Position numbers and translations under genes: made by a program. This document shows positions 1 to 47,646 of a stretch of 47,646 nt of DNA, in pieces. The notes under the pieces are model-generated. The model searched no databases, was not told the origin of the DNA, and saw only the letters and a program-made list of their open reading frames with translations. Each line of letters opens with the position of its first letter. Within the stretch, counting starts at the first letter, position 1. The stretch comes from a virus (taxonomy: Duplodnaviria > Caudoviricetes): IMG/VR virus record IMGVR_UViG_3300030397_000890, positions 1 through 47,646 of that record; one strand, 5' to 3'.

Positions 1-761
1 TTGAGCCTTTGCTTGGAATGAAAAATGCTGAGCTTTCCTATAGGGCCAGATGTTCTGGTGTGTCAAATAAACTAATAAATGTGTTTATATCGCTTGGTCT
101 TAAGGAGAGTCATGAACGTGCTAACGTAACTGCGGCTAAGCTGAAGAAATTGCGTATCGGAAGTGGGAATTTGTCGCTTAAGCAAATAGAGCAAATGCGG
201 GTAATGGATTATGTTGCATATGAAGCAGTTCCTACAAACTCAGTCTTATATAAATGCTTAGTAAAAGTAGCTTCTGATGTTGAGGGCATGACAGTTAAGC
301 GTCTGACTCGATTGTCATTTAATGAACTTAGAATGAAACTGCAAAATAATTCTCATGCTTCAAAAATAAGAAAGTGGTTATCTGATAAAGAGTTGATAGC
401 CTTGCATAATACTGTTGGAAAAAAACGTAATGTTGTCGGTATCAGTCAAGCCAATAAGTCTAAAAGTAGAGTCTACAAAGACCAACCAACTAAGAGTGAT
501 TCAATAAAAGAAGTGAAAGATATCGCAAACGAGCAAAGGCTTTTGAAGATCTTTAAACAAATAGACAAAGCACAGAAAGATACAAAGAAGCAAGAAGAGA
601 CATTAGAGGAAATGCGTGGAATGCAATATAGCCAGCAACGCGATTTGGATGACTTAGAACGTGATATTAGGACTTGTAAGAATCTTATGCTGTTCACACT
701 AACAATAGCCATAGTTACAGCTTTATATTTAATAGTTTCTAATTTGACAGGCTTAGTTTAA
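1..761 (+). CDS. Hypothetical protein with C-terminal coiled coil and TM anchor; probably starts at 47595 across the window junction
   Basis: Open frame from position 3 (gag cct ttg); helical segment KQIDKAQKDTKKQEETLEEM...LDDLERDI, then hydrophobic LMLFTLTIAIVTALYLIV. Confidence 0.75.
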   Translation, partial: EPLLGMKNAELSYRARCSGVSNKLINVFISLGLKESHERANVTAAKLKKLRIGSGNLSLKQIEQMRVMDYVAYEAVPTNSVLYKCLVKVASDVEGMTVKRLTRLSFNELRMKLQNNSHASKIRKWLSDKELIALHNTVGKKRNVVGISQANKSKSRVYKDQPTKSDSIKEVKDIANEQRLLKIFKQIDKAQKDTKKQEETLEEMRGMQYSQQRDLDDLERDIRTCKNLMLFTLTIAIVTALYLIVSNLTGLV

Positions 762-770
762 GTTGACAGT

Positions 771-1196
771 GTGAATAAGTATTTACACAAGGCTGATGTA
801 TTGCCATTAATCGATGACTTGCTAAGTCAGATGAGGGCTGCAAATGATTCCATCGATGATGGGCAGCTTATAAAGGCTTCACACCAATTAAGTGTTGTTC
901 AAGTCTTTATACGTGAGATAATATCGCTAGTAAAAGGTAGTAAGAAAAGAAGAAGCATGAACGATAATAATATTAAGACGGTGCCGGAGATAAACGTAAT
1001 CGTAGGTAAGAATATACAGTACTACCGTAAAGCTATAGGCATGACACAAACACAGCTTGGTGAGGCGCTTGGTATTGTTCATCAGCAAGTGTGTAAATAT
1101 GAGAAGGGAACAAGTAGTATCACTGCAGTAAGACTGTTAGACATAGCACGGTTATTTGGTGTGCAACTAGAAGATTTTTACAAGGACAAACTATAG
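771..1196 (+). CDS. XRE-family HTH transcriptional regulator (C-terminal domain)
   Basis: VGKNIQYYRKAIGMTQTQLGEALGIVHQQVCKYEKG matches the HTH_3 pattern, alphaproteobacterial QQVQKYE type. Confidence 0.85.
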   Translation: MNKYLHKADVLPLIDDLLSQMRAANDSIDDGQLIKASHQLSVVQVFIREIISLVKGSKKRRSMNDNNIKTVPEINVIVGKNIQYYRKAIGMTQTQLGEALGIVHQQVCKYEKGTSSITAVRLLDIARLFGVQLEDFYKDKL

Positions 1197-1255
1197 TACC
1201 ATTGTTGTTGCAATAGTAAGCTAGTTGTCATAAGCTTAAATAAAAAGGTTAGTTT

Positions 1256-1624
1256 ATGATACTTGATCTAATTAAAATTGGCGGCACAATCCTAGACAAG
1301 ATTATCCCAGACCCTGTTGAAAGAGATAAAGCCAAACTTGAATTACTTAAAATGGAAGAAAAGGGCGAATTTAGTCGTCTAAAAATGCAGATGGAGACTA
1401 TCACTGCAGAAGCTAAAGGTGAAAGTTGGATACAACGCAATTGGCGCCCTTTAACTATGCTAACTTTTGTTATATTAGTAGTAGCCAAATGGTTGGGACT
1501 TACAGCACCTGATATAACTGCCGAACTAGAAATGAAGATACTTGAAATTATTCAAATTGGACTTGGTGGTTATATTGTCTCCCGCGGTGTAGAAAAAAGT
1601 ATCAAAGAGTGGAAAAATAAATAG
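1256..1624 (+). CDS. Holin, 3-TM GTA-type family
   Basis: ILDKIIPDP...AEAKGESWIQRNWRP...GLGGYIVSRGVEK is characteristic of the gene-transfer-agent 3TM holin family. Confidence 0.8.
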   Translation: MILDLIKIGGTILDKIIPDPVERDKAKLELLKMEEKGEFSRLKMQMETITAEAKGESWIQRNWRPLTMLTFVILVVAKWLGLTAPDITAELEMKILEIIQIGLGGYIVSRGVEKSIKEWKNK

Positions 1625-1640
1625 CATATGGAAACATAAA

Positions 1641-2048
1641 ATGCACTTTTGGAAGATCATATTAGCAGTATGGGCTGTATTCCTTATACTTATTGCTTTT
1701 TTCGCATACTCAAGTACTAAGCATCAAATGCATAATCGTATGTCGTGTATCAATAATCGTTTTTATGTTCAACAATTGCGCATTGATGAAGCGCGTGAGA
1801 AATGTTCTGGATTCATTAACAACCGTATTGAAGGCAATATACGCTGGAAAGAAAACATTAATTATCGTGCAAAGCATATATGCTACTTTGTAAATAAAAA
1901 AGATATAATGGTATATCAAAATAGCGATCTTGAAATAGAAGACAAAGAGGGAAATTGGCACACATACACTTATGCATGCCATTATAATTATAAACTAAGG
2001 AAGCCAACATTTATCGATTTAGACCGTAAAGAAGAGAATATATATTAA
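1641..2048 (+). CDS. Hypothetical membrane-anchored/secreted protein
   Basis: N-terminal hydrophobic stretch IILAVWAVFLILIAFFAY; four Cys. Confidence 0.7.
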   Translation: MHFWKIILAVWAVFLILIAFFAYSSTKHQMHNRMSCINNRFYVQQLRIDEAREKCSGFINNRIEGNIRWKENINYRAKHICYFVNKKDIMVYQNSDLEIEDKEGNWHTYTYACHYNYKLRKPTFIDLDRKEENIY

Positions 2049-2416
2049 AGAAGTCCAGCTTTTTCATACTCATGCTTCAATACACTAAGATTGCGCATCT
2101 TGCTTCTTTTCTCTTTTTCAAAAACCATAGTCAGGTAATGTATAATCTCCCATTCGCTAGTGCACTTTATAGCAAATTCAAGTAAACTGCCACTTACACC
2201 AAATGCTGCCTTTAAAGTAATCTGCTCTTCCATCCATATTTCAGATGTTTCCCATTTAATGACGCTATCGCGTGAGCAAATAATTAAATTGCCATAGATA
2301 TTATACTTATCCGCATAATATTCGGCATATTTTTTTATATGTTTACCAGGTTCACAATCTAAGTGATGCATTGTTTGTATCAGTCCCCCTAAATAGGGGC
2401 TTATTCTAACCTCCAT
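2045..2416 (-). CDS. Hypothetical protein
   Basis: 123 aa ORF, overlapping in a tight leftward operon. Confidence 0.65.
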   Translation of the reverse strand: MEVRISPYLGGLIQTMHHLDCEPGKHIKKYAEYYADKYNIYGNLIICSRDSVIKWETSEIWMEEQITLKAAFGVSGSLLEFAIKCTSEWEIIHYLTMVFEKEKRSKMRNLSVLKHEYEKAGLL

Positions 2417-2708
2417 CTTTTTTCCTCAATTCTACTAATCGGTTATAACAAATTTCAATGGCCTTATATACTTCAGGCAATGTCTCTCTCCCATAATCTT
2501 CATCTCCATCGTTTCCACTCTCCAATACGATAGCAACAAAGCGTGATAGAACGTCCAGTGTAATAGTTCCACATTGCCATGCAGGCACTTCGTTGTTATT
2601 ACAGTTAGTAACAAAGGTTCCAATGGCACTTTTAAGCTTACTGTGTAACAACTCAGCATCTTCAGCTAATTCTGGGGTTAGCTCAATGGCCTGATGTTCA
2701 TCAGTCAT
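2406..2708 (-). CDS. Hypothetical protein (start refined to MTDEHQ)
   Basis: ATG at 2708 overlaps the end of the upstream gene; GAGG upstream. Confidence 0.7.
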   Translation of the reverse strand: MTDEHQAIELTPELAEDAELLHSKLKSAIGTFVTNCNNNEVPAWQCGTITLDVLSRFVAIVLESGNDGDEDYGRETLPEVYKAIEICYNRLVELRKKDGG

Positions 2709-2979
2709 CTTTGACCTCATCAGCATTCAGATTGCTAATAATTCCATCAAAGACCTGAACAATGAACCCATCCATGTCAAATAGCTTAGATTGCTTTATA
2801 TACTTAAAGCTATTTACAAGCATTAAAGCTTGGGCTTCTACTAAGGCGCATATCTCTTTTACACCTTCATCTTCATCATGTGATAACATCATCTCCATTG
2901 TAGCCTTATGATAACGTTCATAATATTGCAAGGTAAGTTCATAAATAGCTTGTTTCATTTCTTCATATGATTGTTCCAT
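2701..2979 (-). CDS. Hypothetical protein (start refined to MEQSYEE)
   Basis: AAGGAG RBS directly upstream of ATG 2979. Confidence 0.7.
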   Translation of the reverse strand: MEQSYEEMKQAIYELTLQYYERYHKATMEMMLSHDEDEGVKEICALVEAQALMLVNSFKYIKQSKLFDMDGFIVQVFDGIISNLNADEVKDD

Positions 2980-2981
2980 CG

Positions 2982-3200
2982 TTACTCCTTTATTAGGTCT
3001 GTTGTAGGTTTCCAAGAACTTATTCTTTTAGTTGCATCCTTATAAATAGTGGTAGCTTCATCTAAAAAGTCTACAAAACTCTCACTTGTTTCAGCTCTAT
3101 TAAAGCCATTCCTGAAAGCACATCCTGTTTCTTCCATAGCCTAAGTCAAATTTCTCATTTTTGCATTTACAATTTGCATAAAATATTCTTTAGTCATCAT
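2982..3200 (-). pseudogene. Small ORF (72 codons) interrupted by one in-frame TAG at 3141-3143
   Basis: MMTKEYFMQIVNAKMRNLT*AMEETGCAFRNG...DLIKE*; fills the operon gap exactly, overlaps the ankyrin gene end, GAGG RBS. Confidence 0.5.
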
Positions 3201-4149
3201 TTCGTACTTCCTCAATCTTTAATTGTTTTGCGATTAATTTTTGGGTTACTCTTTGGGCAATTTCTTCTATTTCAACTTCTCTAAGGATTTGTTCTTCGAT
3301 AATTTGTTTTATTTCATCGAAACGGCAGTATCTCGCAAATTTCAACCATTTATCTTTGTCTTGATAAAGGTCGATTCCATTTGCCAATAGAAGCCTTACT
3401 ATAGGTGAATATGAATCAACATCGATGTAACCAAAGTCATCATAAGAACGGCGTGCGTCTGAAATTGTTCTTTCCAGAGCATAACCATTGTCAGAATTTA
3501 CGTCTGCACCTTTTGTAATTAAAAACTCAACAGCTTCTATATGCCCATTGCCGCATGCGTACGCTAAAGCTTTGTCCATGTCTTCTTGTGTAAACTCGTG
3601 TTTATCCAAAAGGTCTATCATTAAGTCTACTTGATTAGCAAGGGCAGCCTTCTCTAGAACTTTATAGTCGGCAGCGAATATATCTATGCCGTTTTCAATT
3701 AGAAATTCTAAGTGATAATATCTATCTGACTTAACTGCCTTGTCTAAAAAATAGGTTGCATATTCATTAATATCAACGCCTCGTTTAATAAGGCACTCAG
3801 CAACATTTAAACTTCCATATGTAATAGCTACTTTTATTGGCAAGTTTCCCGAAAAGGATAAATCAGCGCCATTCCTGAGTAAGTAAGCTGCAACCCATCT
3901 CTGATCAAATTCGGCAGCTACAAGTAAGGCCTTATTCACATCCGTGCCATGATCAATCAAGCGATCTAATATTTTATCTTTCTCCCTCACTTTCCAATCC
4001 ATAACATCTTCAAGTGCACAATTTGGGTCAGCACCTTTTGCTAACGCCTCATCAATACCTTCCAAGTCCGCCTTTTTAACACAAGCAATCAAGTCAACGT
4101 TATATTGCTTCTGCTTTTTCTCCTTTATCTTCCTAAACCAGTTCATCAT
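3190..4149 (-). CDS. Ankyrin-repeat protein
   Basis: Repeated ankyrin-like units: ALAKGADPN, YLLRNGADL, CLIKRGVDIN, FLIENGIDI, ALAYACGNGHIEAVEFLITKGADVN, LLLANGID. Confidence 0.9.
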   Translation of the reverse strand: MMNWFRKIKEKKQKQYNVDLIACVKKADLEGIDEALAKGADPNCALEDVMDWKVREKDKILDRLIDHGTDVNKALLVAAEFDQRWVAAYLLRNGADLSFSGNLPIKVAITYGSLNVAECLIKRGVDINEYATYFLDKAVKSDRYYHLEFLIENGIDIFAADYKVLEKAALANQVDLMIDLLDKHEFTQEDMDKALAYACGNGHIEAVEFLITKGADVNSDNGYALERTISDARRSYDDFGYIDVDSYSPIVRLLLANGIDLYQDKDKWLKFARYCRFDEIKQIIEEQILREVEIEEIAQRVTQKLIAKQLKIEEVRNDD

Positions 4150-4160
4150 TTATCATCATG

Positions 4161-4310
4161 TTAACTGTATTTCTTATCAAGCATATGTTGCTGTACTTCA
4201 AAGTACTCATATATACGCACCATAATACGTAAACGCCAATCGTCATAACTCATTGTTGAACTGTTTATCTTGTCGTGCAGTTTGTTTAATCTTTCTTGGC
4301 TAATAGTCAT
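4161..4310 (-). CDS. Small hypothetical protein, 49 aa (not in ORF track)
   Basis: MTISQERLNKLHDKINSS...MLDKKYS*; GGAGG RBS upstream. Confidence 0.65.
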   Translation of the reverse strand: MTISQERLNKLHDKINSSTMSYDDWRLRIMVRIYEYFEVQQHMLDKKYS

Positions 4311-4331
4311 TGTGTTTCCTCCAGTTGGTAA

Positions 4332-4568
4332 TTAGCAAAAGCCTTGCAATTGATCGTAACACCTATCAACTAACTCATCGTATATAGAGTTCCATACTTT
4401 TTTCTGATGGATGTACTTTAAGCCCTCTTCGCTTTCGCAAAAAATGCCGTAAACATCAATCTCAATCTCAACATCAAATGTAAAGGGAATCTCATATTCA
4501 TAGATAACACTGTTACCCTCAGAATCTTCAATCTCTATTAGATAATCTATATGCATTGGTTGGCTCAT
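4332..4568 (-). CDS. Acidic hypothetical protein (start may be 4556)
   Basis: First gene downstream of a leftward promoter; leader motif shared with 43065 and 45663. Confidence 0.7.
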   Translation of the reverse strand: MSQPMHIDYLIEIEDSEGNSVIYEYEIPFTFDVEIEIDVYGIFCESEEGLKYIHQKKVWNSIYDELVDRCYDQLQGFC

Positions 4569-4587
4569 TTATTTAGGTTATATAACC

Positions 4588-4616
4588 AATTTATCCCACC
4601 TAAATTATATTGTCAA
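4588..4616 (-). promoter_or_regulatory. Sigma70-type promoter for leftward operon
   Basis: TTGACA (4616-4611)-17 bp-TAAATT (4593-4588). Confidence 0.6.
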
Positions 4617-4758
4617 TAATATAGTTAGTAATTAGATGAAAAAATATCATTTAATATGTAGTTGAAATTGTTGTAGTATTTGACTACCCTTATTGATGGG
4701 CAACTATTCATCCTCCAGATACGTACGGTTGCCCACTATAAACTATAGAAGGGGTAAT

Positions 4759-5157
4759 ATGGCTTTAGAGAAATATAAGTTAAATGGAGAGGACATACAA
4801 AAGCTGGTTTCATATGGATGTAGCATTGTCGAAATAGGTGATTACTTTGGATGTCATGAAACGTTAATACACAAGAAGTATTCAGAATTCATTAAAAAAG
4901 GACGAAGCGACCAGAAGATTAAGCTACGTAAGCTACAATGGGAAGCTGCTAAAAAAGGCAATATTACAATGCTTATTTGGCTAGGCAAGCAGATACTTGG
5001 TCAAAAGGAAAAGGTAGAAACTGAGACGAAGAATGTCAACATTGATGCTAAGGATGATCCAGATATTAAAAAGGATATGATGGATTGGGCAAAGGCCTTT
5101 GTTAAACAAGATAAGAAAGAAAAGAAAAAGGAAGAGACAAAGGTAGATGGCAAATAA
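4759..5157 (+). CDS. Putative terminase small subunit (HTH)
   Basis: GCSIVEIGDYFGCHETLI HTH, then LRKLQWEAAKKGNITMLIWLGKQILGQ, a motif typical of phage TerS-like proteins; GGGGT RBS before ATG 4759. Confidence 0.6.
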   Translation: MALEKYKLNGEDIQKLVSYGCSIVEIGDYFGCHETLIHKKYSEFIKKGRSDQKIKLRKLQWEAAKKGNITMLIWLGKQILGQKEKVETETKNVNIDAKDDPDIKKDMMDWAKAFVKQDKKEKKKEETKVDGK

Positions 5158-5416
5158 GTATGATACCGCAGTAGATAGACTAGAACTTGCTAAGATGCTA
5201 GTTTATTCATTTCGGTATTGTATTAAAAGAACCGGTTACGTTGTAGTAGATTGCGCTAATATGCTAGAAGTATATTGGGATGATATACCTAAGCCATGGA
5301 GGGCGTTAATTAAAAGAGAGATCAATCATGCTTTTGATGACTACGCTATTAACAACAGGCAGGATAAAGACCAGTGGCAACGTGTATTAAAATATGGCTG
5401 TGAACATGAAAATTGA
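5147..5416 (+). CDS. Conserved phage hypothetical protein
   Basis: SFRYCIKRTGYVV...C...W..I pattern; overlaps the upstream stop. Confidence 0.7.
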   Translation: MANKYDTAVDRLELAKMLVYSFRYCIKRTGYVVVDCANMLEVYWDDIPKPWRALIKREINHAFDDYAINNRQDKDQWQRVLKYGCEHEN

Positions 5417-5429
5417 TGAGGGAAACGAC

Positions 5430-5651
5430 ATGAACATTAATGTGCACTTTGATATGCAGGATGAAGGCGATAAAGGGTTGGTACGTATTTATGCCCAGGC
5501 TCAAGGCATGTATGTTGTATTAAATAGAGTAAGTACTTATTTAAGTATGCTTAAGAAGCATGGAGATTTGGACGGTGAATGTCTAATGTTATTAAACGAT
5601 ATTACAAAATCATTCGAACGTGAGCTAGACGCATACAAGGTTAAGCTGTGA
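5430..5651 (+). CDS. Hypothetical protein, apparent paralog of 44517..44750
   Basis: GAGGG RBS before ATG 5430; visual similarity to the 44750 protein. Confidence 0.65.
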   Translation: MNINVHFDMQDEGDKGLVRIYAQAQGMYVVLNRVSTYLSMLKKHGDLDGECLMLLNDITKSFERELDAYKVKL

Positions 5652-5854
5652 TCGGTATAATGCCTGAATTTGTGTTAAAATGTTTTGTTTGGGCTTTGTT
5701 TACAATTGCCATTATTGTTGGCTGCGTTGTACTTACGATTGCCTTTGCTATCACAATTCTATATTGCACTATCTTTCTTATATTTGAAATATTACACCCA
5801 CAAACATGGAATAAACGCAAACAGAATGAATATACTTGGTTTAATGAGCCATGA
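5648..5854 (+). CDS. Small membrane protein
   Basis: ~40-residue hydrophobic stretch; GTGA overlap with the upstream gene. Confidence 0.55.
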   Translation: MIGIMPEFVLKCFVWALFTIAIIVGCVVLTIAFAITILYCTIFLIFEILHPQTWNKRKQNEYTWFNEP

Positions 5855-5860
5855 CGGTTG

Positions 5861-5930
5861 CTAAAAAAATGGTTGTGCTTGGAGTTTAGATAGTTAATAA
5901 TGCTTATAGGTACGTCGTCATAATAGGCCG
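5861..5930 (+). promoter_or_regulatory. Conserved late-operon promoter/leader, copy 1
   Basis: Blocks CTAAAAAA..GTTGTRCT..GTTAATAATGCT..GGTACGT..TCATA..GGnCG shared with 27411-27479, with near-identical spacing. Confidence 0.7.
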
Positions 5931-5948
5931 AACTATTATGGCATTGAT

Positions 5949-7166
5949 ATGATTGCAGGACAAGATAAGCAAGATACTGAGCAAATAGAAAAACAAAATC
6001 ATGTGGGGTCAAATGGCCAATTTGATGACGTACCAGTTATTCAAGAAAACCGACCCCATATGGTTGCCACTAAGGCAACCGAAAACTTTCATGTATGTGA
6101 ATTTAAGCAAGAATCCATTAACGATGATGGAACTTTCTCAGGGTATGCATCTGTATTCGATAATATTGACTTAGATGGTGATGTTATCGAGCGTGGCGCC
6201 TTTAGAAAGTCACTTGAGACGGGAAAGAAAATAAGACTTCTTTCACAGCATGATCGTAAAGAAGTATTAGGTGTTATTACTAACGCATTTGAAGATGAAA
6301 GAGGTCTTTTTGTTGAAGGTAAGTTGACACTAGAAGTTCAAAAGGCGCGTGAGATGCGCGCCCTTTTGAAAGATGGCGCAATAGATAGTTTTTCTATTGG
6401 CTTTGCAATTAAAGAAGATACTTATGATCGTGACAACAATGTTCGTATAATCAAGCAAATTGATTTGTTCGAAGTGTCATTTGTTACATTCCCTGCTAAT
6501 CCAGCAGCCAATGTAACAAGCATTAAGGAAGAAAAGACAGTTAGTGGATTCCAGGCTAACTTGCCAATTGCTAGTAGGGAAACAGAATGGGATTCTGAAG
6601 CTGCTATTGCACGAGTCCGCAATTTCACAGGTAGTGAGGACTCACCTAGCACTGCTTATCGTCGTGCTTTCTTATGGTTTGATGGTAGTGCACCCGAAAA
6701 CTTCGGTAGTTATAAATTGCCGTTTGTTGATGTTATTAATGATGAGCTAACAGTTATCCCTCGAGCGCTTAATGCAGCTAATGCGGCCTTAGGTGGTGCG
6801 CGTGGTGGGGTTGATATCCCTGAAGCAGATAAAAGTAGAATTAGGGCTAACATTGAGCGCTATCGTGCAATGCTCGAAGAAGATTCAGCTGATAAGCCTA
6901 GAAAGCCAAAGTCAGCAGAAGAGCTAGAGTCTGTAAAAGATGTAGAGCGCTTTTTGCGTGCCAAAGGCTTGAGCAGAAACGAGTCTGAGATTGTTATCTC
7001 TAAGATTACACAGATCAAGCAGGGTGATCCTGTGGAGGAAGACGCAACAGAAGATCAGGGTGAGCCTGAGAGTGAAGATGTGTCTAAACATTTCGTTGAG
7101 TTAATCAACGACATGAAAACTTACCATATGTTAAATCAATTAAAAAAGGAAATCAGTAATGTCTGA
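5949..7166 (+). CDS. HK97-family prohead protease with extra C-terminal domain
   Basis: GTFSGYASVFDNIDLDGDVIERGAF, LLSQHD (catalytic His), FSIGF (catalytic Ser), LFEVSFVTFPAN. Confidence 0.93.
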   Translation: MIAGQDKQDTEQIEKQNHVGSNGQFDDVPVIQENRPHMVATKATENFHVCEFKQESINDDGTFSGYASVFDNIDLDGDVIERGAFRKSLETGKKIRLLSQHDRKEVLGVITNAFEDERGLFVEGKLTLEVQKAREMRALLKDGAIDSFSIGFAIKEDTYDRDNNVRIIKQIDLFEVSFVTFPANPAANVTSIKEEKTVSGFQANLPIASRETEWDSEAAIARVRNFTGSEDSPSTAYRRAFLWFDGSAPENFGSYKLPFVDVINDELTVIPRALNAANAALGGARGGVDIPEADKSRIRANIERYRAMLEEDSADKPRKPKSAEELESVKDVERFLRAKGLSRNESEIVISKITQIKQGDPVEEDATEDQGEPESEDVSKHFVELINDMKTYHMLNQLKKEISNV

Positions 7167-8535
7167 AGAACTTATTAAAAGTAAAACTGAGGAGTTGGCA
7201 ACTTTGTTCCAAGCTACTCAGGACAAGATTGATGCCGTTGAAAAGAAATATGACGGTCTTGATGTTGATGCTATTAACCGTATGACAGCTAAAGAAGCTG
7301 AAATCGGTGAGCAAATCGAAGTTGTTAAATCTGAGTTAGAAGCTCAGAAGAAGCACGCTGAAGATTTGGAAAAAGCTATGAACCGCCCAGGTGCTGGTGC
7401 TGGTGCTAAAGCTGATGAATTCGCTAAATGGTCTACTGCTATGGCTGGATATATCCGTAAAGGACATGAGCCAAGTGGTGATTTAGTTGAAGAAATGGCA
7501 GTTAAGTACAGCAACGAAGTAGCTGGCTCAGAAGATTCGAACATCATCCGTGAGTTCAAATCTGCTAACCACAGCGGCGAAGGCTTCTATATGCTTTCTA
7601 ACGAAGATAAGCTTGCCCTTAAAACTCTACAAGTTGGCGTAAACCCAGATGGTGGCTACTATGTATTCCCAGAGCGTGCAAACTTCACTGTTGACCGTAA
7701 CTTCGAAACTTCTCCAGTTCGTCGTGTTGCTAACGTAATCCAAGGAACTGCCGAAAGCATCGAAATCGTTATCGATGACAACGAAAACACTTCCGGTGGA
7801 TGGGTTGGTGAAGTTGATAGCCGTGGCGACACAGCTACAGCCCAAATCGGAAAATTGACTATCCATGCTCATGAGCAATTTGCTCAGCCTAAGGCTACTC
7901 AAAAATTCTTAGATGATGCTGCTATCAATGTTGAGCAATGGTTACGCGATAAGACTGATGATATCATCACTCGCACTGAAAATACTGCTTTCGTAAGCGG
8001 TGACGGTTCGCAAAAGCCTAAAGGTTTCTTGAGTTATGATGCTTGGACAACTGCCTCTACTCCAGCTGGGGCTAAAGGGGTTTATGAGCGTGACGCTATT
8101 GAGCAAATCGACTCTGGTACTAGTGGTCAAGTTACTTTTGATGGCCTTGTAACTATGCAGGGTGCTTTGAAAGAAGTTTACCAAGGGCCAGCAGTATTCA
8201 TGCTGCAACGTAGCGTTTGGACTGCTATTCGTTTGTTAAAAGATAATGAAGATCGTCCATTGATCGACTTCAATCTTTTGGCTACAGGTGGTGGTATGAA
8301 CCTTCTTGGTAAGCCAGTTGTGTTTGCTGATGACATGCAAGCTCCTGTCGCTGACAGCCTAAGTGTTGCTTATGGTGACTTCGGACGTGGATACACTATC
8401 TACGATCGTCTTGGTCTTCGCGTTCTTCGTGATCCATACACCGATAAGCCTTTCGTGAAGTTCTACACTACCAAGCGTGTTGGTGGTGCTGTAACTAACT
8501 ACGAAGCTATCAAATTACTTAAGCTTACTGCTTAG
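7159..8535 (+). CDS. Major capsid protein, HK97 fold
   Basis: Coiled-coil delta domain; DGGYYV, AFVSGDGSQKPKGFL, YGDFGRGY, LRDPYTDKPFVKFYTTKRVGG. Confidence 0.95.
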   Translation: MSEELIKSKTEELATLFQATQDKIDAVEKKYDGLDVDAINRMTAKEAEIGEQIEVVKSELEAQKKHAEDLEKAMNRPGAGAGAKADEFAKWSTAMAGYIRKGHEPSGDLVEEMAVKYSNEVAGSEDSNIIREFKSANHSGEGFYMLSNEDKLALKTLQVGVNPDGGYYVFPERANFTVDRNFETSPVRRVANVIQGTAESIEIVIDDNENTSGGWVGEVDSRGDTATAQIGKLTIHAHEQFAQPKATQKFLDDAAINVEQWLRDKTDDIITRTENTAFVSGDGSQKPKGFLSYDAWTTASTPAGAKGVYERDAIEQIDSGTSGQVTFDGLVTMQGALKEVYQGPAVFMLQRSVWTAIRLLKDNEDRPLIDFNLLATGGGMNLLGKPVVFADDMQAPVADSLSVAYGDFGRGYTIYDRLGLRVLRDPYTDKPFVKFYTTKRVGGAVTNYEAIKLLKLTA

Positions 8536-8544
8536 TTTTAATAC

Positions 8545-8568
8545 GGGGGGCGGCATAAGCTGCCCCCC
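8545..8568 (+). terminator. GC-rich hairpin after capsid gene (stabiliser or weak terminator)
   Basis: GGGGGGCGGC-ATAA-GCTGCCCCCC; no U-tract. Confidence 0.55.
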
Positions 8569-8589
8569 ACAATAGAAAGGATAAAGATT

Positions 8590-9015
8590 ATGTCTGTTAG
8601 AGATATTCGCTCAAACCTAGAAGGTCAGTTGGCTTTTAATGCTACAGTTGCTACTGATACCACTACTGCTGGTACTATCATTGATACTGCTGACTATGAT
8701 GGTGGTGTTAAGTTCGACTTAATTGCTACTGCTTATACTGATGGCACTTACACTCCTCTACTAGAAGAGTCTGATGATTCAGGTATGTCTGGAGCTACTG
8801 CTGTTCCTGATGCAAAAATCATTGGTACTGAAGCTGGTGCAGCTATTTCAGCTGCTACAGCAACTACAGATGTACTAAATTCAATCGGTGTTTTCGCTAA
8901 TAAGCGTTATATCCGTTTGAGCATAGTTTCAACTGGTACAACAACAGGTGCCACAATTGTTTCAGTTGCTCAAAAGCAACCTGAAGTAACGCCTGTTGCA
9001 GGATTGTCTGCATAG
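8590..9015 (+). CDS. Putative capsid decoration protein
   Basis: Immediately follows the capsid gene; beta-rich, IIDTADYDG...LEESDD...KRYIRL. Confidence 0.6.
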   Translation: MSVRDIRSNLEGQLAFNATVATDTTTAGTIIDTADYDGGVKFDLIATAYTDGTYTPLLEESDDSGMSGATAVPDAKIIGTEAGAAISAATATTDVLNSIGVFANKRYIRLSIVSTGTTTGATIVSVAQKQPEVTPVAGLSA

Positions 9016-9025
9016 TTGAAAATTT

Positions 9026-9060
9026 GAGGGTGGCAGCTTCCCCCAGCCCTTGCCACCCTC
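9026..9060 (+). terminator. 10-bp stem hairpin
   Basis: GAGGGTGGCA (9026-9035) / TGCCACCCTC (9051-9060). Confidence 0.55.
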
Positions 9061-9079
9061 TAATTTGAAAGGACACGAT

Positions 9080-9343
9080 ATGAAAGTAGAAATAACAAAA
9101 GATGCAAGCTTAGCGATTAGCCCGCGTGAAGTTAAGTCATTTGCTTGTGGTGACGTTGTATGCGATGCAACCATTGCAAAAGACAAATTAGAGAGGCTTA
9201 TTGAGCTTGGTGTTGCTAAGGAAGTAAAGGCAAAAAAAGTGGAAGTTAAAGAAGCTGAGCCTGAAAGAGAAACAAAAGCTGATAATCCCGTTGTGGAAGA
9301 CAAGTCAGCCAAGAAAGTGACAAAAAAGAAGAAAGGTAAATAG
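9080..9343 (+). CDS. Small protein with Lys-rich tail (head region)
   Basis: AAAGGA RBS before ATG 9080; C-terminus KKVTKKKKGK. Confidence 0.7.
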   Translation: MKVEITKDASLAISPREVKSFACGDVVCDATIAKDKLERLIELGVAKEVKAKKVEVKEAEPERETKADNPVVEDKSAKKVTKKKKGK

Positions 9344-9345
9344 AC

Positions 9346-9699
9346 ATGGGACTAGCTACTCAATATGCAGGCAAATCAATTGAAGCAATTACCGCAACTA
9401 TTAGCAGCGGTCAGTCAATTAGTAGTGCTGTGCCTCTATATGGTGCAACTGCTATTGGGTTCCAGTTGCCAGTTTCATTCAGTGGAACAAGCATAACTTT
9501 TCTAGGAAGTATGGATAAAGGCGTTACTTTCAAAGAGGTACGCGATGCAACAAACACTCCAATTGCTTACACAGTAAGTGCCTCGGGAAGTTACGAGCTA
9601 AACGCAAACACATTTGTACCTTATGATCAGATTCAGTTAGTAAGTAATGCAACTGAAGGTGCGGATACGGAAATCTTAGTTAAGCCTTACGCGGTGTAA
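9346..9699 (+). CDS. Putative virion structural protein (head spike base-like)
   Basis: Beta-rich 117 aa protein in the head module; function inferred from position. Confidence 0.55.
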   Translation: MGLATQYAGKSIEAITATISSGQSISSAVPLYGATAIGFQLPVSFSGTSITFLGSMDKGVTFKEVRDATNTPIAYTVSASGSYELNANTFVPYDQIQLVSNATEGADTEILVKPYAV

Positions 9700-9701
9700 A
9701 T

Positions 9702-9920
9702 ATGTCGTTACTTACGTTATTTGCAGAAGGTTTTACAAATCCAGGCCCTCCTCCGAGTACTGCAGATAATTGGGTGACAAAGGGTGGTGACAATTTGGTA
9801 ACGAAGACGGGTAACAACCTTGTCTTTAAAACTGGTGGCCCAGTTATTGTAAATAATTGGGTTACTAAAAATGGCGATAATATGGTCACTAAAGGTGGTG
9901 ACAGACTGATATTTAAATAG
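9702..9920 (+). CDS. Small repeat protein (NxVTKxGD units), putative fibre adaptor
   Basis: Two triplets of 8-aa repeats. Confidence 0.65.
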   Translation: MSLLTLFAEGFTNPGPPPSTADNWVTKGGDNLVTKTGNNLVFKTGGPVIVNNWVTKNGDNMVTKGGDRLIFK

Positions 9921-9933
9921 AAGAGGTTTTAAA

Positions 9934-11871
9934 ATGGCTGACTTAAAAATTGCAGATTTATCAACGGCTACTTTAGTAGGCACAGCAGAATTTGCTTGGG
10001 ACGATGTAGGACAAGCAGATACGCGTAAGCAGTCTGTTACAAACTTATCAACGTTTGTTCTGCAACAGACAGCCTCTAATGTGAACATCACAGGTGGTTC
10101 AATTGCTGGTATTACTGACCTTGCCATTGCTGATGGTGGTACAGGTGCTAGCACAGCCGCAGGTGCACGCACTAACTTAGGCTTAGGCACTGCTGCCGTT
10201 GCTGATACAGGAACTGGAAGTGGTAACGTACCAGCCTTTACAGGATCAGCCGAATTAAACATTCTCGCTAACTCAGGTTTACTGTCAGAGATAACAACGC
10301 CTACTAACCCAACTGCTAATAACCTTAAGGTTTATGCTAAAGATGATGGTGGTGTTACTAAGCTTGCAGTATTAGATAGCGCTGGAACGGAAACTATTCT
10401 TGGTGCTGGTGGTGGAGGTGGTGCTACTAACCTTGCTTTTGCAAACAGAACTGCTACCCAATATGATATTACATCTGATACCGGAACAGATGCTACCGTA
10501 ACAGGTGCAACTGGAACACTCGCTGGCGCGATGGTTGCTGCCGATAAGTCTAAGCTAGATGGAATTGCATCGGGAGCTACAAACAATACAGGTGCATTAG
10601 CTGATCTAGACACTGTTGGGACTGCACAGATTGATAACGACTCAGTCACACTTGCCAAAGTACAAAACGCTGTTGCTAATGACAAATTGCTAGGAAGTGG
10701 AAACGCTGGAGCTGGCGCAGATTATGTCGAGCTGACACTAGGAACTAACCTTAGTATATCTGGCACTACGCTAAACGCTACAGCGGGCGCAGGTGGTTAC
10801 GCAACTATCCAAGAGGAAGGCGTTGGGCTTACGGCACGTACAACTATGAATTTCATTGGCTCTGCGATCACAGCGGTTGACAATGCAGGTCAATCAAGAA
10901 CTGATATTACAGTTGATGCGATTTCTGCATCAAGTACTGATACGTTGACCAATAAAACTTTTGATGCCAATGGTACGGGCAATAGTATTAGTAATATTGA
11001 TGTAGCTGATTTGGCTGACGGCACTGATGGATCTATTATTACATGGGACAACACGGGTGCCCCAACTATTATTACTCCAGGTGCTCCGAGCCAAGCCTTA
11101 TTTGGCAATGGTGGTGGAATTGAGCCTACATATAAATATCTAGGCGAGGTAAGCGTAGGAAACTCTCTTGGTCAGAATATTCTTACATATACAACAAGTG
11201 GAGCACCTGTAAACTACCTTGATATTGCTAACGCTAACACAGGAAATGCAGTCGCTATTTCAGCTTTAGGAAGTGATGCAAATATTGACCTTGATTTACA
11301 AAGCAAGGGAACAGGTGATGTAACAGTAAATGGAAATGCTATTAAACTTGCTGGAAAGCAAACTATATGGCTTCCTGCGACTAGTATGACTAGTGCTGCC
11401 ATTAATGGCGCGTCTCAAAGTTCATTAGTAACTACAACTAACGCCGTCAATATGACTACTTTAGACTTCGACGACACAATTGATGAGTATGGGCACTTTA
11501 ATATTAGTTTCCCTAAATCATGGGACGAAGGTACAGTTACTTTCCAAGTTTACTGGTCAACTGATGCAGATACTTCAACCAATGGTGTTGCCTGGGCTTT
11601 GCAGGCCGTTTCATTATCAGACAGTGATCCTTTTGATACTGCTTATGGCACTGCAATTACAGTTGTGGATAATAACCAAAGTGCTGCTAAAGATTCTTTG
11701 ATATCTTCTGAAAGCACTGCGGTAACAGTTGCGGGAACTCCGGCAGAAGGTGACAACGTTCAATTCCGTATCTTCCGTGATGTAAGTAATGGTAGTGATA
11801 ACCTAGTTGGCGATGCTAAATTAGTTGGTATCAAAGTATTCTACACAGATAATGCTGCAAACGATGCGTAA
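9934..11871 (+). CDS. Fibre protein (head or tail fibre)
   Basis: Gly/Ala/Thr-rich; ITGGSIAGITDLAIADGGTGASTAAGARTNLGLG and ADKSKLDGIASGA fibre motifs; globular C-terminal domain (PKSWDEGTVTFQVYW). Confidence 0.8.
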   Translation: MADLKIADLSTATLVGTAEFAWDDVGQADTRKQSVTNLSTFVLQQTASNVNITGGSIAGITDLAIADGGTGASTAAGARTNLGLGTAAVADTGTGSGNVPAFTGSAELNILANSGLLSEITTPTNPTANNLKVYAKDDGGVTKLAVLDSAGTETILGAGGGGGATNLAFANRTATQYDITSDTGTDATVTGATGTLAGAMVAADKSKLDGIASGATNNTGALADLDTVGTAQIDNDSVTLAKVQNAVANDKLLGSGNAGAGADYVELTLGTNLSISGTTLNATAGAGGYATIQEEGVGLTARTTMNFIGSAITAVDNAGQSRTDITVDAISASSTDTLTNKTFDANGTGNSISNIDVADLADGTDGSIITWDNTGAPTIITPGAPSQALFGNGGGIEPTYKYLGEVSVGNSLGQNILTYTTSGAPVNYLDIANANTGNAVAISALGSDANIDLDLQSKGTGDVTVNGNAIKLAGKQTIWLPATSMTSAAINGASQSSLVTTTNAVNMTTLDFDDTIDEYGHFNISFPKSWDEGTVTFQVYWSTDADTSTNGVAWALQAVSLSDSDPFDTAYGTAITVVDNNQSAAKDSLISSESTAVTVAGTPAEGDNVQFRIFRDVSNGSDNLVGDAKLVGIKVFYTDNAANDA

Positions 11872-11882
11872 GGGGTAAATAA

Positions 11883-14168
11883 ATGGCTTCATTTGGAACA
11901 AGAGTTGGTGGATTTGGGGGCAAGAAGGTGAACTTCGATGATCCCACTTCCTTAAGTGGTTGTCAGCTTTGGCTAGATGCTAGTGATGTAAGTACATTGA
12001 CTGAGTCAGCTGGCGCTGTATCAGCATGGGCAGACAAGAGTGGTAACGGCAATAACTTTAGTCAAGCCACTGGTGCAGAACAACCATTGACAAATGCTAC
12101 AAGTCTAAACGGTAAAAACACTATTCAGTTTGATGGAATTAATGATAATTTGGCAGCTGCTAGTAAAGCTCCCTTTAACTTCTTGCATGAAAACGGTGAT
12201 CACTTTGTTTGCGTCGTAGCTAGAACTGCATCACAAAACCCAGATGCATTGAATCCATTAATGGGTAGTTTTGACTCAGGCGCTACTGAAATTGGATATA
12301 TGATGGCTTCTGATGATAGGTCGGGAAGTAGTCGTGATCAGCGTTTATTAGTAAAGGCTGGTAACACTACAGGTACAGATGGCTATTATACATTGCTTAC
12401 CAGTGATGATGCTATGCCATTAGGAACAGCATTTGTAGCGTCGGAAAATAAATCAGGAAGCGCCACTGTAAATGCTAATACCTTTTTTATGAATAATGAC
12501 ACTGGTGCGCCAGTAACTGCAGTTAACCCAGCCACCGCTGGTGATTCTGCTGACGTTCTGACTTTGGGTAGATTAGGCACACTTGCAACTTTCCATTTTG
12601 GTGGTGATATCGCTGAGGTAATTATTTACAACAGGTCGTTAACTAATGAAGAGCGCACAGCTTTAAATACATATTTGTCTGTTAAGTGGGGATTGTCTCC
12701 ATTGAATTATTCTGGCATCACAGGATGGTATGATGCTAATGACAGGCAGACTATTAATACGGGTACACCTGCCGATGCTGACCCAGTTAATACATGGTTG
12801 GATAAATCTTCAAACGGCCGAACACTAACGCAGGCTACAGGGGCGAATCAACCATTGTGGCAAGAAGACATACTTGGCAAACAAGCTGCGCTACAATTTG
12901 ATGGAACTAATGACAACATTAATGGCCTATCTGGCTTGACGGGTAACGCAACATTGACCGTGTTCATTGCTGCGCAGGGAACAGGCACAGGAGCAAGTGA
13001 ATATGTGCCCTTGCAAGTTGGTAACCAAAACTCTTCAGCACAAATGTTAGCAATCAATAAGGATAATAGAGTTGTAGTAGAGGCATTTAGGGTTTTTGTC
13101 TGGGCACAGGCGGTTATTCAAGTTTCGCCAAGTGACGAAGATTTACATGTTTTCTTCTGTGAAAAAGAGCCTGGAAATGACCCAGTCTTCCAAGTTGATG
13201 ATACATTAGGCAGTGTCGCAGCGAGCGGAGCGGCATTAAATCTTGCAGATTCATTATTCATTGGAAGTGGTGCAACTAACTCTGGATCTACACCAAACCG
13301 CCATTTCGAAGGATTTGTACATGAAGTATTAATATTTAACAGGAAACTAGATGTTTCTGAGAAACAAGATATAATCAATAATTATTTCAAACCTAAATAT
13401 ACTAATTCTGTTCCTCTTACTATTCCTAATTTACAGGCTTGGTTTGATGCTTCTGATACCCAAACTATAAATAATGGTGCAGCATTGTCTGATGGTGATG
13501 CAGTAACAGACTGGCAAGACAAGGCGGGAACTGCAAATGGAACACAGGGCACAGGAGCAAATCAGCCAACCATACGATTTAATCAATTTAATGGTAATGC
13601 CGTAGTAAGATTTGATGGAACCGATGATTATATAGATATAACTGGCTCTCCTAATTATGGCTTAACACGTCAATTTACGGCATTTGTCGTTAGCAATAGA
13701 ACTAATGGAGCAACTGGTGTGCCTTTAGTGGTCGGTGAGCGACAAGGAGCTGGTGCAGGAACTAATCTTGGAATTAGATGGGATTCAAATGGTGCAGGTG
13801 CAACATATTCAACAAGATGCAATACTAAATATAGTTCAGTGTCGAGTAATTTAGTTAGCCTTACTGGGGGAGATGATAATAACTTAGAGATTATAACTTC
13901 GGTTCGTGAGGCTGATGATGATTTAGCGATTTATAATAATCGTGAATTAACATCAGCAACGGACGTCGGTATCAATGCGAATGTAGATTTCACTTCTGCA
14001 AACTTAACAGCAATTGGCGCTGGGGCAAACGAAACATCTGGAACGGAGCTACACTTTGGTGGCGAAGTCTGTGAGATTTTGCTGTATGACAGACAGCTAT
14101 CGGATAGCGAACGGTTTCAGGTTGTATATAATTATCTAATTCCAAAATGGTTAGGGAGCACTTACTAA
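11883..14168 (+). CDS. Protein with three tandem LamG/concanavalin-like domains
   Basis: Three units W(L/Y/F)DA(S/N)D...W.DK...FDG..D...HF.G...E...(Y/F)(N/D)R.L. Confidence 0.8.
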   Translation: MASFGTRVGGFGGKKVNFDDPTSLSGCQLWLDASDVSTLTESAGAVSAWADKSGNGNNFSQATGAEQPLTNATSLNGKNTIQFDGINDNLAAASKAPFNFLHENGDHFVCVVARTASQNPDALNPLMGSFDSGATEIGYMMASDDRSGSSRDQRLLVKAGNTTGTDGYYTLLTSDDAMPLGTAFVASENKSGSATVNANTFFMNNDTGAPVTAVNPATAGDSADVLTLGRLGTLATFHFGGDIAEVIIYNRSLTNEERTALNTYLSVKWGLSPLNYSGITGWYDANDRQTINTGTPADADPVNTWLDKSSNGRTLTQATGANQPLWQEDILGKQAALQFDGTNDNINGLSGLTGNATLTVFIAAQGTGTGASEYVPLQVGNQNSSAQMLAINKDNRVVVEAFRVFVWAQAVIQVSPSDEDLHVFFCEKEPGNDPVFQVDDTLGSVAASGAALNLADSLFIGSGATNSGSTPNRHFEGFVHEVLIFNRKLDVSEKQDIINNYFKPKYTNSVPLTIPNLQAWFDASDTQTINNGAALSDGDAVTDWQDKAGTANGTQGTGANQPTIRFNQFNGNAVVRFDGTDDYIDITGSPNYGLTRQFTAFVVSNRTNGATGVPLVVGERQGAGAGTNLGIRWDSNGAGATYSTRCNTKYSSVSSNLVSLTGGDDNNLEIITSVREADDDLAIYNNRELTSATDVGINANVDFTSANLTAIGAGANETSGTELHFGGEVCEILLYDRQLSDSERFQVVYNYLIPKWLGSTY

Positions 14169-14404
14169 TGACACAAACTTGGCTTACATTCACAAGCGAA
14201 ACTGATGGAAACAATGCCATTGCTCTAATTAACATAAATATGGGTTTGCCAAATGCTCATACTACAACATGGGCAAATCTGTTGCATTGTGCAAACGATG
14301 CAGCAAAGTGGGCTTTTCAGAAGCCAGCGAATGAATATATGACAGGTGTAGTTAATTATACTGAAGAGCCTTTTGATCCAGGCTGGAACCCATCAGAAGA
14401 GTAA
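14168..14404 (+). CDS. Small hypothetical protein (possible chaperone of the upstream adhesin)
   Basis: TAATG coupling at 14168; GGGAG RBS. Confidence 0.65.
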   Translation: MTQTWLTFTSETDGNNAIALININMGLPNAHTTTWANLLHCANDAAKWAFQKPANEYMTGVVNYTEEPFDPGWNPSEE

Positions 14405-14415
14405 GGTAGGTCGTT

Positions 14416-14589
14416 ATGTCCTTTGATTTTGATATTAACAATGTATGGAATCTTGTACTTGGTGTAATGGCATTAGCTAGTACAATCACAATGATCACCC
14501 CAACTCCCAAGGATAACAAGGTAGTTGCAAAGATTTATAAGGTGATTGAAATCGTAGGCTTAGTTATTGGTAGAGCGAAGGATAAATAG
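14416..14589 (+). CDS. 57-aa membrane peptide with TPTPKD motif (not in ORF track)
   Basis: MSFDFDINNVWNLVLGVMALASTITMITPTPKDNKVVAKIYKVIEIVGLVIGRAKDK*; fills the gap exactly. Confidence 0.75.
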   Translation: MSFDFDINNVWNLVLGVMALASTITMITPTPKDNKVVAKIYKVIEIVGLVIGRAKDK

Positions 14590-14591
14590 TT

Positions 14592-15242
14592 ATGGCTAAT
14601 CTAGTTGATTTTCTTGTTACTGACCCTGCACTCCCTGATTGCAGAGCTTGTAACTATGACTATCAGTTAGTAACACCACCTACGCAGAATCCTGTTAGCC
14701 TGGATGAAATTAAGATGCAGCTTAACATCACTGGTACACAAGATGATGTTTACCTTAGAAGTCTTAATACTGCAGCAACCAAATGGGTAGAAAAGTATAT
14801 TAACGAGGTACTGGTAACGCAAACATGGGCATTGTTTCTTGATTGCTGGCCTAATAGCAATGAGATTGTTATTAAGAAGCGTCCATTGCAATCAGTGACA
14901 AACGTTAATTATTACCCTGCAGATTGGAATAAGTCTGATCCACGTAGTACTTATGCTGCTACAAACTATACAGTTACTGAAGCTACACAAGGTAAAGATG
15001 CGCTTATCTTTAGATTTGCTGATGCTAGTTGGCCAGATTTATTCCAAATTAGACAAGCTGTGCGTATCGAGTTTATTGCAGGTCAAGAACCAGCAGATAT
15101 CTGCGCTGACATTAAACAGGCAATTGCAATGATTGTAACCTTCCTCTACGAAAACCGTGGAGATTGCATTGATGAAAGCACACTGCCAGGTGCCATCTTT
15201 GGTATACTGAATTTAAACAAAGTTTATAACGTGGGATGTTAA
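14592..15242 (+). CDS. Head-tail connector (gp6-like adaptor)
   Basis: PVSLDEIKMQL...DD.YL...LVTQTW...IKQAIAMIVTFLYENRG. Confidence 0.88.
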   Translation: MANLVDFLVTDPALPDCRACNYDYQLVTPPTQNPVSLDEIKMQLNITGTQDDVYLRSLNTAATKWVEKYINEVLVTQTWALFLDCWPNSNEIVIKKRPLQSVTNVNYYPADWNKSDPRSTYAATNYTVTEATQGKDALIFRFADASWPDLFQIRQAVRIEFIAGQEPADICADIKQAIAMIVTFLYENRGDCIDESTLPGAIFGILNLNKVYNVGC

Positions 15243-15632
15243 GTGCCAAAATGCTCAAAAATACAAAGACCAAAGACGACGATTTGTGCAGGTGCTTTGC
15301 GCGAAACCATAAAGCTGCAACTTAGAACACAAGTAGCTCCAAAAACCCAAACAGCAACAAGCTCAATGCAATTTAACTGCTTACAGGCTGTTAAGGCGAT
15401 GGTAATAACCAAGTCTGGTGTGGACGCGTTCGACGGAACGAATACCAACAGCTTGTTTACCCATGAGTTTACTATCAGATATATTACAAATATAGACACT
15501 ACATCTTTTGTCGAATATAACTGTAAGTATTTTGATATAGATCGCATTATCAACATTAACGAGGAAAATCGTTATTTAACCCTTATTTGCACAGAAAGAG
15601 GCACCAAGGATAAAAAGGTGAATTTTAGCTAA
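15243..15632 (+). CDS. Head-closure / head-tail adaptor (SPP1 gp16-like)
   Basis: AGALRETIKL...THEFTIRY...YFDIDRIINI.EENRYLTLICTE; position. Confidence 0.8.
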   Translation: MPKCSKIQRPKTTICAGALRETIKLQLRTQVAPKTQTATSSMQFNCLQAVKAMVITKSGVDAFDGTNTNSLFTHEFTIRYITNIDTTSFVEYNCKYFDIDRIININEENRYLTLICTERGTKDKKVNFS

Positions 15633-16084
15633 TGGCATTTGGTTTTAAGTCATCGCCGAATAACAGAAAGGTGATGTTACAAATAGAAGAACTAGAAAGA
15701 TTAACTAGACGTGGAATACGCCAAGCATTTTATCGTGTAGGTAAGGATGTTGTTGCTAGTGCTAAAAAGAGCATATTAGACAAGCCCAAGTCAGGTAAGA
15801 CCTATATCGTTTACCGTGGAGGTCGTAAGCGTGTACATCAATCATCAGCACCAGGTGAAGCACCAGCAAACTTAACTGGAACATTACGTCGTAGTATAGA
15901 TTTCCAGGTGCATGGTTCCAGTGAGTTGGAAGTGGGAGCAGAGACGCCATATGCAAGAAAGCTTGAACTTGGTGGACAAAACCTTGAAGCAAGGCCATAC
16001 TTGATATCTGCAATTGACAGCGAGGAGCGTAATTCACGCCGCCACTTTGAAAAAGAGATTGAGAAGGAGCTAACAAGAAAATGA
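15632..16084 (+). CDS. HK97 gp10-like neck protein
   Basis: SAPGEAPANLTGTLRRSI...YARKLELG...ARPYL. Confidence 0.85.
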   Translation: MAFGFKSSPNNRKVMLQIEELERLTRRGIRQAFYRVGKDVVASAKKSILDKPKSGKTYIVYRGGRKRVHQSSAPGEAPANLTGTLRRSIDFQVHGSSELEVGAETPYARKLELGGQNLEARPYLISAIDSEERNSRRHFEKEIEKELTRK

Positions 16085-17424
16085 AAATAGAAGATATCGT
16101 ATTTCAGCTTCATAACGTATTGCCTGATCAAACCACTTTGTTTACTGAGCAACAAGGTATCGGTAGTATTACTAAATCTGGAACTACTGCTACAGTTACT
16201 ACAACGGGTTGCCATACTGTACAAACAGGTGAGTATGTAAACATTGTAGGGGCAAAGAATGCAGTTACAATCACTAGCCTTACCCGCGTTGGAACGGTTG
16301 CTACAGCAATAACTAGCTCAGACCATGGGTTAACACAGGAATTACCACAGTATCAAACGCAAGTCGAAATACAAGGTGCAGTAGAAAGTGACTATAACGG
16401 TATCAAAGATGCTGTACTGCCACCTGAGGTTATTATCGAGTCAATTACCCAAGTAAATAACGTTGCGACTATTACGACACGTGATGACCATGGCTTTGTT
16501 GCTAACACAGAGTTCTTTGTGAGTATTACGGGTGCAGATCAATACCAGTATAACGGTAAGTTTGCAGTACAATCTACGCCTACTTCAACAACCTTTACTG
16601 TAAACATAAATGGCAATCCTGTATCTCCTGCAACAGGTGGTACTATCCGTACACAGGCGGTGTTCAATCGGTTCGTCTTTTTCTATACCGTAGAGAATGC
16701 ACCGACTACACCAGCGACAGGAACGATCCAGTTGTTGCAACCGCAATATTTTAATCAAGGTTATGCTGGAAGATTTGCAGCAACAAGAATCGACGATACA
16801 CAGTTTACGTATGAGCTAGATTCGGACAATTCCCCAAGTTTGTCCAGTCCTGCACAAGGAACCATTGTTATGCACCGTTCACCACGTGTAACAGGTGCTG
16901 TTAACATTGAACGTGCACTTGAGGCCTACACAGCGAGGGAAGCAAATGAGCTTTGGGCTATAGTAGTGCTTGATGATGAGTTTACGAGCAAGGATAGAAA
17001 TACGGTAAATGATTCAACTGCAACTATTGTTAAAGGCAGTGATCAATATAGACTTACTGAAATAAGGCCATTTAGTGTTTACGTGGTTACACCAAGTACT
17101 GAAGAGTTGCTGGGCATTGATGCTCGTGATTTGATGGTTGATGTAAAGAGGGCCTTGTATAAAAGCCTGCTTAATGTGAAGTTCCCAACTGATCTGACAG
17201 AAGACACACTGGGTGCTGTTATTCCGACGACTAACGGCTTCTTTGGCTGGGCGAACGCTTATTATGTGCATCGATTCCAGTTTGAAACCCAATCTGATGT
17301 AGTGCTCAATGATGCGGTTGATCCAGATTATAACGTAGCGTTCCGTTGCATTGATATGACTATATGCAACGATTTACGCCCAATTATAACGCAAGATTCT
17401 TTCAACTTAGACACAACTAGTTAG
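16081..17424 (+). CDS. Tail completion/terminator-like protein with three nested inserted beta domains
   Basis: Sits between neck gene and sheath; C-terminal YYVHRFQFE; repeats described in findings. Confidence 0.65.
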   Translation: MKIEDIVFQLHNVLPDQTTLFTEQQGIGSITKSGTTATVTTTGCHTVQTGEYVNIVGAKNAVTITSLTRVGTVATAITSSDHGLTQELPQYQTQVEIQGAVESDYNGIKDAVLPPEVIIESITQVNNVATITTRDDHGFVANTEFFVSITGADQYQYNGKFAVQSTPTSTTFTVNINGNPVSPATGGTIRTQAVFNRFVFFYTVENAPTTPATGTIQLLQPQYFNQGYAGRFAATRIDDTQFTYELDSDNSPSLSSPAQGTIVMHRSPRVTGAVNIERALEAYTAREANELWAIVVLDDEFTSKDRNTVNDSTATIVKGSDQYRLTEIRPFSVYVVTPSTEELLGIDARDLMVDVKRALYKSLLNVKFPTDLTEDTLGAVIPTTNGFFGWANAYYVHRFQFETQSDVVLNDAVDPDYNVAFRCIDMTICNDLRPIITQDSFNLDTTS

Positions 17425-17432
17425 GGGCGCAC

Positions 17433-17675
17433 ATGGATAAGATACAAGTTAAGTTAAACATGCCATTGCAAGGTTTTGCAGTCGGTCGCATAATCAATTT
17501 GGAAGTCGATGAAAACGGCACAGTGAAAGATTATTTTTGGCGACGAAGATTACAGGATTCAGTGATTGACAATTGTGTTGAAATTGTTGAAGATAAGAAC
17601 ACCGAGGTTAGAAAAATAAAGCCAACTAAGGTAAAACGGGATAAAAGTTCATTAGTATTGGATGTTAAAAAATAA
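17433..17675 (+). CDS. Small pre-sheath protein (DUF2635-like)
   Basis: YFWRRRLQD motif directly upstream of a Mu-like sheath. Confidence 0.6.
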   Translation: MDKIQVKLNMPLQGFAVGRIINLEVDENGTVKDYFWRRRLQDSVIDNCVEIVEDKNTEVRKIKPTKVKRDKSSLVLDVKK

Positions 17676-17696
17676 CAACCAAGATAAAGTATTGCT

Positions 17697-19244
17697 ATGC
17701 CTGTATCATTACCACAAGTTACTGTAAATATTATCCCAGCGACTACTGAACAATCAAATGAGCCACAAAGAGTATTATTCGTTGGACAAAAAGTTGCTGG
17801 CGGAACTGCCACATCTGGTGAGCTACAACAGAATATCCTGAACAATAAGCAAGAAGATATGCTTTTTGGCGCTAATTCTATGCTAGCTGGCATGATTCGT
17901 GCTGCTAAAGCTATCAATGAAGAAACACGCTTTGATGCGATTGGCTTAGATGACAATGGATCAGGTGTTGCCGCAACAGGTTCAATTGACTTTAGTGGAA
18001 CTGCGTCAGAGGCAGGGACATTTACAGTTTCTATCGGTTCTTCTGTCAATCATACTTACTCTGTTGCTGTGGCTAACGGTGATACTGCTACTGTTATTGG
18101 TGATGCGCTAGAGGCATTAGTAAACGCTGACACTGAAGTACCTGTGGCCGCTTCAAACACGACAGGCACAGTAACTATGACTGCCAATAACGATGGTGAA
18201 GACGGAAACAAGATTGGTCTTAAAATTTCTGGTACCGTTGCAGGGGTAACACCTTCAGTGACTGCAATGCAAAATGGTGCTAATAACCCAACTCTTACTA
18301 ATGTGTTTGATGTTGTTGGTGATCTTCGTTATCAAACTGTTGTATGGCCATCTACTTATGATCGTACAGAGCTTAAATCTTTCTTAGATAACCGCTTCAA
18401 CGTAACAAATGATGTTTTAGATGGTGTTGGCTTGGTAAGCATCACCGATACGTTTAGTAACTTACAATCAGCTGCTAATGCTGAAAACAGTCAGTCTTTA
18501 TTGATTCACGGCAATAGAACTGTCAACGAAACGCTAACTAAAGGTTCTGCTATCTTTGAATTGGATAACGTGATTGCTTCACAAATCGCTGCAATTCGTT
18601 CTTTGCGCCTAACTGAAGACTCAAATATTGCTCAGTACGTTATTTCTACACAAGGTGCTCGTGACAGCTTTGGTGGCCCAGCAATTGCTAGCTTACCTTA
18701 CTTCAACACGCCTTTTGCTAATCTTCCATTAGTAGATGTTGGTCAAGAGTGGTCTAGAACTGAAACAGACAGCTTAAAAGCGGCTGGCGTAACTATTATT
18801 AATCCAAATACTGCTCGCAATCAAATGATTGGTGGTGAGTTCGTAACTACGTATAAAACGAATGCAAATGGCTCTCAGGATGTCACATTCAAGTTTATGA
18901 ACTATGTTGATACAGCTTCGGGAGTTCGTGAGTTCTTTGTAAACAACCTTAAATCTCGCTTTGCTCAATCTCGTTTGACTAACGGTGACGTACAACCAAA
19001 CAGAAGTATGGCCAATAAGCAAATTATCGAAGCTTACCTGGATAGCTTATATATCAGACTTGCTAGCGATGATTATGTTCTTACACAAGCTGGAGAAGCT
19101 GCAATTAAGTTCTTCAAAGACAACAGAGATGTAACGTTGGATATTGCTGACGGTAAAGTCACAATTAACATGAAGACGCCAATTGTCACTCAGCTTCGTG
19201 AAATCGTTGCAACTATGCAAATTGTATTCGATACAAATAATTAG
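17697..19244 (+). CDS. Tail sheath protein (Mu gpL-like)
   Basis: RVLFVGQK...LFGANSMLAGM...AATGSI...VTTYKTNANG.QD. Confidence 0.9.
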   Translation: MPVSLPQVTVNIIPATTEQSNEPQRVLFVGQKVAGGTATSGELQQNILNNKQEDMLFGANSMLAGMIRAAKAINEETRFDAIGLDDNGSGVAATGSIDFSGTASEAGTFTVSIGSSVNHTYSVAVANGDTATVIGDALEALVNADTEVPVAASNTTGTVTMTANNDGEDGNKIGLKISGTVAGVTPSVTAMQNGANNPTLTNVFDVVGDLRYQTVVWPSTYDRTELKSFLDNRFNVTNDVLDGVGLVSITDTFSNLQSAANAENSQSLLIHGNRTVNETLTKGSAIFELDNVIASQIAAIRSLRLTEDSNIAQYVISTQGARDSFGGPAIASLPYFNTPFANLPLVDVGQEWSRTETDSLKAAGVTIINPNTARNQMIGGEFVTTYKTNANGSQDVTFKFMNYVDTASGVREFFVNNLKSRFAQSRLTNGDVQPNRSMANKQIIEAYLDSLYIRLASDDYVLTQAGEAAIKFFKDNRDVTLDIADGKVTINMKTPIVTQLREIVATMQIVFDTNN

Positions 19245-19255
19245 AGGATAGAAAA

Positions 19256-19639
19256 ATGGTACAAGCATTAACTACACCAACAGTAACAGCAAACAATATT
19301 ACAGTTGCTATTATCCCAAATACATTTAGCTATACAGAGGGCTTTGGTGAGCAGACGTTGCGCGTTCAAAATGCTGGTGGTGGGAGCAACCAACAAGTAT
19401 TTGCAAACAATGCTGAAACTAACTTAAGTGGTTTTAAGTTTTCTATGCTTAATACTGCTGAAAACATTGATATCATTCGTGGCTGGAAGTCAAATGGCAA
19501 TGCCAATACTTTTACAGTTACAGATGTAGATGGTTTTGCACGTAGCTTTAATAATGCTGCACTTACCATCGATTATGAAGTGAACTTAGGTGCTGACACT
19601 ACAATTGACTTAGAGTTTATGTCAGACGCCGCAGTTTAG
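19256..19639 (+). CDS. Tail tube protein
   Basis: 127 aa beta-rich protein immediately after the sheath. Confidence 0.75.
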   Translation: MVQALTTPTVTANNITVAIIPNTFSYTEGFGEQTLRVQNAGGGSNQQVFANNAETNLSGFKFSMLNTAENIDIIRGWKSNGNANTFTVTDVDGFARSFNNAALTIDYEVNLGADTTIDLEFMSDAAV

Positions 19640-19661
19640 GGCAACTCTTAGGGGGTAAATT

Positions 19662-20219
19662 ATGGTACAAGACATACAAGTACAAGAGGTTGAATTTAAC
19701 CTCAAGAAAGCGATAACTTTTCATAAAGATGGTGCATCGCAAGAAACAAAGAAACTATTCTTGCGTGCACCAAGCAATAGTCAAAAAAGACAGTCACGAG
19801 TATTAAAGCAAATATTCACAAGAGCTTTGAATGGAATGACGCAAGGCAGAGGTGACGGAGCCACGCAGGAAGAAACCAGAAAAGAATTTGATGTTGATCG
19901 TTTGAAAGCTGCATTTATTGAAGCCGAAACACCTGCAAAGGAGCAAAAAAAGATTTTAAAAGCCGTAGAAAGTACGGAAGAAAAGGATGCAATGGATGGA
20001 AAGCAAATCATTATGATGCTTTTGATGTCTGATGTTGATTATAACGACGCATTCCCACATTTGAAAAAGCTTTTAACGGGTGGCGCGTGCGAAATAGATG
20101 AGGGTGTGCCGTTAACAGCCTTCCATTACGATCAAATTGACATTGATGACGAGGACAAGTTATTAGGGGAGTACTTGCACAATTTTTTGCTTACATCCCT
20201 GATAGACGACCTGATGTAA
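19662..20219 (+). CDS. Tail assembly chaperone (G)
   Basis: Between tube and tape measure; slippery TTTTTTG near the 3' end. Confidence 0.75.
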   Translation: MVQDIQVQEVEFNLKKAITFHKDGASQETKKLFLRAPSNSQKRQSRVLKQIFTRALNGMTQGRGDGATQEETRKEFDVDRLKAAFIEAETPAKEQKKILKAVESTEEKDAMDGKQIIMMLLMSDVDYNDAFPHLKKLLTGGACEIDEGVPLTAFHYDQIDIDDEDKLLGEYLHNFLLTSLIDDLM

Positions 20220-20404
20220 ATACATCGTTCACAGAATACGATGTGGATTTCATGATTGCTAACCTAATGGTTTTTTATAAGGGCGCCATTTCTTACCATG
20301 AACTTAATTCATTGCCGATAGATAGATTGTTGCAACTCAATAGTTTTGCTAGTAAAATTATACAAAAAATAGAAGCTACTAACAAAAAATCAATGCGGAA
20401 GTAA
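20183..20404 (+). CDS. -1 frameshift extension of tail assembly chaperone (GT / P2 E+E'-like)
   Basis: T TTT TTG at 20183-20189; the -1 frame is open 73 codons (FFAYIPDRR...ISYHELNSLPIDRL...SMRK*) and ends 1 nt before the tape measure ATG. Confidence 0.8.
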   Translation, partial: FFAYIPDRRPDVNTSFTEYDVDFMIANLMVFYKGAISYHELNSLPIDRLLQLNSFASKIIQKIEATNKKSMRK

Positions 20405-20405
20405 C

Positions 20406-21824
20406 ATGGCATTCAATATAAGCTACAACATACAGGCATTTGACAAGTTCACCAGTCCTGCACGGAAAATTGCAAGAAGTGTTGAGCAACTTGATACCAA
20501 GTTTGACAAGCTCAATCGTAGTATGAAAAGAGCTAGCCAAGGTATGAAAGAACTTGGGCAAGCTATGTCCCTAAAGGTTACAGCCCCATTGGGATTGTTA
20601 GGTGGGTTTGCCTTGAAAGCTGCTGCCGATCTTGAGTCGTTAGAAGTTTCTTTTAGTACCATGGTGGGAAGTGCGGAAAAAGCACAAGATGTTATTAAGT
20701 CACTAACCACATTTACAGCACGCACACCTTTCCAATTAGAGGGAGTAGCAAAAGCAGCCAGGCAACTGCTTGCAGCTGGAGTCAGTGTTGAGAATATGGA
20801 AAGCAAGTTGAAATTCCTCGGTGATATTTCTGCAGGTGCTAATGTTCCATTGTCGGATATGGCAGCGATCTTTGCAAAAGTTAAAAACAAAGGCAAAGCA
20901 ATGACAGAGGAAATCTTGCAAATGAGTGACAGAGGCATCCCAATTATTGATGCCTTAGCCAAAGAGTTTGGCGTCACAAAAAACCAGGTTTTTGATTTGG
21001 CACAAAAAGGAAAGATTAGTTTCGACGTAATTGAGAAATCATTACGTAAAATGTCAGAAAAAGGCGGCATATTCTTCGATCTTATGGCTAAGAAGTCTGG
21101 TACTTTAGGTGGATTGTTTTCTACATTAAAAGATAATGTCTTTTTAGCCTCAAGTGAGCTTGGAAAAAGCATTGTGACCGTATTTGATTTAAAGACAAAG
21201 ATGTCAAGTTTAATAGCAACCATACATAGGGCAACAGAGTCATTTAAAAGCATGTCTCCAGCTATGCAAAAAACAATTATTCTTGGTGGTTTTATTATTT
21301 CTACCATAGGACCTTTATTAGTTGGCTTAGGTCTACTTATTAAATCACTAGCGTTTGCTAAAACTGCTGTAGTTGTTTTATTTGCCCCGTTAAAACTAAT
21401 GGGAATGTTGCTATTGACAACAGCTGGTCGTGCAAAGATTGCCGCAATTGCTATGTCGCTCTACGGGAAAGCTACTAAGATAGCAGGCTTTGCTATGGCG
21501 GCGTTTAACCTATTCATGAAAGCTAATCCTATAGTACGTGTCATATCTTTGATATTAACTGCTGTGGGTGCATTGGCAGCATTCGCGCAAGAAGTTAAAA
21601 GTTTCCTTTCTCTACCTATTGCTAAACTGTTTGGTGATAAAGCGGAAATCGAACAGACTGTGAAAACTAATGGTGTAGCAGTTGATAGTGCTCAGGCAGG
21701 TCAACAATCACAGTTCAATGGAACGCTTAATATTAATGGTGCGCCTCAAGGTAGTACTCTTAGAACACAAACAAACGAGCCCAACTTCAATGTTGGCTTA
21801 AACTTAGCGCCAGTAGGAGGATAG
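20406..21824 (+). CDS. Tape measure protein (short, 472 aa)
   Basis: FTARTPFQLEGV...Q...RGIPI...SGTLGGLFSTLKD; helical Ala/Gly-rich; position. Confidence 0.9.
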   Translation: MAFNISYNIQAFDKFTSPARKIARSVEQLDTKFDKLNRSMKRASQGMKELGQAMSLKVTAPLGLLGGFALKAAADLESLEVSFSTMVGSAEKAQDVIKSLTTFTARTPFQLEGVAKAARQLLAAGVSVENMESKLKFLGDISAGANVPLSDMAAIFAKVKNKGKAMTEEILQMSDRGIPIIDALAKEFGVTKNQVFDLAQKGKISFDVIEKSLRKMSEKGGIFFDLMAKKSGTLGGLFSTLKDNVFLASSELGKSIVTVFDLKTKMSSLIATIHRATESFKSMSPAMQKTIILGGFIISTIGPLLVGLGLLIKSLAFAKTAVVVLFAPLKLMGMLLLTTAGRAKIAAIAMSLYGKATKIAGFAMAAFNLFMKANPIVRVISLILTAVGALAAFAQEVKSFLSLPIAKLFGDKAEIEQTVKTNGVAVDSAQAGQQSQFNGTLNINGAPQGSTLRTQTNEPNFNVGLNLAPVGG

Positions 21825-23033
21825 ATGCCATTATCAGAAAAACTACTCCCAGGTTCATATAAAGGCGCGCCATTTTTAATACGCAGAGGGGATACGTCAG
21901 GAGGCAGGAAGACTGTTACTCATGAGTATCCTAATAGTGATCGTCGTTTTGTTGAAGATTTAGGCTTATTGCAAAGGAGCTTTTCGGTTGAGGCGACGAT
22001 CACAGGAAGTAATGATGATTATCTGCAAGTAAGAGATCGGTTAATTGATGCGCTTGAATCGCAAGGTCCAGGTTTGCTCGTTCATCCATTCTTTGGCAAT
22101 GTGCAAGCGAGTGCCATTAGCTATAGCTTGAACGAAGATATTACACGCTTAAACGATACTAGCATTACTATCAACTTCCAGCGTTCAGAATCCAATATTT
22201 TCCCTGAAGAGGGTAGCTCCAACATTAGTAAGATATCTGGCCTTAGAAATGGCGTATTTGATTCGATCCAAGGAAACATAAGCAATTTGTTCGAGGTCAG
22301 CCGCTTTGATGGTACGAACTTTGCTGATGCACAATCACTATTAACAGACGTAGCTACTGCGTTCTCACAGAATCTTGACCAGGTCACCAATGACACGGTA
22401 AAGCTAAGCTCTTTCCAGGTTATCGTTGATGAGTTTGTCGATAACATCAATGCTAACATTCTTGATCCCGATAGTTTGGCCGTAGACTTTGTCAATCTAT
22501 TTACTTCTGCTAACGAAACAGCAGCGACTGCTACCGATCAGTACAATCTGTTTAAGCTCTTCTATGATTTTGGCGACGATGATGTTGTTATCGTGCCCAC
22601 TACAGTATCCCGAGAGCAAAGGCTGGAAAACCGCAATGTGATCAATACCAGCATGCAAATTGGAGCACTTACCCAGTCCTATGCTGCTTCGTCATTGCTT
22701 ACGTATGAGAACAACCAGCAATTAACAGAAACCAGGCAAGACTTAGAAGATCAGTATCAAAAGATCATTGAGAATGATCTAAACAATCAGACTGACACAC
22801 GTTTGCAATTAACGGCAACGAGAAATGAATCGCGTATCTTCTTCGAGAAGGAATCTGTCAACGTCCCACGCTTGTTAGATGTAACGACTAGGCAAAAGCC
22901 ACTTACGGTGCTGGCTTACAGCTTCTATGGTGATACTGACAGAGTAGAGCAGCTAAACAATCTAAACCAATTTGAAAACCCAACCTTCGTGCAAGGTGAT
23001 GTAACTATATTGACGGGTATCGATGGCCAATGA
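21825..23033 (+). CDS. Mu gpN-like DNA circularisation / tail hub-associated protein
   Basis: GSYKGAPF...GGRKTVTHEYP...EDLG...GPGLLVHPFFG...LAYSFYGD...NP.FV. Confidence 0.88.
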   Translation: MPLSEKLLPGSYKGAPFLIRRGDTSGGRKTVTHEYPNSDRRFVEDLGLLQRSFSVEATITGSNDDYLQVRDRLIDALESQGPGLLVHPFFGNVQASAISYSLNEDITRLNDTSITINFQRSESNIFPEEGSSNISKISGLRNGVFDSIQGNISNLFEVSRFDGTNFADAQSLLTDVATAFSQNLDQVTNDTVKLSSFQVIVDEFVDNINANILDPDSLAVDFVNLFTSANETAATATDQYNLFKLFYDFGDDDVVIVPTTVSREQRLENRNVINTSMQIGALTQSYAASSLLTYENNQQLTETRQDLEDQYQKIIENDLNNQTDTRLQLTATRNESRIFFEKESVNVPRLLDVTTRQKPLTVLAYSFYGDTDRVEQLNNLNQFENPTFVQGDVTILTGIDGQ

Positions 23034-24135
23034 AGTTTTTCTCGAAGTTAATGGCATATCCTTTGAAGGGTTTTTAAGCGTATCGGTAAGTCGGTCTATC
23101 GAAACCATTTCCGGTACTTTTAACTTTGTTGCTACAGTTGATAGCAATAACAGCTTTCCATTTAATGTTGGTGACCCTGTTACGGTTAAGCTTGATCAAA
23201 CACCAGTCATAAACGGATACATTGAGAAGATCGATGTTCAGTACGGTGCACAGGCGCATACAATTACAGTTTCAGGTCGTGACAAGACTGCTGACATTAT
23301 AGATTCAAGTATTGATGAGAACCTCACATTCGAGGGTACTATCACATTGCAGCAGATCATTACTAACGTTCTTGGTAGCCTAGGCATCACCGATATTAGT
23401 GTTATTGATGAATCTGGTGGTATTGATCCATTTACTGATAAGGAGCGTGAGGCAGGTGGTATAGGCCTGCCAGCATTTGAGTTTATTGAGAAGTACGCCC
23501 GTAAGCGCCAGGTCTTTTTAACCACTGATGGTGACGGCAATATCGTCATTACACGTGCCAGTGGCAATGCAATTAGCACAGAGCTGCTAAACGAATTGCG
23601 CGGTGCATCGAATAACATCCTAAGCGCAAACTGCTCTTTTGATTTCTCTCAGCGTTTTAACAAGTACATTGCAAAGTCACAGCTTAATCCGAGTATTGTT
23701 GGCAATGATGGAACTACTACAGACAGTACAGCCCTAGTTAATCAGAAAGGTGAGGCAACGCCTGATTCAGAGATAAGATCAACAAGACAGCTGGTCTTTA
23801 ATGCAGAAACAAGCACACCGAGCCAAACAGCGGCTGATAGGGCTACCTGGGAGGCCAATATTAGACGCGCGCGTAGTGTGATCTACCAAACAACTGTTTT
23901 TGGCTTTGTAGCGCAAGCTGACGGCCTTGTCTGGCAGCCCAACTACCTTGTGAAGATTAATGACCAGTTTGCCGATGTTAATGCGCAAATGCTAATTAAG
24001 TCGGTTACCTATAACAAATCATTACAGGGTACGACTACAACAATTGATTTTGTAGTTAAAGATGCATACACTTTACAGGCGGAGCAGAACGCTGTAGAGG
24101 CGACTGCTAATCAATTAGGTGGGAGCTTTACGTAA
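23023..24135 (+). CDS. Baseplate hub protein (Mu gpP/gp44-like)
   Basis: VSVSRSIE...GRDKTADIIDSS...QRFNKY...RATWEANIRRARS...WQPN. Confidence 0.88.
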   Translation: MANEVFLEVNGISFEGFLSVSVSRSIETISGTFNFVATVDSNNSFPFNVGDPVTVKLDQTPVINGYIEKIDVQYGAQAHTITVSGRDKTADIIDSSIDENLTFEGTITLQQIITNVLGSLGITDISVIDESGGIDPFTDKEREAGGIGLPAFEFIEKYARKRQVFLTTDGDGNIVITRASGNAISTELLNELRGASNNILSANCSFDFSQRFNKYIAKSQLNPSIVGNDGTTTDSTALVNQKGEATPDSEIRSTRQLVFNAETSTPSQTAADRATWEANIRRARSVIYQTTVFGFVAQADGLVWQPNYLVKINDQFADVNAQMLIKSVTYNKSLQGTTTTIDFVVKDAYTLQAEQNAVEATANQLGGSFT

Positions 24136-24773
24136 TGCTAGGTGCAAATAGATTACAAAATATGATAAGGCGTGCTGTTAAAACCTTGGTTAAGACAGAC
24201 GACAATCAATATTGCGTGCATCAGGGCAACTACAACGGCAATACGCTAGACTATCATGAGATATACCCATATGGAACAGCAGGGATTGCACCAACTGGCT
24301 CTGAAGTTCTTATGTTTAACATTGAGGGGCACGAAGAAAACAAGGCAGGAATAGCGGATAAGTCTATTAAGCGCTTTAAGGGGCTTGTAGAGGGCGAAGT
24401 GGTGCATGGCAACCCATGTACTGGTACAAAGCTCTTTTACGATGCAGAAGGAAACCTCAACATTACTGTTGTTAACAACGAGGTAATAAACATTACAGGC
24501 AATTCGACGGTAAATATTGGCGGTAATAGCACAATTACTGTTACTGGTAATGTTAATGTGACCGCTAATGAGGCAACAGTAACAACAACTGGGGATACAA
24601 CGATTGATGCCCCCAATGTTTTAATGACAGGCAATTTGTTTGTTGATGGTGACATCAATGACAATGCACAAACAAATACGAAAACTATGGCCGATATGAG
24701 AACGACTTATAACAGCCATACTCATCCTGGTGATAGCGGTGGAACCACCGGCACACCTAACCAACCAATTTAG
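24135..24773 (+). CDS. Baseplate spike (Mu gp45 / P2 gpV-like)
   Basis: GLVEGEV, beta-helix Thr/Asn repeats, C-terminal YNSHTH (HxH iron-binding tip). Confidence 0.88.
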   Translation: MLGANRLQNMIRRAVKTLVKTDDNQYCVHQGNYNGNTLDYHEIYPYGTAGIAPTGSEVLMFNIEGHEENKAGIADKSIKRFKGLVEGEVVHGNPCTGTKLFYDAEGNLNITVVNNEVINITGNSTVNIGGNSTITVTGNVNVTANEATVTTTGDTTIDAPNVLMTGNLFVDGDINDNAQTNTKTMADMRTTYNSHTHPGDSGGTTGTPNQPI

Positions 24774-24782
24774 AGGTAGATC

Positions 24783-25238
24783 ATGGCCGGCAATGTTGAT
24801 GTTAGCTTAATTAAGGATGACGAAAATATCTATGACCTTAACATAGAGAACGGTGATTTTGTAAGTAATGACAGCTTTGAAACGGCTATTCAGATGAGTA
24901 TTTTTGGTGAAGTACGTGCTGATCGATCGGAAGTGCCAACGCCTGAATTCAGGCGTGGATGGTGGGGAAATACTACTAACCGTGTCGTTAATTACCAAAT
25001 TGGAAGCAAGATTTGGCTATTAGAGCAAGCAAGAAGAACGCCCACGACATTAAATCTGGCTATTGATTATGCACGTAATAGTTTACAATGGTTGATTGAT
25101 GATGGACATGCTACTAATATAGAGGTGTCTGGGGAATTTACTGATGAAGGTGTAAGATTAAACATTGTTATCTTTAGGCCTCAGGATAAGGTGCAGAACT
25201 TTACCTTTGATCTATGGGATAACACTACAACAATTTAA
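24783..25238 (+). CDS. Mu gp46-like baseplate protein
   Basis: RRGWWG...IGSKIWLL...YARNSLQWLIDDG. Confidence 0.88.
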   Translation: MAGNVDVSLIKDDENIYDLNIENGDFVSNDSFETAIQMSIFGEVRADRSEVPTPEFRRGWWGNTTNRVVNYQIGSKIWLLEQARRTPTTLNLAIDYARNSLQWLIDDGHATNIEVSGEFTDEGVRLNIVIFRPQDKVQNFTFDLWDNTTTI

Positions 25239-25247
25239 GGACGTGCT

Positions 25248-26798
25248 ATGCCTATAGAGTTTCCAGAAAATCAAAGTGAGTTAGTTAACAGATCGCGTAC
25301 AGATGTGCAAGGGCAGTTGCCAGCTTTGAATCCATCGTTGCGTAACAGTTTTATTGATGCGATGGTTGTTGCGACATCAGGTCGTAACTTTGAGTTTTAC
25401 CTACAATTAGAAGCTTTGTTACTAGAAATGTTCCCTGATACTGCAACAGGTACTTTCCTTGAGCGATGGGGGGAATATAAAGGGGTAACGCGTAATCCAG
25501 CTACACAAGCTAGTGGTAACATCACGGCTACAGGTAATGTAGGTTCAAATATTCTTGCTTCTACACAGTTTCAAACGTTAGATGGTGCTGTTTATACTTC
25601 TGATTCTTTGGTCACGATTGCCGCCAATGTTTCTAGTATAGTTAGCTTGACTAGAAGCGGCACTACAGTAACGGCAACGACAGCAAGTAACCATAATCTT
25701 GCAAGTAACATTGAAGTTACTATCGCTGGTGCTGTTGAGACGGAATATAACGTCACTGCTAGCGTTGTTGTTACAGCTGAAGATGAATTTACCTATGAGA
25801 TTACTACAACGCCAACTACTCCCGCTACAGGAACCATTACAGCTAATTATGATTCAGTAACTGTCCCTGTAACAAGTGCTAGCTTTGGACAAAGTGCAAA
25901 TGCAGATGCAGGCACGGAGCTTACTTTATCAACACCAATTGTTGGGATCGACAGTAATGCATATGTTCAGTTTGGTGCTCTTGCAGGTGGTACAGACATA
26001 GAAAGTGATGAGGATTTTAGAGCACGTGTATTAGAGCGTTACCGTGAAATCTTTGCTTTGTTTAATGCGGCAGCTATTGAGGCACAAGCTAAAACCAGGG
26101 CAGGTGTGACAAGAGTATTTGTGCGTGAAGCCGGCAGCGTTTTAGATTCTGTGGGATTAAGTGGCATTACAAGAAGTGGAAATGTAGCAATCGCTACCAC
26201 ATCATCCCCTCATGATTTGGAAAGCGGAATGCAGGTAAGCATTGGTGGTGCAGACCAGCCCGAATACAACGTAATCAATGAAATTATCATTGTAGTTGAC
26301 GATACTACCTTTGCTTACCCTGTTATTGGTGCTCCCGTGACGCCTGCCACAGGAACTATCGCATATATACCTACGGTTCGCCCTGGACAGACGGTCATAT
26401 ACTTTACTCGTGATAATGATGAAAATGTGATACCAGATGCAACTGAGGTTGAGCAAACAAAAGAAACCATTGCAGAAATTAAGCCCGCACATATGTCATT
26501 AATTGATCTTATTGTGCGAGCGCCAGAGGCAGTTGTCGTTGACTTTAGCTTCAGTTCTCTGTCTCCAAATACGTCAACTATGCAAGCAGCGATAACTGCT
26601 AATTTGCAGGCGTTCTTCGAAGAGGAGACGGATGTTGGTGAGGATGTAACGGCTGACGACTATCGTTGCGTTATCAATAGCACCATTGATCCAGCAACTG
26701 GAACAAGTCCGACAGGATTTACTTTAACGACGCCCACAGGAACGATTAGCGTAGCTGATAACGAGCTACCAGTCCTTGGCAACGTAACATACCCGTAG
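25248..26798 (+). CDS. Baseplate J-like protein (Mu gp47) with two inserted beta domains
   Basis: FPDTATGTFLERWG...R.PAT.ASG; GGTDIESDEDFRARVL; GVTRVFV. Confidence 0.9.
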   Translation: MPIEFPENQSELVNRSRTDVQGQLPALNPSLRNSFIDAMVVATSGRNFEFYLQLEALLLEMFPDTATGTFLERWGEYKGVTRNPATQASGNITATGNVGSNILASTQFQTLDGAVYTSDSLVTIAANVSSIVSLTRSGTTVTATTASNHNLASNIEVTIAGAVETEYNVTASVVVTAEDEFTYEITTTPTTPATGTITANYDSVTVPVTSASFGQSANADAGTELTLSTPIVGIDSNAYVQFGALAGGTDIESDEDFRARVLERYREIFALFNAAAIEAQAKTRAGVTRVFVREAGSVLDSVGLSGITRSGNVAIATTSSPHDLESGMQVSIGGADQPEYNVINEIIIVVDDTTFAYPVIGAPVTPATGTIAYIPTVRPGQTVIYFTRDNDENVIPDATEVEQTKETIAEIKPAHMSLIDLIVRAPEAVVVDFSFSSLSPNTSTMQAAITANLQAFFEEETDVGEDVTADDYRCVINSTIDPATGTSPTGFTLTTPTGTISVADNELPVLGNVTYP

Positions 26799-26804
26799 GT
26801 TGAT

Positions 26805-27410
26805 ATGGAATTTGAACGCTTTAGTAAGGAAGATCACACACAAGCATTGGCTGACTTCTTGTTTGACGGCAAATTAAGTTTAGCCAAGAACATTGAAGAC
26901 ACTAACTTACGTAAGCTCCTAATCGCCTTTGCGTGTGAGTTCCAAAGAATCGAAGATAAGATTGCAACAGTCTCTGAAGAGCACTATATTTTTGAAACTA
27001 CTTTGCTTATCGAAGAATGGGAAAGTGCCGTTGGCATACCAGACGAGTGCTTTCCTATCGCTGATACTTTAGAGGAGAGACGCAATAATGTAGTAACTAA
27101 GCTTTGCTCAGATGGAATTGTGACGGAAGAAGATTTCTTGCGCATTGCACAATTGCTTGGTTATGACGTCACCATAACGCCACTAATCGATTTAGCTTAC
27201 CCACCCTACTGTGTGCCTTTCATTCCTGTGCGTGAAGAACAGGCGCATTTTACCATGGTTGTTAGCGGTTTGGATGTGGTTGATAACTTCCCGCCATATG
27301 ATGTTCCATTTATTCCTCTTGGCGTACAAGGTGTTATCCAGTGTATTTTTGATAAACTGCGCCCTGCAATGAGTAAGAACCTTTATGCCAATATCTGTAC
27401 AGGTCTATAA
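26805..27410 (+). CDS. Mu gp48-like baseplate wedge protein (DUF2313-like)
   Basis: LIEEWESAVGIPDEC...LEERR...AQLLGYDVTI...C.FDKLRPA. Confidence 0.85.
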   Translation: MEFERFSKEDHTQALADFLFDGKLSLAKNIEDTNLRKLLIAFACEFQRIEDKIATVSEEHYIFETTLLIEEWESAVGIPDECFPIADTLEERRNNVVTKLCSDGIVTEEDFLRIAQLLGYDVTITPLIDLAYPPYCVPFIPVREEQAHFTMVVSGLDVVDNFPPYDVPFIPLGVQGVIQCIFDKLRPAMSKNLYANICTGL

Positions 27411-27479
27411 CTAAAAAACAGTTGTACTAATAACATTATTGGTTAATAATGCTAAGTGGTACGTTATCATATGTGGTCG
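27411..27479 (+). promoter_or_regulatory. Conserved late-operon promoter/leader, copy 2
   Basis: Matches 5861-5930 block for block. Confidence 0.7.
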
Positions 27480-27499
27480 TAATATAGTGAAATAATATT

Positions 27500-28696
27500 A
27501 TGGCTGTTAAACAATCGGTATTTATTGATAATAATCCCCCAGCATGTGATGCGCTGTTTTTAAACTCCGTTCGCTCTGAAATAAACAATACTATTACACA
27601 ATCCGGTCAGTCATTAGACGTAAGTGATACATTTCAGCTTAGTAAAGCAATCTCGCAAAATTTAGCCATTGGTACCTGGTATACTGATTCTGGCGTTGCT
27701 GACGCTTATGTTCTTAGCATTACTGGTAGCCTGCAAGCGCCAATTAATTATCAAGATGGTATGTTAGTTCGTTTCCGTCCTGGTAACACAAACACAGGTT
27801 CATCTACTGTAAACGTAGCAACACTAGGCGTTAAAACAATCAAAAAAGAAGATGGTACAACAGACCCATCAGGTGGTGATTTACCACAAGACCGCGATAT
27901 TTTGTTAGCCTTTGATTCAGGCAATGATGTTTTTAGAATTGTTGTTGTTGCTGGTGCTGGTGGCGGCGGCGGTGGTGGTACCGTAACAAGTGTTGGTAGT
28001 GGTGTTGGCTTAACTGGTGGGCCAATTACAGGTTCGGGCACACTAGACGTTGACCTAAGCACTCTTGTAACAGAAAACACAATTGATGGGGCTAATGATA
28101 CTATTTCATTTTATGACAATAGTGCTGCTGCAATGCGTAAAACGACAGTTGATAACTTTGCAACTGCTATTGGTTCATCTGGTGCTTATACAGAACTTAG
28201 TTCCACTGACTTTTCTGGTGTTACTCAAGTTGATATTACAGCCAATATTAATAGTACATATAAATTATATTTGCTAACACTGAGTAATTTTACAGGGACT
28301 GCTGGGGGATCAATTGACGTTAGAGTGAGTAGCAATGGTGGATCGACATACGCTTCAAGTGTAAATGATTACAAATGGCGCTTTACTAGCTCTGAAACGT
28401 CAGGGAGCGACTTTATACAGAATGATGCAACAACTGCAACGGCTGTAAGGGTTGCAACTGCTTTGGGTAGCTCTGCTAGTGATCATGCATGGCTTAATAT
28501 TTATATGTCAAACCCAGCAAATGCTGCAAAGAAAACTAACTTTCGATGGGACGGATCGACAGTGTCATCTAGCCTTGGAAAGGCATATAACCAAGGAACA
28601 GGTCATCGTGAAGTTGCTGAAGTTACAAATGCTATACGTGTTCTTTTTACAGCTGGGACTATGTCAGGAACATTAACTTTAATTGGGATTAAATAA
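27500..28696 (+). CDS. Tail fibre protein
   Basis: LNSVRSEINNTITQSGQSL...QL, Y.DGM.VRF...NTGSSTVNV, GTVTSVGSGVGLTGGPIT; follows gp48. Confidence 0.85.
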   Translation: MAVKQSVFIDNNPPACDALFLNSVRSEINNTITQSGQSLDVSDTFQLSKAISQNLAIGTWYTDSGVADAYVLSITGSLQAPINYQDGMLVRFRPGNTNTGSSTVNVATLGVKTIKKEDGTTDPSGGDLPQDRDILLAFDSGNDVFRIVVVAGAGGGGGGGTVTSVGSGVGLTGGPITGSGTLDVDLSTLVTENTIDGANDTISFYDNSAAAMRKTTVDNFATAIGSSGAYTELSSTDFSGVTQVDITANINSTYKLYLLTLSNFTGTAGGSIDVRVSSNGGSTYASSVNDYKWRFTSSETSGSDFIQNDATTATAVRVATALGSSASDHAWLNIYMSNPANAAKKTNFRWDGSTVSSSLGKAYNQGTGHREVAEVTNAIRVLFTAGTMSGTLTLIGIK

Positions 28697-29178
28697 TGAC
28701 AAAACTAGCTATAGACAATGATGGTAATGTAGTAGAAGTGTCTGATGACACACCTACAAAAGTGAAAGATGGTATTAATTATTTGCTTACATCAGAAGAG
28801 CAAGCTGAATATGATGCAACATTACAGGCTAGTATTTTGCCAACGGCACAAGATTCTAAGATTGTTGAGTTAAAGGCATTTTTAGACACCGATGGTGCAC
28901 GCAATGTGACACATGAGGGGAATACTGTACGTACAAGTGAATATTCAGTTAATGGCAGTTCTGCAAAGCGCAATAGTAGTATTGATATTATCTGGTACTA
29001 TGATAACGATACAAGTGCAGTTCTGACTCCAACACAAGTTGCCGATCTAAATAATATTGTTATTGCGCGTGATCAATATTTACGTGATTATTACAATCAG
29101 CAGAAGGCAGCAATTATGGCATTGTCAGATGTAAATAGTGTAGAATCATTTGATGTAACTGCAGCTTGGGGCCCATAA
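28696..29178 (+). CDS. Tail fibre-associated protein (DUF4376-like)
   Basis: W...DN....LT..Q...L pattern and KAAIMAL...W C-terminus; follows the fibre gene. Confidence 0.6.
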   Translation: MTKLAIDNDGNVVEVSDDTPTKVKDGINYLLTSEEQAEYDATLQASILPTAQDSKIVELKAFLDTDGARNVTHEGNTVRTSEYSVNGSSAKRNSSIDIIWYYDNDTSAVLTPTQVADLNNIVIARDQYLRDYYNQQKAAIMALSDVNSVESFDVTAAWGP

Positions 29179-29577
29179 ATGTCATGTCAGGACAACGACA
29201 ACGTACAGTTGATAATCTATAAGGATACGACGTTTATAAGGAACTTGCAGTTCAAGGAAACGACGATCGACACGTTGACGGGAAATATTAGCGAAGCGCC
29301 AATTGATATTACAGGCTACACGTTTGATTTGCAGGCACGGACAAGTGTTTCAAGCACAACAATTGCATTTCAGTTTGATACGGTTGGCGACAAAGAGGGT
29401 GTGATCACGCTAACTGCGCCTACTGAAGGCAAGATTGAAATTAAAATGACGGATACAAATACAAGTAATCTTACAGCTGGAACTTACGTATATGATTTAC
29501 AATGGACTGATACCAGCGCTAATGTAAAGCGGTTGATGGCTGGCGATATTATAGTAAGGGAAAGTGTGACACGGTAA
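29179..29577 (+). CDS. Ig-like virion adaptor (BppU-N-like)
   Basis: PIDITGYTFDLQAR...GKI.I...T..L....YVYDL...VKRLM.G.I.V...VTR. Confidence 0.7.
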   Translation: MSCQDNDNVQLIIYKDTTFIRNLQFKETTIDTLTGNISEAPIDITGYTFDLQARTSVSSTTIAFQFDTVGDKEGVITLTAPTEGKIEIKMTDTNTSNLTAGTYVYDLQWTDTSANVKRLMAGDIIVRESVTR

Positions 29578-29581
29578 TGGA

Positions 29582-29752
29582 ATGGATATCAAAATATATG
29601 ACATCACCCCAGGGCTTAAAATCATTGATGATTCGGTCGTAATAGCTGAAGTCAATTTTTTTGATAATATCATCCCGCTTACCGAGAAAACACGTAAGAT
29701 ACTTATTAATGATACTTTTTTTATAACTGTAATTGATGGTGGTACATACTAA
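29582..29752 (+). CDS. 56-aa peptide ending IDGGTY (not in ORF track)
   Basis: MDIKIYDITPG...FITVIDGGTY*; TAATG-coupled to the next gene. Confidence 0.7.
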   Translation: MDIKIYDITPGLKIIDDSVVIAEVNFFDNIIPLTEKTRKILINDTFFITVIDGGTY

Positions 29753-30717
29753 TGGTACAGACAATACTAGTAAAACGTAGGGCGGGTTCTGGTGCTCCAG
29801 TAGGCGGAACCTTTGGTGAAATCTCTTATTCGGCAACGGATAACATCTTTAGGGTGTATGATGGTACAGTTTGGCAGGGGTTCGCCTCATTAGACTCCCC
29901 TGCTTTTACAGGTACTCCTACAGCTCCAACAGCAGCTCCAGGAACCAATACAACGCAAATAGCAACGACAGCATTTGTGCAAGACGCCGTAGCTGGTAGC
30001 GTTGAAAGTATCGACTGGAAAGAATCAGTTGAGCTTACTTCTGATGCCAATACTAATTGGACAACTACTGCCACAGCCAACTATGTGACTGGCACTGGCA
30101 TCTTGACAATAAGTAATCTAACTGCTGGTGTCTCGCGAGGTTTAATTGATGGTGTGGAGCCTGTAGATAACGATCGCATTTTGCTAAAAGATGTACAGAG
30201 TCTGCTGACAGTTACAACAGATGGTGGGGCGGAGGGTACACCTGCAAAATATAACTGTTTGTGGGAAGTGACAGGCGGTACTGCTTCAAGCTTAACTTTG
30301 CAGCGCACAAGTGATGCTAATACCGATGCAAAAGTAACTAATGGTTTGACTATCGCAAGCACAAATGCAGGTTCTGTTAATACAAACAAGCGCTTTATTC
30401 TAACAACGGCTGATCCAATTACACTTAATACTACAGCTCTAATATTTAGTGAACTTACAAATACAAGCTTTACTGCTGGTGATGGTATTGATATTACTGC
30501 TGGCACTATTAGTGTTGTTGTAGCTGACTTTGCAGGCACAGGTCTTGAAGATGATGGTTCAAATAACCTACGTGTTAAGGCAGATATTACTACAGGCGCT
30601 ACTGTAGCACCTGTTTCAGTGACTGCAAATGGCGTGGGTGTATCAGTTGATAATACATCCATTATCCATACTGGTGGTACTCTTGAAGTTGAAATAGTCG
30701 ATGGTGGCACTTACTAG
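29752..30717 (+). CDS. Fibre-like virion protein
   Basis: SPAFTGTPTAPTAAPGTNTTQIATTAFV repeat; DWKESV...DRILLKD domain; ends VDGGTY. Confidence 0.8.
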   Translation: MVQTILVKRRAGSGAPVGGTFGEISYSATDNIFRVYDGTVWQGFASLDSPAFTGTPTAPTAAPGTNTTQIATTAFVQDAVAGSVESIDWKESVELTSDANTNWTTTATANYVTGTGILTISNLTAGVSRGLIDGVEPVDNDRILLKDVQSLLTVTTDGGAEGTPAKYNCLWEVTGGTASSLTLQRTSDANTDAKVTNGLTIASTNAGSVNTNKRFILTTADPITLNTTALIFSELTNTSFTAGDGIDITAGTISVVVADFAGTGLEDDGSNNLRVKADITTGATVAPVSVTANGVGVSVDNTSIIHTGGTLEVEIVDGGTY

Positions 30718-30738
30718 TTAATAGTAATGAGGTAGTAG

Positions 30739-31170
30739 ATGGGACAGACAATACAGAACAGACGAACTCTTTCTTCTGGCTTTCCATCTGCTACTAATCC
30801 TAAATTTGGTGAATTAAATTATAAGGAAGATACTAATGATCTTGCTATAGGAAATAGTGCTGAAACAGGCTGGAATCTTATTGCTGGAACTACATGGCAT
30901 CAAACTATTAACCAACTTGTACACAACCTTTCTGAAGATGCATTTGTTGAATACACATATAGCGGCTCAAAAGTAACAGATGTTATTGCGTGGACAGATG
31001 CAGGAAAGACTGTCAAAATACGTGAAACTAATTTAACATATACAGGAACGCGCGTGACAACGGAAGTAAACAAGCAATATGATGATGCTGGTGTTTTAAT
31101 CGAAACTGAAACTAATACTTACGTTTATAGTGGTTCAAAGGTGCAGAATATAACGGTTGTTAAATCATGA
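30739..31170 (+). CDS. Putative virion protein
   Basis: N-terminal QTIQNRR...P...GEL motif; three YTYSGSKV-like repeats. Confidence 0.7.
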   Translation: MGQTIQNRRTLSSGFPSATNPKFGELNYKEDTNDLAIGNSAETGWNLIAGTTWHQTINQLVHNLSEDAFVEYTYSGSKVTDVIAWTDAGKTVKIRETNLTYTGTRVTTEVNKQYDDAGVLIETETNTYVYSGSKVQNITVVKS

Positions 31171-31763
31171 CGAATTTTTCAGTTATACAGGGTCTAGTTG
31201 GTTTAGTTGATGCAAATGATAACGAAGCAGTCATTAATGCAAGTGGAGAATTAAAAGTAGCGTTAGATGCAACAGCTTCATTAGGAAAAATAAAAATTGA
31301 AGGTGATCCAAGCGGCAACCTTGCGGATGTAAGCTCAAGTGGAGAGCTAAAGGTAGTACAAGCGCCACCAACCCCGCCACCTGGAACCACGCCATTTAAC
31401 ATTATAGCAAGTGGCAATTTAGGCGGGAATGCTAATGGATATGATACTTTTACTATTCCAAACGGTACTAACGCAATAGTACAAACATTTAAGGCATCAG
31501 CGGAAGGTGAATCAAGATCTAAATGTGAGCTATATAGCGATCCTTTAGGAGTTGATGCAACTGGGCCAAATGGTGGTGATAATATACCAGCTTCATGGGT
31601 ACTTATTGACGTAACTTATACTGATAATAATAAGAATGTTAGTCCACAATCTGAAGATGTTAGTTATCCTGGAGATGGAACAGCAAGAATTGTTTTGCGT
31701 CGTAAGCGCTTAGAAGGTGGTGGTCGTGAAATATTTGGCAGAATAGATGGATATTACTCATGA
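31167..31763 (+). CDS. Putative virion protein
   Basis: Two A.(I/V)..SGELKV repeats, then a beta-rich domain; ATGA overlap. Confidence 0.65.
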   Translation: MTNFSVIQGLVGLVDANDNEAVINASGELKVALDATASLGKIKIEGDPSGNLADVSSSGELKVVQAPPTPPPGTTPFNIIASGNLGGNANGYDTFTIPNGTNAIVQTFKASAEGESRSKCELYSDPLGVDATGPNGGDNIPASWVLIDVTYTDNNKNVSPQSEDVSYPGDGTARIVLRRKRLEGGGREIFGRIDGYYS

Positions 31764-32182
31764 GTACTTTTGATAAGAATTTTCGCATACAACGAATGAC
31801 TGATGGGCAGTCAATTACTAGTCAAACTCAATATACAACTGTCTATGAATATACGGGTAGTGGTGTATTCTTTGATATTATTTTTATTACAAGCAGTAAG
31901 CGTGTAATATGTCAGTTTGAGATTGATGATGAACCAGTAATTGAAGAGTTCAATTTGCGTGACTTTGAAACGGAAGGCAGTTTAGATTTTCCAAGGGACG
32001 CTGATACATCACTGTTTACGTTTGAGTATTTATTTGATGAAGGTGATGGTGATGCCTTTAGATTTAGCATGCGAACAAATCCTATTGAATTTGCTTCAAG
32101 TGTTAGATTAAAATTAAAGAAACAAGCAAACAACAGCGTTGAACTGAATGCTGGTATGGTTGCAATACAGTTAAATTCGTAG
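31760..32182 (+). CDS. Hypothetical protein
   Basis: 140 aa beta-rich; ATGA overlap. Confidence 0.65.
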   Translation: MSTFDKNFRIQRMTDGQSITSQTQYTTVYEYTGSGVFFDIIFITSSKRVICQFEIDDEPVIEEFNLRDFETEGSLDFPRDADTSLFTFEYLFDEGDGDAFRFSMRTNPIEFASSVRLKLKKQANNSVELNAGMVAIQLNS

Positions 32183-32188
32183 GTTGTC

Positions 32189-32851
32189 ATGATGGGTATT
32201 TATTTAAGTTGGACAGACTTTAAGAATGAAATAAGCAGCAGAAGCATTATTCCACAGTGGCAATTAGATAGATCGGGATTTTATAGCATTTGTGGCAATG
32301 ATGGGTATATCAAGTTCTTATGTAAGCTTGATAGTGATGATACGGGCAATGCTGATCTAATTGACTTTGAAAATAATTATAAGGATGATTGGAATAAACA
32401 ATTAGAGTTCCATGATAACGGTGGCATGCAGCAGTTTGTTAGTTCGCCAAGACCCCCTGGAATGACTACCTATTATACAAGTAATGGGGACAATTTGGGC
32501 GTTGGCGATGGCAATGAACTTAAATTCCATTTATTAGCTACTGATGCACAGAAACAAGTGGATTTAGTTTTTAATGAAGATGTTTATCTAAAAGATGGAT
32601 TTATTAATACAGAAAATGCCCCCTTTGGTGCAACATTTGAACTTGAAGTTGTTCACCCAATAGCTGGCGTTGTTGGTAGTTTTTGTCGAGCAGTACAGAT
32701 TTATCAAAGTGGACTTACCAATTTTGATAGCGAAGACAAAGCACATTTGCCAGCAGGTATGATGTTAAGAGCTATAGTGAACAACGCGTCTACTGGCGCT
32801 GAATTTAGACTTATTGGCGTAATAGAAATGTTTAGGACAACGACAGTATGA
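32189..32851 (+). CDS. Hypothetical protein
   Basis: 220 aa ORF in operon. Confidence 0.65.
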   Translation: MMGIYLSWTDFKNEISSRSIIPQWQLDRSGFYSICGNDGYIKFLCKLDSDDTGNADLIDFENNYKDDWNKQLEFHDNGGMQQFVSSPRPPGMTTYYTSNGDNLGVGDGNELKFHLLATDAQKQVDLVFNEDVYLKDGFINTENAPFGATFELEVVHPIAGVVGSFCRAVQIYQSGLTNFDSEDKAHLPAGMMLRAIVNNASTGAEFRLIGVIEMFRTTTV

Positions 32852-33384
32852 AGATAGTTATAGGATTTTCTAAACCAAAAAGATTTAAAATAGGTTCGTG
32901 GCTAATAAGGAAATTTGATCGTGTTGAATTTTCCCACGTATATATCCTATTTAAATCAACTTATTTCACGCCAGAAAATCAACTTATCTACCATGCTAGC
33001 GGCACTCAAGTAAATTTCCTTTCGATTGCTAATTTCCATCTAGAGCATCGTACCGTAAAAACCTATGAGTTTGATGTAGATAAGGACATAAAAAAGAAAA
33101 TGGTCAATTATGCAGCTTCCAAGGCAGGAAAGCCCTATGGTTTTGCTCAGCTTCTTGGATTCGTATATATTCGTTTTATGCATATGTTTGGCGTGCAAGC
33201 TAACAACCCATTTGGTGAAAGTGGTTATGTTTGTACTGAGTTGGTTGCAGAGTTACTAAAAAAGAACCTACTTTTGTCTGTAAAAAAGGATACAAATGAC
33301 ATAACATTGCGTGATTTAGATATAATTCTGGGGGATTATGATAGACAAGTTAACACAGAGGGAGCTAGAAGAGCAGATATATAA
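32848..33384 (+). CDS. Permuted papain-like (YiiX/YaeF, NlpC/P60) amidase
   Basis: FSHVYI (His) N-terminal, GKPYG, YVCTELVA (Cys) C-terminal: the permuted catalytic order. Confidence 0.8.
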   Translation: MKIVIGFSKPKRFKIGSWLIRKFDRVEFSHVYILFKSTYFTPENQLIYHASGTQVNFLSIANFHLEHRTVKTYEFDVDKDIKKKMVNYAASKAGKPYGFAQLLGFVYIRFMHMFGVQANNPFGESGYVCTELVAELLKKNLLLSVKKDTNDITLRDLDIILGDYDRQVNTEGARRADI

Positions 33385-34741
33385 GTACAATCTGTCATTC
33401 TTTATACGTCGTGTATTTAGAACGGTTGATCCTGCTAGTACCTACAGTCACAACTGGCATATCGATATTATTAGTGAATATCTTGAGGCGTGTAGACGCA
33501 AAGAAGTAAAGCGGTTGCTTATCAACATGCCACCGCGTAGCCTGAAGTCAATCAGTGCAAGCGTTGCCTTTCCTGCCTTTATATTAGGCCACAATCCTAA
33601 AGATAGGGTTATGGTAGCTAGTTATAGTCAAAAGCTTTCATTTGACCATTCTTTGGCAACTAGGCACGTAATTACTAGTGATTGGTATCAGCGACTTTTT
33701 CCTGACACAATGCTTGCTAGAGATCAAAATGAAAAGAGTAGGTTTCAGACGACAGAGCAGGGTATGCGCATGGCGACATCTGTAGGAAGTTCAACTACAG
33801 GGTTTGGAGCTTCTTACTTAATTACTGATGACGCGCACGACCCTGGTGGTGCAGAATCTGATGTACAAAGGCAAACGGCGATAGATTGGTTTGATCAAAC
33901 TTACAGCACTCGTTTAAACAATCGAAAAGAAGATGTTATGATTGTTGTCATGCAGCGTTTGCATTCAAAGGATCTATCTGGGCATCTATTAGAGGCAGGT
34001 GGATGGGAGCATTTATGCCTTCAGGCAGAAGCAGAAGAGCGCAAGACTTACTCGTTTGGGGGTTTTACCAAGACTGTAGAAAAAGGTGAGCTCATGCATC
34101 CTGATCGTCTTGGCGAAAGAGAGCTGGAGCAATTAAAGCAGCAACTGAAACATGGTTATTATGGACAATTCCAACAACGACCTACTCCACGAGGTGGAGG
34201 CATCATAGAACTTAAATGGTTTAAGCGTTATAACGTTGCTCCAGAAAACCCAACGATGATAGTACAGAGTTGGGACACTGCCCACAAGGCTAATGCTGGT
34301 AGTGATTACTCGGTTTGTGCTACTTTTGCTCAAACTGCGAACGGTCATTATCTCTTGGATATATATAGGGCACAATTGGAATATCCTGATTTAAAAAGAA
34401 CTGTGTCATCACTTCATCAAAAGTATATGCCACATACTGTATTAATAGAGGATAAAGCAAGTGGTCAGTCATTGCTTCAAGACTTTGCTAGAGATGGAAA
34501 CATGAGTTGTATTGCCATTAAACCAGACAAGGACAAGGTGACACGTGCCTCAACTGCGAGTGGTATGATTGAAGGGGGAAACGTCTATTTGCCCGAGAAG
34601 GCTGCGTGGCTTGTAGACTTTGAAAATGAAGTGGAAACATTTCCACGCGGAGCACATGACGATATGGTTGATGCCATTACCCAATATCTTAATTGGATCC
34701 GCTTAAAACAAGGTATTACGCCAAGTATAAGGATGCTTTAA
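33338..34741 (+). CDS. terL: Terminase large subunit
   Basis: LLINMPPRSLKS Walker A variant, ITDDAH Walker B, VMQRLH, QQRP, QSWDTA, IEDKASG, HDDMVDA nuclease. Confidence 0.95.
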   Translation: MIDKLTQRELEEQIYKYNLSFFIRRVFRTVDPASTYSHNWHIDIISEYLEACRRKEVKRLLINMPPRSLKSISASVAFPAFILGHNPKDRVMVASYSQKLSFDHSLATRHVITSDWYQRLFPDTMLARDQNEKSRFQTTEQGMRMATSVGSSTTGFGASYLITDDAHDPGGAESDVQRQTAIDWFDQTYSTRLNNRKEDVMIVVMQRLHSKDLSGHLLEAGGWEHLCLQAEAEERKTYSFGGFTKTVEKGELMHPDRLGERELEQLKQQLKHGYYGQFQQRPTPRGGGIIELKWFKRYNVAPENPTMIVQSWDTAHKANAGSDYSVCATFAQTANGHYLLDIYRAQLEYPDLKRTVSSLHQKYMPHTVLIEDKASGQSLLQDFARDGNMSCIAIKPDKDKVTRASTASGMIEGGNVYLPEKAAWLVDFENEVETFPRGAHDDMVDAITQYLNWIRLKQGITPSIRML

Positions 34742-34789
34742 ATGTTGCATTATTTTTGTTAACATGTACTTTCTAATTAAGAGGTAATT

Positions 34790-34987
34790 ATGAAGAACCT
34801 GTTTGACATGATAAGCGGTGCATTTGTCGATAATTTGCTAAAAACGCTATTTAGTATTGTTATATTTGGGCTAATATCCCTGGTAACCTACAATTTGTAC
34901 CACTCAATGGATTTGATTATCATTGTTAAGTGGGTTTTGTTGATTATACTCTTATATGCTGCCTACGTTTATATTAATAAGGATTAA
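34790..34987 (+). CDS. Small 2-TM membrane protein
   Basis: Two hydrophobic segments; GAGG RBS. Confidence 0.65.
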   Translation: MKNLFDMISGAFVDNLLKTLFSIVIFGLISLVTYNLYHSMDLIIIVKWVLLIILLYAAYVYINKD

Positions 34988-34989
34988 GT

Positions 34990-36285
34990 ATGTTTGGTTT
35001 TAAGAACTTTTCAACTAAGGGTAATCTACCGTCTAAAGAAGTCAAAAGCTCAAGTTTGTATGATTACACATATGTTCTTACCAATAAAGGTCAGATACAA
35101 GCACTAAACAACGATAACATTCAGCTGATCATTGCTAACTATGAAACCATTGCACCGTTATATAGTGCTGTTACTGCTGTTTCATCTGCTGTTGGAGGAC
35201 TTCCACTTGTGGTTAAAACTAAGGATGGACAGATCATCAAAGATCATCCTGTATTAGATTTAATCAACTCACCAAATAAAGAAGAGCAGCAAACCAAAGA
35301 AGCGTTGATGTCGCAGTTGACCATTTGGCGTATCATTGAAGGGGATGCTTACTTAGAAGCTACAGGTTCAATTGATCGCGAACCGCAGGAATTGTTTATT
35401 CTTAAGCCGCAGAATATGAATATACAAACTGATGGCACTGGTTTTGCTCAAACCTATCGTTTTAACTCAAATAGCCTTACACAAACCTTTACTAAGCAGC
35501 GTGTGACGGGAAGAATTGTTGAAGACAACGATCAGGCTGAGCTATTACATATCAAAAACTTTAATCCAAGGGTGGCATCAGTCGATCCTACTGGCATGTC
35601 AGAAGTTATGCCATTATTCTTCGAAGTTCGCCAATACTTAGAATCAAGCAACCATAATCTATCTTTATTAGAAAATGGTGCACGTCCAAGTGGAGCTTTA
35701 ACAATCACCAACACCCAAACTGGTATGCCTGCCTCATTAACAGAAGAGCAGTTTGCACGACTTAAGCGTCAGGTAACAGATTGTTATGAGGGATCAGACA
35801 ACTCTGGTCGCCCAATGATTTTAGAGGGTGGTTTAGCTTGGCAGGAAATGGGGCTATCTCCCAGAGACATGGACTTTCATAATTTAAAGCGTGAGGCAGA
35901 ACAACAAATCTATAAGGGTCTTGGTGTTCCCATCCAAATGAAAACTGACGCAGGTAGTACGTTTAACAATAAAGCGGAAGCGCGTTTGGAGTTTTATGAA
36001 AATAGGGTATTTCCTCTTGCAGATGAAATCTTGAGTGCAATGACAGATTTCCTGATGCCTCGTTATGACAACACAGGCCAATTAAACTTGGCAGTTGATA
36101 AGCAGAATGTTGATGCATTGGCGGTCAAACGCGCAGCAAGAACAGAGATGATTACAACTAATACTGTATTGACACTAAATGAAAAGCGTGAGGAACTTGG
36201 TTTTGCACCGGTTGAGGGTGGCGATCAAGTATTTACCACAGCAGGACTACCAATTGCAGGGGATGTAATTGACGAGGAGGTCTAA
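34990..36285 (+). CDS. Portal protein, HK97 family
   Basis: LLHIKNFNP, LLENGARPSGAL, NSGRPMILEGGLAWQEMGLSPRDMDF, LTLNEKREELG..PVEGGD. Confidence 0.95.
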   Translation: MFGFKNFSTKGNLPSKEVKSSSLYDYTYVLTNKGQIQALNNDNIQLIIANYETIAPLYSAVTAVSSAVGGLPLVVKTKDGQIIKDHPVLDLINSPNKEEQQTKEALMSQLTIWRIIEGDAYLEATGSIDREPQELFILKPQNMNIQTDGTGFAQTYRFNSNSLTQTFTKQRVTGRIVEDNDQAELLHIKNFNPRVASVDPTGMSEVMPLFFEVRQYLESSNHNLSLLENGARPSGALTITNTQTGMPASLTEEQFARLKRQVTDCYEGSDNSGRPMILEGGLAWQEMGLSPRDMDFHNLKREAEQQIYKGLGVPIQMKTDAGSTFNNKAEARLEFYENRVFPLADEILSAMTDFLMPRYDNTGQLNLAVDKQNVDALAVKRAARTEMITTNTVLTLNEKREELGFAPVEGGDQVFTTAGLPIAGDVIDEEV

Positions 36286-37238
36286 TGCGTTCTGTCACTA
36301 AAGAACCAAAACAAGAGTTTGTAGATCAGTTAGTATCCGATCAAATAAAGCTAGAAGAGCAGTTTGCACCTAAAGTTCGTAAGATGCTTACCGATATGGG
36401 GCAAGATGTTGCTTCTATCTATATTAGCACTCGCACTATTATACCTTTAGATAACTATCGGCCACAGATGATTACATTGCTCAGAGATCACTACCGAAGA
36501 GTAATACCAAAATTTGGCTACTTCTTACGTGATCGTATTGCTGGCAGTAAGTCCAAAAGGGAGCTAATGCATAAATTTGTTCATTGGGTATTGAATAAAA
36601 AAAACATCGACGACGATTTCGATACAGAATCAGTTGTTTACATTAATAATCACAGTGAAAACCAAGCTGATATTATCATTGGTAACCAGCAAAATGTCGC
36701 CGAAGATAATATCAATAAGGCACTCATAAGTTTATTGTTACTTATGGGAACGCCTGAATCACAGATTGCCCCAGTTTTACAGTTGGACAGACAAGGCAGA
36801 CGTTCCATCCTGGAAAACATGGTCGATTCTAACGTCACATTTAGCCAGGAGCGCAAAAACCGAGAGCTTCGCAGGTTGATTAACCGTGAAAACAGATTAA
36901 GTGCTGTATCACGCTCTAATGCTATTGCACTAACAGAGACTAACAACTCAATTAACTTTGCGATGGAAACAGAAACAGAGTTGGCACAGAATGACCCCGA
37001 GACAATTGCAGCAGGTGCGGCAGTTGGTGTTGCAGTCGCTAATTTACAGAAGGAGTGGGTGGCCGTGCTTGATAGCCGCACACGTCCAACCCATGTTGCA
37101 GCAGATGGTCAGGTTGTAGGCATAAATGAAAATTTTGTTGTAGGCGGCTATCAAATGCGTTTTCCTACTGACTCAAGTTTGGGTGCACCAGCAGGTGAGA
37201 TTGTTAACTGTCGTTGTAAGTCGATTATTGTGACATGA
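36285..37238 (+). CDS. Minor head morphogenesis protein (Mu F / SPP1 gp7-like)
   Basis: IALTET...KEW....DSRTRPTH...DGQ...F.VGG...P.D...EIVNCRC. Confidence 0.88.
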   Translation: MRSVTKEPKQEFVDQLVSDQIKLEEQFAPKVRKMLTDMGQDVASIYISTRTIIPLDNYRPQMITLLRDHYRRVIPKFGYFLRDRIAGSKSKRELMHKFVHWVLNKKNIDDDFDTESVVYINNHSENQADIIIGNQQNVAEDNINKALISLLLLMGTPESQIAPVLQLDRQGRRSILENMVDSNVTFSQERKNRELRRLINRENRLSAVSRSNAIALTETNNSINFAMETETELAQNDPETIAAGAAVGVAVANLQKEWVAVLDSRTRPTHVAADGQVVGINENFVVGGYQMRFPTDSSLGAPAGEIVNCRCKSIIVT

Positions 37239-37699
37239 AACGGCGAGCTTTAAACATTTATGCCATTGAGGATAACCCCTCACATATTATGCTTCTTGAA
37301 GGTATTATTGAAAGTACCAATCACCTGAAAGAGTTTTATATTTCTGATAGCATTATACAGCACAAGCTTTATCCTCTTATTGATATTAATGACTGGCGAG
37401 ATTATTTGCTAAGACAAAACAAGTATAAAAAGAACCCTAAGCCAGACTTATTGATACTAGATATGATGCTTGGAGGAGGAGACAGCAATAAAGAGTCAGT
37501 TACAGGATGGGATATTCTTGAATTTATGTCAGAAAATAATAAACTAGTTGATGTTCCAGTAATCGTTGCGTCTGCTTTATGTCTAAATAGTACTAATATT
37601 AGACATTATTATAAGAACGTTAGGGAGCTGCTATGTAAGCCAACCATTAAGGAAGGAATACAAAACACGATAGATGATTTGGCGGTAGTTAATGTCTGA
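37235..37699 (+). CDS. Stand-alone response regulator receiver (CheY-like) protein
   Basis: IYAIEDN acidic pocket, PDLLILDMML phosphoacceptor Asp, GWDIL, VPVIVASA, CKP. Confidence 0.85.
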   Translation: MKRRALNIYAIEDNPSHIMLLEGIIESTNHLKEFYISDSIIQHKLYPLIDINDWRDYLLRQNKYKKNPKPDLLILDMMLGGGDSNKESVTGWDILEFMSENNKLVDVPVIVASALCLNSTNIRHYYKNVRELLCKPTIKEGIQNTIDDLAVVNV

Positions 37700-38108
37700 T
37701 ACTACAGAAATGGGGTTGTTACTTGAGTTGATGAAAGAGATCAAGAGTGGTCAGACAGAATCAGTTGCCAACCTTAAGGATTCAATTAGTGATCTTTCTA
37801 CTACTGTATCTAAAATGGATGATCAGCATCACCAGAGATTTGAGAAAATAAAGAATAGAGATGAAGAAATATTTATGAAAGTTGATGCGACAAGTGCCTT
37901 AAGTGCTTCTTTAAAAGATGATCATATGCAATTAAAAAAGAACATACAGAGTCTAGAGCGCGATGTTAAGAAACTTAATAGATTACGTAATTTTGTAGTG
38001 ATGATTTTTGGAGGCTTTGCTAGTGTCATTGGTTTGTTCTATCAAGAAATACTTGCTTTGTTTAAAAAAGTGCTAATAATTATTAGTCAAACTAATACAG
38101 GTGGTTAA
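37692..38108 (+). CDS. Coiled-coil protein with C-terminal TM (possible lysis accessory)
   Basis: Heptad-like helix, then FVVMIFGGFASVIGLFY; directly upstream of the putative endolysin. Confidence 0.6.
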   Translation: MSDTTEMGLLLELMKEIKSGQTESVANLKDSISDLSTTVSKMDDQHHQRFEKIKNRDEEIFMKVDATSALSASLKDDHMQLKKNIQSLERDVKKLNRLRNFVVMIFGGFASVIGLFYQEILALFKKVLIIISQTNTGG

Positions 38109-38519
38109 ATGAGTGATGATAGTTTAAAGATTGTTCTAACGCGTATTTATCAGAATCGCGATGTTACGCTTGGATCTCTTGATATAAGAGGAATAGAGCA
38201 CCAGCCTTTATTTACACTAGAGAATCCATGGAAAGACAATAAAAGAAACATAAGTTGTATACCTGAAGGCATATACAAGTGCTTACCATATGATGGCACC
38301 AAATATAAAGATGTTTACTTAGTAACAGATGTGTTAAATCGTGGTGCTATTTTATTTCATGTTGGTAATTACGAGCGTAATACCCAGGGATGTATTTTGC
38401 CTGGCCTTGGTATTAATTATTCGACGGAAGCTATGGTGTCACATAGTAGCAGTGCGATGAATATTATGCGTAGAATTATTGAGAAACGGGAATTTGTATT
38501 AAAGGTACAATCAGTATGA
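38109..38519 (+). CDS. DUF5675-family protein, putative endolysin
   Basis: TLENPW...SCIPEG.Y...R..IL.H.GN....T.GCIL.G (His/Cys motif). Confidence 0.8.
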   Translation: MSDDSLKIVLTRIYQNRDVTLGSLDIRGIEHQPLFTLENPWKDNKRNISCIPEGIYKCLPYDGTKYKDVYLVTDVLNRGAILFHVGNYERNTQGCILPGLGINYSTEAMVSHSSSAMNIMRRIIEKREFVLKVQSV

Positions 38520-38650
38520 ATAAAACGATTATGATTCTATTACTAATCGTTTTTGTGTTGTTACCCATTTATGCTGTTGTGGACTATCTTATTGTTGATG
38601 AGATAGTAGTTGATGTCATCTTTAGGCCTTACAAGTTATCTGCATTTTGA
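38516..38650 (+). CDS. 44-aa membrane peptide (not in ORF track)
   Basis: MNKTIMILLLIVFVLLPIYAVVDYL...; ATGA overlap. Confidence 0.5.
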   Translation: MNKTIMILLLIVFVLLPIYAVVDYLIVDEIVVDVIFRPYKLSAF

Positions 38651-38699
38651 TTGGTCGCCGTAAATTGTGACCTATTATACAAGTACAGGAATAATCTTA

Positions 38700-38876
38700 T
38701 TACTTGCTAGTCTTTTTCTCTTTTCTTTCAATTCTTGCGGCCCTTACAAAGATATGTTTTGCAAACTCTAACATGAGTAGCACAAGTTTTACCCACATGT
38801 CGATAAAAGTAAATTTGACAAAGCGTATTAACGCATCGAATGATTTAAGAAGTAGATTGGAATTGCTTTCTACCAT
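38700..38876 (-). CDS. 58-aa hypothetical protein (not in ORF track)
   Basis: MVESNSNLLLKSF...ERKEKKTSK*; last gene of the leftward operon. Confidence 0.4.
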   Translation of the reverse strand: MVESNSNLLLKSFDALIRFVKFTFIDMWVKLVLLMLEFAKHIFVRAARIERKEKKTSK

Positions 38877-39132
38877 GATGATACTCGCTATTATTAGTTG
38901 TGCGAATATAAAGTGTAGAGATAGTCTTATTGTTTTTCAACCAAATTAGTTTGATTGCATGCTTTTGTTTGCAAAGATAGGTAGGCAGTCCCATTTTGCT
39001 TTTAACTAATCTTTTTAGCACTAATATTGCTTGTTCACGTGATTTGTAATCAACATTATAAGTGCTAATTAATGATGCATAATTGCTTAACTGGACACGT
39101 TCATTCTCAATTGTAATTATATCATCCTTCAT
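38845..39132 (-). CDS. Hypothetical basic protein
   Basis: ATGA overlap; GAGGA upstream. Confidence 0.6.
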   Translation of the reverse strand: MKDDIITIENERVQLSNYASLISTYNVDYKSREQAILVLKRLVKSKMGLPTYLCKQKHAIKLIWLKNNKTISTLYIRTTNNSEYHHGRKQFQSTS

Positions 39133-39428
39133 CTTTCAATTTGCCTATCCTCACGGTAAAGCAGTATCTCACGCTTATAGCAGCAACCTATCATTTTAAG
39201 TAAGGATAGTTCCTTAATCTTACTCTTGTTTTCAGTCCATGCTTCTCTACGATTTTGTGACTTATTATTTATGATTTTTGGACTAAATCCATCTTCATTT
39301 GGTTCTATTTTGTCATCACCTATAATTAAAACAGGCGATTTCGCTCTATTTGTTTTTATTGGACTGTGCTTCTTTCTCTCCTCTTGTATTAGGCTTATAA
39401 AGCTAGTCACATTATTTTTGTTCTTCAT
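39129..39428 (-). CDS. Hypothetical low-complexity protein
   Basis: Lys/Asn/Ser-rich with SP motifs and GCC. Confidence 0.6.
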   Translation of the reverse strand: MKNKNNVTSFISLIQEERKKHSPIKTNRAKSPVLIIGDDKIEPNEDGFSPKIINNKSQNRREAWTENKSKIKELSLLKMIGCCYKREILLYREDRQIER

Positions 39429-39789
39429 ATTTACCTATAGCATCAATCAAACCAAATACCTTCTTACGTACTTTCTTGTACCTTATCTTTTTATACGATT
39501 TAACAAGATTGACAATCTCTATTTTTGACATTTCCTCATCATCTTCTAGATTCTTGGGCCTTTTTAAGTTTTGCTTATAGCCTTCAAAGAAGTAATTCAT
39601 ATCTACTTCAAACATATGAGCAAGATGATATAGCATAACTGCGCTAATCCTATTGACTCCCCTTTCATACTTCTGCACTTGCTGAAAGGTAACACCCAAT
39701 GTATTGCCAATATCAGTTTGCACTATACCCAGGCTCTCGCGCAGTTCCTTTAGTCGCTTGCCAATATGTATATCTATTTGATCAGCCAT
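39412..39789 (-). CDS. XRE-family HTH transcriptional regulator
   Basis: DIHIGKRLKELR...LGVTFQQVQKYERGVNRISA...YFFEG, the alphaproteobacterial type. Confidence 0.92.
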   Translation of the reverse strand: MADQIDIHIGKRLKELRESLGIVQTDIGNTLGVTFQQVQKYERGVNRISAVMLYHLAHMFEVDMNYFFEGYKQNLKRPKNLEDDEEMSKIEIVNLVKSYKKIRYKKVRKKVFGLIDAIGKYEEQK

Positions 39790-39810
39790 ATAACCCCCTT
39801 TTTTATTTTC

Positions 39811-40071
39811 TTAATTGCGAAAGCAAAAACAACCTCTGTTGTCATTGCTATCATCTAATGATGACTTATTTAAGAACTTTTCAGTATAATTCTTACTAAT
39901 TTTATCCTCGTCTATTTTAACTCTATTCTCCATAGAGTCTTTATGCTCATTAATTATATCCTGAACTGTCTTTCTTTTGCGTGGCGCATTTAAAGAACAT
40001 AAATCACTATAACTTTGGTATTGCTCAAGTGGCAGCTCATTTGTAGTTTTTTTTATGTTGTTATCATCCAT
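39811..40071 (-). CDS. Hypothetical hydrophilic protein ending GCFCFRN
   Basis: 86 aa ORF; AGGT upstream. Confidence 0.6.
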   Translation of the reverse strand: MDDNNIKKTTNELPLEQYQSYSDLCSLNAPRKRKTVQDIINEHKDSMENRVKIDEDKISKNYTEKFLNKSSLDDSNDNRGCFCFRN

Positions 40072-40101
40072 TTTTAACCTACATTTTTATATTAAATGTT
40101 A

Positions 40102-40617
40102 CTATCTATTTCTTTCGGGTATTGGAACCGAAGTAGACCTATCAACAATTTTACCAAAAAGTTTATTTACCCAGCTTTCAGGAACTTCAGGCGTTTTAAC
40201 AGATTCAACTTTTCTAGAAATCTGCCCAGCTGATTTGCTTCTGTATTGTTTGGCTGGCACCATTTCTGGCTGTAAATCAAAATTGTGCCGACTTAAAGTT
40301 TGATGCCTCCTACTAAAGGTAAACATGCGTCTGACAAACTTTGGACTGTTTGCTTCATTTGGCTTTGATGTACAATCATTGACAATTTCTGATTTACCAT
40401 GATCATTTTTATGCGTAACAGAGTCAACAAAACGTACATCTGGTGAGTCATCTTCATCTATATACAAAACCAACTTTGGCTTATCTAAATCCGTAGGGCT
40501 TATATTACTTGCCCAATAATTGGTAACCTCATCATAATTACTATGATTTGCACCTCCTAGATAGTCACTTTCAAACAAATTGAACTTATTATATTTATCT
40601 TTGATTCTGCTCTTCAT
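40102..40617 (-). CDS. Hypothetical Ser/Arg-rich, probably disordered protein
   Basis: 171 aa; GAGGA RBS. Confidence 0.65.
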   Translation of the reverse strand: MKSRIKDKYNKFNLFESDYLGGANHSNYDEVTNYWASNISPTDLDKPKLVLYIDEDDSPDVRFVDSVTHKNDHGKSEIVNDCTSKPNEANSPKFVRRMFTFSRRHQTLSRHNFDLQPEMVPAKQYRSKSAGQISRKVESVKTPEVPESWVNKLFGKIVDRSTSVPIPERNR

Positions 40618-40840
40618 TTTCTTTCCTCATAGTTTTTACTCTGTTAATAAATTGAGGCAAATCTGCATTGCTATCAATTACTTCTCCACCCTGCTTTCTA
40701 TTAGCCATGCATATATCACGAAAGCTTAAATAAGCAAATGTATTATCTCCCATTGTCATAAAGAGCGCAGCTCTATGGCAAGGATTCTCGTAATCAAATG
40801 TAGATTGGTGCTTTGGTTTATCTTTCATTTCTTTCTCCAT
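40595..40840 (-). CDS. Hypothetical protein
   Basis: 81 aa ORF in operon. Confidence 0.6.
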   Translation of the reverse strand: MEKEMKDKPKHQSTFDYENPCHRAALFMTMGDNTFAYLSFRDICMANRKQGGEVIDSNADLPQFINRVKTMRKENEEQNQR

Positions 40841-40922
40841 CCATATATTGTACTAAGTGGTTGTATAGTTTACATGCCTTGTATATGCAATTTTATCAAA
40901 ATCATAGCCATATGTGTGCATT

Positions 40923-41267
40923 CTAATTTGCCATTATTGTGCTTGTAAAAGTAGGCTTTTGTTGTGACTTCTCATTCTTTTTAGGCTGTGAAAGCCATAT
41001 TTTAATTATGCCATCTCTAAACGCCACTGCCGCATCTTTATTTGCAAAAGTGCCTCTATAATATGGTTCATAGTTAATTGTAAACTCTGTGTGCAAGTCG
41101 ACAATATACATCTTCTTCTTCCTCTTCTTCCCTGGTGGTGAAACCATAACTTCCTGAATAGGATCAACGCGTATAACTTTACCTGTAATTTGCAACAATG
41201 TGCCACCAATATCAGCACATAAATTACCATCATAATTTAAGTAAGGTTTAATAATCATCTTTTCCAT
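40923..41267 (-). CDS. Hypothetical protein
   Basis: GGAGG RBS before ATG 41267. Confidence 0.7.
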   Translation of the reverse strand: MEKMIIKPYLNYDGNLCADIGGTLLQITGKVIRVDPIQEVMVSPPGKKRKKKMYIVDLHTEFTINYEPYYRGTFANKDAAVAFRDGIIKIWLSQPKKNEKSQQKPTFTSTIMAN

Positions 41268-41329
41268 TTTAAAGCCTCCAGTTGAAATCCACTACGTTAT
41301 ATACCACCTAAATTGGATAGTCAATCATA

Positions 41330-41692
41330 TTATTCAAGATTATATATTTTTATATGTGCCTTATCCCCTTTTTCTTCACAATCAAGCCATTCTTGGGCAT
41401 TAAAGCGAATATGTGAGTCGTCCAATATGATCCTTGTTTTAACCAAAAAGTCGGATAAAGCCTTTTCTAAATTGGCACAATCGCGCTTACGATTGTCTGG
41501 GACTTCAAATGAATATACTACAGCGACCTTTGTTTCAAAGTAGGTTAGCCTCTGAGGCCATAATGAGGCCAAAGCATCTTCTTCCCATTTGCGATAAGCC
41601 TTTGTTTTTACTCTCCCAACATTAGGTACATTTGCGTATATAGCATTTACTGATGGTGGCTTTGGTAGCACCACGTATAAATCTGGCTCCAT
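41330..41692 (-). CDS. rusA: RusA-family Holliday junction resolvase
   Basis: LPKPPSVN.IY...PDNRKRDCANLEKALSDFL....ILDDSHI. Confidence 0.85.
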   Translation of the reverse strand: MEPDLYVVLPKPPSVNAIYANVPNVGRVKTKAYRKWEEDALASLWPQRLTYFETKVAVVYSFEVPDNRKRDCANLEKALSDFLVKTRIILDDSHIRFNAQEWLDCEEKGDKAHIKIYNLE

Positions 41693-41885
41693 TTTATTGT
41701 ATAAATACCCTTTAATCATAGTAATAAATAGGGAGGCTTGACAATGCAAACCTCCCATGCCCCTAACCTAGATATTACCAACATACAAACAGTCGGGGCA
41801 CCTGCTTGATCTTATGCGCAAAACATATTTAGACAATAACATAAGTGACACTATTTTGTTAGTATAAATATGCAGTAGGCATTCT

Positions 41886-42401
41886 TTAAAAAGGCATGTC
41901 ATCATTTAGTTCCCTATCAACAACAACCTGTGGCTTAGTAGAGGTGCTTAAAAGCGTATGCACTTTCTTCTTTTTTGTCTTGCTAATATTTTTTACTTCT
42001 TTTTCCTCTTGAGGAAGAGGAAGTGTATGTTTTACTGTATTGCTATCGCCGTATGCAGCGCTATGTTCAATTGTAACACCAACCAGCAATTCAAGTCCCT
42101 CTAATTCATCAGGCCTATCAAATGACTTAATTCCTACAGCCATACATAATGCCTTTAAATTCCTTAATCCAATTTCTACAGCATTAACACTTGGGTTCTT
42201 AATATTATATCTCCCCCACACATAACGCCACTTAAAAGGGTTATCCATGATACGATAAGTTATCTCAATGAACTCACCATTCTTTTTCTTTGTTTCCTTG
42301 ATGCATGCCTTAATAATCTCAGCCCTATAGGTACCTTGATCAATTAAGTTTGCTGTATTGTTATCTATATCGACATCATCCACACTAAAAGCATATGCCA
42401 T
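41886..42401 (-). CDS. Phage single-stranded DNA-binding protein (DUF669-like)
   Basis: GTYRAEI...KETKK.NG..I....I......R.VW; LC.AVG; acidic tail DDMPF. Confidence 0.8.
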   Translation of the reverse strand: MAYAFSVDDVDIDNNTANLIDQGTYRAEIIKACIKETKKKNGEFIEITYRIMDNPFKWRYVWGRYNIKNPSVNAVEIGLRNLKALCMAVGIKSFDRPDELEGLELLVGVTIEHSAAYGDSNTVKHTLPLPQEEKEVKNISKTKKKKVHTLLSTSTKPQVVVDRELNDDMPF

Positions 42402-42402
42402 A

Positions 42403-43065
42403 TCATGACTCCTGTATCTCCTTTAACTTCTGGTCATAATTTGACATTAAACAATCATAACTTACCTTGTCTGCCTCCTTTAATTTCTCAAGTGCCTTCT
42501 TATCCTTATCAGAATCAAATACGCCTTTGATATCAATTGTAGTAAAGCTATTATCTATGGCCTTGGTCTTTTGGTCAATCCACATTAGCCTAGCTTCATC
42601 TTTTTCACTCTGTGACAATCCAACATATGTAGATCTCTGTGGCATAATATCCCTATTGCCTACCTCTGCATCTAATGCGTCTGCCTCTACAATATTAAAG
42701 GCATTCATAAATAAATAGCGTCTTAAATAGGTCTGTTGTGCTCCAAGGCATTGGATAGCCGTAGCTCCCTTTAGTGGCGCCTCTGCAGCATTGCTTGTAA
42801 AAGTAATTTTATCGGCAGGATTGTCTGTTGAGTATATAGTTAACGTTGGTATCTGGCCCAGATCAACGATTGGGCATATACCATAAAGGACGCACAACTT
42901 ATCAATAGCAGGCAAAATGTCGGCAAGTTCGTAATAATTAAATCCTGAAAATTTATTCTTTCCAGATTTCTTCAAGTCCATCTTGTGTAATTGTGATCGA
43001 ACTTCTTGTAATCGAGCAAAAACAGAGATTGCTGCCTGCTCAGATTTATTGGTTTTATTAGTCAT
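42403..43065 (-). CDS. erf: ERF-family single-strand annealing protein
   Basis: KSGKNKFSGFNYYELADILP...Q.LGA.QTYLRRYL....F.I.E.D. Confidence 0.9.
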   Translation of the reverse strand: MTNKTNKSEQAAISVFARLQEVRSQLHKMDLKKSGKNKFSGFNYYELADILPAIDKLCVLYGICPIVDLGQIPTLTIYSTDNPADKITFTSNAAEAPLKGATAIQCLGAQQTYLRRYLFMNAFNIVEADALDAEVGNRDIMPQRSTYVGLSQSEKDEARLMWIDQKTKAIDNSFTTIDIKGVFDSDKDKKALEKLKEADKVSYDCLMSNYDQKLKEIQES

Positions 43066-43084
43066 TGTTGGCTCATTAATTAGG

Positions 43085-43127
43085 TTGACTTGTAAAGTCT
43101 TATAACATATAAGTACTATATAGTCAA
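43085..43127. promoter_or_regulatory. Overlapping divergent promoters
   Basis: TTGACT-17-TATAAG on + (43085-43113) and on - (43127-43099). Confidence 0.75.
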
Positions 43128-43148
43128 TAATATAATTATGGAGCGGAA

Positions 43149-43385
43149 ATGAGCGGAAATTATGTAATGATATCAGTCACTGTGCCTAAAGAAATTAGTG
43201 ATTGGATACATAAAGAAAAGGATAGATTGAAGACAACAAAGAGTGCTTTTGTTGCTACAATGCTCCAGCAAAAGATGAATGCCTTTGACAGGCCAGGTGA
43301 GGAAGAATATGCACATCTTGTAGAGTGTGTTGAGCAAATGCAAAAGGCTATTGATAGATTGAGAACGGGCCCTAAAAAGAAATAA
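43149..43385 (+). CDS. Ribbon-helix-helix (Arc/CopG-like) DNA-binding protein
   Basis: VMISVTVPKEISDWI......TTKSAFV; GGAG RBS. Confidence 0.65.
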   Translation: MSGNYVMISVTVPKEISDWIHKEKDRLKTTKSAFVATMLQQKMNAFDRPGEEEYAHLVECVEQMQKAIDRLRTGPKKK

Positions 43386-43422
43386 TAGTCAATTGATACT
43401 AGTTGTATTCATTTATACTATG

Positions 43423-43734
43423 CTATGATCTCATGTCATGTAGCATATGTAAGTAATAATCCGTCTCATAAAATCTTATGGTGTCTAGATAATCAGTAGG
43501 ACTAAAAGTAAGATTATCTGCGTTTGTTATATAATTGTAAAACTTCTGCTTAAAAGTTTCATTATCACCTGTATCATCTAATACATAGAATCGATCAAAT
43601 TCGATCATTACACAATATATATCATACTTAAATAAAGAGCATTTCTGATCAACCTTTTTAAGGTTGTAGCTACCAAGGTTGTCTACCCTGACAAAATTAT
43701 TTTCATAGTTCTCAATGTACAATATGCCAGCCAT
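43423..43734 (-). CDS. Hypothetical protein
   Basis: Tyr-rich ~103 aa ORF (MAGILY...). Confidence 0.55.
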   Translation of the reverse strand: MAGILYIENYENNFVRVDNLGSYNLKKVDQKCSLFKYDIYCVMIEFDRFYVLDDTGDNETFKQKFYNYITNADNLTFSPTDYLDTIRFYETDYYLHMLHDMRS

Positions 43735-43760
43735 TTGCAACTTTTAATATTAGTTATTAG

Positions 43761-43842
43761 AGATGCCCGTCTTTCCAGGCTGTCATCTTGTGTTCTGAGT
43801 AGTATTGGAGGATAACTACACAAGAAAGTGCTCATGTTAAGC
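43761..43842 (-). ncRNA. Candidate small RNA / structured leader with CCUCC loop
   Basis: Downstream of a consensus promoter; GUAGU-UAUCCUCCAAU-ACUAC hairpin, then GCCUG-GAAAGA-CGGGC hairpin. Confidence 0.45.
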
Positions 43843-43848
43843 TTGGCT

Positions 43849-43876
43849 ATTATAGCACGGATAATATAGTTGTCAA
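43849..43876 (-). promoter_or_regulatory. Strong sigma70 promoter
   Basis: TTGACA-16 bp-TATAAT with extended -10 TG (TGCTATAAT). Confidence 0.75.
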
Positions 43877-44005
43877 TTAGATTTGGCGATACGTTTTAGC
43901 GTATAAGTTCTTGTTATAGGGTGTAAGGTATAAGGGGAGGCAGAAAATAGTGTTAAGGAATATAGGCGCCTCCCCTAGGAGAGTTCATGCTTATCGCATA
44001 AAATT

Positions 44006-44034
44006 ACCGTAACAGCCTTTATTTTTCTGGTCAA
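44006..44034 (-). promoter_or_regulatory. Candidate promoter
   Basis: TTGACC-17 bp-TACGGT with extended TG. Confidence 0.45.
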
Positions 44035-44080
44035 CTTAAAAGTGTAAAGTTTGTCGTTGCAGGTTATTACAATCAAATAA

Positions 44081-44140
44081 TTGGCCGTAAAGGGCCGCTA
44101 TTTGGCCATTAAAGGGCCATTAATTGGCCACTATTGCCAT
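44081..44140. repeat. Helically phased GGCC repeats
   Basis: GGCC at 44083, 44093, 44104, 44115, 44126, plus TGCC at 44135. Confidence 0.8.
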
Positions 44141-44463
44141 TTTGGAAACAGTTGCTAAAGTTCTATAATTATGTTGTAATGTCCTTACAAAAGTAAGTCC
44201 TTGTTTGTGGGCCTCCGTAGGTTGCTCTTAAATAGCATTCATGGCTTTTTGTTTTAACTGTAAAGAAATTCTTTGCGTTTACTTTTATTTGCAATACATG
44301 TGCAATACAGTTTGAGTGCGGATATTCCCGAACGGTAACAAAGTCGGTGTGTTTGAGTACATCATGGTGTTTTAATCCCGATCGGTGTCATGGGATGTGG
44401 CAACCCTCTGCTCTCTTTCTGTTAGGCTAAAGTTAATTCATTTTCAACCGATAGTGATCGTAT

Positions 44464-44518
44464 AAAAAAGCCGCTCGCTACAGCGCTCAATGGGGTTGCG
44501 CGCTTCACGGCTTTTTTT
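44464..44518. terminator. Bidirectional-type intrinsic terminator
   Basis: AAAAAAGCCG ... CGGCTTTTTTT at the 3' end of 44517..44750. Confidence 0.65.
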
Positions 44519-44750
44519 AATCAACATAAACCCGATGTTCTTCCATTGTCTGCACCATCTTCTCTCTAACCTTTTCAAAGGTATCATAAACAGCAGAATC
44601 ATGCTCACCCCATTTTATCTCCTCTCTAAGGTAACGCAACATATCGCTCAACACTAATTCCATCTTCTTTGCTGCAAGCATGCATTCAAAGTCCAAACGA
44701 TCATCCTTCTCGAAATTATCTAAATCAAATTTTAATATCGCTTGAACCAT
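44517..44750 (-). CDS. Conserved phage hypothetical protein
   Basis: AILKFDL...D...F.....A..M..VL.DM..YLR..IKWG pattern. Confidence 0.75.
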   Translation of the reverse strand: MVQAILKFDLDNFEKDDRLDFECMLAAKKMELVLSDMLRYLREEIKWGEHDSAVYDTFEKVREKMVQTMEEHRVYVD

Positions 44751-44804
44751 CGATTGACAAAACCATCTGTCTATGTTTATCTAATCTTCAATCTTTCTTT
44801 TTAT

Positions 44805-45375
44805 GGAAAAAGCGGGCGCTGAACTGGAAACATCACCCGCTTTAAACTGTCCGTTTCTTAGGTTACAGACACCTTAAATGAAAGTCAAGTTTCCAGTTTT
44901 TTTTAGCGGTGGATTGTAAACACAATAAACCGATGTTGAGTAATACCATGCCTATATGGGGTGCGACCGAGCTGTTGCAGCGGCAATCCATAACAAGGGC
45001 GAAAATACCCATCCGTGCCTGATGTAAAAGGCAACCTATGATGTCAATGCAATGTCATAGGTTATAAAAAACAAACCCAAGCTCTGCTTACCCAGCAACT
45101 TGGTTGGACAGCCAGCAATTACTTTTTTGCTGCAACCAAATGAGTCACTGTCCCCGTCAGTTAGATGGGTGTTTTGCCAGCTCGATAAACGTGGCAATTC
45201 CAGGATCGTCTCAAACGGTGGTAGATAGCCACTAGCGATACATGAGCGGGCACGCAATACTGGAAACATAACTGAGTACTGGAACACCACCAGATGATGT
45301 AATTATTTGAGCTTACATCATCTGTAGTCTAAATCCGATAGATCAGGATAGACTGTCCAGGAAAAGGGGATAACT
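44805..45375 (+). ncRNA. Candidate large structured non-coding RNA
   Basis: More than 10 stems including long-range helices with G-U pairs on the + strand; no credible ORF; TTGACA at 44754 upstream. Confidence 0.6.
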
Positions 45376-45402
45376 GTATCTTTTAATAAGAATCATCATA
45401 AT

Positions 45403-45467
45403 TAAAGAAAACGGCATTATCTTTATATAACGAATATAACGTGTAAAGAAAATGGCATTTCTTTTAC
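45403..45467. repeat. Two imperfect palindromic direct repeats (operator/origin-like)
   Basis: TAAAGAAAACGGCATTATCTTTA (45403) and TAAAGAAAATGGCATTTCTTTTA (45444), with ATATAACG twice between them. Confidence 0.7.
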
Positions 45468-45594
45468 AAGAACTATCAAGTTATAGCTAGTTTAGTCCAA
45501 TTTAACTAAGTTTAATGCATACACCCGATAAGCTACTTCTAGTAGAGGTAGAAAAGTTATGCGAATTTTCAACCAAGAAAACACAAGAATATAA

Positions 45595-45623
45595 TTGACA
45601 GTATGACTGGTGTGCGTTAAAAT
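45595..45623 (+). promoter_or_regulatory. Sigma70 early promoter
   Basis: TTGACA-17 bp-TAAAAT. Confidence 0.8.
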
Positions 45624-45662
45624 GGAATTATAACCTAAATTAAACCAAAAATGGAGCCAACA

Positions 45663-46052
45663 ATGAAAACATGTGAACAATTCTTTTATCAAGAAGAAGA
45701 AGTTACCTTCCTTAAAAAGCAAGCTTTGATGCAACATCTATGTGAAGATATTCCTTATGAGGATATCACACGTGCTGAAGACGAAGACAATGTCTTTGAC
45801 TACGGTGATGAGTATCAATTTTTCATAGGTACTACAGATGAGGTTAATTATTCTTTGTTATATAAGATTGACGAAAAAATTGAAGAGATAATTGATCTTG
45901 AGTGTGACGATCCTACAAGACTCCCTGTTGACATTAACCTATTTAAAGCTGAGCAATATTCGCTAGGTGCAGCGCACCATTTATCTGATGATGGCGAAGA
46001 GCATATCGAAGCGTGTGACGGTATTACGTTTTACTTATACAGGAGATATTAA
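45663..46052 (+). CDS. Acidic hypothetical protein (start 45651 or 45663)
   Basis: Very Asp/Glu-rich; GGAG RBS before ATG 45663. Confidence 0.75.
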   Translation: MKTCEQFFYQEEEVTFLKKQALMQHLCEDIPYEDITRAEDEDNVFDYGDEYQFFIGTTDEVNYSLLYKIDEKIEEIIDLECDDPTRLPVDINLFKAEQYSLGAAHHLSDDGEEHIEACDGITFYLYRRY

Positions 46053-46053
46053 G

Positions 46054-46179
46054 ATGAAAAAGAAAAGTAGTTTAGTAGACCCACTTTTAATAACAAGTCT
46101 AGTTAAGGTAACAAGCATTGTATGTGTATCAAATATTCTTATAAGTGCCCTTACGTGGACAATATTAAATCAAATCTAA
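46054..46179 (+). CDS. 41-aa membrane peptide
   Basis: AGGAG RBS; MKKKSSLVDPLLITSL... Confidence 0.55.
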   Translation: MKKKSSLVDPLLITSLVKVTSIVCVSNILISALTWTILNQI

Positions 46180-46190
46180 TGGAGGAAAAG

Positions 46191-46598
46191 ATGACTAATA
46201 AACCAACACACATTACCAAAGTAGAGCAAATTAACGACTTTGTTTTATTCACGGACGAAAACGGAAACATTCAGTGCAAACACAAGGAGGAATACATGGA
46301 AGCACAACAATACACATTTGACGATAAAGATAGAAACAAGCCTGTTCTAATTACAAAGGAAAAGGTTGAGGCAATGCGACAAGCTAAAATGCGTTTAAAG
46401 GCACATCAACAGGATAGTTTAACTAAGAGGGGCAGTGAGATGGCAAAGAAAGATGGGCTAGCCAAGTTACTTAACATTCTATTCGTTGTAGCTTTTCTTG
46501 TTGCCTTCTTCTCGATCATTGTATTTGGCTTAAGTGCAGAGTCAAGTGTTGAAGCGATAACTGATGAGCAATTGCTTATGGAATACGGGATCGAATAA
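46191..46598 (+). CDS. Hypothetical protein with C-terminal TM
   Basis: GGAGGA RBS before ATG 46191; LLNILFVVAFLVAFFSIIVFGL. Confidence 0.7.
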   Translation: MTNKPTHITKVEQINDFVLFTDENGNIQCKHKEEYMEAQQYTFDDKDRNKPVLITKEKVEAMRQAKMRLKAHQQDSLTKRGSEMAKKDGLAKLLNILFVVAFLVAFFSIIVFGLSAESSVEAITDEQLLMEYGIE

Positions 46599-46732
46599 AG
46601 TAAAGTTGATCTTGTATAATGCCCCCCACAAATAAGTCGTGAGGGGCTGGGATAAATTCCATTAAAAATGGATGATTTATCCTACATTAATGTAACGACA
46701 TGGTAAATAACTAATTTAAGAAAGGAAAAGTT

Positions 46733-46963
46733 ATGACAATAATAGTTGAATTAAAGATTGGGATATACCTAGATAACATACCAAAAGAGATTTATGATCC
46801 AGAAAAATATAGTTTATCTGAGGATTTAATAGAAACATTTCAAGATATAGCCAATTGCGCTTTACCACAAAATGTAGAAATAATGTATTTTGGTGAAGAT
46901 AAGCCACCAGTAAAGGTTTTTATTGAATCGTACGAAACGGAGGAAGTGAGATGCGAAGCATAA
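46733..46963 (+). CDS. Hypothetical protein
   Basis: AAAGGA RBS. Confidence 0.7.
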   Translation: MTIIVELKIGIYLDNIPKEIYDPEKYSLSEDLIETFQDIANCALPQNVEIMYFGEDKPPVKVFIESYETEEVRCEA

Positions 46964-47340
46964 TGAATACAGATGAATTAACATTAGGACAAATTAAGCA
47001 GTTACAGTCGCTCTTTGGTGCCAATGATATTGGCAGTACCGATGGGCTTTGTGATCAAGTTGGCAAAAAGGTGCTTGTGCGTACTTATAGTGCAGGTGTT
47101 TGGTTTGGCGTGCTTGAAAAAAAAGCAGGTAACGAAATATATCTAGCTAGCGCTAGGCGATTATGGAGGTGGAAGACCAAGAAAGGTATTTCTATATCAG
47201 AAATAGCTATATACGGCCTTGATCATGAAGGAAGCAAAGTTTGCGAAGCAGAAAAGAATTTAAAATGGTTAGAGGCTATTGAAATTTCTGAGTGTACTGC
47301 TGAGGCCATAGAAAGTATTGAGGATGCACCTAATGCCTAA
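46951..47340 (+). CDS. DUF6948-like phage protein
   Basis: VLVRTYSAGVWFG.L......L..ARRLWRW...SISEIA..G. Confidence 0.75.
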   Translation: MRSIMNTDELTLGQIKQLQSLFGANDIGSTDGLCDQVGKKVLVRTYSAGVWFGVLEKKAGNEIYLASARRLWRWKTKKGISISEIAIYGLDHEGSKVCEAEKNLKWLEAIEISECTAEAIESIEDAPNA

Positions 47341-47590
47341 GTTAGAAGAATATATAGGTAAAAATATTGGCTATGGCGATGGCGATGGCTATGGCTATGG
47401 CGATGGCGATGGCTATGGCTATGGCGATGGCTATGGCGATGGCTATGGCGATGGCTCTGGCGATGGCTCTGGCGATGGCTCTGGCGGTGGCGATGGCGAT
47501 GGCTATGGCTATGGCGATGGCTCTGGCGATGGCTATGGCGATGGCTCTGGCGATGGCTCTGGCGATGGCTCTGGCGGTGGCTGTTGTTAA
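47333..47590 (+). CDS. Gly-rich repeat protein (G-D/Y/S)n
   Basis: GAGGA RBS before ATG 47333; hexamer repeats GGCGAT/GGCTAT/GGCTCT 47369-47582. Confidence 0.7.
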   Translation: MPKLEEYIGKNIGYGDGDGYGYGDGDGYGYGDGYGDGYGDGSGDGSGDGSGGGDGDGYGYGDGSGDGYGDGSGDGSGDGSGGGCC

Positions 47591-47646
47591 TGATATGCGC
47601 AAAATAACACGAGTTCAGCTTTTAGATATGCTTGGAAAGTATATGG

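What the first reader, a model, noticed from the sequence alone, without database searches (positions are those of the whole stretch)
44805..45375. Candidate ~570-nt highly structured ncRNA in a phage with no visible replication genes
Stems read directly: GTGGATTGT 44909-17/GCAATCCAT 44983-91; GGCGAAAATACCCATC 44998-45013/GATGGGTGTTTTGCC 45164-78 (long range), enclosing TGCCT/AGGCA, AACCTATGATGT/ATGTCATAGGTT (45033-63), CCAAG/CTTGG and CAGCAA/TTGCTG. Possible pseudoknots: CGAGCTG 44968-74/CAGCTCG 45178-84 and GGACAG 45106-11/CTGTCC 45148-53. Further stems: TTCCAG 45198-203/CTGGAA 45260-65 enclosing ATCGT/GCGAT and GGTGGT/GCCACT; CAGATGATGTAA/TTACATCATCTG (45291-324); TAGTCTA/TAGACTG. Non-Watson-Crick pairs are repeatedly G-U on the + strand, indicating selection on a + strand RNA. 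TTGACA lies at 44754. I do not recognise the family. It could be a new large phage RNA, or a ColE1 RNAII-like replication primer, given its size, the downstream AT-rich repeats and the lack of an initiator.
Basis: partly seen in the sequence, partly recalled or inferred. Interest (0 to 1): 0.85.

Follow-up and report, generated by a model that had tools for sequence, protein, structure and literature searches.

The report
Orphan sense/antisense RNA switch in phage
A gene-free 570-base stretch of an uncultured aquatic phage is predicted to fold better than chance, matches no catalogued RNA family and has no relative in the collections searched; it likely makes a long RNA plus a short opposite-strand switch RNA, a layout that would fit a protein-free replication origin, but neither the transcripts nor that role have been tested.

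Summary
The stems are at the stated coordinates, the region is non-coding, and it folds better than shuffles (z -4.2; stronger than 50 of 51 same-size genome windows). No Rfam family matches and no homolog was found, so covariation is untested.

The first ~100 nt (44800-44905) favour the minus strand (1 of 300 shuffles as lopsided). There a 77-nt rod competes with a terminator hairpin just above a 77-codon gene with gene-like codon use. The body (44905-45360) leans only weakly to the plus strand (2 of 60). One 'pseudoknot' is an ordinary nested stem, and three named stems have low predicted probability.

Best reading (0.35): a long plus-strand RNA with an antisense partner at its 5' end, acting as an RNA-based origin, like ColE1/MRB plasmids or phage c2. 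No initiator gene is visible and the element sits between divergent early promoters. Against this: no sequence likeness to those origins, no G5 run, weak promoters, an antisense fold unlike RNA I, and an 89%-complete record. Rivals: a stand-alone large RNA, an attenuator for the small gene, or terminators plus chance.

The parts
44517..44750 (-). 77-codon ORF directly below the minus-strand terminator/antiterminator; likely a real gene, function unknown
   Evidence: Codon-use score +0.22, highest of 12 ORFs scored; no PHROG or Pfam family; only itself among 2 candidates in the protein collection; no match in annotated phages; weak Shine-Dalgarno (-3.2 kcal/mol)
44460..44516 (.). Hairpins flanked by A6 and T7 runs, likely a bidirectional terminator closing the 77-codon gene
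   Evidence: Read from the sequence; one arm listed as a minus-strand terminator at 44484-44470
44754..44783 (+). Candidate promoter TTGACA-18-TATCTA; predicted start near 44790
   Evidence: Loose scan, 6 of 6 and 3 of 6; not listed by the standard scan; untested
44790..45375 (+). Predicted long non-coding RNA (about 585 nt) with no intrinsic terminator at its 3' end
   Evidence: z -4.19 for 44805-45375, -4.44 for 44905-45360; plus-strand preference weak, 2 of 60 shuffles; ends inferred
44803..44906 (-). Predicted ~100-nt antisense or leader RNA that switches between a 77-nt rod and a terminator
   Evidence: z -3.58 on - against -1.26 on +; -10 box TACAAT at 44918-44913 with a poor -35; terminator p 0.02 free, 1.00 when 44906-44880 is covered
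44807..44843 (-). Terminator-like hairpin (10 bp, one G-U on -) followed by U5
   Evidence: -15.8 kcal/mol on - against -11.8 on +; strongest minus-strand helix; not listed by the terminator scan
44822..44898 (-). 77-nt imperfect rod with a 10-nt loop; on + it is followed by U8 (44897-44904)
   Evidence: -30.0 against -18.2 kcal/mol; z -5.5 on -, limits chosen after seeing the fold
44860..44888 (-). Second candidate minus-strand promoter TTGACT-17-TAACCT; predicted start near 44853
   Evidence: Loose scan, 5 of 6 and 3 of 6; untested
44998..45178 (+). Core multibranch domain: long-range stem 45002-13/45164-75 enclosing hairpins 45017-32, 45033-63, 45077-103 and 45106-53
   Evidence: Pair probabilities 0.92-1.00 for four of five stems watched, 0.51 for GGACAG/CTGTCC, unchanged when the 5' part is blocked
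45244..45291 (+). Repeat of the 5' switch sequence (ACTGGAAAC at 45259, partial copy at 45278); predicted to pair with 44889-44897 across 360 nt
   Evidence: 3 exact copies of the 9-mer in the genome, all here, 0.27 expected, motif picked after seeing it; long-range pair p 0.89; as a gapped local alignment not significant, 83 of 1000 shuffles
45291..45355 (+). Two adjacent 3' hairpins (12 bp and 7 bp)
   Evidence: p 1.00 and 0.98; no strand preference
45377..45468 (.). AT-rich 41-nt tandem repeat with palindromic TAAAGA...TCTTT sites; holds a minus-strand -10-like TATGAT (45400-45395)
   Evidence: Repeat D1, 71% identity; exact palindrome at 45403-45425, genome-wide count not above shuffles; -10 box read by eye
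45595..45623 (+). Strong rightward promoter TTGACA-17-TAAAAT; its leftward counterpart TTGACA-16-TATAAT is at 43876-43849
   Evidence: 11 of 12 and 12 of 12 consensus matches

Best explanation
The element is likely a two-RNA control module that would serve as a protein-free replication origin: a long plus-strand RNA (about 44790-45375) predicted to act as primer or origin-opening transcript, and a ~100-nt minus-strand RNA predicted to overlap its 5' end and regulate it. Shown by sequence and computation: the region is non-coding, folds better than chance, changes its preferred strand near 44905, and lies between two strong divergent promoters, upstream of AT-rich repeats. Inferred: transcription from TTGACA (44754) gives an RNA whose 5' part pairs with a repeat at 45259-45267. 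The RNA has no terminator and would run into the AT-rich repeats as an R-loop that host enzymes could use. Pairing with the antisense RNA would remove the long-range closure. The same pairing would turn the minus-strand rod into a terminator and silence the 77-codon gene. It would work like ColE1/MRB or phage c2 origins without being a member of those families.
For: Strand preference flips: left part minus, 1 of 300 shuffles; body plus, 2 of 60. An A-run plus hairpin opens the long RNA and a -10 box lies ~100 nt inside it on the other strand, the layout seen in the six fetched RNA-controlled origins and described in PMC3035462 and PMC8683028. Size matches ColE1 RNA II, ~550 nt. 5'-3' long-range pairing 29.1 expected pairs against 14.5+-7.5, 2 of 40 shuffles. 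No initiator, primase, helicase or polymerase among 72 ORFs, and none among 54 of about 100 ORFs scanned in the closest long relative G003. Position between divergent gene blocks, with a second same-direction promoter after it, resembles the phage c2 origin. Failure to match ColE1 is weak evidence: ColE1 itself finds only 1 of 5 other fetched RNA-controlled origins.
Against: No sequence or model match to six plasmid origins or the c2 origin. The antisense RNA from 44906 is predicted to be one rod that hides its terminator (p 0.02-0.04), whereas all 6 reference RNA I regions keep the terminator hairpin in their best fold. No G5 run and no DnaA box within one mismatch in 43.8-45.7 kb. Both inner promoters are weak. 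On + the rod plus U8 could stop the transcript at 44904 (rod p 0.96). Blocking the 5' part leaves the core stems unchanged and does not restore TTCCAG/CTGGAA. The record is 89% complete, and relative G004 carries a primase. G003 has no gap over 477 nt and no match. No homolog, covariation or RNA data.
Confidence: 0.35

Rival explanations
1. A stand-alone large structured phage RNA unrelated to replication (in the manner of ROOL or GOLLD). One self-consistent version is on the minus strand: it would start near 45388, below TATGAT, and end at the terminator at 44803, with the 45259-67/44889-97 pairing freeing that terminator.
For: In a minus transcript from 45388 the long-range helix forms first and the terminator then has p 0.96-0.98. 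Whole-region z is -3.52 on minus. The two halves of the body show no significant strand preference on their own (18 of 80 and 65 of 150 shuffles). Size is in the ROOL range (recalled).
Against: The body folds better on + (z -4.44 against -2.69). The long-range core stem has p 0.99 on + but 0.2-0.3 on -. The minus promoter has a poor -35. No Rfam match at E up to 10.
Confidence: 0.25
2. An antisense-controlled transcription attenuator (pT181/pIP501-like logic) or immunity-type RNA circuit for the 77-codon gene. The minus leader from 44906 folds as an antiterminator rod. The plus-strand RNA, or the upstream repeat in cis, would cover its 5' arm so that the terminator forms.
For: Terminator p goes from 0.02 to 1.00 when 44906-44880 is covered. 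The gene looks real, has its own downstream terminator, and the loose scan found no promoter between the terminator and its start. The mechanism is described in PMC2879508 (passages).
Against: It explains only the left 100 nt, not the 450-nt folded body. A plus RNA from 44790 would also cover the terminator itself. The gene has no known family. This reading can coexist with the best explanation.
Confidence: 0.2
3. No single RNA: an intergenic spacer holding terminators, operator repeats and hairpins that act as DNA (origin, packaging or recombination signals), with the rest of the pairing by chance.
For: 9 of 438 strand-windows of 109 nt reach z -3.5 and 17 of 219 windows show as large a strand difference. 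One ordinary 456-nt window with a strong terminator scores better. Helix count in the body is not above shuffles. No homolog anywhere searched. G-T bias does not separate RNA from single-stranded DNA.
Against: 450 nt of relatively GC-rich non-coding sequence with seven stems at p above 0.9, one spanning 170 nt; 0 of 100 shuffles fold as well; U-runs follow the hairpins.
Confidence: 0.2

Closest known systems
ColE1-family origin (RNA II pre-primer ~550 nt, antisense RNA I ~100 nt)
   Same: Predicted sizes; antisense partner over the 5' 100 nt; A-run plus hairpin at the start of the long RNA; no initiator seen
   Different: No sequence likeness; no G5 run; antisense best fold is one rod, not three stem-loops ending in a terminator; found in a tailed phage record
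MRB (marine RNA-based) replicons of Vibrionaceae (PMC3035462)
   Same: ORF-free ~500-nt region, inverted repeat flanked by A and T runs, weak promoter for the long RNA; the terminator form of the antisense RNA has two stem-loops
   Different: No match to pPHDP10, pES213 or pSDH-2; the two-stem-loop form is 4.2 kcal/mol above the rod; MRB is reported only from Vibrionaceae plasmids
Lactococcal Ceduovirus (phage c2) origin with non-coding transcript PE1-T (PMC7150918)
   Same: Non-coding stretch between divergent gene blocks, flanked by two same-direction promoters; a lytic-phage precedent that supports replication without phage proteins
   Different: No sequence match (E 2.2); c2 promoters are about 360 nt apart against 840 here; the passages read mention no antisense RNA
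Non-RepA cluster A mycobacteriophage prophage origins (PMC7157519)
   Same: A phage non-coding RNA required for replication without an initiator
   Different: Those lie beside parABS; no ParA/ParB family was found here; sequences not compared
Antisense transcription attenuators of pT181/pIP501 (as cited in PMC2879508)
   Same: Predicted antiterminator/terminator switch in a leader above a gene, flipped by covering the 5' arm
   Different: The controlled gene is a 77-aa orphan, not a Rep protein; the antisense would cover the terminator too; a 450-nt folded body is attached
ROOL, GOLLD, OLE large bacterial/phage RNAs
   Same: Size class and many stems; phage association (recalled; PMC12286853 seen as listing and abstract start only)
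   Different: No Rfam match at gathering score or at E up to 10

Membership tests
ColE1-type RNA-primed origin | Sequence homology to RNA I/RNA II of known members | tested here: inconclusive
   Best nhmmer E 6.1 against six origins; Rfam silent; but ColE1 detects only 1 of 5 other fetched origins by the same method
ColE1-type RNA-primed origin | Short antisense RNA overlapping the 5' end of a ~550-nt RNA | tested here: inconclusive
   Strand flip and sizes fit; promoters weak; no RNA data
ColE1-type RNA-primed origin | RNA I folds into 2-3 separate stem-loops ending in its terminator | tested here: not met
   Rod wins by 4.2 kcal/mol, terminator p 0.02-0.04; 6 of 6 references keep the terminator hairpin
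ColE1-type RNA-primed origin | G-rich runs in RNA II for the persistent RNA-DNA hybrid (feature recalled; G5-G6 runs visible in the fetched ColE1 and MRB origins) | tested here: not met
   No G5 in 43.8-45.7 kb; only G4 at 44958 and 45366
ColE1-type RNA-primed origin | No replicon-encoded initiator protein | tested here: inconclusive
   None among 72 ORFs; record 89% complete; many ORFs have no family
ColE1-type RNA-primed origin | Replication depends on Pol I and RNase H | not testable with these tools
   Needs a replicon assay
MRB replicon | Conserved ~110-bp RNA I region | tested here: not met
   The three MRB-type records match each other at E 1e-12 to 1e-50 but not the window; model R2 best E 2.2
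Ceduovirus origin | One of three conserved ori sequence types between PE1 and PE2 | tested here: not met
   c2 type only was compared: E 2.2; bIL67 and 923 types not compared
ROOL / GOLLD / OLE / HEARO, group I and II introns, RNase P, C4 and other Rfam families | Covariance-model match | tested here: not met
   0 of 4227 families at gathering score; best E 0.58 (a snoRNA) for 44740-45420
tRNA / tmRNA | ARAGORN call | tested here: not met
   0 genes
Type I toxin-antitoxin locus | Short hydrophobic ORF with a sequestered Shine-Dalgarno inside the long RNA | tested here: not met
   12 ORFs of 20 aa or more overlap the element; none read as a hydrophobic peptide with a good Shine-Dalgarno; five scored for codon use are not gene-like
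Conserved structured RNA (any) | Covariation among homologs | not testable with these tools
   No homolog found; the three runs holding it show no variants

The most novel reading that the evidence does not exclude
A tailed phage, probably of an alphaproteobacterium, starts replication from a protein-free origin of a new family. One 9-nt motif used three times couples the fold of a ~585-nt primer RNA, an antisense rod/terminator switch and the expression of a neighbouring small gene.
Probability: 0.25. Interest if true: 0.8.

Novelty: new variant of a known kind. Interest (0 to 1): 0.5.

Why it matters
Few RNA-based, initiator-free origins are described (ColE1, MRB, Ceduovirus, some mycobacteriophage prophages). 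Many metagenomic phages show no replication gene; a sequence-unrelated RNA origin would explain some and give a cloneable replicon to test. If it is instead a stand-alone RNA, it is a new large phage RNA outside Rfam. Value today is limited because it is a singleton with no host, homolog or transcript.

Tried and rejected
Homolog searches that found nothing. blastn against 50,697 phages and 72,556 plasmids: only short matches, best E 0.06-0.07. Four DNA-pattern scans of viral contigs gave 81, 15, 42 and 86 loci; none extended beyond the seed. Single-protein scans with three genes found no relative. A portal alignment gave 80 viral, 80 metagenome and 25 genome loci. nhmmer over the 160 viral and metagenome loci had best E 0.16. 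Model R1 (241 of the ~570 nt, one sequence, so weak) found 0 of 50 records (46 of the 76 remaining viral loci and 4 of the 25 genome loci were given) and 1 of 151 genomes of one order, which was the antisense of a peroxiredoxin-like ORF and was dropped. blastn of 401 genomes of that class: 0. Weak clustered hits in G003 and G004 lay in coding genes.

Reads. No RNA holder listed; this says nothing about expression. An apparent 3-4-fold depth step and two graph branches near the element were dropped because depth ranges from 155 to 2081 and branches are common in 1-20 kb.

Other readings. Group I and II intron, RNase P and tmRNA were considered by eye from recalled motifs and dropped after Rfam and ARAGORN. 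The 84-codon minus ORF inside the element has no family or match and neutral codon use. Atlas look-ups of two orphan ORFs as possible initiators gave nothing usable. A 10-nt likeness to ColE1 near 45368 and one at 44802 are within chance (E 9). One search had an offset error and was redone.

Full report
Setting. The window is a whole linear virus record, estimated 89% complete. It encodes a head with maturation protease, a contractile tail, terminase, portal, an Erf-like annealing protein, an SSB-like protein, RusA, two HTH proteins and a holin. No polymerase, primase, helicase, initiator, integrase or partition family appeared among 72 ORFs in PHROGs or 30 in Pfam. It is held by three aquatic DNA runs of one study, which may be its source. 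The host is unknown. Portal relatives at 31-35% in Rickettsiales and other alphaproteobacterial bins and a CtrA-like box (consensus recalled) hint weakly at an alphaproteobacterium. The finding lies in a 1.7-kb stretch between a leftward promoter at 43876 (12 of 12) and a rightward one at 45595 (11 of 12).

Is the structure real? 44805-45375 folds at z -4.19 (+) and -3.52 (-), with 0 of 100 shuffles as stable. Strong helices number 13 against 6.2+-2.8, more than in any of 83 genome windows (maximum 10), but the body alone (44905-45360) has 6 against 4.1+-1.7. By MFE excess the body beats 50 of 51 background windows; the exception covers the terminator after the capsid gene. At 150 nt it does not stand out, so the signal comes from longer-range pairing. 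Five ORFs inside it have non-gene-like codon use, while the 77-codon ORF at 44750-44517 scores highest of 12. Seven stems keep p above 0.9. GGACAG/CTGTCC is nested (p 0.51).

Two strands, not one. 44800-44908 folds at z -3.58 on minus and -1.26 on plus; 1 of 300 shuffles is as lopsided. As a caution, 17 of 219 genome windows show a similar z difference. The body leans to plus (z -4.44 against -2.69; 2 of 60 shuffles), but its two halves do not on their own, and an unbiased wobble count was 4 against 2. On minus, a 77-nt rod (44898-44822) competes with a 10-bp hairpin plus U5 (44843-44807); the rod wins by 4.2 kcal/mol. A -10 box TACAAT sits at 44918 with a poor -35, a second candidate promoter at 44888, and on plus TTGACA is followed at 18 nt by TATCTA. 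One 9-mer occurs three times in the genome, all here (chosen after the fact). It lets 44889-97 pair either with 44823-31 or with 45259-67. In a full plus transcript the long-range form wins (p 0.89), and 5'-3' pairing exceeds 38 of 40 shuffles. In a short minus leader the rod hides the terminator (p 0.02) until its 5' arm is covered (p 1.00). In a full minus transcript from 45388 the terminator forms (p 0.96). All of this is equilibrium prediction on one sequence.

Homologs. None was found in annotated phages and plasmids, in four pattern scans (with 42, 53, 68, 109, 110), around portal relatives or in samples of 151 and 401 bacterial genomes. The phage has no close kin: best portal 66%, best Erf 56%. 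The three runs show no variants. Covariation is therefore untested, and these searches would miss a diverged family.

Mechanism. I favour an RNA-based origin (0.35). The layout of a long RNA with an antisense partner over its first 100 nt, opening with an A-run and hairpin, is that of ColE1 and MRB origins (PMC3035462, parts 2-4 of 6 read; PMC8683028, passages and supplement search hits; PMC12966454, passages). The position resembles the phage c2 origin (PMC7150918, passages), and RNA-dependent prophage origins exist (PMC7157519, passages). The closest long relative also shows no initiator in 54 of about 100 ORFs scanned, though it is 70% complete and lacks the element, and another relative has a primase. 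Against: no sequence likeness to six plasmid origins or c2, softened by ColE1 finding only 1 of 5 of its analogues. The antisense fold is unlike all 6 reference RNA I regions. There is no G5 run or DnaA box, and plus transcription could stop at the U8 at 44904. It therefore fails membership of ColE1 and MRB but may work like them. Priming, R-loop formation and copy control are inferred.

Rivals. A stand-alone large RNA (0.25), possibly on minus from 45388 to the terminator. An antisense attenuator for the 77-codon gene (0.2; mechanism as in PMC2879508, passages), which can coexist with the origin reading. Terminators, operators and chance (0.2).

Novelty. No match among 4227 Rfam families. Seven literature searches used general terms and returned no description that I could tie to this element. 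The library lacks most subscription papers, and the candidate list of PMC10690425 (listing only) was not compared. Earlier scan notes report similar sense/antisense layouts in other phages; they are unchecked AI notes, no look-alike sequence was found, and my reading predates them. Verdict: a probably real, orphan, two-strand RNA module; new variant of a known kind; interest 0.5.

Noticed in passing
window 44069-44140: GGCC-centred repeats at about 11-bp spacing (22-nt direct repeat) overlapping a CtrA-like TTAA-N7-TTAA palindrome (44109-44123; 1 of 3 sites in the genome) and an IHF-like site at 44071 (consensus recalled). Could be a protein-bound origin, packaging or operator site in the same intergenic gap.
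   Followed up: partly
window 43871-43883 and 45588-45600: The two strong divergent promoters share the upstream element AATxTAATTGACA, 12 of 13, suggesting common control.
   Followed up: no
window 32189-33384 and 4693-5157: The ORF that reads like a small terminase subunit (4693-5157; by eye, no family hit) lies far from terL (33338); the ORF before terL has a weak C92 peptidase hit. The capsid genes are also separated from portal.
   Followed up: no
window 3190-4149; G003: An ankyrin-repeat protein here and three in relative G003, a hint of a host associated with eukaryotes.
   Followed up: no
G003 (L314-L316): The closest long relative shares the structural genes at 40-57% but scatters them on both strands among small orphan ORFs, and has an intein/HNH-like ORF.
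   Followed up: partly
window 19651-19800, 5101-5250, 46501-46650: Other locally strong folding windows (z -8.7, -7.2, -6.4 with only 9 shuffles); the first lies at the start of the ORF after the tail tube candidate.
   Followed up: no
window 47318-47590: Gly-Tyr-Gly-Asp-type repeat ORF directly after a DUF6948 gene.
   Followed up: no
window 203-572: One X3 contig skips 368 nt inside the first ORF; side only 29 letters, may be an artefact.
   Followed up: no
L307 640-815 (G004): Intergenic stretch with a repeated TTGACAG(T/C)CGGAAAGACG motif and a tRNA-like segment upstream of a thyX-like gene (by eye).
   Followed up: no
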